This document shows, in pieces, positions 1-64,000 of a stretch of 64,000 bases of DNA. Position 1 is the first letter of the stretch. The number at the start of each line of letters is the position of its first letter. A program made the translations under genes and the position numbers. The notes beneath the pieces were generated by a model. It worked only from the letters and a program-made list of their open reading frames with translations. It was not told the origin of the DNA and made no database searches. Source of the stretch: an archaeon. GTDB taxonomy: Archaea > Thermoplasmatota > Thermoplasmata > JAJSAE01. The stretch is taken from assembly GCA_024281315.1 (NCBI GenBank), contig JAJSAE010000075.1, forward strand, positions 4,222 to 68,221, in the 5' to 3' direction.

Positions 1-760
1 CGCTATTCTGCAGGACAGCATGGAGTACGGGGGAATAAAGATGCTCATGGGTAAGAGGCTGGAGGCCATAAACGGCCCGGAAAAAGTGAAGTCCGTCGCG
101 GTTGACGGCGAGCAGATACCTGCGGATATGGTTATAATGTCCGTAGGAGTGCGGCCCAGCATAAAATTCCTTGAAAACTCCGGCATAGAGATCGGCCGCG
201 GAATAATCACCGATGAGAGGATGCGTACCTCCGCTCCGGATGTTTATGCCGTCGGGGACTGTGTGGAGAGCTTTTCGCTCATTGACGGAAGCAGGGGGAA
301 CTGCTGGCTCGCCACTGCGGCCCATCATCAGGGCTCAGTCGCCGGAATAAATGCGGCAGGAGGCGATGCGAAATACCCCGGTTATCTCTGCACATTCGTT
401 TCAAGAATAGGAAGGCTTGAGGTGGCGGCCACTGGCTACACCGCGGACAGGGCGAAATCCCTCGGCTACGAGGTTGTTTCCGGGAAGGCAAAGGGGCTTG
501 ACAGGCCTCACTGGTATCCCGGAGCAGAGGAGGTCAGCGTGAAGGTAATCGCCGATAAAAAGGATGGCAGAATCCTTGGCGCACAGGTTGCAGGCGCAAA
601 CGCCGGCCAGCGCGTCAATACATTCTCGGCCCTCATAACCGCAGGTGCCACTGTGGAGCGTGCGGAGATGCTGGAACTCTCCTATTCTCCCCCAGTATCC
701 GATGTATATGACCCTGTTGTCACCGCTCTGGAAGTGTGTGCCAGAAAGTTGCGGAGATGA
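1..760 (+). CDS. FAD-dependent pyridine nucleotide-disulfide oxidoreductase (NADH oxidase/CoA-disulfide reductase-like), C-terminal part; the 5' end lies outside the window
   Basis: The ORF track frame is open from the window edge. The C-terminal dimerisation-domain-like sequence (AVGDCVE..., HWYPGAEEVSVKV, ELSYSPPVSD) is typical of the Pyr_redox_dim region. TGA stop at 758-760. Confidence 0.55.
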   Translation, partial: AILQDSMEYGGIKMLMGKRLEAINGPEKVKSVAVDGEQIPADMVIMSVGVRPSIKFLENSGIEIGRGIITDERMRTSAPDVYAVGDCVESFSLIDGSRGNCWLATAAHHQGSVAGINAAGGDAKYPGYLCTFVSRIGRLEVAATGYTADRAKSLGYEVVSGKAKGLDRPHWYPGAEEVSVKVIADKKDGRILGAQVAGANAGQRVNTFSALITAGATVERAEMLELSYSPPVSDVYDPVVTALEVCARKLRR

Positions 761-838
761 ATTATTTAAAGGACATATCCCGCCGTCATAACGGTTTAAT
801 ACCGGTGTGCTATATCCCTCCTTCCCGGGGGATGTAAC

Positions 839-2947
839 ATGGTAAGACCTATTCCGGACAACGAACTGAGACGCATGTGGGAGGAATTTCTCACTGACTA
901 CGAGTATCTGCCCAGACTGGAGGCTGCCGCCGATGCGTATCCTGATAAACGGAGCTTTGAAATAGATGCCTCGGAACTTCAGGAATACAGCATGGATTTT
1001 CTCGAATATCTTGTGGAAAACCCGGACACGGTCATAACAGCGGGCCAGCAGATTCTTCGGGATTACTATCCGCCAGATACGATCCCGGAAGGCGAAGATC
1101 TCAATATGAGAGTTGTCGGGATTCCCAAGAAGGAGTATGTGGCAATCAGAGACCTCAGAAGCAAGGACATCGGTCATTTTATATCTGTGGAGGGACTTGT
1201 TAATAAGGTCACGGAGGTTCGGCCAAAACTCCTCGAAGGGACATTCAAGTGTCACAGTTGCGGGGCTTATATCCGGCAGAGACAGGAAGGAACTGAACTC
1301 AGAAAGCCTGCCAAGTGCTACGAGAATCAGGGCGGCTGCGGAAAACAGACCTATTTCACGCTCATACCCAATTTGGCTGTATTTCAGGACTATCAGCGCA
1401 TCGAGATTCAGGAGATACCGGAGGGGCTCAGAGGAGGCGATCAGCCTGCAAGACTTCCGGCAAATCTGGTGGACGACCTCACGGGCAAAATATCGGCCGG
1501 CGACAGGTTGGTACTCCACGGCATACTGCGCAGCTCTCCTCGAAAGAGCGGCGGGCAGCTTACAACGACATTTGACCTTCTCCTTGAAGTTAATTCATTC
1601 GAACTGGAAAGACACGACATAGATGAGTTTGAGCCCACACCGGAGGATATAGAGAGAATCCACAAGGAAGCGAAGGACCCCGACTTATATAAGAATCTGA
1701 CCCAATCAATATCGCCCACTATAAAGGGATATGACGAGATAAAATGGGCAATTGTTCTGCAGATGTTCAGCGGCGTTACCAAGGTCATGGACGACGGCAC
1801 TAGAGTAAGGGGAGATATACATGTCCTGCTTTTCGGAGACCCCGGCACCGCAAAGTCGCAGATGCTGAGATATGCCGCCTCCCTTGCTCCGCGGGGCATG
1901 TATGCCTCCGGGCGTTCCGCCAGCGCCGCCGGTCTTACCGCAGCTGCCGTTAAGGACGAATTCGGAGAGGGGAGGTGGACACTGGAGGCAGGAGCGCTTG
2001 TTCTTGCCGATATGGGTCTTGCGGCCATAGATGAGCTGGATAAGATGGATAAGAACGACAGAAGCAGCATGCACGAGGCTATGGAGCAGCAGTCAATAAC
2101 CGTGAACAAAGCCGGCATAAATGCTACGCTCCAGTCCAGATGTTCGATTCTTGCCGCAGCAAACCCGAAATTCGGAAGATTCATACGAAAAAAAGAGCTT
2201 CTGGAACAGTTGGATATCCCTGCCCCTCTTCTTTCCAGATTCGATCTCATATTTACGATAAAGGACAACCCGGATGTGGATAGGGATCGCTCGATTGCGT
2301 CTCATATTCTCATCGGGCATCAGCGGGGGGAGGCCCGTCTTCTGGAGGAGATGAACATGGCGGACGGGGATGTGCAGAGAATTCTCTCCACTTCCGAGGA
2401 ATTCAAGCCCCATTTCGAGGCGGATTTTCTGAAAAAATACATAGCATATGCGAAGAAGGTAATCCCCCTATTTACCGAAGAAGCGAGAAAGAAACTGGAA
2501 GACTTCTATGTCAATCAAAGAAACCCGGCTAGTGCTCCGAGCGAGGAGGAAGATTCTCTGAAAGCGGTTTTCACGGCGAGACAGATGGAAGGGCTTATAA
2601 GACTGGCGGAAGCAGCAGCAAGGGCCAGACTGTCTCACAGGGTGGAGGGTATCGATGCCGATGCTGCTATTAATCTATATACCGACTATCTGAAAGCTCT
2701 CGGGGATCTGGCGTTCGAGGCCACCACCGCCGTTCCGAGGTCTCAGGTATCTCGCCGGCTCGTGATAGAGGGGGCAATACCCGGCGACGATGAGGAAGCG
2801 ATATCCATGCAGGATATATACGACAGGGCTCACAGTGAAAATGAGGAGGTCAGCATGGACGAGGTCAGAAAGATTCTGGAAAATATGTCCCAGAACGGAA
2901 TTGTTTATGAACCGAAAAGAGGAAGATATAAGAGGGCGGCGTGGTAA
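839..2947 (+). CDS. mcm: MCM replicative helicase
   Basis: 702 aa. Zn-finger CHSCG...CYENQGGCGK, Walker A GDPGTAKS, Walker B IDELDKM, arginine-finger region SRFDLIF. No intein. ATG start, TAA stop. Confidence 0.93.
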   Translation: MVRPIPDNELRRMWEEFLTDYEYLPRLEAAADAYPDKRSFEIDASELQEYSMDFLEYLVENPDTVITAGQQILRDYYPPDTIPEGEDLNMRVVGIPKKEYVAIRDLRSKDIGHFISVEGLVNKVTEVRPKLLEGTFKCHSCGAYIRQRQEGTELRKPAKCYENQGGCGKQTYFTLIPNLAVFQDYQRIEIQEIPEGLRGGDQPARLPANLVDDLTGKISAGDRLVLHGILRSSPRKSGGQLTTTFDLLLEVNSFELERHDIDEFEPTPEDIERIHKEAKDPDLYKNLTQSISPTIKGYDEIKWAIVLQMFSGVTKVMDDGTRVRGDIHVLLFGDPGTAKSQMLRYAASLAPRGMYASGRSASAAGLTAAAVKDEFGEGRWTLEAGALVLADMGLAAIDELDKMDKNDRSSMHEAMEQQSITVNKAGINATLQSRCSILAAANPKFGRFIRKKELLEQLDIPAPLLSRFDLIFTIKDNPDVDRDRSIASHILIGHQRGEARLLEEMNMADGDVQRILSTSEEFKPHFEADFLKKYIAYAKKVIPLFTEEARKKLEDFYVNQRNPASAPSEEEDSLKAVFTARQMEGLIRLAEAAARARLSHRVEGIDADAAINLYTDYLKALGDLAFEATTAVPRSQVSRRLVIEGAIPGDDEEAISMQDIYDRAHSENEEVSMDEVRKILENMSQNGIVYEPKRGRYKRAAW

Positions 2948-3258
2948 TGGACGATGAAAAAAGGATTCGCATGAAAACATATCCGTCAAGCGACGGGCTT
3001 TTTGTTGCGGCGTGCGACAGTTCGCTGGTAGGGAGCCATCTCAGGGATGGCGAGCTTAGGCTGGAGCTTACCGAGGATTTTCTCGGATTGGAAGATGTTA
3101 CGGAGGCCGTGTTCCTCTCTTATCTCATGGATGCGGTGATTGGGAATCTTTCTGGGGAGATTGTTGTACGCATTGCCATAAGGGCTGGCATGGTAGATCG
3201 GGAGAATGTTCTGTATATAGACGGAGTACCTCATGCCCAGTTCGTCAGGATGCTATGA
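2947..3258 (+). CDS. small conserved archaeal protein, DUF424-like
   Basis: About 100 aa. Pattern VAACDSSLVG...GE.RLEL...GVPHAQ recalls DUF424. The ATG overlaps the MCM stop (TAATG) and its own stop overlaps the Nmd3 start (ATGA). The ORF track offers an earlier GTG at 2941. Confidence 0.4.
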   Translation: MDDEKRIRMKTYPSSDGLFVAACDSSLVGSHLRDGELRLELTEDFLGLEDVTEAVFLSYLMDAVIGNLSGEIVVRIAIRAGMVDRENVLYIDGVPHAQFVRML

Positions 3259-4349
3259 GTTCTACCGAAAGTATTAAGTTCCCCCTCTCCAGATGGCCGT
3301 TCATGTACTGCGTGAAGTGCGGCCTCGAAGCGGATGAACTGTATGAACACCTGTGTCCCGCATGCTTTGTCAGCAGCCGCGCTTTCGTCAAGTTCCCCTC
3401 GGATGTCATCATATACTCGTGCAGGTCCTGCGAAAGGTTCGAAATTCTGGGAGACTGGCAGGACTCCGACCTTAATGAGACTCTGGAAGCCGCGGTGATG
3501 CAGAATATTTTCATAGAAAAAGGGGTTGAACTTCTCGATTATGACCTTGATGTTAGGCAGGAGAGTGATATTCATTACTCGGTAACCGCCCACCTTTGCC
3601 TGAAAATTGCAGGTTTGGAGCTGAAAAAAGAGGGGAAAATGCGCGTCAGACACAGAGATACCACATGCCCCACATGCCAGAAAATTCACGGCAACTACTA
3701 CGAGGCCATAATACAAATTCGTCCGGCGGCGGGGAAAAAATTTAGAAAGGGGGAGATGGAGACCATAAGCGAAGACATCAGGAAAAGGGTGGACGCGGCA
3801 TTTTCCAGCAATCCCGGAGTTTTCATAACAAAGGAAGAGGACATTCACGGAGGCCGCGACTTTTATTTGGGAAACCGCTCCTACGCCCATCGCATTGCCA
3901 GAGGACTTGTTAAAAACTACGGTGCCACATACACGGAGTCGTCCAGTCTCTGGGGAATGAAGGACGGCAAGGAGATATACAGAATGACATACCTCGTGCG
4001 GCTCCCCCCATATCGCGCAGGGGATTTTATAGAAAAGGATGGAAAACTCTATCTTCTTGCCTCTTTTGGCTCCGACCGGCTGCAGTGCATTGAGCTCGAA
4101 ACCTGGGGTGAATTCCCATTCGGTAGAAATGAGCGTCTTAAAGTGCTCGGCGGAAAAGAAATGATTCAGATGGCGGTTGTCGTATCCGAAAGCAGCAGCG
4201 AGGTGCAGTTGATGGACCCCCAGACCTACAGAACGATAGATTTGAAAAAGCCGGATGGCTTCACTGCTTCCGAGAATGTTTTGATCATCCGCCACGAAGA
4301 AAGACTCTATCTCGTGCCCCACAGTGCCCTGAAGAAGGGAGAGTTATGA
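3255..4349 (+). CDS. Nmd3-family ribosome biogenesis/export factor homologue
   Basis: 364 aa. N-terminal Cys clusters (CVKCG...CPAC..., CRSCERFE, CPTCQ) match the Nmd3 N-terminal Zn-binding domain, and the size fits archaeal Nmd3. Confidence 0.6.
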   Translation: MSSTESIKFPLSRWPFMYCVKCGLEADELYEHLCPACFVSSRAFVKFPSDVIIYSCRSCERFEILGDWQDSDLNETLEAAVMQNIFIEKGVELLDYDLDVRQESDIHYSVTAHLCLKIAGLELKKEGKMRVRHRDTTCPTCQKIHGNYYEAIIQIRPAAGKKFRKGEMETISEDIRKRVDAAFSSNPGVFITKEEDIHGGRDFYLGNRSYAHRIARGLVKNYGATYTESSSLWGMKDGKEIYRMTYLVRLPPYRAGDFIEKDGKLYLLASFGSDRLQCIELETWGEFPFGRNERLKVLGGKEMIQMAVVVSESSSEVQLMDPQTYRTIDLKKPDGFTASENVLIIRHEERLYLVPHSALKKGEL

Positions 4350-4381
4350 AACCTTTTTAATAATCGCATCTATGCAGGCCC

Positions 4382-5290
4382 ATGTCCGGCTTCGATATTA
4401 TAGCCGTAATCTCTCTCGGTCTTATCGCCGTTGGCCGCCTCTCCAATGCCAGAAAGGGGCATTTCCTCACGGGATTGGGCTGGGCTGTGTTCGGATTCTA
4501 TTGGGCACTTGAATTCCCATACTATCTTTCGATCGCAGATTTTATCAATGCAGTCCTTTCCATAGGGGCCCCGCCGGTCTTTCTTTTCCTGGCTTATCAC
4601 GAATTTTTGTCCTACGAATGGGGCGAGGACTACCGGCCGCTGTCATTCCTTGCCTCTGTTACCGCAGGAACCGGCCTTCCATATTTTTTCATAAAGTATG
4701 TTCCGTTCATTTCAAAAAACCTCATTGATGCCGTGGCATACCAGTCGGTCTGGATTACCAACCTTTTTGGCCTGAACCTCTCCGTTTCCGGCGGAGGATG
4801 GATAAACGGCGAGTATCTGGCCCATATAGACGGAGTTCCTGTAAGCATCATACTTGCGTGTACGGGAATACAGGCCATTCTTGTTGCCTTCTCTCTTATC
4901 TACTTCAGCAGAGGCGATTCCGCAGTCAAGAGGAATCTTCTGCTTCTGGTAATTCCGGTCATCTATGTGGCAAACCTCTTTCGGAATGTCATAGTCTTTC
5001 TTATTGTTGATGCTAACGGCATCTCCCAGTTTGAGTTTGCCCACGGTATCGTGGGAAAGGGACTGAGTACGCTGGTTCTTCTTATCCTCACTCTATACAC
5101 TTTCAAAAAAATCCCGCAGATGTACGACGACATCAACGGCCTGTTCGACCTGCCGTGGAGAAGGGGGCCGGGGCACGATTATGTGGCGCACTTCGATGCC
5201 ATGCTGGGTGTGAAGAGAGAGATGGATGCGGTGGGGGCAGATGGAGGAGAAGCAGACGGGCACAAAAATTCCTCTGGAGACGAGGAGTAA
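4382..5290 (+). CDS. archaeosortase/exosortase-family polytopic membrane protein
   Basis: 302 aa and multi-TM. Candidate catalytic Cys in ILACTGIQ (about residue 160) and Arg-Asn in ANLFRNV (about residue 201) are spaced about 41 aa apart, as in exosortase/archaeosortase active sites. Both downstream surface proteins have a C-terminal TM plus basic tail. Confidence 0.45.
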   Translation: MSGFDIIAVISLGLIAVGRLSNARKGHFLTGLGWAVFGFYWALEFPYYLSIADFINAVLSIGAPPVFLFLAYHEFLSYEWGEDYRPLSFLASVTAGTGLPYFFIKYVPFISKNLIDAVAYQSVWITNLFGLNLSVSGGGWINGEYLAHIDGVPVSIILACTGIQAILVAFSLIYFSRGDSAVKRNLLLLVIPVIYVANLFRNVIVFLIVDANGISQFEFAHGIVGKGLSTLVLLILTLYTFKKIPQMYDDINGLFDLPWRRGPGHDYVAHFDAMLGVKREMDAVGADGGEADGHKNSSGDEE

Positions 5291-5322
5291 CTTTTTTACC
5301 CTTTAACACATACGCTCCCTCA

Positions 5323-5988
5323 ATGAACCAGAGCAGAGTTATACTGGCCCTTGATGTTACGGACTGCGGTAGAGCGATGGAAATAGTCTCTCAGGCCTCT
5401 CCGTACACAGCCTTTGTCAAGATAAACTGGCCTATCGTGCTTGCGTGCGGGCCGGAGATAATAACCGAGATTTCAAAGATGGCCCCTGTCATATGTGACT
5501 TCAAGGTTGCGGACATACCCAACACCGACCGGCTGATAATAGAGCAGGCAGCGAAGAGGGGGGCCGCAGGCATCATTGTCCACGGATTTACCGGCTCTGA
5601 TTCCATGGAAGCCTGTGTTAAAACAGGGCATAGTGCGGGGACAAAGGTATTTGTGGTATCGGAGATGAGCCACCCGGGCGGCCGGCAGTTCACCGCGGGC
5701 CATGCGGAGGAGATTGTGAGAATGGCTGCGAAATACGGCGCGGATGGCCTCATCGCTCCTGCAACGCGCCCCGAAAGACTTGCGGAGATTAGAAGACTTG
5801 CAGGCGACATGCTCATCCTCTCGCCGGGGGTTGGTGCGCAGGGCGGCAGGGCGGCGGACAGTATAAGGGCCGGTGCCGACTATATAACCGTTGGTAGAGG
5901 CATATACACGGCTGAAAAGCCTGCAGAAGCCGCTAAAAACTATTTTGAGGATTCATTGGCCGCATACCGGGCTAAGAAAAATCTATAA
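5323..5988 (+). CDS. pyrF: orotidine 5'-phosphate decarboxylase
   Basis: Start MNQSRVILALDV (catalytic Asp-x-Lys region), then VKINWP and ICDFKVADIPNT motifs. The ORF-track ORF from 5155 is N-terminally over-extended and overlaps the upstream gene. Confidence 0.8.
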   Translation: MNQSRVILALDVTDCGRAMEIVSQASPYTAFVKINWPIVLACGPEIITEISKMAPVICDFKVADIPNTDRLIIEQAAKRGAAGIIVHGFTGSDSMEACVKTGHSAGTKVFVVSEMSHPGGRQFTAGHAEEIVRMAAKYGADGLIAPATRPERLAEIRRLAGDMLILSPGVGAQGGRAADSIRAGADYITVGRGIYTAEKPAEAAKNYFEDSLAAYRAKKNL

Positions 5989-6020
5989 ATACTTGAGGCA
6001 TATCGCTTCAAGACCGAAGG

Positions 6021-9000
6021 GTGATAATTATGGCAAAGATGCCCAAGATAAGAGCAGATAAAGAATCAAAAACGGTGGAAAAAGGACACAGGCCCCCGTT
6101 CGCCGGCCCGGTCTCTCAATGGCTGGCCGATAACTGGGGAACCCTGCTCCTGATGTTGACAATAGTCGGAATCGCCTTCTTCCTGAGGACATATTTCGGC
6201 TTCGGTCCCGCAACCCAGAACGGCTTTCTCGTATCTGGCGGGTCTGATTCCTACTATCACAAGAGAATCATAGACTATGCTCTCTCCACCGGGCATCAAC
6301 TCTTTCAGGACCCTCTTATCAATTATCCGTTGAGCACGAGGAACCCGAGGCCTCCTCTCTTTGTCTGGAGTAGTGTCATACTGGGCTATATATTCTCCCC
6401 TCTTGTAGGGAGTGTTGATGTTGCCACATGGTATGCATTCCTCTTTAACACGGCTTTCTGGGGCTCTCTGACCGTTATACCCGTCTATTTCATTACAAAG
6501 GAGTCTTTTGGCAAAAAGGCCGGGTTCATCGCCGCATTCCTGCTGGCTATAATGCCAGGCCATATTGAAAGAAGCGTATTCAGTAATGCTGACCACGACG
6601 CCATGGTGCAGTTCTTTGTGGTTCTATCGTTCTTCTTCCTTTTAAAGGCTCTCAAGACCATAAACGGTTCCAGATGGGTAAAGGACTGGAAGAAAAAGGA
6701 TAATGTAATTGACGGCTTGAAGTCCTACTTCGCTGCCAACCGCACCTCTCTTCTTTATTCCATGATGGCTGCCCTCTCCCTCTCCGCAATTGCGATGATA
6801 TGGAAGGGTTTCTCCTATGTTGTGGTTATCATCCTTGTCTACTATCTGGTGGACCTCATCATAAGCCGGTTTAAGAACAGGGATACGCTGGGAAGCACCA
6901 TGGTACTCGCAGTTTCTCTGAGCATGTTCTTCCTGCTGATATTCCCCATATACCTTAATGCCCACATTGTAAAGACATGGTATGATGTTCCGCTTCTCAT
7001 GTTCCTCGGCCTTCTGTTCATAGGGGTGATATTCACGGTGACGCGCGATTACCCTTGGACACTGGTATTCGGAATTTTCCTTATTGTGATGTCTCTCGGA
7101 TATCTCATATTTATGGTTCTACTCCCCTCCATAGGTGAGGCGATTCTTAGCGGGCAGGGCTATCTGGTTCAGAGCAAGCTGTATACCACGATTTCCGAGG
7201 CTCAGGCTCCAGGATTCAGCCACTTGGCAATGTCATTCGGCATGGTCAGTTTCTATCTGGCATTTATCGGTATTGCATGGGCTGCAATAAAGATTCCCAA
7301 GAAGGCCAGTGCGGACTTTATTTTCGTTGTTGTATGGGTGGCTGTGGCAATCTACATGGCCACTTCCGCCGGTCGTTTCGTATTCAATGCGTCTCCCGCC
7401 TTTGCTATAGCCTCCGGCTGGATACTTGCGATGGTTATAGAAGCGCTACACCTGCCCGAGATAAAGAGAAACAGTCGGGGATTTGACTGGAAACACCCGT
7501 GGCCTACCATAAAAAAGGCCATAAAGGTCCGTCATGTTATGGGAGTTATTTTCGTAGCTTTCATGATAATCCTCCCTAATGTCTGGTTTGCAGTGGATGC
7601 AGGCATTCCGTATGAAGTGAAAAGGACATACGATAACCAGATAAATGCCACCCTTCCGTCGTTTATCGCTTCGCCTAACCGCCCTGCCAACAGCATGTGG
7701 TACCTCGGAGCATTCGGTTATTCTCTCCCTCTGAATTCCAACTATTGGCCGGCAGCATGGCGGTGGTTTTCGTCTCAGGATGCCAATATATATCCCGAAG
7801 CAGACCGACCAGCATTCGTAAGCTGGTGGGACTACGGTTTCGAGGCGGCTCAGGAAGGACATCACCCCACGGTGGCGGATAACTTCCAGAACGGATATCA
7901 ATGGGCGGGAAATGTTATAACCGCACAGAACGAAAGCGAGACCATTGCGCTGTTCGAGGGAAGGATAATTGAAACCGCTGTTTTATATGGTGAGAAGCCA
8001 GAGGGCCGTACGGTCATGCCTAACATGAATCCGATTACACTGGAGCAGATAAGCGCATTGATGGATAAGTACGGTATTGACACCCAGAGAGTGATTGATA
8101 TAATAAACAATCCGCAGAATTATGTGGATGTCGTGCTTGAGAACCCAGATGTATACGGCTATTATAACTACGATCTGTCTCCAATTAATGCCAAGTATGC
8201 CATGCTTAAGGTGGAGCTCTCCAAAATTGGGGAGCAGAAAGAGGTGTGGATGTACAACGAGCTTCGCGAACTCACTGGCGACAGCATACAATACTTCGCC
8301 ATAGATTCCAGATTATTTCCATTTGATGCCAGATCCACCGGCATTTTCTATGCGCCCGTAAAACTCTCCGACAGAAGAATTGATAACGGGACAAGAAATC
8401 CCATTGATTTCTATGACATAAAGGCGGTGGATGAGTACGGCAAGGAACATGCACTCAACGAACAGCTGGATCCCAAACTCAAGATAACCTCGTACCAGAT
8501 ACATTACAAAGACATGTTCTACAACTCCATGCTCTATCGTTCCTACATCGGATACAGTGCACAAGATCTGGGGCAGGCGGATGACACCAGCATCCCCGGT
8601 CTTTCCGGCTCTCTTCAGCAACAGCGCCCCATGCAGGCCTGGAATATGAGCCATTTCAAACTGGTATATGTTACTGCGTACTACAATCCATATCCTTCGG
8701 ATCAGGTGAGGGACCATCCTGAGGCATGGACTGCTGTTTCTTACAATGATGCGGCCAAATATCAGCAGGAAATAAAGGCAGGCAACATGACAGGTGTGGT
8801 GGACATGACTCCTGGCTCCGGGTTGAAACAGGGGGTTGTCTTTGTAAAGTACTATGACGGAGCATTGATTAACGGCACAGTTAAGATGGATACCGGCACC
8901 CCCGTCCCCGGTGTACGCGTAACGGTACTGGATGAGTACGGGATTCCTCACGCCTCCACCATCTCCGATGATGCGGGGCGCTATTCTCTTGTCTCTGTTG

Positions 9001-12000
9001 CCGGGAACATAACCGTTGTTGCCTCCGTTGGCGACCCGAACCCTCTTACCAAGATTGGTGCGGATTTATATGCCACCAGAATTCATGTCTCCGAGGATCA
9101 GGCCATGAGGGTTCGTGAGGACCTGAACAACGACGGAGTGTTTGACTACAATATCAATCAGAATCTCGTGATAACCTCCGGAGGACTCAGTGGAACAGTA
9201 TTCTGGGACATGGACGGAGATAACTCGAGGAGCGCCCCCGATCAGACCATTGGCAGCGGACAATTGCTTCTTTCATACAGCAATGGAACCTTTGAAAAGA
9301 CCGTAAACATATCCGCAGACGGCCTGTTTGCCGCGGCCCACCTTATTCCGGGCAATTATCAGGCCAGCCTTCTGATGGATGGCATAACGATTCCTTCTTC
9401 GACAAAAATAGTGGTAAAAGAGGGAGAGACCGCCACGGTGAGTGTTGCCGTGCCAACGGGACATGTTGATGTTCTGGCAAGAAATACACAGGCTCAAAAC
9501 ATGAGCGTTTCCGTCTCTCTGAGGAATGTCACCACGGGAGATATAGTGGGACACATCACCACGGACATCAACGGCTCCGGCGTGATAGAGCCTCTGCTTC
9601 CGGGAAAATACGAACTCTCATCCTCAGATACCGAATATACATTTACACCTAGACTTGTTTCGGTGAGCAGTGGCCGGCATTCCGAGGTGAATGTAACTAT
9701 TTATGAAGGGGTTAATATTGCCGGTGTGGTGACTCTCAACTCGAGAGCGGTGGATGATGTAACTCTATTCTTTAACTGCAGGAACATGACCTACTCGGAC
9801 TCCGTAACCGTAAAGAACGGCATCTATTCGCTGTATTTGCCGCAGGGATATATCTTTGATATCTATTCTTTCTATGTTTCCGGCGACAGCCATTATGTCT
9901 ATGCGGGGAGTGTTTCCACCACCACTTCAATATCTATGGATATGGCACTTAAACCGGCATATCATATTTCCGGTGTGGCCCATCCGCCAACCAGCAGTAC
10001 GCAGGGCCTCAGGGGCGGAACAATCCATTTCTTCTCGGAGAACAGCGACATAAGGGCGGTAACCTATGTTGGCGGTGCCTACGATGTATGGCTCCCCGCA
10101 GGCTCGTATGATGTGTATCTCGGAGGGCCGCAGATATCTTTCACCGATAGAATTACTGTTTCCGGAGATATGGAATATAATCTCGACACGCACTACGGTT
10201 TCGAACTTTACGGATGGGTATGGCTTGATGCGGATAATAACGGAGAACTCGGCGGAAGTGAGATTCTGGATGGCGTCCCGCTCAGCATTATAAATTCGAG
10301 AGGGATTGCGGCACATGCAATCTCGAACAGAAGCAGTTATTCTGTTTACCTTGATCCTGGCGATTACACAATAAGAATTGATGACCCTCTCTATCAGAAC
10401 CTCTCGATCCCGTTTAAAATGCCTGCTATAAACATAACGAGAGACATAAAGGTGACTCTCAGAAATCTGACGGTATCGGGTCATGTTACAAGCGACGAGG
10501 GCCTCCCTCTCAGCGGCATAGATATATCATTACTGGCTCTGGATCAACACTCATCTTACCATGTCACTACAGACTCGGAAGGATATTACACCGTGGATGT
10601 AAGGCCTAACGATTACCGCCTACTGATTGATCAGAATGTTACTACCTGGATAAAGTATCTCTATGAAAATACTCTATCCGTGCCGGCCGGTTCTCACAAT
10701 CTGACAGAGGATATTACACTGAGTCAGCTGGTTTATGTGGGGGGAAATATCTCAAATCGCCCCTCCGAGAACTCAAGCACCGTTCTGCGGTTCATAGGTA
10801 AGGATAGCAGGAACATTACGGTGGAAGGGGGCGTATATGCCACATATCTGCACCCGGGCGATTACTCGGTGGAGGCGGTTTCCACCTTCAACGGCGTAAC
10901 ATACATGAATCTCTCGGTTATGACAGTCACTCTGTTCTCGTCCTCCCTCCATAATATCTCTCTTAAAACCACACATAAGCTGGAGGGCAGCATAGAATAT
11001 GGTGGACAGGTATTGAACAGAGATATAACACTGCATTTCACGACAAATAATGGCGCGTGGACGACTACCGTGACTCCGAACGGCCATTATTCCATTGCGC
11101 TTCCTGCCGGAAATTACAGTATATCCGGCGAACAGAGAGCGGTGGACATTGTGAACGGTGTGAAAAGATATGTGGTCTACAGTACCAGTGATTCGGTGAA
11201 CCTGACCTCGGATATGCTGCACACCATAAGCCTTTCCAGAGAGCTGGATAATTATACCTCCTTCGGTGTGATATCTGGCCTCAATGGCCTCGGTGTCCGG
11301 GCGAAATTGAGCTTTGTCGCTCTTAACGAAACAGCCATGGATCTCGAAGCGGAAAGCGGTTTCGACGGCTCTTATTCCGTCTCTCTTGCCCCAGGCCAAT
11401 ACTCTCTCTATGTGCTGAGGACGGAGGACAATTCTGCGGACGTAACGGTCTTCACGCAGACAACGCACGCAAATAACATGAACATCTCTTTGAAAAAAGG
11501 GCTTCAACTCAGAGGGTCCGTTTTAAGCGATACGGCCTCCCCGCTTCCCAATGCAGACATATCCGTTTCCGATTCCTCAGGGGTACTGGTGCGCGGTGCG
11601 GCCGATTCCGAGGCGAGCTATTTCATATACCTGCCGGCTGGCATCTACAATCTTTCCGCTCAGGGCTCCGTGGTTGAACATGGAAAGCAGATAAACTTTG
11701 CAGGAGAGAAGTATGTGGAACTTTTCGAGCCGCTCAGACAGGACATTGCCCTGAACAGAGATGTTGTGTACAGCTCCTCCATAAAATGGGACAGCAGGCA
11801 GGCTAGAACGGTTAAGGGCGGCGAAACGGTTAGCTATACATTTGTCGTGGAAAACACCGGCAATGTAAAGGATACATACGAGATATCCGCAAGCGTTCCG
11901 CAGGGCTGGTCTTATGAGGTAACAAAAAAGAATGTGACGCTTGATTTCGGCGAGATGAACAGCACAACAGTGGGCATTACCATTACGACCAGCAATAATT

Positions 12001-12602
12001 CTCTGGTGGAGCACAGCCCTGTTACGGTATATGCCATATCCAAGGTGAAGCCAAATACGCGCCCGGCCCAGATTCTGGACCTGAATATCGAACCGGAATA
12101 CGCCGTGGCCATTCTCGAGCAGGGCAGTGGGAACATAAGTGCCTCCTCGCTGAATTACAGGGTTCGTGTGGTGAATAACGGCAATATGAAGGACACATTT
12201 ACCCTAACCATATCAAATAAGAACGATTTAAGATCTCAGGGTTGGGATGCCGTTCTCATAGATCCTGTAACCCGTGCCGAAACCTCCGAAGCCATCGTTG
12301 ATGTGGATGCCCTCCAGGGTGCGGATATTACGATAATACTGAAGCCCATACAGACCTATCCGGCAGTTACCGCACCGGTCATACTCTATGCGGAGTCGGT
12401 GAACCACAATGTATCTTCGACCCATTCCCTCTCTCTTACTCTACCCGATCTGGCACCCTCCAGGAATTCCTTCAGTATAAGCGGGGAGGCGGTCAGTATG
12501 GTGGCCCCAGATTATTTGACCACTACTATGACACAAGTGGCCCTGCTTATAGTTCTAGCGGTGGCTGCCGTTTACCTTGCCAGAAAGAAGGGGGTGTTCT
12601 GA
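6021..12602 (+). CDS. aglB: AglB/STT3 archaeal oligosaccharyltransferase with a giant C-terminal beta-sandwich repeat extension and C-terminal TM anchor
   Basis: 2193-aa uninterrupted ORF. The N-terminal ~600 aa are multi-TM with the WWDYG motif (FVSWWDYGFE, about nt 7816). Downstream are tandem CarboxypepD_reg-like and CARDB/NEW3-like modules. The terminal hydrophobic helix (VALLIVLAVAAVYLARKKGVF) is followed by a TGA stop. Confidence 0.85.
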   Translation: MIIMAKMPKIRADKESKTVEKGHRPPFAGPVSQWLADNWGTLLLMLTIVGIAFFLRTYFGFGPATQNGFLVSGGSDSYYHKRIIDYALSTGHQLFQDPLINYPLSTRNPRPPLFVWSSVILGYIFSPLVGSVDVATWYAFLFNTAFWGSLTVIPVYFITKESFGKKAGFIAAFLLAIMPGHIERSVFSNADHDAMVQFFVVLSFFFLLKALKTINGSRWVKDWKKKDNVIDGLKSYFAANRTSLLYSMMAALSLSAIAMIWKGFSYVVVIILVYYLVDLIISRFKNRDTLGSTMVLAVSLSMFFLLIFPIYLNAHIVKTWYDVPLLMFLGLLFIGVIFTVTRDYPWTLVFGIFLIVMSLGYLIFMVLLPSIGEAILSGQGYLVQSKLYTTISEAQAPGFSHLAMSFGMVSFYLAFIGIAWAAIKIPKKASADFIFVVVWVAVAIYMATSAGRFVFNASPAFAIASGWILAMVIEALHLPEIKRNSRGFDWKHPWPTIKKAIKVRHVMGVIFVAFMIILPNVWFAVDAGIPYEVKRTYDNQINATLPSFIASPNRPANSMWYLGAFGYSLPLNSNYWPAAWRWFSSQDANIYPEADRPAFVSWWDYGFEAAQEGHHPTVADNFQNGYQWAGNVITAQNESETIALFEGRIIETAVLYGEKPEGRTVMPNMNPITLEQISALMDKYGIDTQRVIDIINNPQNYVDVVLENPDVYGYYNYDLSPINAKYAMLKVELSKIGEQKEVWMYNELRELTGDSIQYFAIDSRLFPFDARSTGIFYAPVKLSDRRIDNGTRNPIDFYDIKAVDEYGKEHALNEQLDPKLKITSYQIHYKDMFYNSMLYRSYIGYSAQDLGQADDTSIPGLSGSLQQQRPMQAWNMSHFKLVYVTAYYNPYPSDQVRDHPEAWTAVSYNDAAKYQQEIKAGNMTGVVDMTPGSGLKQGVVFVKYYDGALINGTVKMDTGTPVPGVRVTVLDEYGIPHASTISDDAGRYSLVSVAGNITVVASVGDPNPLTKIGADLYATRIHVSEDQAMRVREDLNNDGVFDYNINQNLVITSGGLSGTVFWDMDGDNSRSAPDQTIGSGQLLLSYSNGTFEKTVNISADGLFAAAHLIPGNYQASLLMDGITIPSSTKIVVKEGETATVSVAVPTGHVDVLARNTQAQNMSVSVSLRNVTTGDIVGHITTDINGSGVIEPLLPGKYELSSSDTEYTFTPRLVSVSSGRHSEVNVTIYEGVNIAGVVTLNSRAVDDVTLFFNCRNMTYSDSVTVKNGIYSLYLPQGYIFDIYSFYVSGDSHYVYAGSVSTTTSISMDMALKPAYHISGVAHPPTSSTQGLRGGTIHFFSENSDIRAVTYVGGAYDVWLPAGSYDVYLGGPQISFTDRITVSGDMEYNLDTHYGFELYGWVWLDADNNGELGGSEILDGVPLSIINSRGIAAHAISNRSSYSVYLDPGDYTIRIDDPLYQNLSIPFKMPAINITRDIKVTLRNLTVSGHVTSDEGLPLSGIDISLLALDQHSSYHVTTDSEGYYTVDVRPNDYRLLIDQNVTTWIKYLYENTLSVPAGSHNLTEDITLSQLVYVGGNISNRPSENSSTVLRFIGKDSRNITVEGGVYATYLHPGDYSVEAVSTFNGVTYMNLSVMTVTLFSSSLHNISLKTTHKLEGSIEYGGQVLNRDITLHFTTNNGAWTTTVTPNGHYSIALPAGNYSISGEQRAVDIVNGVKRYVVYSTSDSVNLTSDMLHTISLSRELDNYTSFGVISGLNGLGVRAKLSFVALNETAMDLEAESGFDGSYSVSLAPGQYSLYVLRTEDNSADVTVFTQTTHANNMNISLKKGLQLRGSVLSDTASPLPNADISVSDSSGVLVRGAADSEASYFIYLPAGIYNLSAQGSVVEHGKQINFAGEKYVELFEPLRQDIALNRDVVYSSSIKWDSRQARTVKGGETVSYTFVVENTGNVKDTYEISASVPQGWSYEVTKKNVTLDFGEMNSTTVGITITTSNNSLVEHSPVTVYAISKVKPNTRPAQILDLNIEPEYAVAILEQGSGNISASSLNYRVRVVNNGNMKDTFTLTISNKNDLRSQGWDAVLIDPVTRAETSEAIVDVDALQGADITIILKPIQTYPAVTAPVILYAESVNHNVSSTHSLSLTLPDLAPSRNSFSISGEAVSMVAPDYLTTTMTQVALLIVLAVAAVYLARKKGVF
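8890..12470 (+). repeat. protein-level tandem beta-sandwich repeats (CarboxypepD_reg-like and two CARDB/NEW3-like modules) within AglB, rich in N-x-S/T sequons
   Basis: Recurrent signatures such as GxV.D..G.PL.GA.V, VTTDSEGYYTVDVRPNDYRL, VVENTGNVKDTYEISASVPQGWSYEV and VVNNGNMKDTFTLTISN. I counted about 30 N-x-S/T sequons in the last ~1100 aa. Confidence 0.55.
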
Positions 12603-13375
12603 TGAAGGTTTCTGCGGCTCTGATTGTTATAATGGCCCTGCTGATGGTGTCTATCGTTCCCACCGGCCATGTTTCCGCAGTCGGTGATGTATTCATACGA
12701 CTTGATGGGCCCACCGCCCTTGCTACGGGAAGTTCTCAGATGTACACGCTTACCATCTCCGGCGGCCCGGCCGAACAGGGAGGAAACTTCTCCTACAGCA
12801 TAAGTCTGAGCGGCCTTAATACCACGGGAGCATCCGTATCGCCTATGACGGGAAACAGCACATCCGGTACATTTTCGCTCAATATAACCGCCCCAGACAT
12901 ACCGCAGACTCTGAAAGTAATGATTAACGCCACCTCCAGCAATTCGGCCAAGTCCGTTACGGTTGAAAAGACCTTTTCCATACGGGTACTGCGCCCCATC
13001 GTTATTTCTCAGGGCATACTCAACTCAGGGGATGTGGAGGCCAAAAATGTTCTTGTGAAGTTCTATGTGGACGACATCTTCATCGGCAGCAAAGTGGTTG
13101 ATGTTCCCGCAAAATCCAATGTTACCGTAAACTATGACTGGATTGTGGTGAACGAGAAGCCGGGCGAACATCAGGTCAAAGTGGTTATGGATGCGCAAAA
13201 TGAACTGGTGGAGCTGTCAGAAGGTAACAATGTGGCTTACCATACCATTTACATAACGGGCGGCAACACAATGGGCACTGTTTTATGGGCGACAATCGGG
13301 GGTCTGTTAGTTCTGCTGTTTCTGCTGTACAGCATGAAAGGCAAGAAAAAGAAGTATGCCAGAAAATACAGGTAG
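12602..13375 (+). CDS. secreted CARDB-domain surface (glyco)protein with C-terminal TM anchor
   Basis: Signal peptide MKVSAALIVIMALLMVSIVPTGHVSA. CARDB hallmark (VLVKFYVDDIFIG...VNYDWIV...ELSEGNNVAY). Six N-x-S/T sequons. C-terminal TM plus KGKKKKYARKYR tail. The start overlaps the aglB stop (TGATG). TAG stop. Confidence 0.7.
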   Translation: MKVSAALIVIMALLMVSIVPTGHVSAVGDVFIRLDGPTALATGSSQMYTLTISGGPAEQGGNFSYSISLSGLNTTGASVSPMTGNSTSGTFSLNITAPDIPQTLKVMINATSSNSAKSVTVEKTFSIRVLRPIVISQGILNSGDVEAKNVLVKFYVDDIFIGSKVVDVPAKSNVTVNYDWIVVNEKPGEHQVKVVMDAQNELVELSEGNNVAYHTIYITGGNTMGTVLWATIGGLLVLLFLLYSMKGKKKKYARKYR

Positions 13376-13444
13376 GCAGATGTTTCAAAACTCTTTCCCT
13401 TCTTTTCTCTTATTAACGCTTCCCTGCAAATTCTTATAATCCTT
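13376..13444. terminator. convergent intergenic region with an oligo-T/pyrimidine-rich tract
   Basis: It lies between convergent genes. The T-rich run tttcccttcttttctcttatt is typical of archaeal oligo-T terminators. Confidence 0.25.
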
Positions 13445-14020
13445 TTAACCCTTTATAAGTTCTCTGGAGATCATATCGAAATATCTGGTTGCCCCCTCCT
13501 GAAGAAGCCTTTTTTTGAACGGAGGCAGAATCATATAACCGTGATTTTTGGAGAGGTCCAGCGGTTTTCTTTTGAACTCGTCTTCGTACATAAAGCCGTT
13601 TTTCTCGAAGAATCTCTCTGCGGAGTGGTTGAGAGGTTTGGCGATTATATAACCGGGCACCTGAAGACTTCCCAGCAGCAGAAGGCGAAAACCGATCTTT
13701 TTTTCTCTAAGCCCCTTTATGGTTTCAATGGAGCGCAGGACATATACGGGAGCCCCGTCCTTGGCATTCTCGTACCATTCTTCTATGAAAACCCATGAAA
13801 CAATGGTTCGCTCGTCTGCTGCAATTATAAGAATAGGCCTTGGAAACCGTCTCAGCCACGCCTTAAAGGCCTTGCGATAGTCGGTGATGCCTACTCCGCG
13901 GAAGAATTCGAATCCGTCGTCATCATTGTTCTCTCTGCACGGAATCTTGAAACGGTCCACCTCAGAGGCCTGCTCTATTTTTATGAAGTTATACTTCCCA
14001 CGGCTTGCCAGAACTTTCAC
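13445..14020 (-). CDS. GNAT-family N-acetyltransferase (putative)
   Basis: 191 aa. Motif A-like IKGLREKKIGFRLLLLG and motif B-like NHSAERFFEKNGF. Confidence 0.45.
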   Translation of the reverse strand: MKVLASRGKYNFIKIEQASEVDRFKIPCRENNDDDGFEFFRGVGITDYRKAFKAWLRRFPRPILIIAADERTIVSWVFIEEWYENAKDGAPVYVLRSIETIKGLREKKIGFRLLLLGSLQVPGYIIAKPLNHSAERFFEKNGFMYEDEFKRKPLDLSKNHGYMILPPFKKRLLQEGATRYFDMISRELIKG

Positions 14021-14062
14021 ACGAATCTCCTCTGAATAATAGGAAAAGGGTTTTTTTCCGGT

Positions 14063-14683
14063 TCAGTAGAGAATCCATATGCAGGCATTGTTCCTTAGAA
14101 CCATGTTCAGGTCGGTATTGGTGACACCTGCCTTTTCGAGGAGTATTGGTTTCCACTCGTCAGGGGCTATCTTTTTGGAACCGTCAGGGGCAACCGCAGC
14201 CAGTTGTGCGTACTTAAGCCTCTTCTTCGCCACTGTTATCCTTTCCGCCGCCGCTGCTCTGAAGGTCTGACATATAATACACTGGGTATCATTGACTCCG
14301 GGCTTTACGGTTGAGTTGTAGTAATCGGCAACCTCTTTGTGCACCCTCGCAAAATCTCCTATTCTCTTGGTGTACTCCTTCCAGCCGCGCTCGAACGGAC
14401 ATTTGTGTGTTACCATACAGTGGTTCGTTTTGGCCCGAACACTTTCGAATGTAGATATTATCGACTCCCCTTTTTCGAGAGATTCAACAAAATCCTCCCA
14501 TGTCTTATATTCCTCTTCAGGCATGCTCTTGGCCAATGAGGTGGCGAGGCTGATGAGATAGTTGTTCATTCCAGCAGCACCCTGCTTATCCGCAATGTCC
14601 TCAAGGAAGAGATAGGCAGCAACATCCACCAGTGGGTTCTCTTTTATTTCATATTCCTTATGTATCTCCCTTTCTTCTATCAT
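14063..14683 (-). CDS. hypothetical Cys-motif protein, paralogue A (possible V4R-like)
   Basis: 206 aa. Shares with the adjacent gene the motifs YNSTVK..(x).DTQCIICQTF and LRNNACIWIL versus YNNSVKDTAICNFCVIHQKF and LRNYACVFAIL. Its start overlaps the neighbour's stop (ATGA). Confidence 0.5.
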   Translation of the reverse strand: MIEEREIHKEYEIKENPLVDVAAYLFLEDIADKQGAAGMNNYLISLATSLAKSMPEEEYKTWEDFVESLEKGESIISTFESVRAKTNHCMVTHKCPFERGWKEYTKRIGDFARVHKEVADYYNSTVKPGVNDTQCIICQTFRAAAAERITVAKKRLKYAQLAAVAPDGSKKIAPDEWKPILLEKAGVTNTDLNMVLRNNACIWILY

Positions 14684-15312
14684 TCTTCCACCTCCTCTTC
14701 GCCCTTAAGCCTTGCACCTTTCATAAGAATGGCAAAGACGCAGGCATAGTTTCTCAGCAGGCTTCTGACATATTCCGGATTTATTCCTATTCTCTTCAGG
14801 CTATCCCTTGCAATCTTCGTCTCACCCTTAAATCCTCTGTCTGCCAGCTGCACGCATTCGAGGGGTTGGTCGGCTACGGTTATGTTCTTGGCTACCTCTT
14901 CTCTGAACTTCTGGTGGATTACGCAGAAGTTGCAGATTGCAGTATCCTTGACGCTGTTATTGTACTCCTCGGCCACAGCGGCATCGGCCTGCGGAACATC
15001 TCCCACACTGTATCTGACCCTTTGCATGGTAGGTTCAAAGACACAGGTTTTCAGAGCATATATGTAGCCCACCACATCTCCGTCGACATCCGTTACTGCC
15101 AGATCGGTCAGTGGGGTTACATCGCCCTCAATTGAGTATGCCGTCCTTCCTTCTCTCAGGGCCACATTGAACGAGGGCCAGCCCATATAGGCTTCCTTCC
15201 CCATCCTCATGGCCAGACTTTCTCCAACTCTTTCCCAGTACTGTATAGTACCTTCCACTCCTGCTTTTTCGCTCATATCCTGTATAAGCGAGACCAGAGC
15301 CACATCAAGCAT
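14680..15312 (-). CDS. hypothetical Cys-motif protein, paralogue B (possible V4R-like)
   Basis: 210 aa. Tandem duplicate of 14063-14683 with the same conserved Cys-containing motifs. Confidence 0.5.
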   Translation of the reverse strand: MLDVALVSLIQDMSEKAGVEGTIQYWERVGESLAMRMGKEAYMGWPSFNVALREGRTAYSIEGDVTPLTDLAVTDVDGDVVGYIYALKTCVFEPTMQRVRYSVGDVPQADAAVAEEYNNSVKDTAICNFCVIHQKFREEVAKNITVADQPLECVQLADRGFKGETKIARDSLKRIGINPEYVRSLLRNYACVFAILMKGARLKGEEEVEE

Positions 15313-15334
15313 TTATTCACCTCCTTTTTCCATG

Positions 15335-17335
15335 TTAATCACCTTTATCTTCTTTCTTCTCTTTTTTATTCTTCTTAATTCTTTTATATAGGGTTCGTCT
15401 GCCGCTCTGAACGGCGGTTGCCTCTCCCCTGTCTATAAGCATCTTTATCCCCATAAGGATATCAGTATATTTGATTCCCTTTGCCCCCCCTCTTATTCTG
15501 GCCATTGTGAGGCCGTTTTCTTCGGGCAGGATTTCTAAAATCTTTGTCAGTATCTCCTCATCGACATCTCCAATATCTTCCTCCGCTCTTTTTGCCGGCT
15601 CTTTTTTCAGCTCTTTGTCGCTATCTTTTCTGTTCTTTTTAGCTTTGACAGCCGCCTTTTCTTTATTCTTTGTTTCATCGGTTCCAGTGATTTTTTCGGG
15701 CTCCGGCGCGGGTGGCTTCTTTCTTTCCCCCTTCTTTGCTTTCGATTTCTTGGATTTTTTGCTCTTTTTCCCCCCGCCTTTTTCAGTCTTTTCAAGAACT
15801 GCCTTTTCTTGTCCCGTGCCCTTTTCTTCCGGGACCGCTCCCTTTTCGGAAACGGAAGGACTCTTTTCTACGCCCGGAACTTCTTTCGCTCTTTCCGTTA
15901 TTTCTCCTTCAGTTTTCCGCATTTCGGGAATCTCGGCCCTCTCTCCGGCAGGGCGGTAATATTTGATGGTCTTTCCTTTTTTCTTTTCGAATATGATTTT
16001 CTCATCTGCCAGCGCTTTAATCTTTTCTTTAAGCGTATCTTTATCCATAACTCCTGAGAGTTTTTTCGCCATGGCCGCGGCGCTCATCGCTTTCTCTTCT
16101 GTTTCCGGCACCGCATAATATATGAATTCGCTCTCTTCATCCAGTTCGCCCAGCCTTTTTCTGGAGGTAATGGTTTCCGTTACGCTCTCCGCTTTTTCTT
16201 CGAGACCTAGATGTTTTACGAGCATGTCTATTTTTGCCCCGTACAGCCCACCTTTCATCTCGCTCATCGCTTTCATGTTGTCAATTTCCTCACGGAGGCG
16301 CTCCTGTCCCTCTCCTATCTCTCTGAGCATTGATGCAAGCTCGTTCTTCTCTGTAGCCCCTATTTTGTCCTCGGTCAGCTTTTCCAGCTCTTTTTTGATG
16401 TCTGATATGGCAGAGTCATAGCGTAGATACATCTTCTTTTCAATGTCTCTGGCGGTCCGATCCATCTGCATTCCCTTTGCATTCAATTGCGCGGAGAGAG
16501 CGGCCACCAGCTGGTTTGTCTGGTTCACTCTCTTCTCCATCTGATCCACCTTCTCCAGAAGGAATGATGTTTTGTCCACCGTGTACTCCTGACTCTTAAT
16601 TTTTATCATGGCTCTGAAGTTTTTGGCCTTGTGATAAGGTATGTATTCCGTGAGTTTGTCCAGAAGAACATCGTATGTGGTCTGTATCTGTTTGGACGAA
16701 ATAAGCCCTTCGGACAGGCTTTTTGCGAGATTATTTGTGCGGATTCTCCGGTTGTTATCGAAACGGAAGAGTTCGCTACCACTGGTCATGAGCCTTACTT
16801 CTTCCAGAGTCTCAGTTATGACTCTCTCGAAATCCCCGGGTCCGAGGCTTTTCCAGAGTTCGCCGACAAGGTCGTCAAGTGTGGACTGATAGACGATTTC
16901 CAGGATATTCGGAGGAATTTTGGAGACATCGAGACTCTCACCGTATCCGACCTCGCTCATTATATCATCTATTTTGTTGTCTATCTTTTCGATGCTGCGT
17001 TCCACATTTTTTCTGTTTTTCTTTTCTTCCGCCTTCTCTGCTTCCATCTCGGTCTTCAGCCGCAGAAGGTGCTCTTCCCTGTTCTTAGTCTCTTCTTTGA
17101 TACTTTCTAACTCTTTTTTCACATCATTGAGATTTTTGAAGTACTCCTCGAACTGACTGTATATCGTATCAAGGCGCTCCAGCACCTCATCCTTCAGCTG
17201 CTTTATGGCATCCAATCCGTCTTCTTTCTGCTGGCTACTCTGGGAATACTCTTCGTTCTGGGGCCTTCCTTCCGTCTCTCCTACCGCATCTTTCATACAA
17301 AACTCCTCAGTTTCCGATCGAGTTCCGGAATCCAT
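15335..17335 (-). CDS. long coiled-coil protein with Lys-rich low-complexity linker and C-terminal winged-helix-like domain
   Basis: 666 aa with very high E/K content and heptad-like segments. KKSKKSKKSKAKKGERKK region, then a C-terminal LTMARIRGGAKGIKYTDILMGIKMLIDRGEA module. Its 5' end overlaps the roadblock gene's 3' end. Confidence 0.6.
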   Translation of the reverse strand: MDSGTRSETEEFCMKDAVGETEGRPQNEEYSQSSQQKEDGLDAIKQLKDEVLERLDTIYSQFEEYFKNLNDVKKELESIKEETKNREEHLLRLKTEMEAEKAEEKKNRKNVERSIEKIDNKIDDIMSEVGYGESLDVSKIPPNILEIVYQSTLDDLVGELWKSLGPGDFERVITETLEEVRLMTSGSELFRFDNNRRIRTNNLAKSLSEGLISSKQIQTTYDVLLDKLTEYIPYHKAKNFRAMIKIKSQEYTVDKTSFLLEKVDQMEKRVNQTNQLVAALSAQLNAKGMQMDRTARDIEKKMYLRYDSAISDIKKELEKLTEDKIGATEKNELASMLREIGEGQERLREEIDNMKAMSEMKGGLYGAKIDMLVKHLGLEEKAESVTETITSRKRLGELDEESEFIYYAVPETEEKAMSAAAMAKKLSGVMDKDTLKEKIKALADEKIIFEKKKGKTIKYYRPAGERAEIPEMRKTEGEITERAKEVPGVEKSPSVSEKGAVPEEKGTGQEKAVLEKTEKGGGKKSKKSKKSKAKKGERKKPPAPEPEKITGTDETKNKEKAAVKAKKNRKDSDKELKKEPAKRAEEDIGDVDEEILTKILEILPEENGLTMARIRGGAKGIKYTDILMGIKMLIDRGEATAVQSGRRTLYKRIKKNKKEKKEDKGD

Positions 17336-18087
17336 GTGTTAATACATTCGTCGGCGAGTATATCCCCTCTCAGCTTCCTAATATGATTTTCTATAACCTT
17401 TTCCATGAACATGGCCCACAGCCTGTCGGTCATGTACGCGGCGCTGGTCCCCATCTCGTTGAACGAAAGTGTGATAATTTCATCTACCTGCCCCACGCCC
17501 ACGGTTTCGGCCACTTTCTTCTTTATGAACTCCAGAATCTCCATGTTCTTCTTGTATTTTCGCGTATGTTTGAATTGTTCTACAAAGAGCTGGCGGCTCA
17601 GTCTTCTGAGTTCGTTGGCAACATCATCGGGTAGAGCTGCAAGGGTAGTGCTATCCATTCTTCTCAGTTCGAAAACATGTTTAAGTACCGCACTGCCGGT
17701 CAGAAGTCTTTTCACGGTTTCGTCCATATCGGTGGGGTCAACATCCTGTGCAAATAGAGAAGCCAGAAAGGCATTGTCCCCGATTCCGGTTATTATCAGC
17801 ACCCCTTCCTTATACTTCTCAATTGCAAGGGTCAGATTCTCGTTCTTCAGCTGTCCGCAGATATATGGTTTCTTCGCCTTCATCAGATTTAGCATAAAGA
17901 ACTGGGGCGGCGTCAGCTGCGGCGGTATGAGGGAGGCGAAAACTCTGCCATCAACGCCGATGAACATCAGTATGTCGATGTTGTTCTCTTCCCGCATATG
18001 CTTCAATTCCATGTTCAGCATGTGCTTTAGAAGAGTGACATCCTCTGCCTCGAGGGTCTTGTCCATCTTCTTAAGGGTTTTCTCCAT
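17293..18087 (-). CDS. Roadblock/LC7 (MglB-like) domain protein with C-terminal extension
   Basis: 264 aa. IDILMFIGVDGRVFASLIP...GVLIITGIGDNAFLASLF matches the Roadblock/LC7 pattern. Confidence 0.55.
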   Translation of the reverse strand: MEKTLKKMDKTLEAEDVTLLKHMLNMELKHMREENNIDILMFIGVDGRVFASLIPPQLTPPQFFMLNLMKAKKPYICGQLKNENLTLAIEKYKEGVLIITGIGDNAFLASLFAQDVDPTDMDETVKRLLTGSAVLKHVFELRRMDSTTLAALPDDVANELRRLSRQLFVEQFKHTRKYKKNMEILEFIKKKVAETVGVGQVDEIITLSFNEMGTSAAYMTDRLWAMFMEKVIENHIRKLRGDILADECINTWIPELDRKLRSFV

Positions 18088-18095
18088 TCTCTCAC

Positions 18096-18971
18096 CTACT
18101 TCAGGCCGTACGAGTCGAAGATTATTTGGAGTGCTTCCTCCGGCGAGTAGTCGTAGTTCCAGTTCTCTTTCATGGCCGTAATTCTCTCTATTACATACTC
18201 GGGAGCCTTGATGAATTTTGCCGTCTTTATGGCTTCGTCGAATATCTTGTCGTAGTCCTTCCCTTCTTCCTCCGTTTTTTCCACTGGATATGCCCTTACC
18301 ACAATACCGACTCCTCTGGAGAATATATAGGGATATACTCCTTCGCCATGCTGGGTTCCTCTCATCTTTATTATATTGAGAGTCCTGTTAAAAGCACCCC
18401 CAATGGGATAGTATTCCAGATGGAATACACCATCAGCCAGATATATCGGCAGAAGCACATCTTCTCCGATGGTCTCCCCAGGCTTGCTGTGTTCCTCAAC
18501 CGTAGCCATGACAACACCGAGTTCCTTCAGGGTGTAGAACAGTTTTCCGATGAGTTCTCTCTGTTCCAGTTTATTTTCGGTGGCCCATATGACCGGTGTC
18601 ATGGGGTCTATGACCACTCTCGTCTTTATGTCGTAATCGCTCCTTGCCTTCACCAACTGGGGCAGCTGCTCTTCTATCATCTTCTTGAAGTTTTTCCCCT
18701 TCAGGTGAATGAAGAACAGATTCTTTTCGTAGTGCTTTTCCATGTCCCAGCCCATCATCTTTGCCTCTTTCATTATCTGCTCGGGCGACTCTTCCATGGT
18801 TACATAGAGACCCTGTTCTCCGTTGTCAATACCGTGCATTAAGAACTGCATGGCAAAGGTGGTTTTTCCAGTCCCGCTGGACCCTACCACTACGATTGCA
18901 CTTTTATCTATCAGGCCCCCCTCTATCAACTGATCCAGGCCATATATTCCCGTTTTTATTCGCTCAACCAT
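18096..18971 (-). CDS. KaiC-like/RecA-superfamily ATPase (single domain)
   Basis: 291 aa. Walker A VVGSSGTGKTT, Walker B-like RVVIDPMT, overall KaiC/RadB-like layout. TAG stop immediately followed by an in-frame TGA. Confidence 0.75.
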   Translation of the reverse strand: MVERIKTGIYGLDQLIEGGLIDKSAIVVVGSSGTGKTTFAMQFLMHGIDNGEQGLYVTMEESPEQIMKEAKMMGWDMEKHYEKNLFFIHLKGKNFKKMIEEQLPQLVKARSDYDIKTRVVIDPMTPVIWATENKLEQRELIGKLFYTLKELGVVMATVEEHSKPGETIGEDVLLPIYLADGVFHLEYYPIGGAFNRTLNIIKMRGTQHGEGVYPYIFSRGVGIVVRAYPVEKTEEEGKDYDKIFDEAIKTAKFIKAPEYVIERITAMKENWNYDYSPEEALQIIFDSYGLK

Positions 18972-18994
18972 TCTCCTACCTCCTTTTATTAGTA

Positions 18995-19885
18995 TTATTC
19001 CTCATCTTCTTTATTAATCTGCTTGCTTAGAAGTTCCGCAAAACTCCTGCTCTTTTTTGCTTCTTCTGAAAGGTTCACAACCTTTTCCTCATCAACCTCA
19101 TACATGGGTTCCTTGAAAGTAGCACTCTCAAAGGCCACCGCAAAGGATTCCGAAGCGGCGATCGCGGATGTGATCTTTTGCATATCCTCCCACGGCGCTG
19201 GAAAGTCTTCTTCTGCAGAGACCTGATTCTTCATATACATGTAATATGTCTCGCCAACCTCGGTGACCCTGTGTTCTTTGTCTATAATCTTGTAATTTTT
19301 AAGGACGGAGAGGCGGTACTCCATCTCCTCCATGCCCATCTCCAGCTCTCTCGATATCTCCCCGACTCCTTTCCCGTGCCGGAGTTCTCTTATTATCTCT
19401 CTGTCTATGGTGTCCAGAGCGATTTTATATACCGCAAGAGGCTGTATGGCCACGATGAATGTGCATCTATCTGCTCCCTCATTCATGCAGATTGTCTCTT
19501 TCGCTTCCGACGGCAGTCCGAGATCCTTTGTAAAGAACTCTTCCAGCGCGTCGCTAGTTATATAGCATGTCTTTTTTCCTTTAAGCCGGTATGCTTTCGC
19601 CACGGGATTCTCAGGCACGGAGAATACATATCTGAAATTCTCTACTCTTGTTATCTCCATCCTGCCGAGACCGATGTTCTCGAAGAGGTCGGTCATGAAT
19701 TGATAGAGCGGCGTGTTCGATATTTCCGTGGCATTGGCGCACTTCAGCATCTTTCTCACTTCCGATGGCGGTACGCGAGAACTCTCCAGTGCCGCCCTAA
19801 TTGCCGAGTCTATCTTTGTAAGCTTTCCGAGAACGGCAAGCCCTTCGGCAAAGGATTCGAAGTTGCCAAGTTCCCCTTCCTTCAT
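18995..19885 (-). CDS. V4R-domain protein with HTH region
   Basis: 296 aa. KGKKTCYITSDALEEF...ETICMNEGADRCTFIV fits the V4R C...G...C.F signature. Central DREIIRELRHGKGVGEISRELEM is HTH-like. Confidence 0.55.
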   Translation of the reverse strand: MKEGELGNFESFAEGLAVLGKLTKIDSAIRAALESSRVPPSEVRKMLKCANATEISNTPLYQFMTDLFENIGLGRMEITRVENFRYVFSVPENPVAKAYRLKGKKTCYITSDALEEFFTKDLGLPSEAKETICMNEGADRCTFIVAIQPLAVYKIALDTIDREIIRELRHGKGVGEISRELEMGMEEMEYRLSVLKNYKIIDKEHRVTEVGETYYMYMKNQVSAEEDFPAPWEDMQKITSAIAASESFAVAFESATFKEPMYEVDEEKVVNLSEEAKKSRSFAELLSKQINKEDEE

Positions 19886-20448
19886 TAGATATCCCCCCTG
19901 AGTTTTATGATGAATTTTCTGTCCTCCTCACCAAGAATCGAAATGCCTCTTTCGGTGATGTTTTCCCCGGAAATGTATCCCTCGCCTTCCGCTTTTTCTA
20001 TAAGATGATATATTCTCCTTTCGTCTGTTTTCATGAGGGAGGAGATGAGAAGCGGCGAGTGTAATCCTACCCCCCATAGTTTTACCAGATTTATCAGTTC
20101 GTCATCCTCTCCCGTTGTCACCAGTTGTGGCAGAAGAAAATGTCTTAATGCCATGAGTGTTTCCGCTCTTTCTCCCGACACTTCGATGTCCAATGCGGGT
20201 ATATTGATGCGCAGCCTCGGAGGGTCGTCCTCGGTAATGGTCATATCTATTATTTTTTCTATGGGAATTTCATACCATACATTTCCGTCAGATATCATGA
20301 TCCCAGACATGGCCAGATATATCTTCCCCTCTTTCCACACGAGACCTATGTTTATCCCGGAGTCTCTGGGACTTATTGCGAACTTGACTTCTTCGAGTTG
20401 GTATGCCTTCATGAATGGCCTCCTTTCTCCTCTTATAGTCGGATGCAA
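19885..20448 (-). CDS. hypothetical protein (first gene of the operon; possible wHTH at C-terminus)
   Basis: 187-aa ORF. Its stop overlaps the downstream start, and the AT-rich putative promoter lies directly upstream. Confidence 0.4.
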   Translation of the reverse strand: MHPTIRGERRPFMKAYQLEEVKFAISPRDSGINIGLVWKEGKIYLAMSGIMISDGNVWYEIPIEKIIDMTITEDDPPRLRINIPALDIEVSGERAETLMALRHFLLPQLVTTGEDDELINLVKLWGVGLHSPLLISSLMKTDERRIYHLIEKAEGEGYISGENITERGISILGEEDRKFIIKLRGDI

Positions 20449-20620
20449 ATAGGCCCCATAGTTTATATATCTTTCGCTCTTTCTCTAAAAATATTGATTA
20501 TGGTTAGATAAATAAAAAATAAGAGCCAGACATAATAAGACAGAATTATGGTGTAAAATGTAAAATAAAAAATGAGATGTGAATCGTTAATACGAGTGTC
20601 ACGAAAAAAAATCCTCTTTT
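20449..20620 (-). promoter_or_regulatory. AT-rich intergenic spacer with TATA-like elements (putative promoter of the 20448-15335 operon and terminator of the upstream cassette)
   Basis: 172 nt that are strikingly AT-rich against a ~52% GC background. Contains tttatatat, aaataaaaaataag and oligo-A/T runs. Confidence 0.3.
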
Positions 20621-21064
20621 TCAGTCGTCGAATCGTATCAAAATTTCAGAGGTTCTGGCGATGGAAATCTTCTTTCTGCCGCTTGTGCGAAAGCATATCA
20701 ATCCTGTTTTTTCAAGAGCCAGAAGGTCGTCATAGACATTCTTGTAGTTTCGTTTCAGTGCTATGGTTAGAGCCATGACCGATTCCCCCCCGGTCCTGTG
20801 TATATGTTCCAGAAGTTCGAGCCTTCTCGTTGTAAGTTGATCCATCATCTCGGCATTTTTCCAGATATGGGCCTCCGTCAGGGCGGCGTCTTTCTTTTCG
20901 ATGCCTTTCCATATCATGTAATCATCCACCATCTCGGGCGATGTGCACTTTCTCATGGCGACCTTCTGCTGAAGAGATGTGAGGCTTCCGTATCTTTTTT
21001 TTAGCTGAGCCACCAGTTCTTCTTTTTCTTCACGGCTGTAAGTAATCTTGGACTCTATTCTCAT
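20621..21064 (-). CDS. winged-HTH transcriptional regulator (small)
   Basis: 147 aa. C-terminal RLELLEHIHRTGGESVMALTIALKRNYKNVYDDLLALEKTGLI is wHTH-like. Confidence 0.4.
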   Translation of the reverse strand: MRIESKITYSREEKEELVAQLKKRYGSLTSLQQKVAMRKCTSPEMVDDYMIWKGIEKKDAALTEAHIWKNAEMMDQLTTRRLELLEHIHRTGGESVMALTIALKRNYKNVYDDLLALEKTGLICFRTSGRKKISIARTSEILIRFDD

Positions 21065-21072
21065 GTAACCAC

Positions 21073-21372
21073 CTACAAATCCTCCAGCTCCATGGCCACA
21101 AGGTTTCTTCTGAAAATGGCCACAATCTTGCTCACCTCTTCCAGGCTCTTTTCCTGCACGCTTTTCTGCTCTATTAAAGCACCGTTGGAGTCGTATTTGT
21201 CCACATGCGGCTGCCCTTCGAAATTATCCCATCTCACCTGATTTTCCCATCCGTTTTTTCCGAGAGTTCTGTATGTATAACTATAGTATCTCCTTCGTTT
21301 TCCTTCTGTTATTTCAATTGCATCAATAACCTCATCTCTGTGCATCCATACACGCGTTCTCTGTATCTCCAT
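21073..21372 (-). CDS. hypothetical small protein (99 aa) paired with the wHTH regulator
   Basis: The ORF lies 8 nt upstream of the regulator gene on the same strand. I recognise no motif. Confidence 0.3.
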   Translation of the reverse strand: MEIQRTRVWMHRDEVIDAIEITEGKRRRYYSYTYRTLGKNGWENQVRWDNFEGQPHVDKYDSNGALIEQKSVQEKSLEEVSKIVAIFRRNLVAMELEDL

Positions 21373-21413
21373 GAGAGGGTGATTGCACAGGCAGTAGATA
21401 AATCTTGCTTTTT

Positions 21414-22484
21414 TCAGAACGAATAGTAGTCTCCGAGAATGCCCTTACGTTCTTTTATTTTTTTCCGGACAATGCTGTATGTCTTTTCCGTTCCGAGAAC
21501 TCTCACGCTCAGCCGGTCAAGGCCGGACGAATACGGCAGAACCCATCCCCCCATACCGGCAAGGAGGCTGTGTGTAAGTTTTCCGTTACTGTTGCTGCTG
21601 TATCCTCCCTCCATTATGATGCTGAACTTCCCTGCCGCCCTACGCCTCAGAAAGTCACCGAAAAAGTAGAATCCTTCCTCCGAGACCTGAAGACCCGCGT
21701 AGTTGTCGCTGTAGTGTGAATCGAAGCCGTTTATTCCGAGTACGAAATCGGGCGAAAATTCCTTCATGACCGGCTCCACAATCTCCTGAAATACGAGTTT
21801 ATACTCCCGGTCTCCACTCCCTTTTGGCATCTCCACATTGATGTTATACCCCCGCCCGTCCCCGCTGCCAATCTGATACGCGAATCCTTCGTGCGGATAG
21901 AACTCGTGCGGGTCCCGGTGTATCGATAGGGTAAGTACTGTGGGGTTGTCGTAGAATATGCTGCTGGTCCCGTTTCCGGCGTGTGCGTCCCAATCGATAA
22001 ACATTATTCTCTTCTTTCTCATTCTCTGGAGATGCCTTGCCGTCACGGCTCCGTTGTTGAAGATACAGTAGCCGCTGTATCTGTCCCGGGTTGCGTGGTG
22101 GCCGGGCGGCCTGACAAATGCGAAGGTGCTCTCGTACTCTCCTTTAACCACCATCTCCGCTGCAATTATAGCACCCTGTGCCGCTGTCCTTGCCACCGAA
22201 TAAGTTGACGGAGAGAAGTAGGTACTGTCCCCCAGAAATCCTCCTCCTTTACTGCAGTAGTCCCTTACAAAATCCACATAAAGCCGGTCGTGAACCGCAT
22301 TTATCTCTTCTATTCCGGCCTCTCCGAAGTCCTCTCTGAGGTCTACGCGGTCTCTGGAAAAAAGGTCCGTTCTCGCTTTCAGGAACCGCAGGGCTTTTTC
22401 GATTCTCTCCGGATTTTCAGGGCTGAAACTGGCTGCTTTGTGCGATATGTTGTTGGGGTTGTGGAGCAGTGCGATTCGGGCCAT
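21414..22484 (-). CDS. histone deacetylase-family enzyme (acetoin utilisation AcuC/acetylpolyamine amidohydrolase-like)
   Basis: 356 aa. RPPGHHA and IDWDAHAGNGT (metal-binding D.H...D) signatures of the arginase/deacetylase fold. Confidence 0.8.
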   Translation of the reverse strand: MARIALLHNPNNISHKAASFSPENPERIEKALRFLKARTDLFSRDRVDLREDFGEAGIEEINAVHDRLYVDFVRDYCSKGGGFLGDSTYFSPSTYSVARTAAQGAIIAAEMVVKGEYESTFAFVRPPGHHATRDRYSGYCIFNNGAVTARHLQRMRKKRIMFIDWDAHAGNGTSSIFYDNPTVLTLSIHRDPHEFYPHEGFAYQIGSGDGRGYNINVEMPKGSGDREYKLVFQEIVEPVMKEFSPDFVLGINGFDSHYSDNYAGLQVSEEGFYFFGDFLRRRAAGKFSIIMEGGYSSNSNGKLTHSLLAGMGGWVLPYSSGLDRLSVRVLGTEKTYSIVRKKIKERKGILGDYYSF

Positions 22485-22501
22485 GTTTCCGGGAGCACAT
22501 C

Positions 22502-23815
22502 CTAGAGGATTGATAAAAAGGTTTTGACCTCCCAGTCCGTTACCTGAGCCCGGTATTCATTCCACTCCTTATGCTTTACATGTAGAAAATGGTCTGTTAT
22601 GTGGTCCCCCAGCACATTGCGCATGAACTCGCTCTTTTCCAGATAAGACAGAGCGTGTCCGAGATTACCGGGAAGCGTTTCGATGCCGTTGTCCTTTCTT
22701 TTGAAGATGTTTCCCTCTACGGATGCCGGTGGCTCAATCTCTCTTTTTATTCCGTCGAGACCGGATGCCAGAAGCACGGCGAACTGAAGATACGGGTTTC
22801 CGGCCGGGTCGGGATTTCTCACCTCAAGCCTTGTGCTCTGCCCTCTGCCGGCAGGCACTCTTATCAGCGCACTCCTGTTGAGATGGGCCCAACTGATGTA
22901 AACCGGTGCTTCGTATCCGGGAATAAGCCTCTTGTACGAGTTTACCCATGATGCAAGGATTGCACAGTTCTCCTGTGCGTGTTCCAGCAGACCCCCTATG
23001 TAGTATCTGGCAGTCTGGCTCAGGCCGCCCAGGGCGTTCTCATCGTAGAAAGCATTCCTGCCGTTAAAGTCCTCCAGTGACTGATGGACATGCATTCCGT
23101 TTCCGTTCACGCCGTATATTGGCTTAGGCATGAAGGATGCAAACAGGCGGTGCTTCATGGCTACGGTCTTTATGGCGAACTCAAGAATCATAACTCTATC
23201 GGCGGAGGTCATGGCATCTGCATATCTCAGGTCTATTTCATGCTGGCCCGGCGCGACCTCGTGATGCGTTGTCTCCACATTGAATCCCATCCCGTCCAGT
23301 ATGAGGGCGCTCTCCTTTCTTACCTGCTCCGCTCTGTCCTCAGCGGTGAGGTCAAAGTACCCTCCGTAGTCATCGGGTCTGGCGGTTATCTCTCCCTTCT
23401 CGTTCAGGCGGAACAGAAAGAACTCGAATTCCGGCCCCGTGTTGAATCGGAACCCCATCTTTTCCGCATCTTTCATGGCTCTCTCCAGAACATATCTGGG
23501 GTCCCCGTCAAATCTATTTCCCGTCGAATCGTGGATATTGCAGATGAGGCCAGCGGTTTTCGTCCTTTCGCCGCTCCACGGAAAGATGTGAAACGCATTC
23601 AGGTCGGGATAGGCCCGCATGTCGGATTCGTCTATGGTTGCATAGCCCGCAATGGAGGAACCGTCGAATAATACGCCGTCGTCGATTGCCTTTTCCAGCT
23701 GTTTGGCAGGGATGGAGACACTCTTGACCCTCCCGAGAATGTCCATGAACTGCATTTCTATGAACTTTATCCCCTCTCTCTCCACCTCTTCCAGTATATC
23801 GTCTTTTTCTGTCAT
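22502..23815 (-). CDS. glnA: glutamine synthetase type I
   Basis: 437 aa. FDGSSI, FMPKPIYGVNGNGMHVHQS and NPYL motifs. Confidence 0.9.
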   Translation of the reverse strand: MTEKDDILEEVEREGIKFIEMQFMDILGRVKSVSIPAKQLEKAIDDGVLFDGSSIAGYATIDESDMRAYPDLNAFHIFPWSGERTKTAGLICNIHDSTGNRFDGDPRYVLERAMKDAEKMGFRFNTGPEFEFFLFRLNEKGEITARPDDYGGYFDLTAEDRAEQVRKESALILDGMGFNVETTHHEVAPGQHEIDLRYADAMTSADRVMILEFAIKTVAMKHRLFASFMPKPIYGVNGNGMHVHQSLEDFNGRNAFYDENALGGLSQTARYYIGGLLEHAQENCAILASWVNSYKRLIPGYEAPVYISWAHLNRSALIRVPAGRGQSTRLEVRNPDPAGNPYLQFAVLLASGLDGIKREIEPPASVEGNIFKRKDNGIETLPGNLGHALSYLEKSEFMRNVLGDHITDHFLHVKHKEWNEYRAQVTDWEVKTFLSIL

Positions 23816-23816
23816 T

Positions 23817-25292
23817 TTATGCCTCCAGAAAGTTTTTCTCCCTTACTTTCCCCGTACCGAGATGATAGACGGCCACCCTTGCGGGCTGCGGATGGAAGTT
23901 GTGCATCTTCTGGTATTCCGTTTGAGACTGCCATGTGGATGAATTTATGATGGTTATGCCGTTGAACTCCGCAACTCCGTACGAGTGAACATGGCCGGTC
24001 ACCAGTACATCGGGAACCGGGTCTATTAGCATGTAGTCCGTGCTCTCGGGTGCAAGAGGTGTTTTTTGGCCATAACTCGGTGCAAGAAGCCTTCTTTTCA
24101 GCATCTCCTCCATGGCCAGTAAAGGTGTCTCGTAGCTGAGTCCCCTCACGGAACTGAGTATGTCATCCATGCTCCTGCCGTGATACGAGAGAAAGAGTCT
24201 CCCTTCCAGATTCACATAAACAGGATTGCCGGTGAATACGACATCCTCCGAAAAGAGTTTTCTTATCTTCTCCGGCAGCATGGGTTGAGGCTCGGCCGGC
24301 CTCACCGCATCGTGATTGCCGGGCTGCATGATGATTCTGATATCTGATGGAATCTCCCCTATAAGTTCTGCAAGATGTGCGTACTGCTCGTATATGTCGG
24401 TAATTTCCAGTTCCTTCTCCTGATTTGGGTATATGCCTATTCCGTCCACAAGGTCTCCCGCAATCAGCAGGTACTTCACATTCTCCGCATCCTTACTGCC
24501 CAGCCACTTTACGAATCTCTTCCACGCATCCGGCAGGAATGTATTGCTCCCCACATGTATATCCGAGATTATCGCTACCTCGTTCTCGCTTTCTATTTCC
24601 ATAAGGGCCGGTTTCTTAACCGCCTCCGGCCGCGTAAAGGAGTCGGCATAGAACATATCTCCTTTCATGCTGGTGCTGCCGCTGAAGGCTATGACCTCGT
24701 CCAGAAGAAAATTCTCGGAGATCATGTCCGAATCCTTTTTTATGAGCACGGGAATGTGGTCGCTCATGTCCTCCACATCCACTATGATGTGGCCGTTCTT
24801 TGTGGTCTTTGTCTCCCTTACCATTCCGATGATACTGACGCTGCTGGTCCTTCTCTTTGCCGCCTCTATCGAGACCGACGAGGAAACGCTTTTTTTCAGA
24901 ATCGCGGAAAGCCTTTCGTACCTGTCCCGTATGTATTTCATAAAATCATCAATTTCTCCAGAGCATAGGGAATTTCCGCTTATGTCCCCTTTTATCAGAG
25001 GCGGGGCCGGCAGTTCTCCTATGTTCCTGGCTTCCTCTATCTCGCCCTTATTGTTTTTCAAGGAGGTGGCTATATTCACCTCTCCCTGCGGCGAAATGGC
25101 CTTTCTGAGGTCCTCTATGTCCACAATGCTCTCCGCTCCGGGGATTCGTTCCACGAATTCGTCGAGTTTATCTCCGGTAAGTAGGGCTTCGTCCATCACT
25201 TCCAGATACCTCTCGGCGGCAGGCGTCAAAAGGTAACCCCGGCTGGCGACATAGTAAACTATCCATCCCTTCATACCGGGGCCTATTGTCAA
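23817..25292 (-). CDS. polB: DNA polymerase II (PolD) small subunit DP1
   Basis: 491 aa. Calcineurin-like phosphoesterase motifs AIISDIHVGS, LIAGDLVDG, PGNHD and LVTGHVHS. Its stop is 1 nt from the glnA start. Confidence 0.85.
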   Translation of the reverse strand: MTIGPGMKGWIVYYVASRGYLLTPAAERYLEVMDEALLTGDKLDEFVERIPGAESIVDIEDLRKAISPQGEVNIATSLKNNKGEIEEARNIGELPAPPLIKGDISGNSLCSGEIDDFMKYIRDRYERLSAILKKSVSSSVSIEAAKRRTSSVSIIGMVRETKTTKNGHIIVDVEDMSDHIPVLIKKDSDMISENFLLDEVIAFSGSTSMKGDMFYADSFTRPEAVKKPALMEIESENEVAIISDIHVGSNTFLPDAWKRFVKWLGSKDAENVKYLLIAGDLVDGIGIYPNQEKELEITDIYEQYAHLAELIGEIPSDIRIIMQPGNHDAVRPAEPQPMLPEKIRKLFSEDVVFTGNPVYVNLEGRLFLSYHGRSMDDILSSVRGLSYETPLLAMEEMLKRRLLAPSYGQKTPLAPESTDYMLIDPVPDVLVTGHVHSYGVAEFNGITIINSSTWQSQTEYQKMHNFHPQPARVAVYHLGTGKVREKNFLEA

Positions 25293-25347
25293 TCCTCTAT
25301 TTAATCGTGTTTATCGTTGGATAATTGAGATAAATATAAACTAAATA

Positions 25348-26052
25348 TCAGAACAAATGAGGAAGTGCAAAAAACATGGCAACGGAGGTTGCAATCAGCA
25401 GAATATAAATTGGAATGTTCCACCTCCAGATCTTCGAGCCGTCCAGAGGAGGTATGGGCAGGAGGTTGAAACCGGCCAGAAGGAAGTTTATGCTGGCCAC
25501 GCTGTATGCAGCCATCAGAATCGGGGTGTAGTTTACCAGCATAATTACAGGTATGAGGGAGAAGCCTATGGCAAGATTTACAACGGGCCCGGCCATGGAT
25601 ATCTTTGCGTTCTGCTCCTGATTAATCCTGCCGGAAATCATCACCGCACCCGGTGCCGCAAATACGAATCCCATGAGCGAGAAAAGGAGGGCCATTAATA
25701 TCCCTCTCGGAAAGGCCCGGAATTCCGCCCAGCAGCCGTATTTCTGGGCCACGAACTTGTGCCCCATTTCATGAAAAACAAATCCGCTGAATACGGCAAG
25801 AAAGGAGACAAGCAGGGAATAAAGGAAGATCGGTATGCTGTGATTGTACATCACTCTCGAATAGACAATTGCGAAGGCAAGGGTGAGGCCGCCCACTGCA
25901 ATGGCCAGGTCGCGAATCTCCTGCGGACTGAAGGACAACCTTCGGCGAGGAGGCGTATAGGCATAGGCGACTTCGTACGGGCCGTAATTCATGATTGATG
26001 CAATAATGGATGAGTATATAAGCCTTCCATCACATGTGAAAAATCGAGGCAA
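25348..26052 (-). CDS. site-2 protease-like M50 membrane metalloprotease
   Basis: 234 aa and polytopic. HExxH motif as FHEMGHKFVAQKYG. Confidence 0.7.
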   Translation of the reverse strand: MPRFFTCDGRLIYSSIIASIMNYGPYEVAYAYTPPRRRLSFSPQEIRDLAIAVGGLTLAFAIVYSRVMYNHSIPIFLYSLLVSFLAVFSGFVFHEMGHKFVAQKYGCWAEFRAFPRGILMALLFSLMGFVFAAPGAVMISGRINQEQNAKISMAGPVVNLAIGFSLIPVIMLVNYTPILMAAYSVASINFLLAGFNLLPIPPLDGSKIWRWNIPIYILLIATSVAMFFALPHLF

Positions 26053-26094
26053 ATTATTTATAAATCCTTCCCTTAGTCATGGTGAGGCATTATA

Positions 26095-26424
26095 TTGAAA
26101 AGACAAGAGAACAATAACCCCGGGGACGAGTATGTCCGTGTCAAACTTCCCAACAGGCGTAAGGGAGAGATGTTTGCCATAGCAGACCAGTTGCTCGGTG
26201 CCGGAAAGATACGAATTGTATGCGAGGACGGAAAATCAAGGCTCGGCCGCATTCCGGGAAAGATAAAAAAGAGGATGTGGATACGGGAGAAGGACCTGCT
26301 CATTGTGATTCCATGGGATTTTCAGGACGAAAAGGCCAACATTCTTTACAGATACACCAATACTCAGGCCAGTTATCTGAGCAGAAGCAATAAGATTCCC
26401 CCGGGCATAGATATCTACAAATAG
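26095..26424 (+). CDS. eif1a: translation initiation factor aIF-1A
   Basis: 109 aa. YVRVKLPNRRKGEMFAIAD...RLGRIPGKIKKRMWIREKDLLIV is the classic IF-1A OB-fold sequence. Apparent TTG start. A TATA-like tttataaat lies about 30 nt upstream. Confidence 0.85.
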   Translation: MKRQENNNPGDEYVRVKLPNRRKGEMFAIADQLLGAGKIRIVCEDGKSRLGRIPGKIKKRMWIREKDLLIVIPWDFQDEKANILYRYTNTQASYLSRSNKIPPGIDIYK

Positions 26425-26432
26425 GTGCATGA

Positions 26433-27224
26433 ATGGAGGAAGAAAAATATCGTTTTCTGGAGCATCGACTCGAGGGTCTTAATATACGGGAGAAGGATAG
26501 CTCCGCCCGAAAAACCATGGATGAGGTCTTTGACGAGAAGACTCTTCTTACCCTGTACAAACTGATGACCAGAGGTGTTATAGAAAAACTCGAGTTTCCC
26601 ATATCCACCGGTAAGGAAGGAAATGTTTTTCTGGGACTGGATAGAGATGGAGGGCAGCTTGCCGTCAAAATATACCGTACTTCCAATGCCACATACAGAA
26701 GTCTCGCCAGATACATTGAGGATGACCCCAGATTTCGAAAGGTGAAGAGGAACAGAAGGGCCTTAATCAAGGAATGGGCGAGAAAGGAGTTTCAGAACCT
26801 GCACAGATACAGGAATACCTCCCTTCCCGTGCCGGAACCGGTAGCTGTGCTGGACAATGTTCTCGTTATGACCTATGTTTCTCTTGACGAAAGTCCTGCG
26901 CCCCAGTTGAGAAGTATCGGGCTGAAGGCAGATATTTTGCAGGCTGTATTCGACACGGTGGCCGATTTCATAGTCAGGGGATACCATGAGGCGAAACTGG
27001 TTCACGGAGATCTCAGCGAGTTTAACATACTTTATTCCGATTCCGGCCCGGTCGTCATCGATGTGGGGCAGGCGGTCATTTCGAGTTATGCCATGGCTCC
27101 CATATATCTGAAAAGGGATATCGAAAACATAAGAAAGTACTTCCTGCGTAACGGTGCGGATATTTCAAATCCTGCTCTTGACGAACTTGTTTCTCAGTTG
27201 AAAACAGAGCATCTTCTACTGTAA
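26433..27224 (+). CDS. rio1: RIO-type serine/threonine protein kinase (Rio1-like)
   Basis: 263 aa. STGKEGNVF, LVHGDLSEFN and IDVGQAV motifs. The aIF1A-Rio pairing is common in archaea. Confidence 0.85.
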   Translation: MEEEKYRFLEHRLEGLNIREKDSSARKTMDEVFDEKTLLTLYKLMTRGVIEKLEFPISTGKEGNVFLGLDRDGGQLAVKIYRTSNATYRSLARYIEDDPRFRKVKRNRRALIKEWARKEFQNLHRYRNTSLPVPEPVAVLDNVLVMTYVSLDESPAPQLRSIGLKADILQAVFDTVADFIVRGYHEAKLVHGDLSEFNILYSDSGPVVIDVGQAVISSYAMAPIYLKRDIENIRKYFLRNGADISNPALDELVSQLKTEHLLL

Positions 27225-27269
27225 ACCTCAGAAAAACAATAATAAATAAAGGAAAGGGATTTCAGGGTC

Positions 27270-28619
27270 TTAAACGACCCTCTTTTTCACAACTTTCTTG
27301 ACGGCTATCGGAGGCTTGACCACCTTCTTTTCCTTCTCTTTCTCCTTCTCGCCGCCTTTCAGTTCGAAACCGCAGGCGTAGCATATCTCCGCATCCTTGC
27401 TGATCATTGTTCCGCAGTTGGGGCACGGCATCTCGTCGGATTCCTCTTCGCCGCCCGCTTCTTCTTCGGAAGCGCCGCCTTTCAGTTCGAAACCGCAGGC
27501 ATAGCATATCTCCGCATCCTTGCTGATCATTGTTCCGCAGTTGGGGCACGGCATCTCGTCTGATTCCTCCTCGGATGTCTCCGGCTCGGGGGATGTCTCT
27601 TCAGCGGCCTCCTCCTTTGCCTCTTCCTCTCCACCCTTGAGGTTGTATCCGCAGGCGTAGCATATCTCCGCATCCTTACTCACGATTGTTCCGCAGTTTG
27701 GACAGGGCATCTCGTCTGATTCCTCTTCGGATGTCTCCGGTTCGGGGGGTGCCTCTTCAGCGGCCCCCTCCGGGGCCTCTTTTTCGGCTTCCTCTTCAGC
27801 TTTCTCTTCTTCGGGTGCCGCCTCGGGTTCCGGTTCGGGGACACTGACCTCTTTAACCTCAACCTCTGGGATATCGATGGAAGGGGCCTCTACGGGCTCC
27901 ATATCAGGAAGTTCCACGGCCTGAACCTCTCCCTTCAGCGACTCCTCATGGGCAAGAACCTGCTTCTCCTTCTCAAGGAGTTCCTTCTCGTCGGTCACTA
28001 GTTTTTCTCTGGCCGCCGTAAGTTTCTCCTCCTCTTCGAGGATGACCCTTTCGTGGGAAACAAGTTCCTCCTGCTTTGTTTTCAGGGAATTGAGCAGTTC
28101 CGCAAGCTCCTCGTTCATGCGGGATATTGCCTCCATTCTTTCGAGGATACCCTTTCTTTTCTCGGAGATCTCTTTCTCCATAAAGACCACGGATTCCATT
28201 CTGGTGCCGATCTCCTCTTCTCTCTGAATAATCGCCTTCTCTCTTCCCATGAGCGCCTTTTCTCTCTCCACCACGGAGTTTTCCTTGGCGGCTACTGCTT
28301 CTTTCATGGAATTGATGCCTTTTAACTTTGAGTTTAACTCTTCCACCTTGGAGTCGATTTCGGCCTTTTTCTCTTCTAGAATCTTCTTTGCCTCGTCAAT
28401 CTCCTCCATCTTGCTGCGGTACTCGCTCTCGAGAGTTTCGGCCCTCTTCTCCTTTTCCGCAACAGATTGCTCTCTCGACTCCAGTTCGGCCTTCCTCTCG
28501 CGGAGTTCCGCCTCTGCACGAGCAATCTCTTCCTTCTTTTCCTTGACCTCTCGCTCCTGTTCTTTAAGGGATTCCAGCTGCTTTTGCATCTGGTCCCAGA
28601 ATGATTCGCCTTCTGCCAT
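27270..28619 (-). CDS. coiled-coil protein with three tandem C-terminal Zn-ribbon modules and KK-rich tail
   Basis: 449 aa. The N-terminal ~280 aa are E/K/L-rich coiled coil. Three repeats of DEMPCPNCGT(I/M)(V/I)SKDAEICYACG(Y/F)(N/E)LKGG, then KEKEKEKKVVKPPIAVKKVVKKRVV. Confidence 0.6.
   Translation of the reverse strand: MAEGESFWDQMQKQLESLKEQEREVKEKKEEIARAEAELRERKAELESREQSVAEKEKRAETLESEYRSKMEEIDEAKKILEEKKAEIDSKVEELNSKLKGINSMKEAVAAKENSVVEREKALMGREKAIIQREEEIGTRMESVVFMEKEISEKRKGILERMEAISRMNEELAELLNSLKTKQEELVSHERVILEEEEKLTAAREKLVTDEKELLEKEKQVLAHEESLKGEVQAVELPDMEPVEAPSIDIPEVEVKEVSVPEPEPEAAPEEEKAEEEAEKEAPEGAAEEAPPEPETSEEESDEMPCPNCGTIVSKDAEICYACGYNLKGGEEEAKEEAAEETSPEPETSEEESDEMPCPNCGTMISKDAEICYACGFELKGGASEEEAGGEEESDEMPCPNCGTMISKDAEICYACGFELKGGEKEKEKEKKVVKPPIAVKKVVKKRVV
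27349..27790. repeat. three tandem ~120-145-nt direct repeats encoding the Zn-ribbon modules
   Basis: Copies 1 and 2 (about 27349-27470 and 27472-27600) are nearly identical over more than 100 nt (gccgcctttcagttcgaaaccgcaggc(g/a)tagcatatctccgcatccttgctgatcattgttccgcagttggggcacggcatctcgtc...). Copy 3 is more diverged but shares its 3' segment (catctcgtctgattcct...ggatgtctccgg.tcggggg) with copy 2. Confidence 0.8.
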
Positions 28620-28741
28620 TTTTCAATCCCCCTTAAGGTATCTCTTCTTTATTCTATCTCGTATTCTGTCTTATTCGCCGTTCGGTGCCTGTTTCCTATA
28701 CAGTGTAATGTCATGATATTATTAAACACTTTTGTTCGCCT

Positions 28742-29440
28742 CTACTCGAATATCGGGCCGAGGACCCTTATGCCCCCCTTGCCCACCTCTATTGCGTGCT
28801 TCTCCATGCTGTGCTGGGATGCCCTCATCTTCTCCACCTGAAGATATCTGGTGAGTTTTCCCCTGCTCCTGTCAAGCCCCAGAAGAATTATGCCGTCCAC
28901 AAGGAAGCCCTCGTTTCCGAGGAGTTGGGACGGTTCTCCGGGAATTCTCTCCATTATCACAAAGGAATAAAGGTTGTTTTCTCTCAGCATCTTGAAGAAG
29001 TAGAACATCTTCTTTCTCATGTCCTCTTCATGCTCCATTAGAGAGTAAATGGCGCCGAGAGAATCGAGTGCGAATATGGAGAACTGGTCCTTCTTTTTCT
29101 TCTTGAAGTGAACAATCATCTTCTCTATGAACTGAAGATAATCCGTGCCCTCGTCGTCAACCACGGCATCAATGTCTCTCAGGTCGGTAAAGTCCGATAT
29201 CTGCATGTTTCGGGTGAGTTTTACCCCGAGGCTCTTCATGTTCGTGAGGTGGCTGTCCACTGTTTCTTCGAGGGTGGTATACAGGCCGAACTCTCCGGTC
29301 GCATCCAGATACCTGGACATGAGCGTATACACGAAACTGGTCTTCATGGAGCCGGGGGGGCCTGTAATCAGGATAACCTTCGGTTTGCCGATATCCGTTT
29401 TGAATATCTTGTCGAGTCCTTCTATGGAATTCTTGAACAT
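28742..29440 (-). CDS. KaiC-like/RecA-superfamily ATPase (short, single domain)
   Basis: 232 aa. Walker A ILITGPPGSMKTSF, Walker B-like SIFALDSLG. KaiC-like profile. Confidence 0.7.
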   Translation of the reverse strand: MFKNSIEGLDKIFKTDIGKPKVILITGPPGSMKTSFVYTLMSRYLDATGEFGLYTTLEETVDSHLTNMKSLGVKLTRNMQISDFTDLRDIDAVVDDEGTDYLQFIEKMIVHFKKKKKDQFSIFALDSLGAIYSLMEHEEDMRKKMFYFFKMLRENNLYSFVIMERIPGEPSQLLGNEGFLVDGIILLGLDRSRGKLTRYLQVEKMRASQHSMEKHAIEVGKGGIRVLGPIFE

Positions 29441-29487
29441 TTTAGTCCTCCTCTGTCAGAATTTCGTTCCCTTAATGGCACAGAGGT

Positions 29488-32002
29488 TTATAAACCTTGC
29501 CCGCCAGCCGCCTCCGGTTCGTTCTCTGTCTTGACCTCATCTTCATCCGCTTTTTCGGCCAGTCTGGCCACAGCGCTTACCTTGTCGCCGCTTCTGAGCC
29601 TCATTATCCTTACGCCCTGCGTTGCTCTGCCCATGACCCGCAGGTCCGCAACCGACATTCTTATTATCATTCCTTCTTTGCTGGTGACTATAAGTTCGTC
29701 GCTGGGGGTGACCTCCAGAACAGCTTTGACCGGTCCGTTCCTCTCGTTCACCTTTATCGTGATAACGCCCTGAGAGCCGCGGTGCGTCCTCCTGTAATCC
29801 CTCACCCACGATAGTTTTCCATAGCCGTTTTCAGTAATTGTGAGAAGTATGGACGAATCATTACCGGTGGATGTGCTGACCACCTCGTCGTCTTTGCGCA
29901 GTCGTATTCCTATGACTCCGTGAGAATTCCTGCCCATTGGCCTCATTTCGCTCTCGTGGAATCTCGCGGCCTTTCCGTACTTTGTGGCTATAAGAACATC
30001 CCGGTCTCCGTCGGTAATTCTGGTGTCTATGAGTTCGTCGTCATCCCAGAGCGCAATAGCGATAATGCCCGTGGTTCTCGGTCTTGAATACGCCTCTAAT
30101 GGAGTCTTCTTCACTCTCCCTTTCTTCGTGGTGAAGAGCAGGAACCTGTCTCCGGTGAATTCTCTGACATGGATTGTGTTGACTATGGCCTCCCCCTTCT
30201 CCAACCTCGGCAGAAGATTCACTATGGGACGACCTTTGGCGTGCCTCCCAGCTTCCGGAATTCTGTAGGCTTTTAGCCAGTACACCCTTCCGCGGTTGCT
30301 GAAGAACATGATGTAACTGTGCGATGAGGTAACGAACATATCCACCACATCGTCCTCCTCCTTGGTTGTCATTCCCTTGAGCCCGACTCCGCCCCTTCTC
30401 TGCTGGTGGTAGGTGTCCACTGGCATCCTTTTTATATAGCCGGTTCGGGTGATGGTGATTACCACATCCTCCTCCGGTATCAGGTCTTCAATATCCATAT
30501 CTATCTCCTGATCAACAATATCCGTCTTCCTTCCGTCGCCGAACTTTTCTTTGAGGGCAATCAGGTCCTCCTTTATCATGGCCAGAATCCTCTCTTCCGT
30601 TGCGAGTATGTCCTTATAATCCTCTATCTTTTTCTGAACCTCGTCGTACTCCGCCTTGACAGCCTCCCTCTCCATGCCAGTGAGCTTCTGCAAGCGCATG
30701 TCGAGGATTGCCTTGGCCTGAACCTCTTTCAGGAGGAAGCGGGAGATAAGCGCAAGTTTTGCTTCGTCCACCGTCTTCGCCTTTCTTATGAGCCTTATGA
30801 CCTCGTCCAGATTGTCAAGTGCAATGAGGATACCGTCAAGTATGACAGCCCTGTCCTCCGCTTTTCTGAGAAGATACTGCGTCCTTCTGGTGATAACATC
30901 CTTCCTGTGCTCTATGTAGTGATGAATGAGAGATTTGAGGGGGAGTGTCTTCGGCTCGTTATTCACAAGGGCAAGATTGTTTATTCCGAATGTGGTCTCC
31001 AGCTGGGTGTGGGCGAATAGCTGATTCAGAACAATCTCCTCCATGACATCCTTCCTCAGTTCGATAACAATCCTCATGCCGGAGCGGTCCGATTCGTCCC
31101 GCAGGTCGGTTATTCCGTCTATCACCCTATCCCTCACCAATTTCGCAATGGCCTCCATGAGATTGGACTTGTTCACCATGTACGGTATTTCATTAACGAT
31201 AATTCTCCGCTTCCCGTTCTTCAACTCCTCTATATTCGTCTTTGCCCGAACCTTTATCGTGCCCCTGCCAGTGCTGTATGCGCGAAGTATGCCGCTTCTT
31301 CCATATATTGTTCCCACGGTGGGGAAATCCGGTCCGTTTATCACGGACATAAGGTCCAGAAGAGGAATTTCCGGGTCGTCAATCTGCATGATTATGGCAT
31401 CCACGACCTCGCTGAGGTTGTGCGGGGCCATGTTTGTGGCCATTCCAACCGCTATACCCGACGAGCCGTTCACAAGAAGATTGGGGAGGACAGCGGGGAG
31501 AACCGTAGGCTCCTTCAAACTGCCGTCGAAGTTGTCCACAAAATCCACGGTATCTTTGTCTATATCCTCCAGCATGGTGGCCGCAATCTTACCCAGCCTG
31601 CACTCGGTATATCTCATGGCCGCAGCCCTGTCACCGTCCACCGAGCCAAAGTTTCCCTGCCCGTCAACAAGCGTGTACCTGAGAGAAAACGGCTGAGCCA
31701 TCCTCACAAGGGAGTCATAGACCGCACTGTCACCGTGGGGGTGGTACTTACCGAGAACCTCTCCCACAACCCTTGCTGACTTCTTGTACGGCCTGCTGTG
31801 TATGAGGCCCATGTCGTTCATGGCGTAAAGGATTCTCCTGTGAACAGGTTTCAGGCCGTCCCTCACATCGGGCAGAGCGCGGCCAACAATGACGCTCATG
31901 GCGTAGTCTATGTAGGCCTTCTTCATCTCGTGCTCCACCGGCTCGTTAAGTATCGTCTCGCCGGAGGGGGCGGTCTGGTCCGTGTTATCATCGTCTGGCA
32001 TA

Positions 32003-32028
<26 letters not shown>
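29488..32028 (-). CDS. gyrA: DNA gyrase subunit A
   Basis: 846 aa. [44 protein letters not shown] and the AAMRYTE catalytic Tyr region, plus C-terminal beta-pinwheel repeats. The true start may be an internal Met (MIDM/MPDD), which would reduce the overlap with the RM gene. Confidence 0.95.
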
Positions 32029-37580
<5,552 letters not shown>

Positions 37581-38237
37581 ATGGCCAAGAGACGAACTAA
37601 CAGAAGCAAAAAGAAGGAAGAAGAACCGGCAGGTATGTCGCCGCAGGTTATAAACGCACTCATTGCCACTATTATTGTGGTTATAATTCTGGTTACCGCC
37701 CTGAACTTTCATCTGTTCGACGGTTCTCCTTCCGGTGGTGATAGTTCTACCAATCCGGCAGCAAATCCGGCCGTCAATTACGGTATAAAAGTGGGGGATT
37801 ACGCCCCTGATTTTACGGTAACCGAGGTCGGAGGGATGACATTCAAACTCTCCAATTATCGCGGGAATGTGGTAATTCTTGATTTAATGGCCACATGGTG
37901 CACCCCCTGCGGTCAGGAGATGCAGTACCTCAACGATATCTACTACTCATACACCGGTGTCACCATAATCTCGGTGGACATAGAAAGCAGCGATACGAAT
38001 GATGTTCTGGCACAGTACAAGGCGAACCATCAGGCGAACTGGGCCTTCGCTCTGGACAAAAGAGATGCGGTTACCGCAGGAGGAACAGGCGACAACAGCC
38101 TCGGAATAACATATCAGGCCTACAGCATCCCCTCTCTTTACATAATCGACCAGAACGGAAAGATTGCCTACCAGAACACAGGGGTCACGGACTCCCAGAC
38201 GCTCGGCTCCATAATTCAGCAGTTACAGTCCTCGTGA
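37581..38237 (+). CDS. membrane-anchored thioredoxin-like thiol:disulfide oxidoreductase (TlpA/ResA-like)
   Basis: 218 aa. N-terminal TM anchor, DFTVTEV...YRGNVVILDLMATWCTPCGQE with the WCxPC active site. Confidence 0.75.
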   Translation: MAKRRTNRSKKKEEEPAGMSPQVINALIATIIVVIILVTALNFHLFDGSPSGGDSSTNPAANPAVNYGIKVGDYAPDFTVTEVGGMTFKLSNYRGNVVILDLMATWCTPCGQEMQYLNDIYYSYTGVTIISVDIESSDTNDVLAQYKANHQANWAFALDKRDAVTAGGTGDNSLGITYQAYSIPSLYIIDQNGKIAYQNTGVTDSQTLGSIIQQLQSS

Positions 38238-38246
38238 GGTGAGATA

Positions 38247-38930
38247 ATGGACTTGAGCATGGTTACATTTGCATTCATGGCCGGCCTTTTTGCGTTTCTG
38301 GCCCCCTGCAGCTTTCCCATGCTTCCCTCATATGTGGCCTACTTTCTCGGTTTTGATGAGGAAAAAGAGGAGAATGAGGAGAAGGGGGTCATCCGAAGCG
38401 GGCTCACCGGCCTCTATTTCGGCTCTCTTACCACACTCGGTTTTCTTGTTTTCTTTGCTCTTATAGGATTCCTGCTCCTCCCGGTCTCCCCGCTCATACG
38501 GACGAATCTGGCCGTGGTTTCCGGTCTTGTGGCCTCCGCCCTCGTAATTCTCGGCCTGCTGATGCTCGCCGGAAAGGACCCCTACATGACGCTTCCCGTA
38601 AAGGCTCCGGAGAAGAGAGGGGCGATTAACTTCTTCCTGTTCGGTATCCTGTATGCAGCGGCATCGCTCGGCTGTTCGCTTCCCATGTTCATATCGGTCG
38701 TTCTTGCGGCCTTCAATCTCGGCGGTGCTGGGGGGAGCTTGTTCATTCTGACAGTCTATGCCGCAGGAATGGGGTCGCTGATGATTCCAATTGCTGTTGC
38801 CACATCCGTATCTAAAGATGTGCTGATAGAGAAATTGAGGGCGAATGTCGGGCTTATAAAGAAGATTGGAGCGGTCATCCTCATACTAATGGGAATATAC
38901 ATCTTTCTTCTCGATGTCCTTCACCTGTGA
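38247..38930 (+). CDS. ccdA: CcdA/DsbD-family transmembrane thiol-disulfide electron transporter
   Basis: 227 aa and polytopic. FLAPCSFPMLPSYV and a second Cys in AAASLGCSLPMF. Confidence 0.7.
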   Translation: MDLSMVTFAFMAGLFAFLAPCSFPMLPSYVAYFLGFDEEKEENEEKGVIRSGLTGLYFGSLTTLGFLVFFALIGFLLLPVSPLIRTNLAVVSGLVASALVILGLLMLAGKDPYMTLPVKAPEKRGAINFFLFGILYAAASLGCSLPMFISVVLAAFNLGGAGGSLFILTVYAAGMGSLMIPIAVATSVSKDVLIEKLRANVGLIKKIGAVILILMGIYIFLLDVLHL

Positions 38931-39111
38931 AATGCGTGTTGAGTATGTTATTTTTTGCCGGTTTAAGTACATAGCCTTCTTTCTTTAAACTTTGATGAAA
39001 TAAATTTGTCTCTTACAGAAGGGCGGCGTGAGGAGGAAGTTTTATTAACCGGCCCCTCATTACCGTCTCGGAGGCGAATCATATTTCACTCATTAATCAC
39101 GATCAAGAGGG

Positions 39112-39822
39112 ATGAAAATGCTCAGAGAATGCTCGGAACATGGATATTTCAGAGGAGAGGTCTGTCCTATCTGCGGACAGGAAGGTCGCTTCCTCATGAA
39201 CGACCACGAGATGGAAAGCCTTGGAAAAACACTGGCAGGTGCCCTTAGACACTTTCCCAGCCGGTTCAATCTGGATATGGACAGACACGGATGGGTCAGT
39301 CTTACGGACTTTGTCAGGAATCTCACCAGAAAACAGAGACGCTTTAAGTGGGTGAGGGCCTATCACATCACCGCACTGATAGAGACAGATCCGAAGGGAC
39401 GATATCAGGAATTGAACGGAAGGATACGGGCGACATACGGCCATTCCATAGACCTTGACCTTGACCTCCCCACGGATGATATTCCGGAAAAACTCTACTT
39501 TCCCACGGATGAGGGGGAGATTGACGATATACTGGAGGGGGGCATCACCCGTCAGGACCGGAAAATGGTGCATCTCAGCGGAACATATGAGGCTGCAGTG
39601 GCTGCAGGAAGGGTTAGGACACGGGATCCGATAATACTGGAAGTGGATGCAGAAGGGGCCGTAGAAAGCGGCATAATCATAATGCGTGCGGGAAAGTTTG
39701 TCTATATCACCGATGCCATTCCCCCCGAATTTCTTGCAATTATAAAGAAGAACGCGGAAGAAGGGGTTGAAGAGGCGGGAAAGGAAGAAATGCCGGAGCA
39801 TGAGCCAGAGATTGAGGATTAG
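39112..39822 (+). CDS. kptA: RNA 2'-phosphotransferase (Tpt1/KptA family) with N-terminal Zn-ribbon
   Basis: 236 aa. CSEHGYFRGEVCPICG ribbon, LAGALRHFPSRF...DRHGWVSL, RATYGHSI, KMVHLSG, IILEVDA. Confidence 0.75.
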   Translation: MKMLRECSEHGYFRGEVCPICGQEGRFLMNDHEMESLGKTLAGALRHFPSRFNLDMDRHGWVSLTDFVRNLTRKQRRFKWVRAYHITALIETDPKGRYQELNGRIRATYGHSIDLDLDLPTDDIPEKLYFPTDEGEIDDILEGGITRQDRKMVHLSGTYEAAVAAGRVRTRDPIILEVDAEGAVESGIIIMRAGKFVYITDAIPPEFLAIIKKNAEEGVEEAGKEEMPEHEPEIED

Positions 39823-39827
39823 GGAAG

Positions 39828-40922
39828 ATGCCTGAAGTCGGAGAGGCCGCTGAAATCCTGAAGGATCTTGTAACTATTTCCAGTGATAGCGATAAGGCAC
39901 ATGAGGACATGGGCCGGATAATTTCCTATGTTTACGAGTTCCTGAAAAGACTCGGATGCAGCCTGACAACAGCCGGTGGGAAAAGCAGACCTGCACTGCT
40001 GGCCAGATGCGGAGACGGAGCAGAGAAGAGAATCCTGTTCTCCGGTCATCTTGACACAGTTCCTGTTGGTATGGGCTGGACAAAAGAGCAGAGCGAAATA
40101 GAAGAAGGCGTAATGTACGGCCGGGGCACCTCGGATATGAAAGGTGGGTGTGCGGCCATACTCATTGCGGCGAAGCGGCTGTGTTCCGATGGAATTCCCT
40201 TTAGCATTATTTTCACAACCGACGAGGAGACCACTATGAAAGGTGCGAAGGCTCTAGCAGAAGCGGTTCGGGAGAGCAGGGCGGTTCTTATTGCCGAACC
40301 GACGAATTTTGATGTTGTATTCCGAGAAAAAGGTGTTTATCAGTTCTCCATTACCACGAAAGGAAAATCAGCACATGCAAGCCTGCCGTGGCTCGGAAAC
40401 AATTCCATAATAAAGATGGGAACCGCCCTTACCGCCCTTAAACAGGAGCCAGTCGGTGAAAATGATGTTGCGGACAGGCTTACCATTAATCCGGATGTCA
40501 TATCCGGTGGTACGAAGGTCAATGTGATTCCGGACGAGACCTATCTGGAAGTGGATACAAGATTTCCACCATCCATGAGAAAAAGCGATGTGGAACGGGA
40601 AATAAGGAGAAGGCTGGAAAACGCAGGATTGACCGGGTCTGATTATGAGATAAAAGAGATGCACCATCTCCCGCCTGTGGAGGTTAATCCCGGAAAAGAG
40701 GAAATAAAGACCATGCTAGCCCTGTCTGGAGGAAGGCTCATCAGTGTCCCGTATGCAACGGAGATGGTGATGTTCCGTCCTTATAACGAGAAAGTCATGG
40801 TATGCGGGCCCGGTGAGCCGAAAGAGGCACATGTGATCGATGAGAAGATAAGGATTGCAGATGTGGAACGGGCGGCGGAGATGTATTATGAGTATGCCCG
40901 GGCGCTCACCTTAAACCAATAA
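39828..40922 (+). CDS. M20-family metallopeptidase/deacylase (ArgE/DapE-like)
   Basis: 364 aa. SGHLDTVPV and GRGTSDMKGG metal-ligand motifs. Confidence 0.75.
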   Translation: MPEVGEAAEILKDLVTISSDSDKAHEDMGRIISYVYEFLKRLGCSLTTAGGKSRPALLARCGDGAEKRILFSGHLDTVPVGMGWTKEQSEIEEGVMYGRGTSDMKGGCAAILIAAKRLCSDGIPFSIIFTTDEETTMKGAKALAEAVRESRAVLIAEPTNFDVVFREKGVYQFSITTKGKSAHASLPWLGNNSIIKMGTALTALKQEPVGENDVADRLTINPDVISGGTKVNVIPDETYLEVDTRFPPSMRKSDVEREIRRRLENAGLTGSDYEIKEMHHLPPVEVNPGKEEIKTMLALSGGRLISVPYATEMVMFRPYNEKVMVCGPGEPKEAHVIDEKIRIADVERAAEMYYEYARALTLNQ

Positions 40923-40957
40923 TCCAGAAGGTCAGGAAAATATGGAATAAAAGGGGT

Positions 40958-42250
40958 TTACGGGTATATTCTGTTCCTCAGCCTCGGAAATCCGATGGCA
41001 TCCTTTATGTGGTCAAGGCCGAGTATCCACCGAACCACTCTTTCCACACCCATTCCGAAGCCAGAGTGCGGAACAGAACCGTATTTTCTCAGATCCATGT
41101 ACCACTCGTAATTGGCAGGGTCCTCCCCGTCTCTGATGAGTTTTTCCTTCAGTACTTCAATACTGGTCTCCCTCTCGCTCCCTCCGATTATCTCGCCGTA
41201 GCCGTTGGTGGCCAGCAGGTCGAAGCATAGGGATTTTCCCAGGTCCTCCGGGTCCGTGGGCTTGTAAAAGGCCATTATCTCTTCCGGGTAGTGCGTCACG
41301 AATACCGGTTTGTCGAACATCTTCGAGAGCTTTTCCTCCTCCAGCGTCCTCAGATCCTTGCCGTACGGAACATCCATGCCCGTATCCTTCAGCATCTTCA
41401 GAGCATCGTCGTACTTCACCCTCGGGAAGGGAGGTGTGATTTTCAGAAGGTCTTCGGGGCTTGCGCCGAATATTTCTAATTCCGGTGCGTTCTTTTCGGC
41501 CACTGTTTTACAGATGAATGAAATCAGTCCCTCCGCTTCTTTCAAAACATCGTCTAGATGTGCCCATGCAACCTCCATCTCCGCATGCCAGTACTCCGTG
41601 AGATGCCTTGATGTCTTGGACGGTTCGGCCCTGAAACTCGGGGCGATATCGTATATCTTTTCAAGTGAGAATATGGCCGCCTCTGCATACAACTGCCAGC
41701 TCTGAGTAAGGTAGGCTTTCCTGTCAAAGTACTTCACCTCGAACTGGGTGGAGCCGCCCTCGCAGTTGGAGCCGGTGAGTGTGGGGGCCTGAAACTCGTA
41801 ATAACCTCTTGACCGGAAGAACTCGTCCACCGCACCGAATACAGTGGAGCGTACTTTCAACATGGCAGTCATCTCTCTGGAACGGATCCACAGGTGCCTG
41901 TAATCCATCAGTAGTTCCTCGCTTTGGTTCTCCGTTATGGGGAACGGCTCCGCAAAAGATACCACATGGAAACCGCTGGCCCGTATCTCGATTCCACCGG
42001 GTGCTCGCTTGTCCTCTGCTATTTCCCCCTCTATTTCGACGGATGATTCGATAAGAGCCTTTCTTGCATCATTGAACTGGTTCTCCGGCAGATTGCCCTT
42101 CTTGACAGTAACCTGAACGGTTCCGCTGGAGTCACGCAGCACGATAAACGCAATGCCTCCGCTGCTCCTTGTCCTGTATATCCATCCTCGCACTCGCACG
42201 ATTTCGCCAATCCGGTCTTCCTTGAAGAGCTCTTCGATAGCCGTGAACAT
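40958..42250 (-). CDS. asnS: asparaginyl-tRNA synthetase (class IIb); AspRS not fully excluded
   Basis: 430 aa. N-terminal OB fold (VRVRGWIYRTRSSGGIAFIVLRD), motif 2 PSFRAEPSKTSRHLTEYWHAEMEVAW (AsnRS-like TRHLAEFW pattern), motif 3 GFGMGVERVVRWI. Confidence 0.7.
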   Translation of the reverse strand: MFTAIEELFKEDRIGEIVRVRGWIYRTRSSGGIAFIVLRDSSGTVQVTVKKGNLPENQFNDARKALIESSVEIEGEIAEDKRAPGGIEIRASGFHVVSFAEPFPITENQSEELLMDYRHLWIRSREMTAMLKVRSTVFGAVDEFFRSRGYYEFQAPTLTGSNCEGGSTQFEVKYFDRKAYLTQSWQLYAEAAIFSLEKIYDIAPSFRAEPSKTSRHLTEYWHAEMEVAWAHLDDVLKEAEGLISFICKTVAEKNAPELEIFGASPEDLLKITPPFPRVKYDDALKMLKDTGMDVPYGKDLRTLEEEKLSKMFDKPVFVTHYPEEIMAFYKPTDPEDLGKSLCFDLLATNGYGEIIGGSERETSIEVLKEKLIRDGEDPANYEWYMDLRKYGSVPHSGFGMGVERVVRWILGLDHIKDAIGFPRLRNRIYP

Positions 42251-42311
42251 GATGCGGAGAATATAGCAGGTGTAAATAACCTTTATGTATTGAAAGGTCT
42301 ATACGCTGACG

Positions 42312-43106
42312 ATGGCAGACGAGCAGAAGGTTCGCGAAACGCGTTCATGGCTGAAGGGATACGACAAGGGAATGAGAGATGCATGGGAGGCCATGCGAAA
42401 ACTCACCCGTCGCGGCCTTACCCCGGCAGAGCTTAAAATCATGCTGGACAGTGAGGTTCAGAACATCCCCCGTGCCGTGGATGAGCGGAAAAAGGCCTTC
42501 GAAAAGGCTCTGGGTGTCTCCCTTGACGAGGAGAAAAAGAGCGCATTTCGGGAGATTCCCGAGATGGAGGCCGGCCAGAGTTATCTCGTTAGAGAGGATA
42601 GGCCAAGCATCAGTTTCGAACTGTTCAAGCAGCTTATTAAGGAAGGAAACCCGCCACTCTGCATTGTAAGGACCCCTCCAAAGACGACGCGCGAGAGATA
42701 CACTATCCCCGAGGACATCAGAATTCTCTGGCTCACCAAGTCTGAGAACCCGCATAGAAAGAGCAGTTCTGGAATACTCACAGCAACCCTTGGAATCGGC
42801 GCAATGGATGCGGACAGCGGGGGGGAGGACAATACCTATCTTTCCCCTACCAACCTATCGACCATATTGTCCATTATCGTGGATTTTCTGGAGGGGGCTG
42901 GGGACGGAAAGAATCCCGTTCTCCTGCTTGAGGGCGTCGAGTACCTGATAACCCAGAACGAGTTCAAGAGTGTTCTTCGTTTCCTGCAGAACATAAACGA
43001 AAAGATTGCCATGCGGGATGCCTACTTCATCGTGCCCATAACAGAGGGGGCGCTCGAGCAGAAGCAGTTTAAATTGATAGAGAAGGAGATGAGCGTGGTC
43101 ATCTAG
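42312..43106 (+). CDS. DUF835-like protein (possible KaiC-derived, ATPase-motif-less domain)
   Basis: 264 aa. C-terminal [59 protein letters not shown] resembles DUF835. There is no Walker A. Confidence 0.4.
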
Positions 43107-43513
43107 GCCATTGCCCTGACCATTTTAACCGCCGCTTCCACTGCAGCCTTTGCTCTCTCTATTCTCCCTTCTGCCTGCAATCTCGTCATTCCCGGCCCTG
43201 TTATTCCAAGACTTACCGGCTTGTTGTAGTCCAGCGCAAGGTCGGTTATCTTCCTGCTGGCCTGTTGTATAACAATCTCGTCATGGTCCGTTTCCCCCTC
43301 AATAACCGCACCAAGGGTTACAACCGCATCTATCTCCTCTTTTTCCACCAGTTTCTTCACGCCCAGCGGCATATCAAACACGCCGGGCACCTTTAACACC
43401 TCGGTCACATCCGCACCGAGGAACTCCGCATGCGCTTTTGCTCTCTCCAGCATCATCATGGTGATGTCGTAGTTGAACTCACTCACCACGATTCCCAGTC
43501 TTATTTTATCCAT
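43103..43513 (-). CDS. ribH: 6,7-dimethyl-8-ribityllumazine synthase
   Basis: 136 aa. [10 protein letters not shown]...[11 protein letters not shown]...[20 protein letters not shown]. Confidence 0.85.
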
Positions 43514-43550
43514 TTTTCATACCTCCTTTTTCTTCAATCATCAATCATTA

Positions 43551-47088
<3,538 letters not shown>

Positions 47089-47092
<4 letters not shown>

Positions 47093-47562
47093 TTCTCTAC
47101 CTCCATCTCTTCCATTTTTTGCTGGAATGTGTAGGCCTCTATCACCTTGGCGATTATCTTCCTCGTGCCGTCAAGGTCGTGGTCAAACCTTCCGACCCGG
47201 ATTATTTCCGCATCTATGCCCTTTTCCTTCAGGTCCTTTTTTAGTTTCTCCTCATCGTGCTTCTGGTCGTATCCGAGAGCGATAACATCCGGTCGTATCC
47301 GCTCCACGATTTCGTACGGGTCCGTATCGCTTCCGATGTAGGCCTCGTCCACCGGCTTGAGTGCGGAAATCATCTCCAGCCTCATGTCCTGCGGCGTTAT
47401 CGGGGTGTGGTTCTTCCGCTTCATCACGGTACGATCCGTGGCAACAACGACAACCAGCCAGTCCCCAAGTGCCTTCGCCTCCTGGAGGTAGTGCAGGTGT
47501 CCGGGGTGCAGTATGTCAAAGACCCCCGTGGCCATCACAACTCTCCCTTTTTTCTCATCCAT
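47089..47562 (-). CDS. ribL: FAD synthetase, archaeal type (FMN adenylyltransferase RibL)
   Basis: 157 aa. VMATGVFDILHPGHLHYL nucleotidyltransferase motif, archaeal RibL-like. Its stop overlaps the STAND gene start. Confidence 0.75.
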
Positions 47563-47579
47563 GCACTCACCATAGCCTT

Positions 47580-48299
47580 TCAGGATTTAAGGTATTCTCT
47601 CCATGCCTCAATTATCTCCTGCCCTGTCAGATAGATAAAGCCGTTCTTTTTGCCGTATCTCTCCGCTTCCGTTCTCGAAAGGGCGTTACCGTCATCCCCC
47701 ATCATCTCGCATATGGTTGCCGAAGGCGTAAGACTAGCCATTATCACAAGAGCGGTGGATAACTCGGTGTGACCGAACCTGCTCTCCAGTATTCTCTCCG
47801 ATGTGTTGAGAAGGTGCAAATGGCCCGGGGTCCTGAAATTCTTGCCGAACTCCCTCATGCTCTCTTCTTTTTCATGGCCGCCGGTAAAGTCGCACAGTTT
47901 CGCAAACTCGCTGGCGGTCAGCGCCCTGTCGTTATCTGTTATGCCTGTGTATGTCCTTCTGTAGTTGATTGTGATGGAAAACGCGGATTTGGTATCGTAG
48001 GGGATATCGGTGGGTGAGAGAAGGGAAAGGAGAGGGTAGGTTTTCGAGGCTTCGGTATTTACATCCACCATGAACGGGAGGCCCAGCTTCTCCCTCACCT
48101 CAAAGGGCACGGTGGTGCAGATGAGGCCGCCGCCGTCCCTGCGCATACGCCTTATCCGGTCCGGGGTGATGAACTGCGAGGCATAGACAAAGTCCGTTTC
48201 CTCCTCTCTTCCGTCTGCATCATATACGAGTACCGGTTCTCCCCTGCGAAGGGATTCAAGGGCCTTCTCAACTCTGGGGTTCATGAGTGAGGATGGCAC
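47580..48299 (-). CDS. ribB: 3,4-dihydroxy-2-butanone 4-phosphate synthase
   Basis: 239 aa. ALESLRRGEPVLVYDADGREEETDFVYASQFITPDRIRRMRRDGGGLICT. Confidence 0.85.
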   Translation of the reverse strand: MPSSLMNPRVEKALESLRRGEPVLVYDADGREEETDFVYASQFITPDRIRRMRRDGGGLICTTVPFEVREKLGLPFMVDVNTEASKTYPLLSLLSPTDIPYDTKSAFSITINYRRTYTGITDNDRALTASEFAKLCDFTGGHEKEESMREFGKNFRTPGHLHLLNTSERILESRFGHTELSTALVIMASLTPSATICEMMGDDGNALSRTEAERYGKKNGFIYLTGQEIIEAWREYLKS

Positions 48300-48338
48300 A
48301 GGGTATTAATAGATTTTCGGTAATTACTGATTTTTCGG

Positions 48339-48803
48339 TTAATCCGCTTTCTTCTCCATCCTGTGTGCGTGTTCGTTAAGTCCGTAGTAGTGCTCAAGTT
48401 TTCCGGCAACCACATATCCCAGAGACTCGTATAGCGAGATGGCCGCCCTGTTCTTTACGGCCACCTCCAGCGAGAACGAAGAGGCACCGGCTTCCCTCAT
48501 AATTGTTTCGGCCTCTTCCATAAGCCTTCGTGCAAGACCCTGATTCCTGTACTTTTCAAGGACAGAAACGGAGGCCACGCGGCCAACCTTTCCCTTCTCC
48601 GTATTCTGCACCACGAACATGATGGCCCCCATCGCCGTGCTGGCATGGCCCGGCGGCTCAGTGAAGGATAGAAGGGTGTAGGCCCCGTCGGCGAGGATGA
48701 AATCAACGAGGAACGGAATTGGGAATCTGCGATACTCGAAGCACTCCTTCTCCAGACGGTCCATAGCGGGGAGGTCGTCAAGTCCTGCGAAGCGGAGAAT
48801 CAT
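48339..48803 (-). CDS. GNAT N-acetyltransferase (RimI-like)
   Basis: 154 aa. VSVLEKYRNQGLARRLMEEAE (motif A Q/RxxGxA) and SLYESLGY (motif B). Confidence 0.7.
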   Translation of the reverse strand: MILRFAGLDDLPAMDRLEKECFEYRRFPIPFLVDFILADGAYTLLSFTEPPGHASTAMGAIMFVVQNTEKGKVGRVASVSVLEKYRNQGLARRLMEEAETIMREAGASSFSLEVAVKNRAAISLYESLGYVVAGKLEHYYGLNEHAHRMEKKAD

Positions 48804-48909
48804 AGATGGAGAATGGAGAGGGGGTATTTGTGGATTTCCGCTATCAACCCTGATAATTACCGCAGTTTTCTTAAATACTCTCTTCCTGAGTCTTCAGGCA
48901 GGTGACACA

Positions 48910-49293
48910 ATGCTTACGACAGACTATGTTAAAGAACAGGTGCGGAGAAAGGCGGAAGAACTCATGATGACCGACAGAGTCGGGAACATCGAACCTTTCA
49001 GTGAGAATCTTATGCGAATGATTATCTGTGCGAGGCCTCACGGCCATTCGCATGAAAGATACATTCTGGCCATTGAAGAAGGAGTTCTGACGGCAAAGGG
49101 AAATGACAACGGGAAGCAGAGAGCCCTGATACTCTCTCTTCGCGGCTCAAGGCGGGCCCTTAACACCTTTGTCCCCACCTTTGAGAGAATGCTGGAGCAT
49201 AAGGATTCGGCTGCGGCGGATGCTGTCAGGAACGCCCTGTTCTTTGGGAGAAGCATGGTCTACGGCGGCAAGAGCTGGACATCCCGACTTTGA
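48910..49293 (+). CDS. hypothetical protein (127 aa)
   Basis: Internal ATG MLTTDYVKEQ... of the ORF-track ORF 48697-49293. The upstream part overlaps the convergent GNAT gene and is unlikely to be coding. Confidence 0.35.
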   Translation: MLTTDYVKEQVRRKAEELMMTDRVGNIEPFSENLMRMIICARPHGHSHERYILAIEEGVLTAKGNDNGKQRALILSLRGSRRALNTFVPTFERMLEHKDSAAADAVRNALFFGRSMVYGGKSWTSRL

Positions 49294-49345
49294 GTGAGGA
49301 ATGCCAAGGTTTTTAAGGAATAATCCCTTCTAAGGCCCGTATAAA

Positions 49346-50044
49346 ATGACCGTAGAAGAGGAATTCATAGACTTTATCGTCGGTGCCCTGATGAAGGGGC
49401 AAAGTGTTGACAGCATCGTTTCCGGCCTTGTTGCCGGCGGCATGGCAGAGGAGGATGCAACGGCGACGGTTACCAACATTAACGAGCAGCTGCGCTCCAG
49501 CGAGTTTCACGAGATAATGGCGGCAATCGAGAGGGAACTGGAAGGAGGAAAAAGTGTGGAAGATGTGGTGGCCGACATAGTAGCGTCAGGAATCCCCGAA
49601 GAAAAGGCAAGGCCGGTGGTCCTGATGCTGGCCATGCAAATTATCATGAAAAGAGGGGATGCGGAGGCATTTATTGGCTCTCTCATAAATGCCTTGATTA
49701 TTATTGGGAAACGGAAGGAGCTGGAAGAGAATCTGAAGAGGTTCGGAATCCCCGATGATATCTCCGAGTCCACTCTTAAGGGGATAGAGGCCCTTGCCTC
49801 TCCCGTCGAAAAAGAGGACAGGGGCGAGAATACTGCTCTTAGAGTTATGGAGGACTTCGTAAGGATTCGGGAAGCGCTGGAAAACGGCAGAAAGGAAGAG
49901 ATGCTGGACATCCTTGTCTCCGAGGGATTCGAGAGAGAAACAATGGAAAACTTTATGAGTGCCGCCGATTACTTCATCATGCTTGAAAAGAATGCGAGGG
50001 ATACAGATGTCAAAGAGAAAAACGAACAGGGAAGAACAGATTGA
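49346..50044 (+). CDS. hypothetical acidic protein with internal duplicated segment
   Basis: 232 aa. Repeats G(Q/K)SV(D/E)(S/D)(I/V)V(S/A)..VA(G/S)G(M/I)(A/P)EE. Confidence 0.35.
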   Translation: MTVEEEFIDFIVGALMKGQSVDSIVSGLVAGGMAEEDATATVTNINEQLRSSEFHEIMAAIERELEGGKSVEDVVADIVASGIPEEKARPVVLMLAMQIIMKRGDAEAFIGSLINALIIIGKRKELEENLKRFGIPDDISESTLKGIEALASPVEKEDRGENTALRVMEDFVRIREALENGRKEEMLDILVSEGFERETMENFMSAADYFIMLEKNARDTDVKEKNEQGRTD

Positions 50045-50687
50045 TTCTGACGGAATAAGCCTCATAAACATTATAATACCAGTTCTGGTAGTAGTAGTAA
50101 TGGTGGTGGCTGGGCTGGCGTTGAAACCTGTTCTATTCCCCTCGAACGGAGATGATAATGTGCCTACTGGAAACAATCCTGCCGCGGGAACGGCAGCTGG
50201 AAACCCCACGGTCACCATGGTGACCAGCAAAGGGACAATAGTAATGGAAGTCTACAAGGACAAAGTGCCGACAACGGCGGATAACTTTCTGAAACTGGCA
50301 AAGAGTGGGTTCTATGACGGTATGATATTCCACAGAGTGATAGATAACTTCGTCATTCAAACCGGAGGATATGACCCCGGAATGGTCGCGAAGCAGTCCC
50401 CCTACGGAACGATACCTCTTGAAATAGACCAGAATTTGACGCATGTGGACGGTGCGGTAGGGATGGCAAGAACAAAGGACCCGAACAGCGCCACCAGCCA
50501 GTTTTACATCTGTGACGGAGCACAGCACTCCCTCGACGGCCAGTATGCGGTATTCGCTCAGGTAACATCGGGCATGGATGTTGTCAGAGCCATAGCAGCC
50601 AGCCCCACTCATACGGATCCAAATACCGGAATGACTGATGTGCCGGTTGACGACATAACCGTAATAAGCATGACCGTGAACGAGTAG
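50007..50687 (+). CDS. membrane-anchored cyclophilin-type peptidyl-prolyl cis-trans isomerase
   Basis: N-terminal TM anchor (ISLINIIIPVLVVVVMVVAGLAL), then VTMVTSKGTIVMEVYKDKVPTTADNF...FHRVIDNFVIQTGGYD...SQFYICDG cyclophilin motifs. Start chosen at MSKRK. Confidence 0.8.
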   Translation: MSKRKTNREEQIDSDGISLINIIIPVLVVVVMVVAGLALKPVLFPSNGDDNVPTGNNPAAGTAAGNPTVTMVTSKGTIVMEVYKDKVPTTADNFLKLAKSGFYDGMIFHRVIDNFVIQTGGYDPGMVAKQSPYGTIPLEIDQNLTHVDGAVGMARTKDPNSATSQFYICDGAQHSLDGQYAVFAQVTSGMDVVRAIAASPTHTDPNTGMTDVPVDDITVISMTVNE

Positions 50688-50793
50688 AAAAACATAAAAC
50701 CCTCCTTTCCCAATTATACCTCTGTTGTCGGGAGGGGCAGCTAGATGGGCGGCAGCTTTATATCCCTCTTTATGATGACAGTGCGGTGAAATC

Positions 50794-51135
50794 ATGTATC
50801 TCTCAGACATAGAGTCGACAAAGAAGGAAAAAGTGGAGATGGAAGGGGCAGAAGGCGTCTGGATACAGTGGCTTATTGCCAACAAGAACGGAGCAGAGAA
50901 CTATGCCATGCGTCTGTTCACCCTTGAAAAAGGCGGAAAAATACCGAGACATCAGCATCCATGGGAGCACGAGATTCTCTTTTTAGAAGGGGAGGGAATC
51001 GTGGGGGCCGGCGAGGATGAGAAAAAGGTAGAGGCGGGAAACTTCGCCTACATTGAGCCGGATATTCCACACTGGTATCGAAATACCGGTGATGGCGAAT
51101 GGAAGTTTCTGTGCATAATACCGATTAAGGAATAG
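50794..51135 (+). CDS. cupin-domain protein
   Basis: 113 aa. PRHQHPWEHEILFLEGEG...AYIEPDIPHWYRN is the two-motif cupin signature. Confidence 0.65.
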   Translation: MYLSDIESTKKEKVEMEGAEGVWIQWLIANKNGAENYAMRLFTLEKGGKIPRHQHPWEHEILFLEGEGIVGAGEDEKKVEAGNFAYIEPDIPHWYRNTGDGEWKFLCIIPIKE

Positions 51136-51151
51136 GATGAGGCAGGCAGGT

Positions 51152-51316
51152 CTAACAGCCCCCGCCTCCTCTCTCTTCCACTATATATCTGCCGGGGCTG
51201 TATGCAAACTCTTTTCTGCATTTTTCCGAGCAGAAGTAGTACATTCTTCCGTGGTATTCATAGTAATGTTCACTATCTGGCCTGACTTTCTTTCCACATA
51301 CGGGGTCATACGGCAT
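51152..51316 (-). CDS. YHS/TRASH-domain metal-binding small protein
   Basis: 54 aa from MPYDPVCGKKV...YYFCSEKCRKEF. Its start lies 1 nt downstream of the iscU stop. Confidence 0.6.
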   Translation of the reverse strand: MPYDPVCGKKVRPDSEHYYEYHGRMYYFCSEKCRKEFAYSPGRYIVEERGGGGC

Positions 51317-51317
51317 A

Positions 51318-51929
51318 TTATTCCTCCTTAATTTCAACATTAACATCCATCTTCTCGAAGACCTCTTCCACATTGGAGAGGATTTCCTCTCTGTGCTCCT
51401 CGCTGCTGATGTGCAATAGAAGGTTTAAGTTTCTGCCGGAAATCTCTATCTTTTTCACCGTACCCGAGTTTATCAGATCTTTGTCGGTGCTTGGGTCAAG
51501 AATCCCTCTGAGCAGTGTTTTTACGAAATCCTCTGTCAAATCCTTCTTGCCATTCATATAATCCCACTTGTTAAGTGCTATCTTTAGGGCCTGTACCGCC
51601 AGAACCGCACAGTGATACTTTATCTTCGGGAGACCGCCGAGTGCGGTTATCTCGTCCCGGAATGTCAATTCACGGGCGTATTCCAGCGTTTTCCCTCTGA
51701 TCATCTCGGTTATCATGGAACTCGTGGCGATGTTGGCCACGCAGCCGTAGGATTCGAATGTAACCCTCTCGATTGTTTCGTTCTCTCTGTCTATTTTCAG
51801 ATACAGTTTCAGCATGTCTCCACAGGCCACGCTCCCGGCAATTGCGGTAATGTCGGCATCCTCCATGACCCCTGCGTTCTTGGGCTGCATAAACAGTTCC
51901 TTAACCTTTAAAGAGTATCCCGTCTTCAT
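51318..51929 (-). CDS. iscU: IscU/NifU-type Fe-S cluster scaffold with C-terminal extra domain
   Basis: 203 aa. GSVACGDMLKL...ESYGCVANIATSS...YHCAVLAVQALK, the three-Cys scaffold pattern. Confidence 0.8.
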   Translation of the reverse strand: MKTGYSLKVKELFMQPKNAGVMEDADITAIAGSVACGDMLKLYLKIDRENETIERVTFESYGCVANIATSSMITEMIRGKTLEYARELTFRDEITALGGLPKIKYHCAVLAVQALKIALNKWDYMNGKKDLTEDFVKTLLRGILDPSTDKDLINSGTVKKIEISGRNLNLLLHISSEEHREEILSNVEEVFEKMDVNVEIKEE

Positions 51930-51930
51930 T

Positions 51931-53100
51931 CTATTTCCTCCTGTTTCTGTAAAGAGGGCTGATTTGCCTCAGTTTTTCTATTACGAATCTCATTGTCTCC
52001 GCTGCCCGGTCCATTTCCTCCGCGGTGTTGTATATAGACAGCCCGAACCGTGTGGACGAATTGGCCTGCTCCGCACCCTTGCCAATGGCCGATATTACAT
52101 AGCTGTACTTCAACGCGGGGTTGAAGCAGGCTGATCCGGTTCTAACGATAAGGCCCTTCTCACTCGCCAGCATGAGGACCGCTTCCCCTTCCACGCCTCT
52201 GAATGATATGTTCACATTATCCACTACGCGATATTTATGGGGGCCGTTGAGCTCGGAGTCCGGTATTTCCAGCAGGGCGTTCGTGAGGCGGTCCCTCATT
52301 AGTCTGACTCTCTCCACATCCTCTTTCCTTGCTTCCTTTACCGCTTCTGCCAGACCTGCGATTGCGGGCATGTTGGGATTTCCGCCCCTCTTGCCGAATT
52401 CTCTCAAATCTCCGTGAAGGAGCGGTTCAAGTTTCATGCCTTCTCTTACGAAAAGGGCTCCGCTTCCGAGCGGTGCGTGAATCAGATGGCCGGATATGGT
52501 CAGCAAGTCCACATTGAGCCTGCTAACATCTATCTTTTCCCTCAGGAAGGAATGACTGGCGTCCGTGTGAAATATGACTCCTTCGTCATCTGCAATATCT
52601 CCGACGGCCTTAATGTCCTGAACGGTTCCAATCTCCTGATTTGCGTGTTGAACCGACAGAAATGATGCGCCTTTGATGTTCTCCTTCAGTTCTTCAATGT
52701 TGATAAACCCCTCGGAATCCACACCGATACGCACGGCCTCATGCCCCCTGCTCTCAAGATATTTGAACGAGGCTAGAATACACTTCCTCTCAATGGCGGA
52801 TGTTACTATTTTCTGTTTGCCAGAGTGCTTTTCCATATATCCTACAGTGCCCTTAACCGCAAAATTATTTCCCTCGGTAACTCCCGATGTGAAGATTATT
52901 TCCTCGGGTTTTGCACCGATTTTTCCGGCGATTGTCTCTCTGGCTTTCCATATGGCATCTCCCGCTTCTTCCTCGAAAAGATGGCCGAACTCTCCGCCGG
53001 GGACGCCGTAACTAATCAGATAACGCTCTTTCATGGCCTCGAACACCCGGTCCGAGACCCTTGTCACATTCCCGTTATCGAGATAGATTACTTCCGCCAT
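51931..53100 (-). CDS. iscS: IscS/NifS-family cysteine desulfurase homologue lacking the PLP-binding lysine
   Basis: 389 aa. TSGVTEGNNFA, HTDASHS and RTGSACFNPALKYSY (catalytic Cys loop) are present. Where the conserved SGHK sits, the sequence reads ISGHLIHAPLGSGALF (Lys to Leu). Confidence 0.8.
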   Translation of the reverse strand: MAEVIYLDNGNVTRVSDRVFEAMKERYLISYGVPGGEFGHLFEEEAGDAIWKARETIAGKIGAKPEEIIFTSGVTEGNNFAVKGTVGYMEKHSGKQKIVTSAIERKCILASFKYLESRGHEAVRIGVDSEGFINIEELKENIKGASFLSVQHANQEIGTVQDIKAVGDIADDEGVIFHTDASHSFLREKIDVSRLNVDLLTISGHLIHAPLGSGALFVREGMKLEPLLHGDLREFGKRGGNPNMPAIAGLAEAVKEARKEDVERVRLMRDRLTNALLEIPDSELNGPHKYRVVDNVNISFRGVEGEAVLMLASEKGLIVRTGSACFNPALKYSYVISAIGKGAEQANSSTRFGLSIYNTAEEMDRAAETMRFVIEKLRQISPLYRNRRK

Positions 53101-53207
53101 GATTATTCTACCGACAGGTATTATTTAATACTTTTTGGACAGGTCTGCCCTCCTGCCTCGGAGAACAGCGGCCAAACCCGTTAAATATCTCCTGTCTATC
53201 CGCATGC

Positions 53208-55100
53208 ATGGGTTCCGTATACCTCGGCAAAATACACCTTCGGTGGTGTCATTCGTGCAATCTACCTATACTGGAGGAGAAGGAGTGCCCGGTATGCGGT
53301 GCGCCCACGATGCCGGTGGAAATCACGCCGCCGGGGGATGCAAGGCCCGCCTTTTCCGGGGATATAGAACTCATAAGGCGGATTGTGAACTCTCAGTTTG
53401 GAGAGGGAACAGGGAGGTCCCTCCTCCCGGATGATGCCCTTGTGATTATGAACCGCGCACCGGACCTTGACCGGATGGACGAGGTGATTGCGGACGGAGA
53501 GGTGCTGGGAAGCCTGAGGTACGATATTGTTCGGGGCTTTGAGTTCCTGCCCCGGGCAGCGGGAGCACTCAGACTCTCCAAAACGGCTTCAAAAGGCATT
53601 GTCAATATGGACGAAGGGGCATATGGGCCGGTGATAAAAGGGGCCAGCGCCCTTGCCGTCGGGGTGCTTTCGGCAGATCCAGAGATAAAGAGCGGCCAGC
53701 AGGTCCTCTTGAAATGCTGCGGGAGGATATTTGCAGGCGGAAGAGCGAAGATGGACGCTTCCGAAATGCTGGAAGGCGGTGCGAGGGGGAGTGCGGTAAA
53801 GGTCAGATGGACTATTCCGGAGGATATGCGGCGAGAGGTGCGGAAGCAGCCCGGATGGGGTGATGTCGTCACGGCCAACAAAGTGGTTATCGACAGAAGG
53901 GTGAAAGAGGCGATTTCTTTCGTAAAGGAGCAGACAGAGAAGTGCAGGGGAACTGTGGCTGTTTCCTACAGTGGGGGAAAGGACAGTCTGGCCACGCTAT
54001 CCCTTGTGTTGGAAGCCGGCATAAAGCCGGAGATGTTCTTCATAAATACCGGAATAGAACTGCCGGAAACCGTGGAGAATGCGGAACTTGTCTCGCGTCA
54101 CTTTTCGCTCCTCTTGAAGATCGCCGATGCGGGGAACGCCTTCTGGCGCGCACTGGAGTACTTCGGTCCACCCGGAAAGGACCACCGCTGGTGCTGCAAG
54201 ACATGCAAACTCGGCCCCACGGTTCAGGCCATAAAAAGCGACTTTGACGGTGAGCTCCTCTCGTTCATCGGCCAGAGAGGGTACGAATCCAAGCAGAGAA
54301 AGAACAAAGGGGAGACATGGGAGAACCCCTGGACCCCCGGACAGCACGGCGCATCCCCGATACAGCACTGGACAGCGCTCCATGTCTGGCTTTACATATT
54401 CGACAGAAAACTCCCTTACAACATCTGGTACGAGAGGGGAATGGAAAGGGTGGGGTGCTTCTTATGCCCCACGATGGACCTCGGAGAAGCGGAGATTTTG
54501 AGAGAGGAATACCCGGAATACAGGAAATGGGAGGATTACCTTAAGGATTACTTTGAGAAGAGGGGGCTTGGCGATGAATGGGTAAGATACGGACTGTGGC
54601 GGTGGAAACGCCCGCCCGAATCAATACTGAAACGGCTTGAGGAGGAGGGGATATCCATCTCCCTGCCCGCCGGGAAAAGAAAGGGGAATGTACGGAAACT
54701 CGCACCGACAAGGGATAAAAGCGGGACGCTTCTGGCCTTCGGCGGCCCCTTTGATATGGAAACCGTGGCCCCGTTCCTGAACATACTCTCTCCCACTTCC
54801 AGGGGGGGCGATGGCTCCGTTCTGCTGGAAAAGAGTGCGGCCTGCCTCACCCTGCATCCGGACGGGAGCATAACAGTGAAAGACCCGGAGAAGCCGTACA
54901 AAAAGGACCTGCGCCTGCTGGAAGAGTTGATATACCGCGCCTCGGAGTGTGTGGGATGCGGAATCTGTCCCGGAAGGTGTCCCACCGGGGCCCTTGACAT
55001 GGCAGGCGGCAGAATAACGATAGATGTTGAGAAGTGCGCACACTGCTCCCTCTGTCTGGAAGGGCCGTGCCCGGTGGTGGACTTCGGGCATCGTCTGTAA
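53208..55100 (+). CDS. PAPS-reductase/PP-loop superfamily protein with N-terminal Zn-ribbon region and C-terminal 2x[4Fe-4S] ferredoxin-type domain
   Basis: 630 aa. CHSCN...CPVCG ribbon, PP-loop VAVSYSGGKDSLATL, CxxC pair HRWCCKTCKLGP, C-terminal CVGCGICPGRCP...CAHCSLCLEGPCP. Confidence 0.55.
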   Translation: MGSVYLGKIHLRWCHSCNLPILEEKECPVCGAPTMPVEITPPGDARPAFSGDIELIRRIVNSQFGEGTGRSLLPDDALVIMNRAPDLDRMDEVIADGEVLGSLRYDIVRGFEFLPRAAGALRLSKTASKGIVNMDEGAYGPVIKGASALAVGVLSADPEIKSGQQVLLKCCGRIFAGGRAKMDASEMLEGGARGSAVKVRWTIPEDMRREVRKQPGWGDVVTANKVVIDRRVKEAISFVKEQTEKCRGTVAVSYSGGKDSLATLSLVLEAGIKPEMFFINTGIELPETVENAELVSRHFSLLLKIADAGNAFWRALEYFGPPGKDHRWCCKTCKLGPTVQAIKSDFDGELLSFIGQRGYESKQRKNKGETWENPWTPGQHGASPIQHWTALHVWLYIFDRKLPYNIWYERGMERVGCFLCPTMDLGEAEILREEYPEYRKWEDYLKDYFEKRGLGDEWVRYGLWRWKRPPESILKRLEEEGISISLPAGKRKGNVRKLAPTRDKSGTLLAFGGPFDMETVAPFLNILSPTSRGGDGSVLLEKSAACLTLHPDGSITVKDPEKPYKKDLRLLEELIYRASECVGCGICPGRCPTGALDMAGGRITIDVEKCAHCSLCLEGPCPVVDFGHRL

Positions 55101-55159
55101 CGGAACATAGTGATATTGAGGCAGGCAAATTCATAAATAACACACCGCAATCCCTCATC

Positions 55160-55963
55160 ATGCACGGAAAGAGCGGCCTTGTCTTTATTGGTCTCGGAAT
55201 AAACGACGAAATGGACATTACGGTAAAGGGGCTGGATGCGGCCAGAGAGTGCGGCTGCCTCTTTTCCGAGTTCTACACTGCGGCCCTCATGGGAAGCACC
55301 CCGGAAAGGCTGGAGGAAATGATCGGCAGACCGGTGATTTCTCTCACCCGGGAGGATGTGGAAAGCGGAGACCTGATACTGGAAAAGGCGAAGAATGAGA
55401 GGGTCGGCCTTCTTACTGCGGGAGACCCCATGGCAGCCACCACCCATGCAGACCTAAGGTTAAGGGCGGAAAATGAGGGGATTCCCACGGAGGTCATAAA
55501 CGGCATATCCATCCTTGTGGCTGCGCCGTCTGCCCTCGGCCTTCAGCACTATAAATTCGGAAGAACCACCACCATACCGTTCGTTGAGCAGGGATACTTT
55601 CCCACCAGTCCCTATGAGGCGTTAATAAAAAACTTCGAGGCGGGGCTTCACACCCTTGTCCTTCTGGACATTCACTCCGATGAGGGGCGGTATCTAACGG
55701 CAGACGAGGCCATGAAGACACTTCTTCTTATGGAGAAGAAGGCGGGCGGGAACTTCTTTGAGGAACATCCCCTTATATGCGGCCTCGGTCGTATCGGCTC
55801 GGATGCGGCCGTAATAAGGTGCGGAGACATTCATTCTCTTAAAGAGAAGGACTTCGGCCCTCCGCTACACTGCATCGTCATTCCCGGGCCGCTTCATTAC
55901 ATGGAAAAAGAGGCGCTGAAAATCCTCGGGAATACACCCGAAAAACTGCTGGATGATTATTAG
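55160..55963 (+). CDS. dph5: diphthine synthase
   Basis: Start MHGKSGLVFIGLG. LLTAGDPMAATTHADL and the tetrapyrrole-methylase fold pattern typical of Dph5. The ORF-track ORF is N-terminally extended. Confidence 0.8.
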   Translation: MHGKSGLVFIGLGINDEMDITVKGLDAARECGCLFSEFYTAALMGSTPERLEEMIGRPVISLTREDVESGDLILEKAKNERVGLLTAGDPMAATTHADLRLRAENEGIPTEVINGISILVAAPSALGLQHYKFGRTTTIPFVEQGYFPTSPYEALIKNFEAGLHTLVLLDIHSDEGRYLTADEAMKTLLLMEKKAGGNFFEEHPLICGLGRIGSDAAVIRCGDIHSLKEKDFGPPLHCIVIPGPLHYMEKEALKILGNTPEKLLDDY

Positions 55964-55997
55964 ACCATATGCGTATCGGATATATCGGTGTATATCC

Positions 55998-56891
55998 TCA
56001 CTTCATCAGAATCAGCGATAGCTTGGCCTTTCCGTTCTCCAGTTTATTGTCTCGGATGCTTCCCACAAGTAATCTCTTAATCGGTGTTTTTTCCTCGATT
56101 TCTCTGGCAATGTCTTTCAGGTCCATTATGTCGGGTCTGGCCGAGTGAAGTATTGCTATTCCCGTGTCCGGTCGCATCTTCAGGGCATCGCGTATCCAAG
56201 GCCCCCTCAGTGCCTCCGCAACCGCTCTCCTCTCCTTCTCCCGTCCCGAGCCGGCTCCCATTCCGAAGAACCCGGCCTTCCTCCTCACCTCGCCGAAGAA
56301 TATGTCAAGGTCCTCTCTTGTCATTATGGCGGATAGGTCGTCTATGGGAAGCCAGATTATGGAGTTCATCAGGCTGAATGACTTCATTATAGGCATGTCC
56401 CTTGCAATCTCGGATAGGTGGTCGTTTCTGTAGATAAGTGTGAGACTGGCACCGCTCATTATGGCATCGAGAGTCTTTCGGGCGCTCTTCACCCTCTCGC
56501 CCGACTCCACGGAGAACGGAATGCTTACCGAGAAAATGGAGGGGATAACCTGTCTTCTGGTGAGTTCGAGAACATAGGGAGATATGACCGATGTTGTGCG
56601 CCCACCGAGGCCGGCAAAACCCACAAAGACATCCCCGTAGAGTTCTGGTATCAACTGCCGTTCCATCTCTGCCAGCCCACTGCTCTTAATCCCCAGAGAC
56701 GAGTACTCCATTGCCGGAAACAGACTTCTATCCACATGAAAACGCCTTGAAAATCCCTGAAAGTCTCCTGCACCCGCACTAAGGGCCAGAGCATTCTCTT
56801 TCCCTCTCACCATATTGCATCCGGCACTGCCGATCCCTCCGAAGACATAGGAGATTTTCTCCTCTCCGGTTCCGAGTTGAATGACATCCAC
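55998..56891 (-). CDS. divergent short FtsZ/tubulin-superfamily protein (FtsZ-like)
   Basis: 297 aa. G1-like VFGGIGSAGCNMV, T4-region DVFVGFAGLGGRTTSV (canonical GGGTGTG degenerate), FtsZ-like IFSVSIPFSVESGERVKSARKTLD...LIYRND, T7-like PIDDLSAIM. No C-terminal tail. Confidence 0.55.
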   Translation of the reverse strand: MDVIQLGTGEEKISYVFGGIGSAGCNMVRGKENALALSAGAGDFQGFSRRFHVDRSLFPAMEYSSLGIKSSGLAEMERQLIPELYGDVFVGFAGLGGRTTSVISPYVLELTRRQVIPSIFSVSIPFSVESGERVKSARKTLDAIMSGASLTLIYRNDHLSEIARDMPIMKSFSLMNSIIWLPIDDLSAIMTREDLDIFFGEVRRKAGFFGMGAGSGREKERRAVAEALRGPWIRDALKMRPDTGIAILHSARPDIMDLKDIAREIEEKTPIKRLLVGSIRDNKLENGKAKLSLILMK

Positions 56892-56921
56892 GGGACTATA
56901 TGGACGGCGGGCCTTAAAAAC

Positions 56922-57869
56922 TTACTGGTTGCCTATGTTGTTCAGGTCTATATCAAGGGCGGCGCACATCTCCTTGTATCTGTTGCGTATGGTAACCTCG
57001 GTGATGCCGGTAGCTTCGGAGACCTCCTTCTGAGTCTTGGGATTGCTGGTGAGTATGCATGAAATATATATTGCGGCGGCAGCAAGGCCAGTCGGACCTT
57101 TTCCGGAGGTGACACCCAGTTTCCCTGCATCCTCCAGAATCTCCATCCCCTTTATCTGTACGGACGGGGGGACGCCGAGTTTGTTGCAGAATCTTGACAG
57201 ATACTCATCCGGCGTGGACGGCTTGAGATTCAGGCTCACCCCTCTGGCCAGGTGTCGGTATGCTCTGCCCAGTTTCTTCTTGTTTATGTCTGCGGCTTCT
57301 GAGACTTCCGCAATTGTTCTGGGTACTCCACACTGCCTGCACGATGCGTAAACCGATGCGGCAACCAGATGCTCTATGCTTCTCCCCCTTGCCAGGTTCT
57401 TCTCCAGCGCTTTTCTGTATATCATGGCCGCAGTCTCCCGGATATTCCTTGGGAGACCGAGTTTCGATGAAATCCTGCTCAGTTCCTGAAGAGCAACGGA
57501 AAGGTTTCTCTCCTCCGCATCGCCTATGTTCATCCTCTTGTGCCACTTCCTTACGCGATAGACGGTAGCCCTGTTCCTGTTGGGAATTCTCTTACCGTAG
57601 GCATCCCTGTTGGCCCATGAAATCTCGGTAGAAAGTCCTTTGTCATGTATGAGTACGGTAGTGGGCGCGCCGGTTCTGGCCCTCCTTTCGCTCTGGTCGC
57701 TGTCGAAGGCCCTCCATTCAGGCCCCTGATCAATGTATGTATCGTCAAGAACAAGACCGCACTCCTCGCAGACAAGTTCTCCCCTGTCGTAGTACATCTT
57801 CAGGTTCCTGCTCCCGCATTCCGGGCATTTCAGGTCCTCTTTTTCCTGAGAAATCCTTTTTCGGGTCAC
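56922..57869 (-). CDS. tfb: transcription initiation factor TFB (TFIIB)
   Basis: 315 aa. N-terminal Zn-ribbon CPECGSRNL...CEECG and two cyclin-like repeats. Confidence 0.92.
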   Translation of the reverse strand: MTRKRISQEKEDLKCPECGSRNLKMYYDRGELVCEECGLVLDDTYIDQGPEWRAFDSDQSERRARTGAPTTVLIHDKGLSTEISWANRDAYGKRIPNRNRATVYRVRKWHKRMNIGDAEERNLSVALQELSRISSKLGLPRNIRETAAMIYRKALEKNLARGRSIEHLVAASVYASCRQCGVPRTIAEVSEAADINKKKLGRAYRHLARGVSLNLKPSTPDEYLSRFCNKLGVPPSVQIKGMEILEDAGKLGVTSGKGPTGLAAAAIYISCILTSNPKTQKEVSEATGITEVTIRNRYKEMCAALDIDLNNIGNQ

Positions 57870-57923
57870 AAACCCTACTCACAACACATGTTCTATTTAA
57901 AAGTATGCATCACCTGAGAGCGC
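57870..57923 (-). promoter_or_regulatory. putative tfb promoter (TATA-like tttaaaag)
   Basis: The minus-strand sense sequence cttttaaatagaac lies about 25-35 nt upstream of the tfb start. It sits in the 54-nt gap after the polC stop. Confidence 0.3.
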
Positions 57924-60900
57924 TTACAGGAAACTTTCAAGCGTGATGTTCTTCTCCTTATCGCTGTGGAAGAGGGAATCGGCCGCTTCTTCTATGAGAT
58001 TAATCCTCTCCTTTGTGTAGTCCGGAAGTTCATAGTCGTTTGCCAGTCTTCTTGCGACCGCCAGATACTTTATCACATTCTTCTTCGGGACCGTGAGGAT
58101 GAGGTTGTTGCCGCACTCGCACCTTCCAGTGATAGGCATCCGACGATAACTCTTGCCGCACTTGGTGCATCTGAACTTCTGGTTGGAGAAAGCCTTCAGG
58201 TTTCCGATCATGTCCGGCATGAAGTGGGTGTTTATTACCCGCTGGGCTACATCCGCCGTATTGACCGCTCTTATCCTTCTGGCCAGTTCCAGCTGTGCTA
58301 TGAGTTTGTCCGCCATGCTCCCAAGAGACTTATACGCGGATATTTTGACCCCTTCCGATATGTTTTTTGTGTCGTGAGTGAAGCCGAAGCCCTCGTACTG
58401 GGCCTCTGTCCCTACTCTGTCGCTCACCCTCTCAACGGCCTCCACTTCCTTCGGTCGCGCATACTCCAGTGTTGCTCTGTAGAAATCAAGGCTGTAGGAG
58501 AAATTAGTGTCTATGTTGTGTGCCTCCTTGTCAATCTCCGCAGGGTCTATTCTGGTTGTCAGGACAAGAGGGGCATCCATGAGCCCGCCCGAACGGTTGG
58601 GTAGAAACGCCCTTGAAAAATTCAGAAGCGCATCCATAAGAAGCAGGATTGCATCCTCGTCGCCGTCACAGTTTCTTCTCTTGGCCGCATGGAAAAAGGG
58701 GTGACCGTAGCCCACATAGGCTTCGGTGAATCCGATTATTCTGGCCAGTACGCCGCCGGAGGTGTGGGGCGCAATTCCTATGACCAACTGACCTATGAGT
58801 TCCTCCTTGCTTTTTATGTTGTAGTACGCTTCCTTTTTGTAATAGCGCACAAGAAGGTCGTCTATGAAATCAGCTGCTTTCATCAGATAGTCCGTGGAGT
58901 CGCGGGGAATCAGAATATCCTGAAGCCGGAGCTCACATATTTGCTCCTCGTCCTCCAGAGCCATGCCGTAGACATCATGCGTGTATCCGAGTTCTCTGGC
59001 CTTCTCCACCGTTATCCCTATCTCATTCGGACGGAAGTGGGTGAGGGTCATATCGGTCATGTCATACCTCATGGTGCCGTCTTTGTACGGGAATACGCCG
59101 TACATCGCCCTCAGTATCCCTTTCTCAATGGGTTCCGGTACCTTCGAGTCGGGAATCAGTCCTTTCACCGCCTTTATGTCCGGCACCTTTTCTTCATTCA
59201 GGCCGAGGTTCTCAAGAGCCTTTTTGTACAGGGGGCCGAGAAGGACCTGCTGCTTTCTCGGAGCCAGCCGCTCATCTGTTTTCGTTCTCACGCCGCAATC
59301 CGGGCACACGGCAAGGAATGTTATTTTTCCGCATTCGGGGCACCTCCTCTGGCAGAGGTCCACCAGTATCCCATCCTCTCGCGCCGTCGGGGTTCGACTG
59401 CCGAGACTGTCCTCTATTGTGGCGTTTTTTCTGGTGTTTATTGCCTTTTTGAGGAGCCTCTGATTTCCTCCCGCCTCGCCGATGGGGAATAATACATGTG
59501 GTGGTGGATTCATCTTTCTCAGGGCCGCTTTTTCGGGTCTTGCCATTCTGGAACCGATTCTGGTGGGGCCTCTAGCCATTATCTTTATTCCTGCCAGTTC
59601 GTTGATCATATCCAGTGCCTTCAGATTCTCCCAGTTTTCTGGCAGTCCTCTTCTTTCCGCCAGCCCCCCATTCGCTTCCTGCAATCCCAGGCAGTAAATC
59701 AGTGCCGGCGAATGTCTTTCGCTTACCACGATAAACTTCTCGTCATCCTCCCTGCTTACTCTGTGAAAGACCCCCAGAAGTTCCAGAGTTCTCTTGATTC
59801 CTACCTCTTTCTCTCCTTCGCTCAATGGCGGTAGCGGGAGTGCGAGTCTTCCTTCCTTAACCTCTCCCTGCGATAGGATGTAATTCCTCAATTTATGAAC
59901 GGTCTCGGGTGTAAGGTCGTGCCAGAATAGATTGTAATCCGGATGCAGAGGAACGCCCAGCCTCTCGGACATCTCAACGGCCCTTGAAAAATCTGGGTGC
60001 TCCCAATCTTCGGGTATTTTTTTTCCGACCTTAGCGGCGGCGTCTTCAAGCTCCAGCCTGTGCCACTCTGGCGCATAGGAACCCGGGACAAATACATGGT
60101 TGTTCTCTGCGAATTCCCCGGATGGAATAAGTATCTCACCCAAGTCCAGTATCTCCCTAACGGATTCCTTGGCGGCTGCGGCCTCCTTCAGGGTGTTTAC
60201 CTGCTTTACGGTGCCGTTTTTCAGCAGGACAATCGGTCCTTCGATGCTGTCGCACGGCCCGACCGCCCCTGCCTTCCCCGGTCTTTCGAGCTTTACCTGC
60301 GTTCCTATGGCAATGAAGCCGTCCAGCATCTCCATACTGGCCGGGTTTATACCCACTGCCGCGAGTCCGGTATTTCTCCCTCTGCCGTATCTCAGACGGA
60401 AACCCCCTGCCTCGGACGGATGCGAAAGAACAGGCCTGCCCGCAAGAATGTCGCGTATGTACTTTGAACTGGGCTTGATATCAACCACATTCCCGTCTCC
60501 TCCGCTGGTTTTTCTGGTGAAATAATCAAGGAACTCCCAGCCCTTAATCTTAAGGGCATCCACATGCTTTTGAATCTTTGCGGCCTTCTGGCACATTCCC
60601 TCTGCTATGACAAGACACATGCCCCCCCGAACTCTGTTTTCTTTCACCCTTGGAAGGTCTCTGTGGCCGGAAATCTCGTACTTTTCCGTGCCTTCACCGT
60701 TAATGCAGACAGGGCAGTTCTCTACAATAGTCTTTATCTCCTCCGCCGAAGGTGCGTACTGCAGGTGGCTCTTCTGATTGTAAAGAGGGATTTCTTCCTG
60801 ATACCGCTCCACCTCGGCTTTCGTGGGTTTGTATTCACCTATTTTCAGCTCCCTGCGGACCACATCCGCAATTAGAACGCTCATGGCCTGTCCGGTTCCT

Positions 60901-61364
60901 CCGGCCGATCTTATGGGGCCAGAAAAGTAGATATCCGCATAGCTGGTGCCGTCGGAGTTCTCTCCTATATTCACCTTGCTTATCCCCTCCAGAGGGGCCA
61001 CGAGTATTCCCTCCGTAAGAACCGCAAGCCCCGCCCTTACCGCTCGATCCAGAGCGTCGGCCTTTGACCACCCCTCTTCCTGAGCAACCTTCTCCGCAAT
61101 CTTCAGGGAAACAATCTCCCTTTTTTCGTACTTTGCAGTGAGGTCTCTTATGTCCTGAGCGATGCCATCCAGCTTCCACTTCGCAAGGAGTTTCTCAACC
61201 CTTGAAGCGAGATCCTCGGCCCGCGGAATCTCAACATGGTCCTCCGGGTCTCCGCCTGACTTTCTGGCCCTCTCCGCAATGGTGTAGCAGCGCTCCGCTT
61301 CCCGTTCCAGTCCCTCGAAATAGGCCTTCATCTCCTCGCTCATTACTGCTGACATGTTTACCAC
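57924..61364 (-). CDS. polC: DNA polymerase II (PolD) large subunit DP2
   Basis: 1146 aa. Catalytic acidic motif AAKRRNCDGDEDA, Zn-finger CPECGK...CPDCG, overall DP2 size. No intein. Confidence 0.9.
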   Translation of the reverse strand: MVNMSAVMSEEMKAYFEGLEREAERCYTIAERARKSGGDPEDHVEIPRAEDLASRVEKLLAKWKLDGIAQDIRDLTAKYEKREIVSLKIAEKVAQEEGWSKADALDRAVRAGLAVLTEGILVAPLEGISKVNIGENSDGTSYADIYFSGPIRSAGGTGQAMSVLIADVVRRELKIGEYKPTKAEVERYQEEIPLYNQKSHLQYAPSAEEIKTIVENCPVCINGEGTEKYEISGHRDLPRVKENRVRGGMCLVIAEGMCQKAAKIQKHVDALKIKGWEFLDYFTRKTSGGDGNVVDIKPSSKYIRDILAGRPVLSHPSEAGGFRLRYGRGRNTGLAAVGINPASMEMLDGFIAIGTQVKLERPGKAGAVGPCDSIEGPIVLLKNGTVKQVNTLKEAAAAKESVREILDLGEILIPSGEFAENNHVFVPGSYAPEWHRLELEDAAAKVGKKIPEDWEHPDFSRAVEMSERLGVPLHPDYNLFWHDLTPETVHKLRNYILSQGEVKEGRLALPLPPLSEGEKEVGIKRTLELLGVFHRVSREDDEKFIVVSERHSPALIYCLGLQEANGGLAERRGLPENWENLKALDMINELAGIKIMARGPTRIGSRMARPEKAALRKMNPPPHVLFPIGEAGGNQRLLKKAINTRKNATIEDSLGSRTPTAREDGILVDLCQRRCPECGKITFLAVCPDCGVRTKTDERLAPRKQQVLLGPLYKKALENLGLNEEKVPDIKAVKGLIPDSKVPEPIEKGILRAMYGVFPYKDGTMRYDMTDMTLTHFRPNEIGITVEKARELGYTHDVYGMALEDEEQICELRLQDILIPRDSTDYLMKAADFIDDLLVRYYKKEAYYNIKSKEELIGQLVIGIAPHTSGGVLARIIGFTEAYVGYGHPFFHAAKRRNCDGDEDAILLLMDALLNFSRAFLPNRSGGLMDAPLVLTTRIDPAEIDKEAHNIDTNFSYSLDFYRATLEYARPKEVEAVERVSDRVGTEAQYEGFGFTHDTKNISEGVKISAYKSLGSMADKLIAQLELARRIRAVNTADVAQRVINTHFMPDMIGNLKAFSNQKFRCTKCGKSYRRMPITGRCECGNNLILTVPKKNVIKYLAVARRLANDYELPDYTKERINLIEEAADSLFHSDKEKNITLESFL

Positions 61365-61536
61365 TGGCGCATCCCATCAATGTGCCCTCGAAAGCATAGT
61401 CCTATGTTATCTAAATACCTTGTGTTTGATGGATAGAGTGCGATATATATTAAGCCTTTTGCAGAGAAAAAGCCCCGCTCACTGCCACCATTTCTCACGG
61501 AAAAATCTTTTTTTACCCCTCCTCATTACACCCGTC
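61365..61536. promoter_or_regulatory. divergent promoter region (polC/tfb versus acyl-CoA synthetase)
   Basis: 172 nt between divergent starts. Contains gatatatattaagcc and aaatacctt TATA-like elements. Confidence 0.25.
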
Positions 61537-62910
61537 ATGGACTTCTTCTTTGCCCCTGAAAGCATAGCGGTAATCGGCGCATCGCCAAAGAGCGGAAAGA
61601 TAGGGAATGTAATCCTGAGAAGTCTGCTTGAGTCCTCCTATTCTGGCCGTATATACCCGGTGAACCCGAAGGAGAGCGAGATAATGGGACTCCCCTGTCA
61701 TGCCAGCGTCACGGAGGTAAAGGCCGAGATGGCGGTTATCTCCCTTCCAGCCAGCATAGTTCCGGGCGTGGTTCGGGAGTGCGGCGAGTCCGGTGTGAAG
61801 GGGATAGTAATCATATCCGGCGGGTTCAAGGAGATGGGGGCCGATGGAAAGAGGATGGAGGAGGAGATTGTTTCCACCGCAAGGGAGTACGACATGAGAA
61901 TCATAGGTCCGAACTGCATAGGTGTCTATTCTCCCAAGAACGGCATCGACCTCCTTTTCCAGCCGGAGTACGCGATGGTGAGGCCGGGCAGAGGTAATAT
62001 AGCGGTTCTCAGTCAGTCCGGCACATATGCGGCCACACTTCTGGAATGGATACGGATGGAGGGGTTCGGGGTCAGCAAGATGGTCAGTTTCGGCAACAAG
62101 GCGGATGTGGACGAGGTGGACCTGATTGAGTATCTGGCCGACGACCCGGAAACCGATGTGATTGCCCTCTACCTCGAATCCACCAGAAGAGAATTCCTGC
62201 CTGTTCTCAGAAGGGTAGCCAGAAAGAAGCCTGTGGTCATTTTAAAGGGCGGGCAGGGGAGCATGGGGTCTAAGGCGGCCATGAGCCACACCGGCGCACT
62301 TGCAGGAAAGTATGAGGTGTTCAGAGGGGTTATAAAACAGCACGGCGGCACCGTTGCGGAAGACATAGAGGAGATGCTGGACATCATTAAAATTCTCTCC
62401 TTGAGAGTCCCTCCTCCCGGAAACAGGGTTCTGATGATTACAAACGGAGCCGGCCCTGCGGTGAGCGCGCTGGACTTCATGGAGAAAGGAGGGAAAATAG
62501 TCCCCGTGACCGTTGTGGAAGAAACAAGAAAAGCTCTGGCCGAGAGCCTCCCCCCATACTGCATATTCAAGAATCCCATAGACCTCACTGGAAGCGCATC
62601 GGGGGATATGTATGTAAAGGCCATGCGAAATGCCGCGGATGCCGGGGATTTCATATTCATGCTCTTTGTATTTCAGGACGGAATACTGGCCGACACATAC
62701 GGCGCACTTCTTGACAGAATACCGGACCTCATGAAAGAGACGGGAAAGGCCGTGATCGGCATATCATCCGGCGGGCCGTTCACCGAGGAGAGGATGAAGG
62801 AGTTTCAGGCTGCGGGAGTGCCCATGCTGAGGACACCGAAGAGAGCGGTAAAGGCCATGGAAAAGGTGATTGAGTACGGGAGATTTCTGAGACGGTATCA
62901 GTCGGACTGA
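61537..62910 (+). CDS. acdA: acetyl/acyl-CoA synthetase (ADP-forming), alpha-subunit-type CoA-binding protein
   Basis: Start MDFFFAPESIAVIGASPKSGKIGN (CoA-binding Rossmann), succinyl-CoA-synthetase-like flavodoxin domain, MSHTGALAG phosphohistidine region. The ORF-track ORF is N-terminally extended into the promoter. Confidence 0.75.
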   Translation: MDFFFAPESIAVIGASPKSGKIGNVILRSLLESSYSGRIYPVNPKESEIMGLPCHASVTEVKAEMAVISLPASIVPGVVRECGESGVKGIVIISGGFKEMGADGKRMEEEIVSTAREYDMRIIGPNCIGVYSPKNGIDLLFQPEYAMVRPGRGNIAVLSQSGTYAATLLEWIRMEGFGVSKMVSFGNKADVDEVDLIEYLADDPETDVIALYLESTRREFLPVLRRVARKKPVVILKGGQGSMGSKAAMSHTGALAGKYEVFRGVIKQHGGTVAEDIEEMLDIIKILSLRVPPPGNRVLMITNGAGPAVSALDFMEKGGKIVPVTVVEETRKALAESLPPYCIFKNPIDLTGSASGDMYVKAMRNAADAGDFIFMLFVFQDGILADTYGALLDRIPDLMKETGKAVIGISSGGPFTEERMKEFQAAGVPMLRTPKRAVKAMEKVIEYGRFLRRYQSD

Positions 62911-63359
62911 ATGTCTGCGAAACGCCTCACCCTGACGCCGCTCTCCGCAAAGAGTTCCTTGGCCACAGCATCCACATAGTCGTCCATGTAAACAACCTCT
63001 GAAATACCAGAGTTGATTATCATCTTGGCGCAGATGGAGCACGGATGGTTCGTGCAATAAAGCATCCCTCCAACCACGCTCACACCGAACACAGCGGCCT
63101 GAATGATTGCGTTCTGCTCCGCATGAATCCCTCTGCACAGCTCGGCCCTCTGGCCCGACGGAACATTCATCTTCTCACGGATACAGCCGGAGGCATCGCA
63201 GTGCTCTGAGCCTCTGGGCGGCCCGTTATAGCCCGTGCTGATAACCCTCGTGTCCCTGACAATAATGGCCCCCACCGACCTTCTGGTGCATGTGGAGCGC
63301 TTTGAGGCGAGAAACGCCAGTTCCATGAATTGTTCGTCCCTTGTGGGTCTGTCCTTCAT
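62898..63359 (-). CDS. dCMP/cytidine deaminase-family Zn enzyme
   Basis: 153 aa. HAEQNAI and TNHPCSICAKMI (H-A-E...PC..C zinc-ligand motifs). Confidence 0.8.
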   Translation of the reverse strand: MKDRPTRDEQFMELAFLASKRSTCTRRSVGAIIVRDTRVISTGYNGPPRGSEHCDASGCIREKMNVPSGQRAELCRGIHAEQNAIIQAAVFGVSVVGGMLYCTNHPCSICAKMIINSGISEVVYMDDYVDAVAKELFAESGVRVRRFADIQSD

Positions 63360-63390
63360 CGCACCCGCATCGAACAGTGGCTTATAACTC

Positions 63391-63864
63391 TTATCTTCCC
63401 TCTATGCCGAGAAGGAACTCCTTGATTTCGGGACCGCCGCCGGAAAAGCCTCCCATGCCTGAAGAGGAGATAACCCTGTGGCACGGGACTATGAGAGGCA
63501 GGGGATTCCTTCCCAATGCATTTCCCACCGCTCTTGAGGATTGCGGTCTTCCGATAGCCGCAGCAATCCGGCCGTATGTTACTGTTTCGCCGTATGGAAT
63601 CCTTTTTGTGGCATCCCATACATCTCTCTGGAACCGTGTGGTATCCAGAACTGCGGCAGGAGATATCTTAACATTGAACTCCCTCAGTGTGCCGGCAAAA
63701 TAGGCCTCAATCTGCTCGGCAACGGCCCTCAGAAGCGGGTCTGTACAGGCCGCTTCCCCGCCATCTGTGAATAGGTGGATTGAGAGAAGACCGGCACTGT
63801 CCGAAGTAAGAGTAATGTAGAGCAGACCAGAGGGAAGCGGGTGTGAGATGGTGCAGGATGGCAT
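63391..63864 (-). CDS. ogt: O6-methylguanine-DNA methyltransferase
   Basis: 157 aa. TYGRIAAAIGRPQSSRAVGNALGRNPLPLIVPCHRVI with the PCHRV active site. Confidence 0.85.
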   Translation of the reverse strand: MPSCTISHPLPSGLLYITLTSDSAGLLSIHLFTDGGEAACTDPLLRAVAEQIEAYFAGTLREFNVKISPAAVLDTTRFQRDVWDATKRIPYGETVTYGRIAAAIGRPQSSRAVGNALGRNPLPLIVPCHRVISSSGMGGFSGGGPEIKEFLLGIEGR

Positions 63865-64000
63865 GAGGGGGCGATGAAAGGAGCGATAAAAAAGGTTTTG
63901 GAGGCGGGGCTAATAGCGAGCATATGTACGGTACATAGTACAAAAACTTAAATAGTTGTATCATATACTGTACACATGAACCCCTACGACCGCATAGTTA

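Follow-up and report, generated by a model that had tools for sequence, protein, structure and literature searches.

A short FtsZ paralogue with a degenerate GTPase site in Thermoplasmata archaea

The short family and its described relatives

FtsZ is the textbook polymerisation-activated GTPase, and archaeal FtsZ binds SepF via its C-terminal tail. Elsewhere in the superfamily, a lysine in the T7 loop of beta-tubulin replaces the catalytic glutamate, so that the GTP in alpha-tubulin stays unhydrolysed. Archaeal FtsZ1 is represented among solved structures by MjFtsZ1 (PDB 1FSZ and 1W5A) and OdinFtsZ1 (PDB 9V7V; PMC12583498). Archaeal FtsZ2, linked to RHH/cdrS genes, coexists with FtsZ1 as an extra paralogue, and Methanomassiliicoccaceae carry 3-6 FtsZ-family proteins together with SepF (Pende et al.). 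The FtsZl1 proteins, the Tubulin_2 family of Makarova & Koonin 2010, are defined by the Pfam Tubulin_2 domain and by operons containing vWA genes; they have no recognisable T6-H7 region or FtsZ-type C-terminal domain and carry coiled-coil or other C-terminal extensions (PMC2875224, PMC9871819). In the Thermoplasmata the FtsZ machinery is already known as eroding or rewired, some members lacking SepF and PRC-barrel proteins or any FtsZ, and some having minimal ESCRT systems (PMC11188069).

The window, by which we mean the whole stretch of 64,000 nt that was analysed, encodes a short, divergent protein that an earlier note on this DNA had placed in the FtsZ family (Table 1), and profile and structure searches agree with that placement. 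A phmmer search of PDB matches it to M. jannaschii FtsZ at E = 4e-12 over residues 88-288, and the Pfam FtsZ_C family matches weakly, at 13.4 bits against a cut-off of 27; of the 43 family members scanned, 25 match it. A profile built from the family scores MjFtsZ1 at E = 1e-72 (248 bits), OdinFtsZ1 at 217 bits, and bacterial FtsZ at 172-209 bits. CetZ scores only 42-46 bits and is rejected as an identity; it retains an active GTPase signature, and the short family is nearer FtsZ in both sequence and structure. TubZ, PhuZ, and tubulin score below 35, and the 22-34 bits of TubZ and PhuZ, along with a chromosomal housekeeping-gene context, lead us to reject those identities too. The structure prediction that the earlier note had suggested gives an AF2 model with a pLDDT of 93.4 from a 50-sequence alignment that included canonical FtsZ (a 14-sequence alignment gave an unusable pLDDT of 42). 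[quoted passage not shown] The short family belongs inside FtsZ proper, and is nearer FtsZ than any other superfamily branch.

Table 1. Coordinates of the short ftsZ gene, its neighbours, and its encoded motifs in the window
Feature	Position	Strand	Remarks
Short FtsZ paralogue gene	55998..56891	-	297 aa; GTG start at 56891, stop codon 55998-56000
dph5 (diphthine synthase)	55160..55963	+	Pfam TP_methylase; convergent neighbour of the short ftsZ gene; start approximate, ATG at 55160 inside ORF 55034-55963
tfb (transcription factor B)	56922..57869	-	Pfam TFIIB and Zn ribbon; upstream, same strand
TATA-like element TTTTTAA	56914..56920	-	Centred about 26 nt upstream of the GTG, within the 30-nt tfb spacer
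T1/G1 box GIGSAGCN	56814..56837	-	Residues 19-26; retained; 103-sequence alignment
T2/T3 loop region	56685..56786	-	Residues ~36-69; NTD and GAGxxPxxG absent; alignment
Degenerate T4 signature GLGGRTTS	56589..56612	-	Residues 94-101; instead of GLGGGTGTG; alignment
T5 PFSVE, H5 Arg133, T6 N156-D-H-L	56415..56519	-	T5 at residues 125-129; retained; alignment
Truncated T7 loop MTREDLDIF	56298..56324	-	Residues 190-198; 5-residue deletion; D194 (first Asp) kept
FtsZ-type C-terminal domain	56001..56279	-	Residues 205-297; ends at strand S10; AF2 model

Within FtsZ, the family stands as a group of its own. Its members are proteins of about 300 aa with intact ORFs of constant length; an exhaustive profile search returned 46 representatives at E < 1e-30, and the family loci all come from Thermoplasmata/Methanomassiliicoccales MAGs. 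The complete genomes CP058896.1 (1.82 Mb) and OY970070.1 (1.98 Mb) are among the carriers. Scored with the family HMM, its members reach 285-389 bits and canonical FtsZs 136-217; with a canonical HMM, the canonical FtsZs reach 179-491 and the family members 66-170. Each sequence does best on the HMM of its own group, with zero cross-overs. A neighbor-joining tree makes the family monophyletic, on a long branch outside an unresolved canonical backbone and with long-branch effects likely. HMM and BLAST scores lean to FtsZ1, and the Thermoplasmata FtsZ1a/b proteins are the best BLAST match for all 8 family members tested; a Thermoplasmata protein labelled FtsZ2 by its context (locus L083) scores 202 bits on the family HMM. 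On TIGR00065, the window protein reaches 50.1 bits against a cut-off of 295.2 and is thus below the curated equivalog threshold for canonical FtsZ. The view that it is neither canonical FtsZ1 nor canonical FtsZ2 is upheld. We found no published description of the clade. JGI labels some of the family proteins "cell division protein FtsZ" or "cell division GTPase FtsZ".

The gene has a dN/dS of about 0.08; it is under purifying selection and functional, and a pseudogene reading is rejected.

Motifs retained and motifs lost

Motif conservation was counted on 103 family sequences against 29 canonical FtsZ sequences, and positions prefixed Mj follow MjFtsZ1 numbering. The G1-like box that had been read from the letters is present as GGIGSAGCN at residues 18-26, and G19, G21, A23, G24, and N26 of this T1 loop are 97-100% conserved across the 103 family sequences, as in canonical FtsZ. 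The PF..E block is likewise where it had been seen, with the P, F, and E of T5 conserved in 99-100% of the family, as is the ND.L of T6 (residues 156-159; N156 in 98%). Helix H7 keeps its Phe, but its guanine-specific Asp is lost family-wide. The near-invariant retained positions of the family all line the nucleotide pocket or T7.

The main claim of the earlier note concerned the glycine box of T4, which does have the degenerate form given in Table 1; where the canonical tubulin signature is GGGTG[T/S]G, the window protein reads GGRTTSV. The third glycine of T4 (Mj G134) is present in 100% of canonical FtsZ and 0% of the family, which has E, R, L, Y, or V there, Glu in most members and Arg98 in the window protein, and the last (Mj G138) also drops from 100% to 0%. 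The window clade has a T4 of GLGGRT[TA]S that recurs in independent orthologues of 73-90% identity, and a related degenerate form, GLGG-x-TG[ST], is found in about 100 family members. The same box in independent orthologues excludes sequencing error as the cause, and its conservation among them shows the degeneracy to be genuine. The extent of degeneration had, however, been understated, as T2, T3, H7, and T7 are affected as well. In the T2/T3 region, Mj N70, T71, D72, G96, G98, P101, and G104, all at 93-100% in canonical FtsZ, are lost in the family, and the window protein reads LSAGAGDF and PAMEYSSLGIK. In canonical FtsZ these loops contact the gamma phosphate and Mg. The T7-like stretch is present in shortened form: Mj 230-234 are missing in 103/103 family sequences, including N233, which is in 100% of canonical sequences; Mj D238 goes from 100% to 0%; and D235 is kept in 87% of the family. 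Of the canonical T7 synergy motif NxDxx[D/E], then, the Asn is deleted and the second Asp replaced.

The strands and helices of the C-terminal domain in the AF2 model run from E205-215 to E288-296. The end of the protein, ...KLSLILMK, is the last core beta-strand, aligned with MjFtsZ1 331-337, and since the protein stops there, the linker and tail are absent, as had been proposed. Thermoplasmata FtsZ1 copies run about 35-40 residues further, to a ...VDF[IV]R tail. The short family is also without the N-terminal extension of about 35-45 aa found in archaeal FtsZ1. As to membrane targeting, a tail is absent, and neither end of the protein has an amphipathic helix that is evident in sequence or model.

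Set beside archaeal FtsZ1, the short family shares the two-domain fold and the conserved T1, T5, T6, and H7 Phe, but it lacks the N-terminal extension, linker, and tail, is degenerate in T2, T3, T4, and T7, and has only 16-18% identity in structural alignments. FtsZ2 is like the short family in being an extra paralogue that coexists with FtsZ1, but FtsZ2 itself keeps GGGTGTG, NTD, GAGGNP, NLDFAD, and the tail, none of which the short family does.

Genomic context and coexistence with canonical FtsZ

The gene converges with dph5, as the earlier note had it, and Pfam confirms both dph5 and tfb. The gaps are 34 nt to dph5 and 30 nt to tfb. The gene had also been described as sitting alone between these two, which is strictly not so, with tfb on the same strand just upstream; the sense in which the description holds is that the TATA-like element about 26 nt before the start codon makes a promoter of its own probable, and the gene is probably expressed as a single gene from this putative promoter. 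The spacing of this element is one for leaderless transcripts and recurs in 40 of 45 family loci, in which an A/T-rich hexamer starts at -38 to -23, peaking sharply between -34 and -29. The GTG start is supported by an N-terminus, M-D-[VIL]-I-x-[LI]-G, common to the orthologues.

Across the family, dph5 is found convergent and downstream, adjacent or a few kb off, in 26 of 45 loci, an arrangement that persists down to about 30% identity between the FtsZ-like proteins. The adjacency to tfb is confined to the window and one other locus (L001), where the upstream genes are polD-L and tfb. The conserved neighbours are dph5, trm5, and dcd, and divergently mre11-rad50-herA-nurA. No operon with ftsZ, sepF, or other division genes was seen among the family loci, nor the secE-nusG-rpl11 context of FtsZ1 or the upstream RHH gene of FtsZ2; neither a cdrS-like RHH gene nor any other conserved small ORF was found upstream of the family genes, a 127-aa RHH-like gene preceding the family gene only in CP058896.1. 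Conversely, canonical ftsZ loci of Bathyarchaeia, Woesearchaeota, and others gave no matches to the dph5/trm5/mre11/rad50 synteny.

Canonical ftsZ genes occur in the same lineage. In the MAG UBA10834, the short gene is on DUGQ01000027.1 (L023) and a tandem canonical ftsZ pair is on DUGQ01000007.1 (L086), the one case on which coexistence in a single genome rests, with binning error possible; the canonical FtsZ contigs P0311, P0281, P0284, and P0350 are none of them in an assembly that also supplies a family locus. Related MAGs have the tandem arrangement ftsZ-ftsZ-secE-nusG-rpl11, and RHH-ftsZ2 in L083, with canonical contexts seen in L082-L090. In the canonical copies, T1-T4 and T7 are intact, and the tails end in ...VDF[IV]R. 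Since FtsZ2 coexists with the FtsZ1 pair in the lineage, by the evidence of one locus, the short family is not simply the FtsZ2 orthologue. Together, the short family, the tandem FtsZ1 pair, and FtsZ2 suggest a Z-ring system of up to 4 paralogues in Methanomassiliicoccales-type archaea.

Proposed role and competing explanations

The short protein is probably an accessory or regulatory partner of division and not the division motor. More specifically, we give an even chance to its being an FtsZ paralogue, non-hydrolysing and without a tail, whose role is to modulate polymers of canonical FtsZ. What is kept of the pocket (T1, T4 in part, T5, the Asn of T6, and the Phe of H7) would serve the ribose, the base, and the alpha and beta phosphates, while the parts expected to sense or attack the gamma phosphate (the T2 NTD, the T3 GAGxxPxxG, two T4 glycines, and the T7 Asn and second Asp) are all lost. 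Having lost the tail, the protein would be an untethered subunit, which may bind canonical FtsZ through conserved longitudinal faces and so co-assemble with it or cap protofilament ends. A subunit with a dead T7 could not trigger hydrolysis in the subunit it contacts, and filament turnover or length would be altered as a result. The protein would thus be a pseudo-GTPase regulator of the Z-ring instead of a force-generating polymer. We infer for the protein that it still binds nucleotide, has lost GTPase activity, interacts with canonical FtsZ, and affects division. Because T7 is 5 residues shorter and T3 is rebuilt, both longitudinal faces differ from the canonical ones, and co-assembly might fail. 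That T1, T4, T5, and T6 are so well conserved could as readily mean that the protein alone still binds a nucleotide and perhaps hydrolyses it slowly. Set against the modulator reading is the observation that the conserved neighbours, dph5, trm5, dcd, and mre11-rad50-herA-nurA, do not point to division.

In a stricter version, which seems to us unlikely, the short protein would be catalytically dead and an obligate partner to one of the canonical FtsZ copies, with which it would make up a defined heterodimer or a filament cap. The likeness here is to beta-tubulin, as an analogy and not as subfamily-level homology: in both cases, a superfamily member disabled in T7 would be joined to a relative that is active. 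The pocket of beta-tubulin itself is complete, however, whereas the short family is degenerate in both the gamma-phosphate sensors and T7, and where beta-tubulin forms a heterodimer, one for the short family is only putative. Were this obligate pairing true, it would be an FtsZ-lineage parallel to alpha/beta-tubulin, with a disabled T7 locking the nucleotide of the partner. Archaea with little or no wall could in that way set Z-ring dynamics without that subunit being tethered by SepF.

Of the readings that take the protein out of the Z-ring, one that we hold doubtful is an autonomous cytoskeletal protein, which would bind nucleotide and self-assemble into stable filaments of low or no turnover, serving cell shape or internal organisation, in archaea that are wall-less or weakly walled, independently of the Z-ring, a CetZ-like role reached from an FtsZ ancestor. 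Near-invariance of the base, ribose, and alpha/beta-phosphate residues and of one T7 Asp is what a persisting longitudinal contact mediated by nucleotide would predict, every characterised superfamily member polymerises (PMC2875224), and a single gene with its own promoter-like element and without division-gene neighbours fits as well. Such filaments would have no evident membrane-targeting element, though, and the loops of their longitudinal interface, T3 and T7, are rebuilt or truncated; the residue at the third T4 glycine also varies freely, which speaks against a tightly constrained phosphate site. Recruitment to a process involving DNA, for example repair or the segregation of chromosomes, is improbable. 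The case for it is that 26 of 45 family loci have rad50 and mre11 upstream and on the other strand, in subgroups only 25-30% identical, with the short ftsZ gene and mre11-rad50 directly divergent and sharing an intergenic region in three of them (L017, L026, and L028), that polD-L and tfb are upstream in the window and L001, and that TubZ and PhuZ of the same superfamily segregate DNA. But the orientation is divergent, often with an antiporter or oxidoreductase gene inserted between, the mre11-rad50 adjacency is lost in the window clade, and the equal conservation of dph5, trm5, and dcd suggests plain synteny rather than a functional link. There is also no DNA-binding domain in the protein and no TubR-type adaptor gene.

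The two remaining explanations concern what the protein is. That it might be the organism's usual FtsZ for division, be it an FtsZ1 or FtsZ2 orthologue that evolves fast or an artefact of sequencing or assembly, draws on archaeal FtsZ1 being closest among solved structures, and on some Thermoplasmata reportedly encoding FtsZ without SepF or PRC-barrel proteins (PMC11188069). We consider it very improbable: about 100 independent sequences share the degenerate motifs, which hence are not errors, FtsZ1 pairs and RHH-linked FtsZ2 are present in the same lineage and once in the same MAG, the gene is outside the contexts of both, and the TIGR00065 score is far under its cut-off. The earlier note had leaned instead to an FtsZL1-type protein acting in membrane remodelling, and to this we give hardly any credence. 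The resemblance is general: both are euryarchaeal, divergent, and FtsZ-like, and both can be found alongside canonical FtsZ, FtsZl1 in some archaea, but the defining features of FtsZl1 are all absent. Tubulin_2 (PF13809) has no match to the window protein at E ≤ 10 and matches 1 of 43 family members at a non-significant E = 0.056; the T6 Asn, H7 Phe, and FtsZ-type C-terminal domain are present; the protein carries neither a coiled coil nor an extension; the 45 family neighbourhoods are free of vWA, kinase, GTPase, and OmpA genes; and the profile is about 200 bits nearer FtsZ than any other superfamily branch. The proposed affinity does not stand, and with it goes the proposed membrane role.

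Returning to the preferred reading of a non-hydrolysing modulator, the short family would be a natural pseudo-GTPase within FtsZ proper. If it caps or co-assembles, FtsZ itself would have supplied the material for a genetically encoded regulator of filament turnover, and the family would be a natural experiment that separates nucleotide binding, hydrolysis, and assembly. The family also matters for how FtsZ is counted, since surveys based on PF00091, such as Santana-Molina 2023, could include it as FtsZ: all 43 members scanned match Pfam Tubulin at E ≤ 1, and the window protein, at 31.5 bits, is just below the gathering score of 33.

Assignment of the short protein to FtsZ

The GTG start of the short ftsZ-like gene is supported by its orthologues at 73-90% identity, which open with the same M-D-[VIL]-I-x-[LI]-G. 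The protein scores 31.5 bits against Pfam Tubulin (gathering score 33), 13 bits against FtsZ_C and 50 bits against TIGR00065 ftsZ (cut-off 295), and its top PDB sequence match is M. jannaschii FtsZ (E = 4 × 10−12), so that sequence matching indicates a homology to FtsZ that is significant and far under the family thresholds. The FtsZ-type motifs listed in an earlier note are all found, as GIGSAGCN (T1), PFSVE (T5), NDHL (T6) and a shortened T7 stretch; its degenerate glycine box is there as well, with T4 reading GLGGRTTS where canonical FtsZ has GLGGGTGTG, and the chain does end with the final strand of the globular core, with no linker or tail.

A profile of the short family scored on PDB sequences gives 248 bits to MjFtsZ1, 217 to OdinFtsZ1 (9V7V, known as such from PMC12583498) and 172-209 to bacterial FtsZ, against 42-46 for CetZ, 25-34 for TubZ and RepX, 22 for PhuZ and 18 for Tubulin-like. 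The AlphaFold model of the window protein, built on a 50-sequence alignment, is confident (pLDDT 93.4, pTM 0.91). Profile and model together place the short protein within FtsZ proper; a CetZ, TubZ or tubulin identity is ruled out by family-profile scores of 18-46 bits versus 172-248 for FtsZ. FtsZl1, to which the earlier note had likened it, is defined by Pfam Tubulin_2, coiled-coil or other extensions and vWA operons, and is without recognisable T6-H7 or an FtsZ-type C-domain (PMC2875224, PMC9871819). That affinity fails: there is no significant Tubulin_2 match (1 of 43 family members, E = 0.056), Pfam Tubulin is matched by all 43 members scanned (E ≤ 1) and FtsZ_C by 25, and the family gene neighbourhoods hold no vWA, kinase, GTPase or OmpA genes. 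We regard the FtsZl1 reading as scarcely conceivable.

A word-indexed search of 5.8 billion proteins returns only 18 relatives: a compact set of 297 aa, a second set of 303 aa with about 26% identity, and a single 300-aa outlier at 29%. Scanning species-representative genomes yields about 45 family loci, each coding a protein of the short type of about 300-310 aa and all in Thermoplasmata, Methanomassiliicoccales or 'Methanobacteriota' MAGs, the weaker matches being canonical FtsZ from Bathyarchaeia, DPANN and CPR bacteria. Among 1.84 billion representatives searched exhaustively by HMM, 46 proteins reach E < 10−30, mostly about 300 aa with some shorter and apparently partial, and canonical-length proteins (about 380-450 aa) start at roughly 110 bits and below. 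With local HMMs, family members score 285-389 bits on the family model and 66-170 on the canonical one, versus 136-217 and 179-491 for canonical FtsZ, without overlap in preferred model. The window clade is the most divergent: the canonical HMM gives just 66 bits to L001, the orthologue of the window gene. NJ analysis recovers the family as monophyletic on a long branch, and the canonical backbone is without resolution. On the family HMM, FtsZ1b scores 246-250 bits, FtsZ1a 221-232 and a single FtsZ2 sequence 202, and in BLAST FtsZ1a/b is the top match for 8 of 8 members tested, with FtsZ2 close in 3; by these scores the origin of the family leans towards FtsZ1.

No description of this clade was found in the searchable literature. 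Santana-Molina et al. (PMC9871819) mention divergent crenarchaeal FtsZs and no Thermoplasmatota-specific group, and Makarova et al. (PMC11188069) go no further than noting that FtsZ occurs in some Thermoplasmata that lack SepF or PRC-barrel proteins. In databases the named members appear as 'cell division protein FtsZ', 'cell division GTPase FtsZ' or 'hypothetical protein'.

Two other FtsZ-like forms were seen. The even shorter protein of L074 and L076 (264-289 aa) has T4 as GMGG[KR]TGT, the 5-residue T7 gap of the short family and no FtsZ C-terminal domain; as it scores about equally on the family and canonical HMMs (about 125-136 bits), it may be a separate truncated paralogue. In L080 a family domain (348 bits, family HMM) ends a 752-codon open frame, which is either a true N-terminal fusion or just a long stop-free stretch 5' of the real start.

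The nucleotide site

Degeneration of the nucleotide site extends much further than the glycine box.

Nucleotide-contact elements in 103 family and 29 canonical sequences aligned to MjFtsZ1 (MjFtsZ1 numbering)
Element	Canonical	Short family
T1 G44, G46, G49, N51		retained, 97-100%
T5 P161, F162, E165		retained, 99-100%
T6 Asn192		retained, 98%
H7 Phe208		retained, 92%
H5 Arg (window R133)		retained, nearly invariant, at least 90%
T2 N70/T71/D72	93-96%	Asn absent, Asp 44%
T3 G-A-G-x-x-P-x-x-G	conserved	gone, with one-residue deletion
T4 third Gly (G134)	100%	0% (E 47%, R, L, Y)
T4 last Gly (G138)	100%	0%
H7 Asp212 (guanine-specific)	89%	N/D/G/S
T7 Asn233	100%	lost with 5-residue deletion, every member
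T7 Asp235	96%	kept, 87%
T7 Asp238	100%	0%

In FtsZ, T2 and T3 make contacts to the gamma-phosphate and Mg, and hydrolysis is activated by the T7 Asn and Asp residues from the next subunit. The motifs GGGTG[T/S]G and NxDxx[D/E] are restated in the Odin FtsZ paper (PMC12583498). From the sequence pattern of kept and lost elements we predict a protein that may still bind a nucleotide through base, ribose and alpha/beta phosphates, with neither sensing nor hydrolysis of the gamma-phosphate and no means of activating hydrolysis in a partner subunit. Residues vary freely at the third position of T4, which speaks against any remaining constraint on that part of the pocket.

Genomic context and expression

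The short gene is live, not decayed. The window gene and its L001 orthologue encode proteins with 73% amino acid identity and zero indels; pN is 0.144, pS 0.70 and dN/dS about 0.08, an approximate value since dS is near saturation; pN of the adjoining tfb is 0.011. TTTTTAA lies in the 30-nt spacer 3' of tfb, centred about 26 nt 5' of the GTG. In the 45 family loci, A/T-rich hexamers cluster tightly at −34 to −29 relative to the start codon, usually with GAAA or ACAA just before them; 40 loci have one between −38 and −23, against 18 and 23 in two control windows. The spacing fits a putative archaeal BRE/TATA promoter with a leaderless mRNA, and this geometry suggests that the short gene is normally its own transcription unit.

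Pfam bears out the neighbours named earlier, convergent dph5 and tfb, and places the PolD large subunit and tfb on the strand of the short gene; the window contains no second FtsZ homologue. In 26 of 45 loci a convergent dph5 is found downstream, adjacent to the family gene or a few kb off, even where the family proteins share about 30% identity; a Trm5/TYW2-type methyltransferase and then dcd typically come after it. On the upstream side, rad50 and mre11 stand on the opposite strand in 26 loci, joined in some by herA and nurA and often separated from the family gene by a Na+/H+ antiporter or oxidoreductase gene; in the window and L001, polD-L and tfb occupy that side instead. The divergent mre11-rad50 pair is seen across L003-L041, L049 and L081, in subgroups only 25-30% identical, a long-range synteny unusually persistent for non-operon genes. 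The 10 kb on either side of each family locus contain no division gene (ftsZ or sepF), a conserved small RHH gene is not seen upstream of the family gene, and the synteny was not found at canonical ftsZ loci in other archaea. In L081 a 127-aa gene with an RHH/antitoxin-like look at its N-terminus (MTDVTIRGIDDEVYSKFAAEAKK...) lies 61 nt 5' of the short gene on the same strand; tblastn finds no homologue of it in the remaining family loci.

Coordinates of the features discussed
Feature	Locus	Position (strand)	Remark
Short ftsZ-like gene	window	55998-56891 (-)	297 aa, GTG start
Cysteine desulfurase and NifU-like scaffold gene	window	51318-53100	
TGT_C2/PUA protein	window	53208-55100 (+)	630 aa
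Very long ORF	window	6021-12602 (+)	2193 aa
Divergent mre11-rad50	L081	999-9093	
127-aa gene	L081	9556-9939 (+)	complete Methanomassiliicoccales genome CP058896.1
Even shorter FtsZ-like gene	L074	9914-10708	Methanomassiliicoccales MAG
Even shorter FtsZ-like gene	L076	1569-2438	Methanomassiliicoccales MAG
Frame ending in family domain	L080	5441-7696	uncultured Methanomassiliicoccales
Tandem canonical ftsZ	L082	4777-7110	
Tandem canonical ftsZ	L083	4677-7101	
Tandem canonical ftsZ	L086	3053-5405	DUGQ01000007.1
Tandem canonical ftsZ	L087	4752-7107	
Tandem canonical ftsZ	L088	3001-5462	
Tandem canonical ftsZ	L089	3001-5491	
Tandem canonical ftsZ	L090	1572-4065	
Third canonical ftsZ	L083	1110-2487 (-)	Methanomassiliicoccales, 346 aa
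FtsZ-like gene array	L070	3773-8638	QMVU01000034.1, Thermoproteota MAG

Canonical FtsZ in the same lineages and a proposed role

Searching with P0154, a canonical Thermoplasmatota FtsZ, brings up numerous FtsZ sequences about 350-400 aa long, of which several come from sources named as Thermoplasmata or Methanomassiliicoccales MAGs. In MAGs of these groups, tandem ftsZ-ftsZ pairs (about 354-397 aa per copy) lie directly 5' of secE-nusG-rpl11-rpl1-rpl10, the FtsZ1 context. In the pairs examined (L082, L083, L086-L088 and L090), the GTPase motifs of both copies are intact and each copy ends in a ...VDF[IV]R tail; canonical copies keep GGGTGTG, NTD and GLGAGxxPxxG, with T7 as GLVNLDFND or SLINLDFAD. 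The pair looks like a lineage-specific FtsZ1 duplication, and the copies could form heteropolymers. L086 belongs to assembly UBA10834, as does DUGQ01000027.1 (L023), which carries a short family gene: a direct observation of both kinds in one genome, a MAG. A cdrS-ftsZ2 arrangement is known in Halobacteria. In L083 the third canonical ftsZ lies about 2.2 kb upstream of the tandem pair (about 3.5 kb start to start) with a 103-aa RHH gene before it, matching the FtsZ2/cdrS arrangement described in PMC9871819. According to Pende et al., Methanomassiliicoccaceae have SepF and 3-6 FtsZ-family proteins, and Methanomethylophilaceae have none. In L070 there are four full FtsZ-like genes in tandem (178-230 bits, canonical HMM) and an incomplete fifth cut by the contig end.

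We put at roughly an even chance that the short protein is a pseudo-GTPase accessory subunit of canonical FtsZ. It would be soluble and untethered, since it lacks a tail and any evident amphipathic helix, and would neither hydrolyse GTP nor trigger hydrolysis; through the still-conserved pocket face and the T7 Asp it would co-assemble with canonical filaments or cap their ends, and so tune filament turnover. That it instead forms an autonomous low-turnover filament is possible and rather unlikely. A DNA-linked role, suggested by the mre11-rad50 and PolD neighbourhoods, is a slim prospect; we read the neighbourhood as conserved synteny and not as a functional operon, and retain a link through the divergent mre11-rad50 pair as a less favoured hypothesis. 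An ordinary division FtsZ is very improbable. An accessory subunit of this kind might even embody the tubulin-like principle of an active/inactive heterodimer, arisen within FtsZ, which is doubtful and, if true, of high interest.

Elsewhere in the window, the TGT_C2/PUA protein also has PAPS-reductase (ATP-pyrophosphatase-type) and C-terminal 4Fe-4S dicluster domains, and the cysteine desulfurase and NifU-like scaffold gene that it adjoins suggest a tRNA thiolation or sulfur-transfer module.
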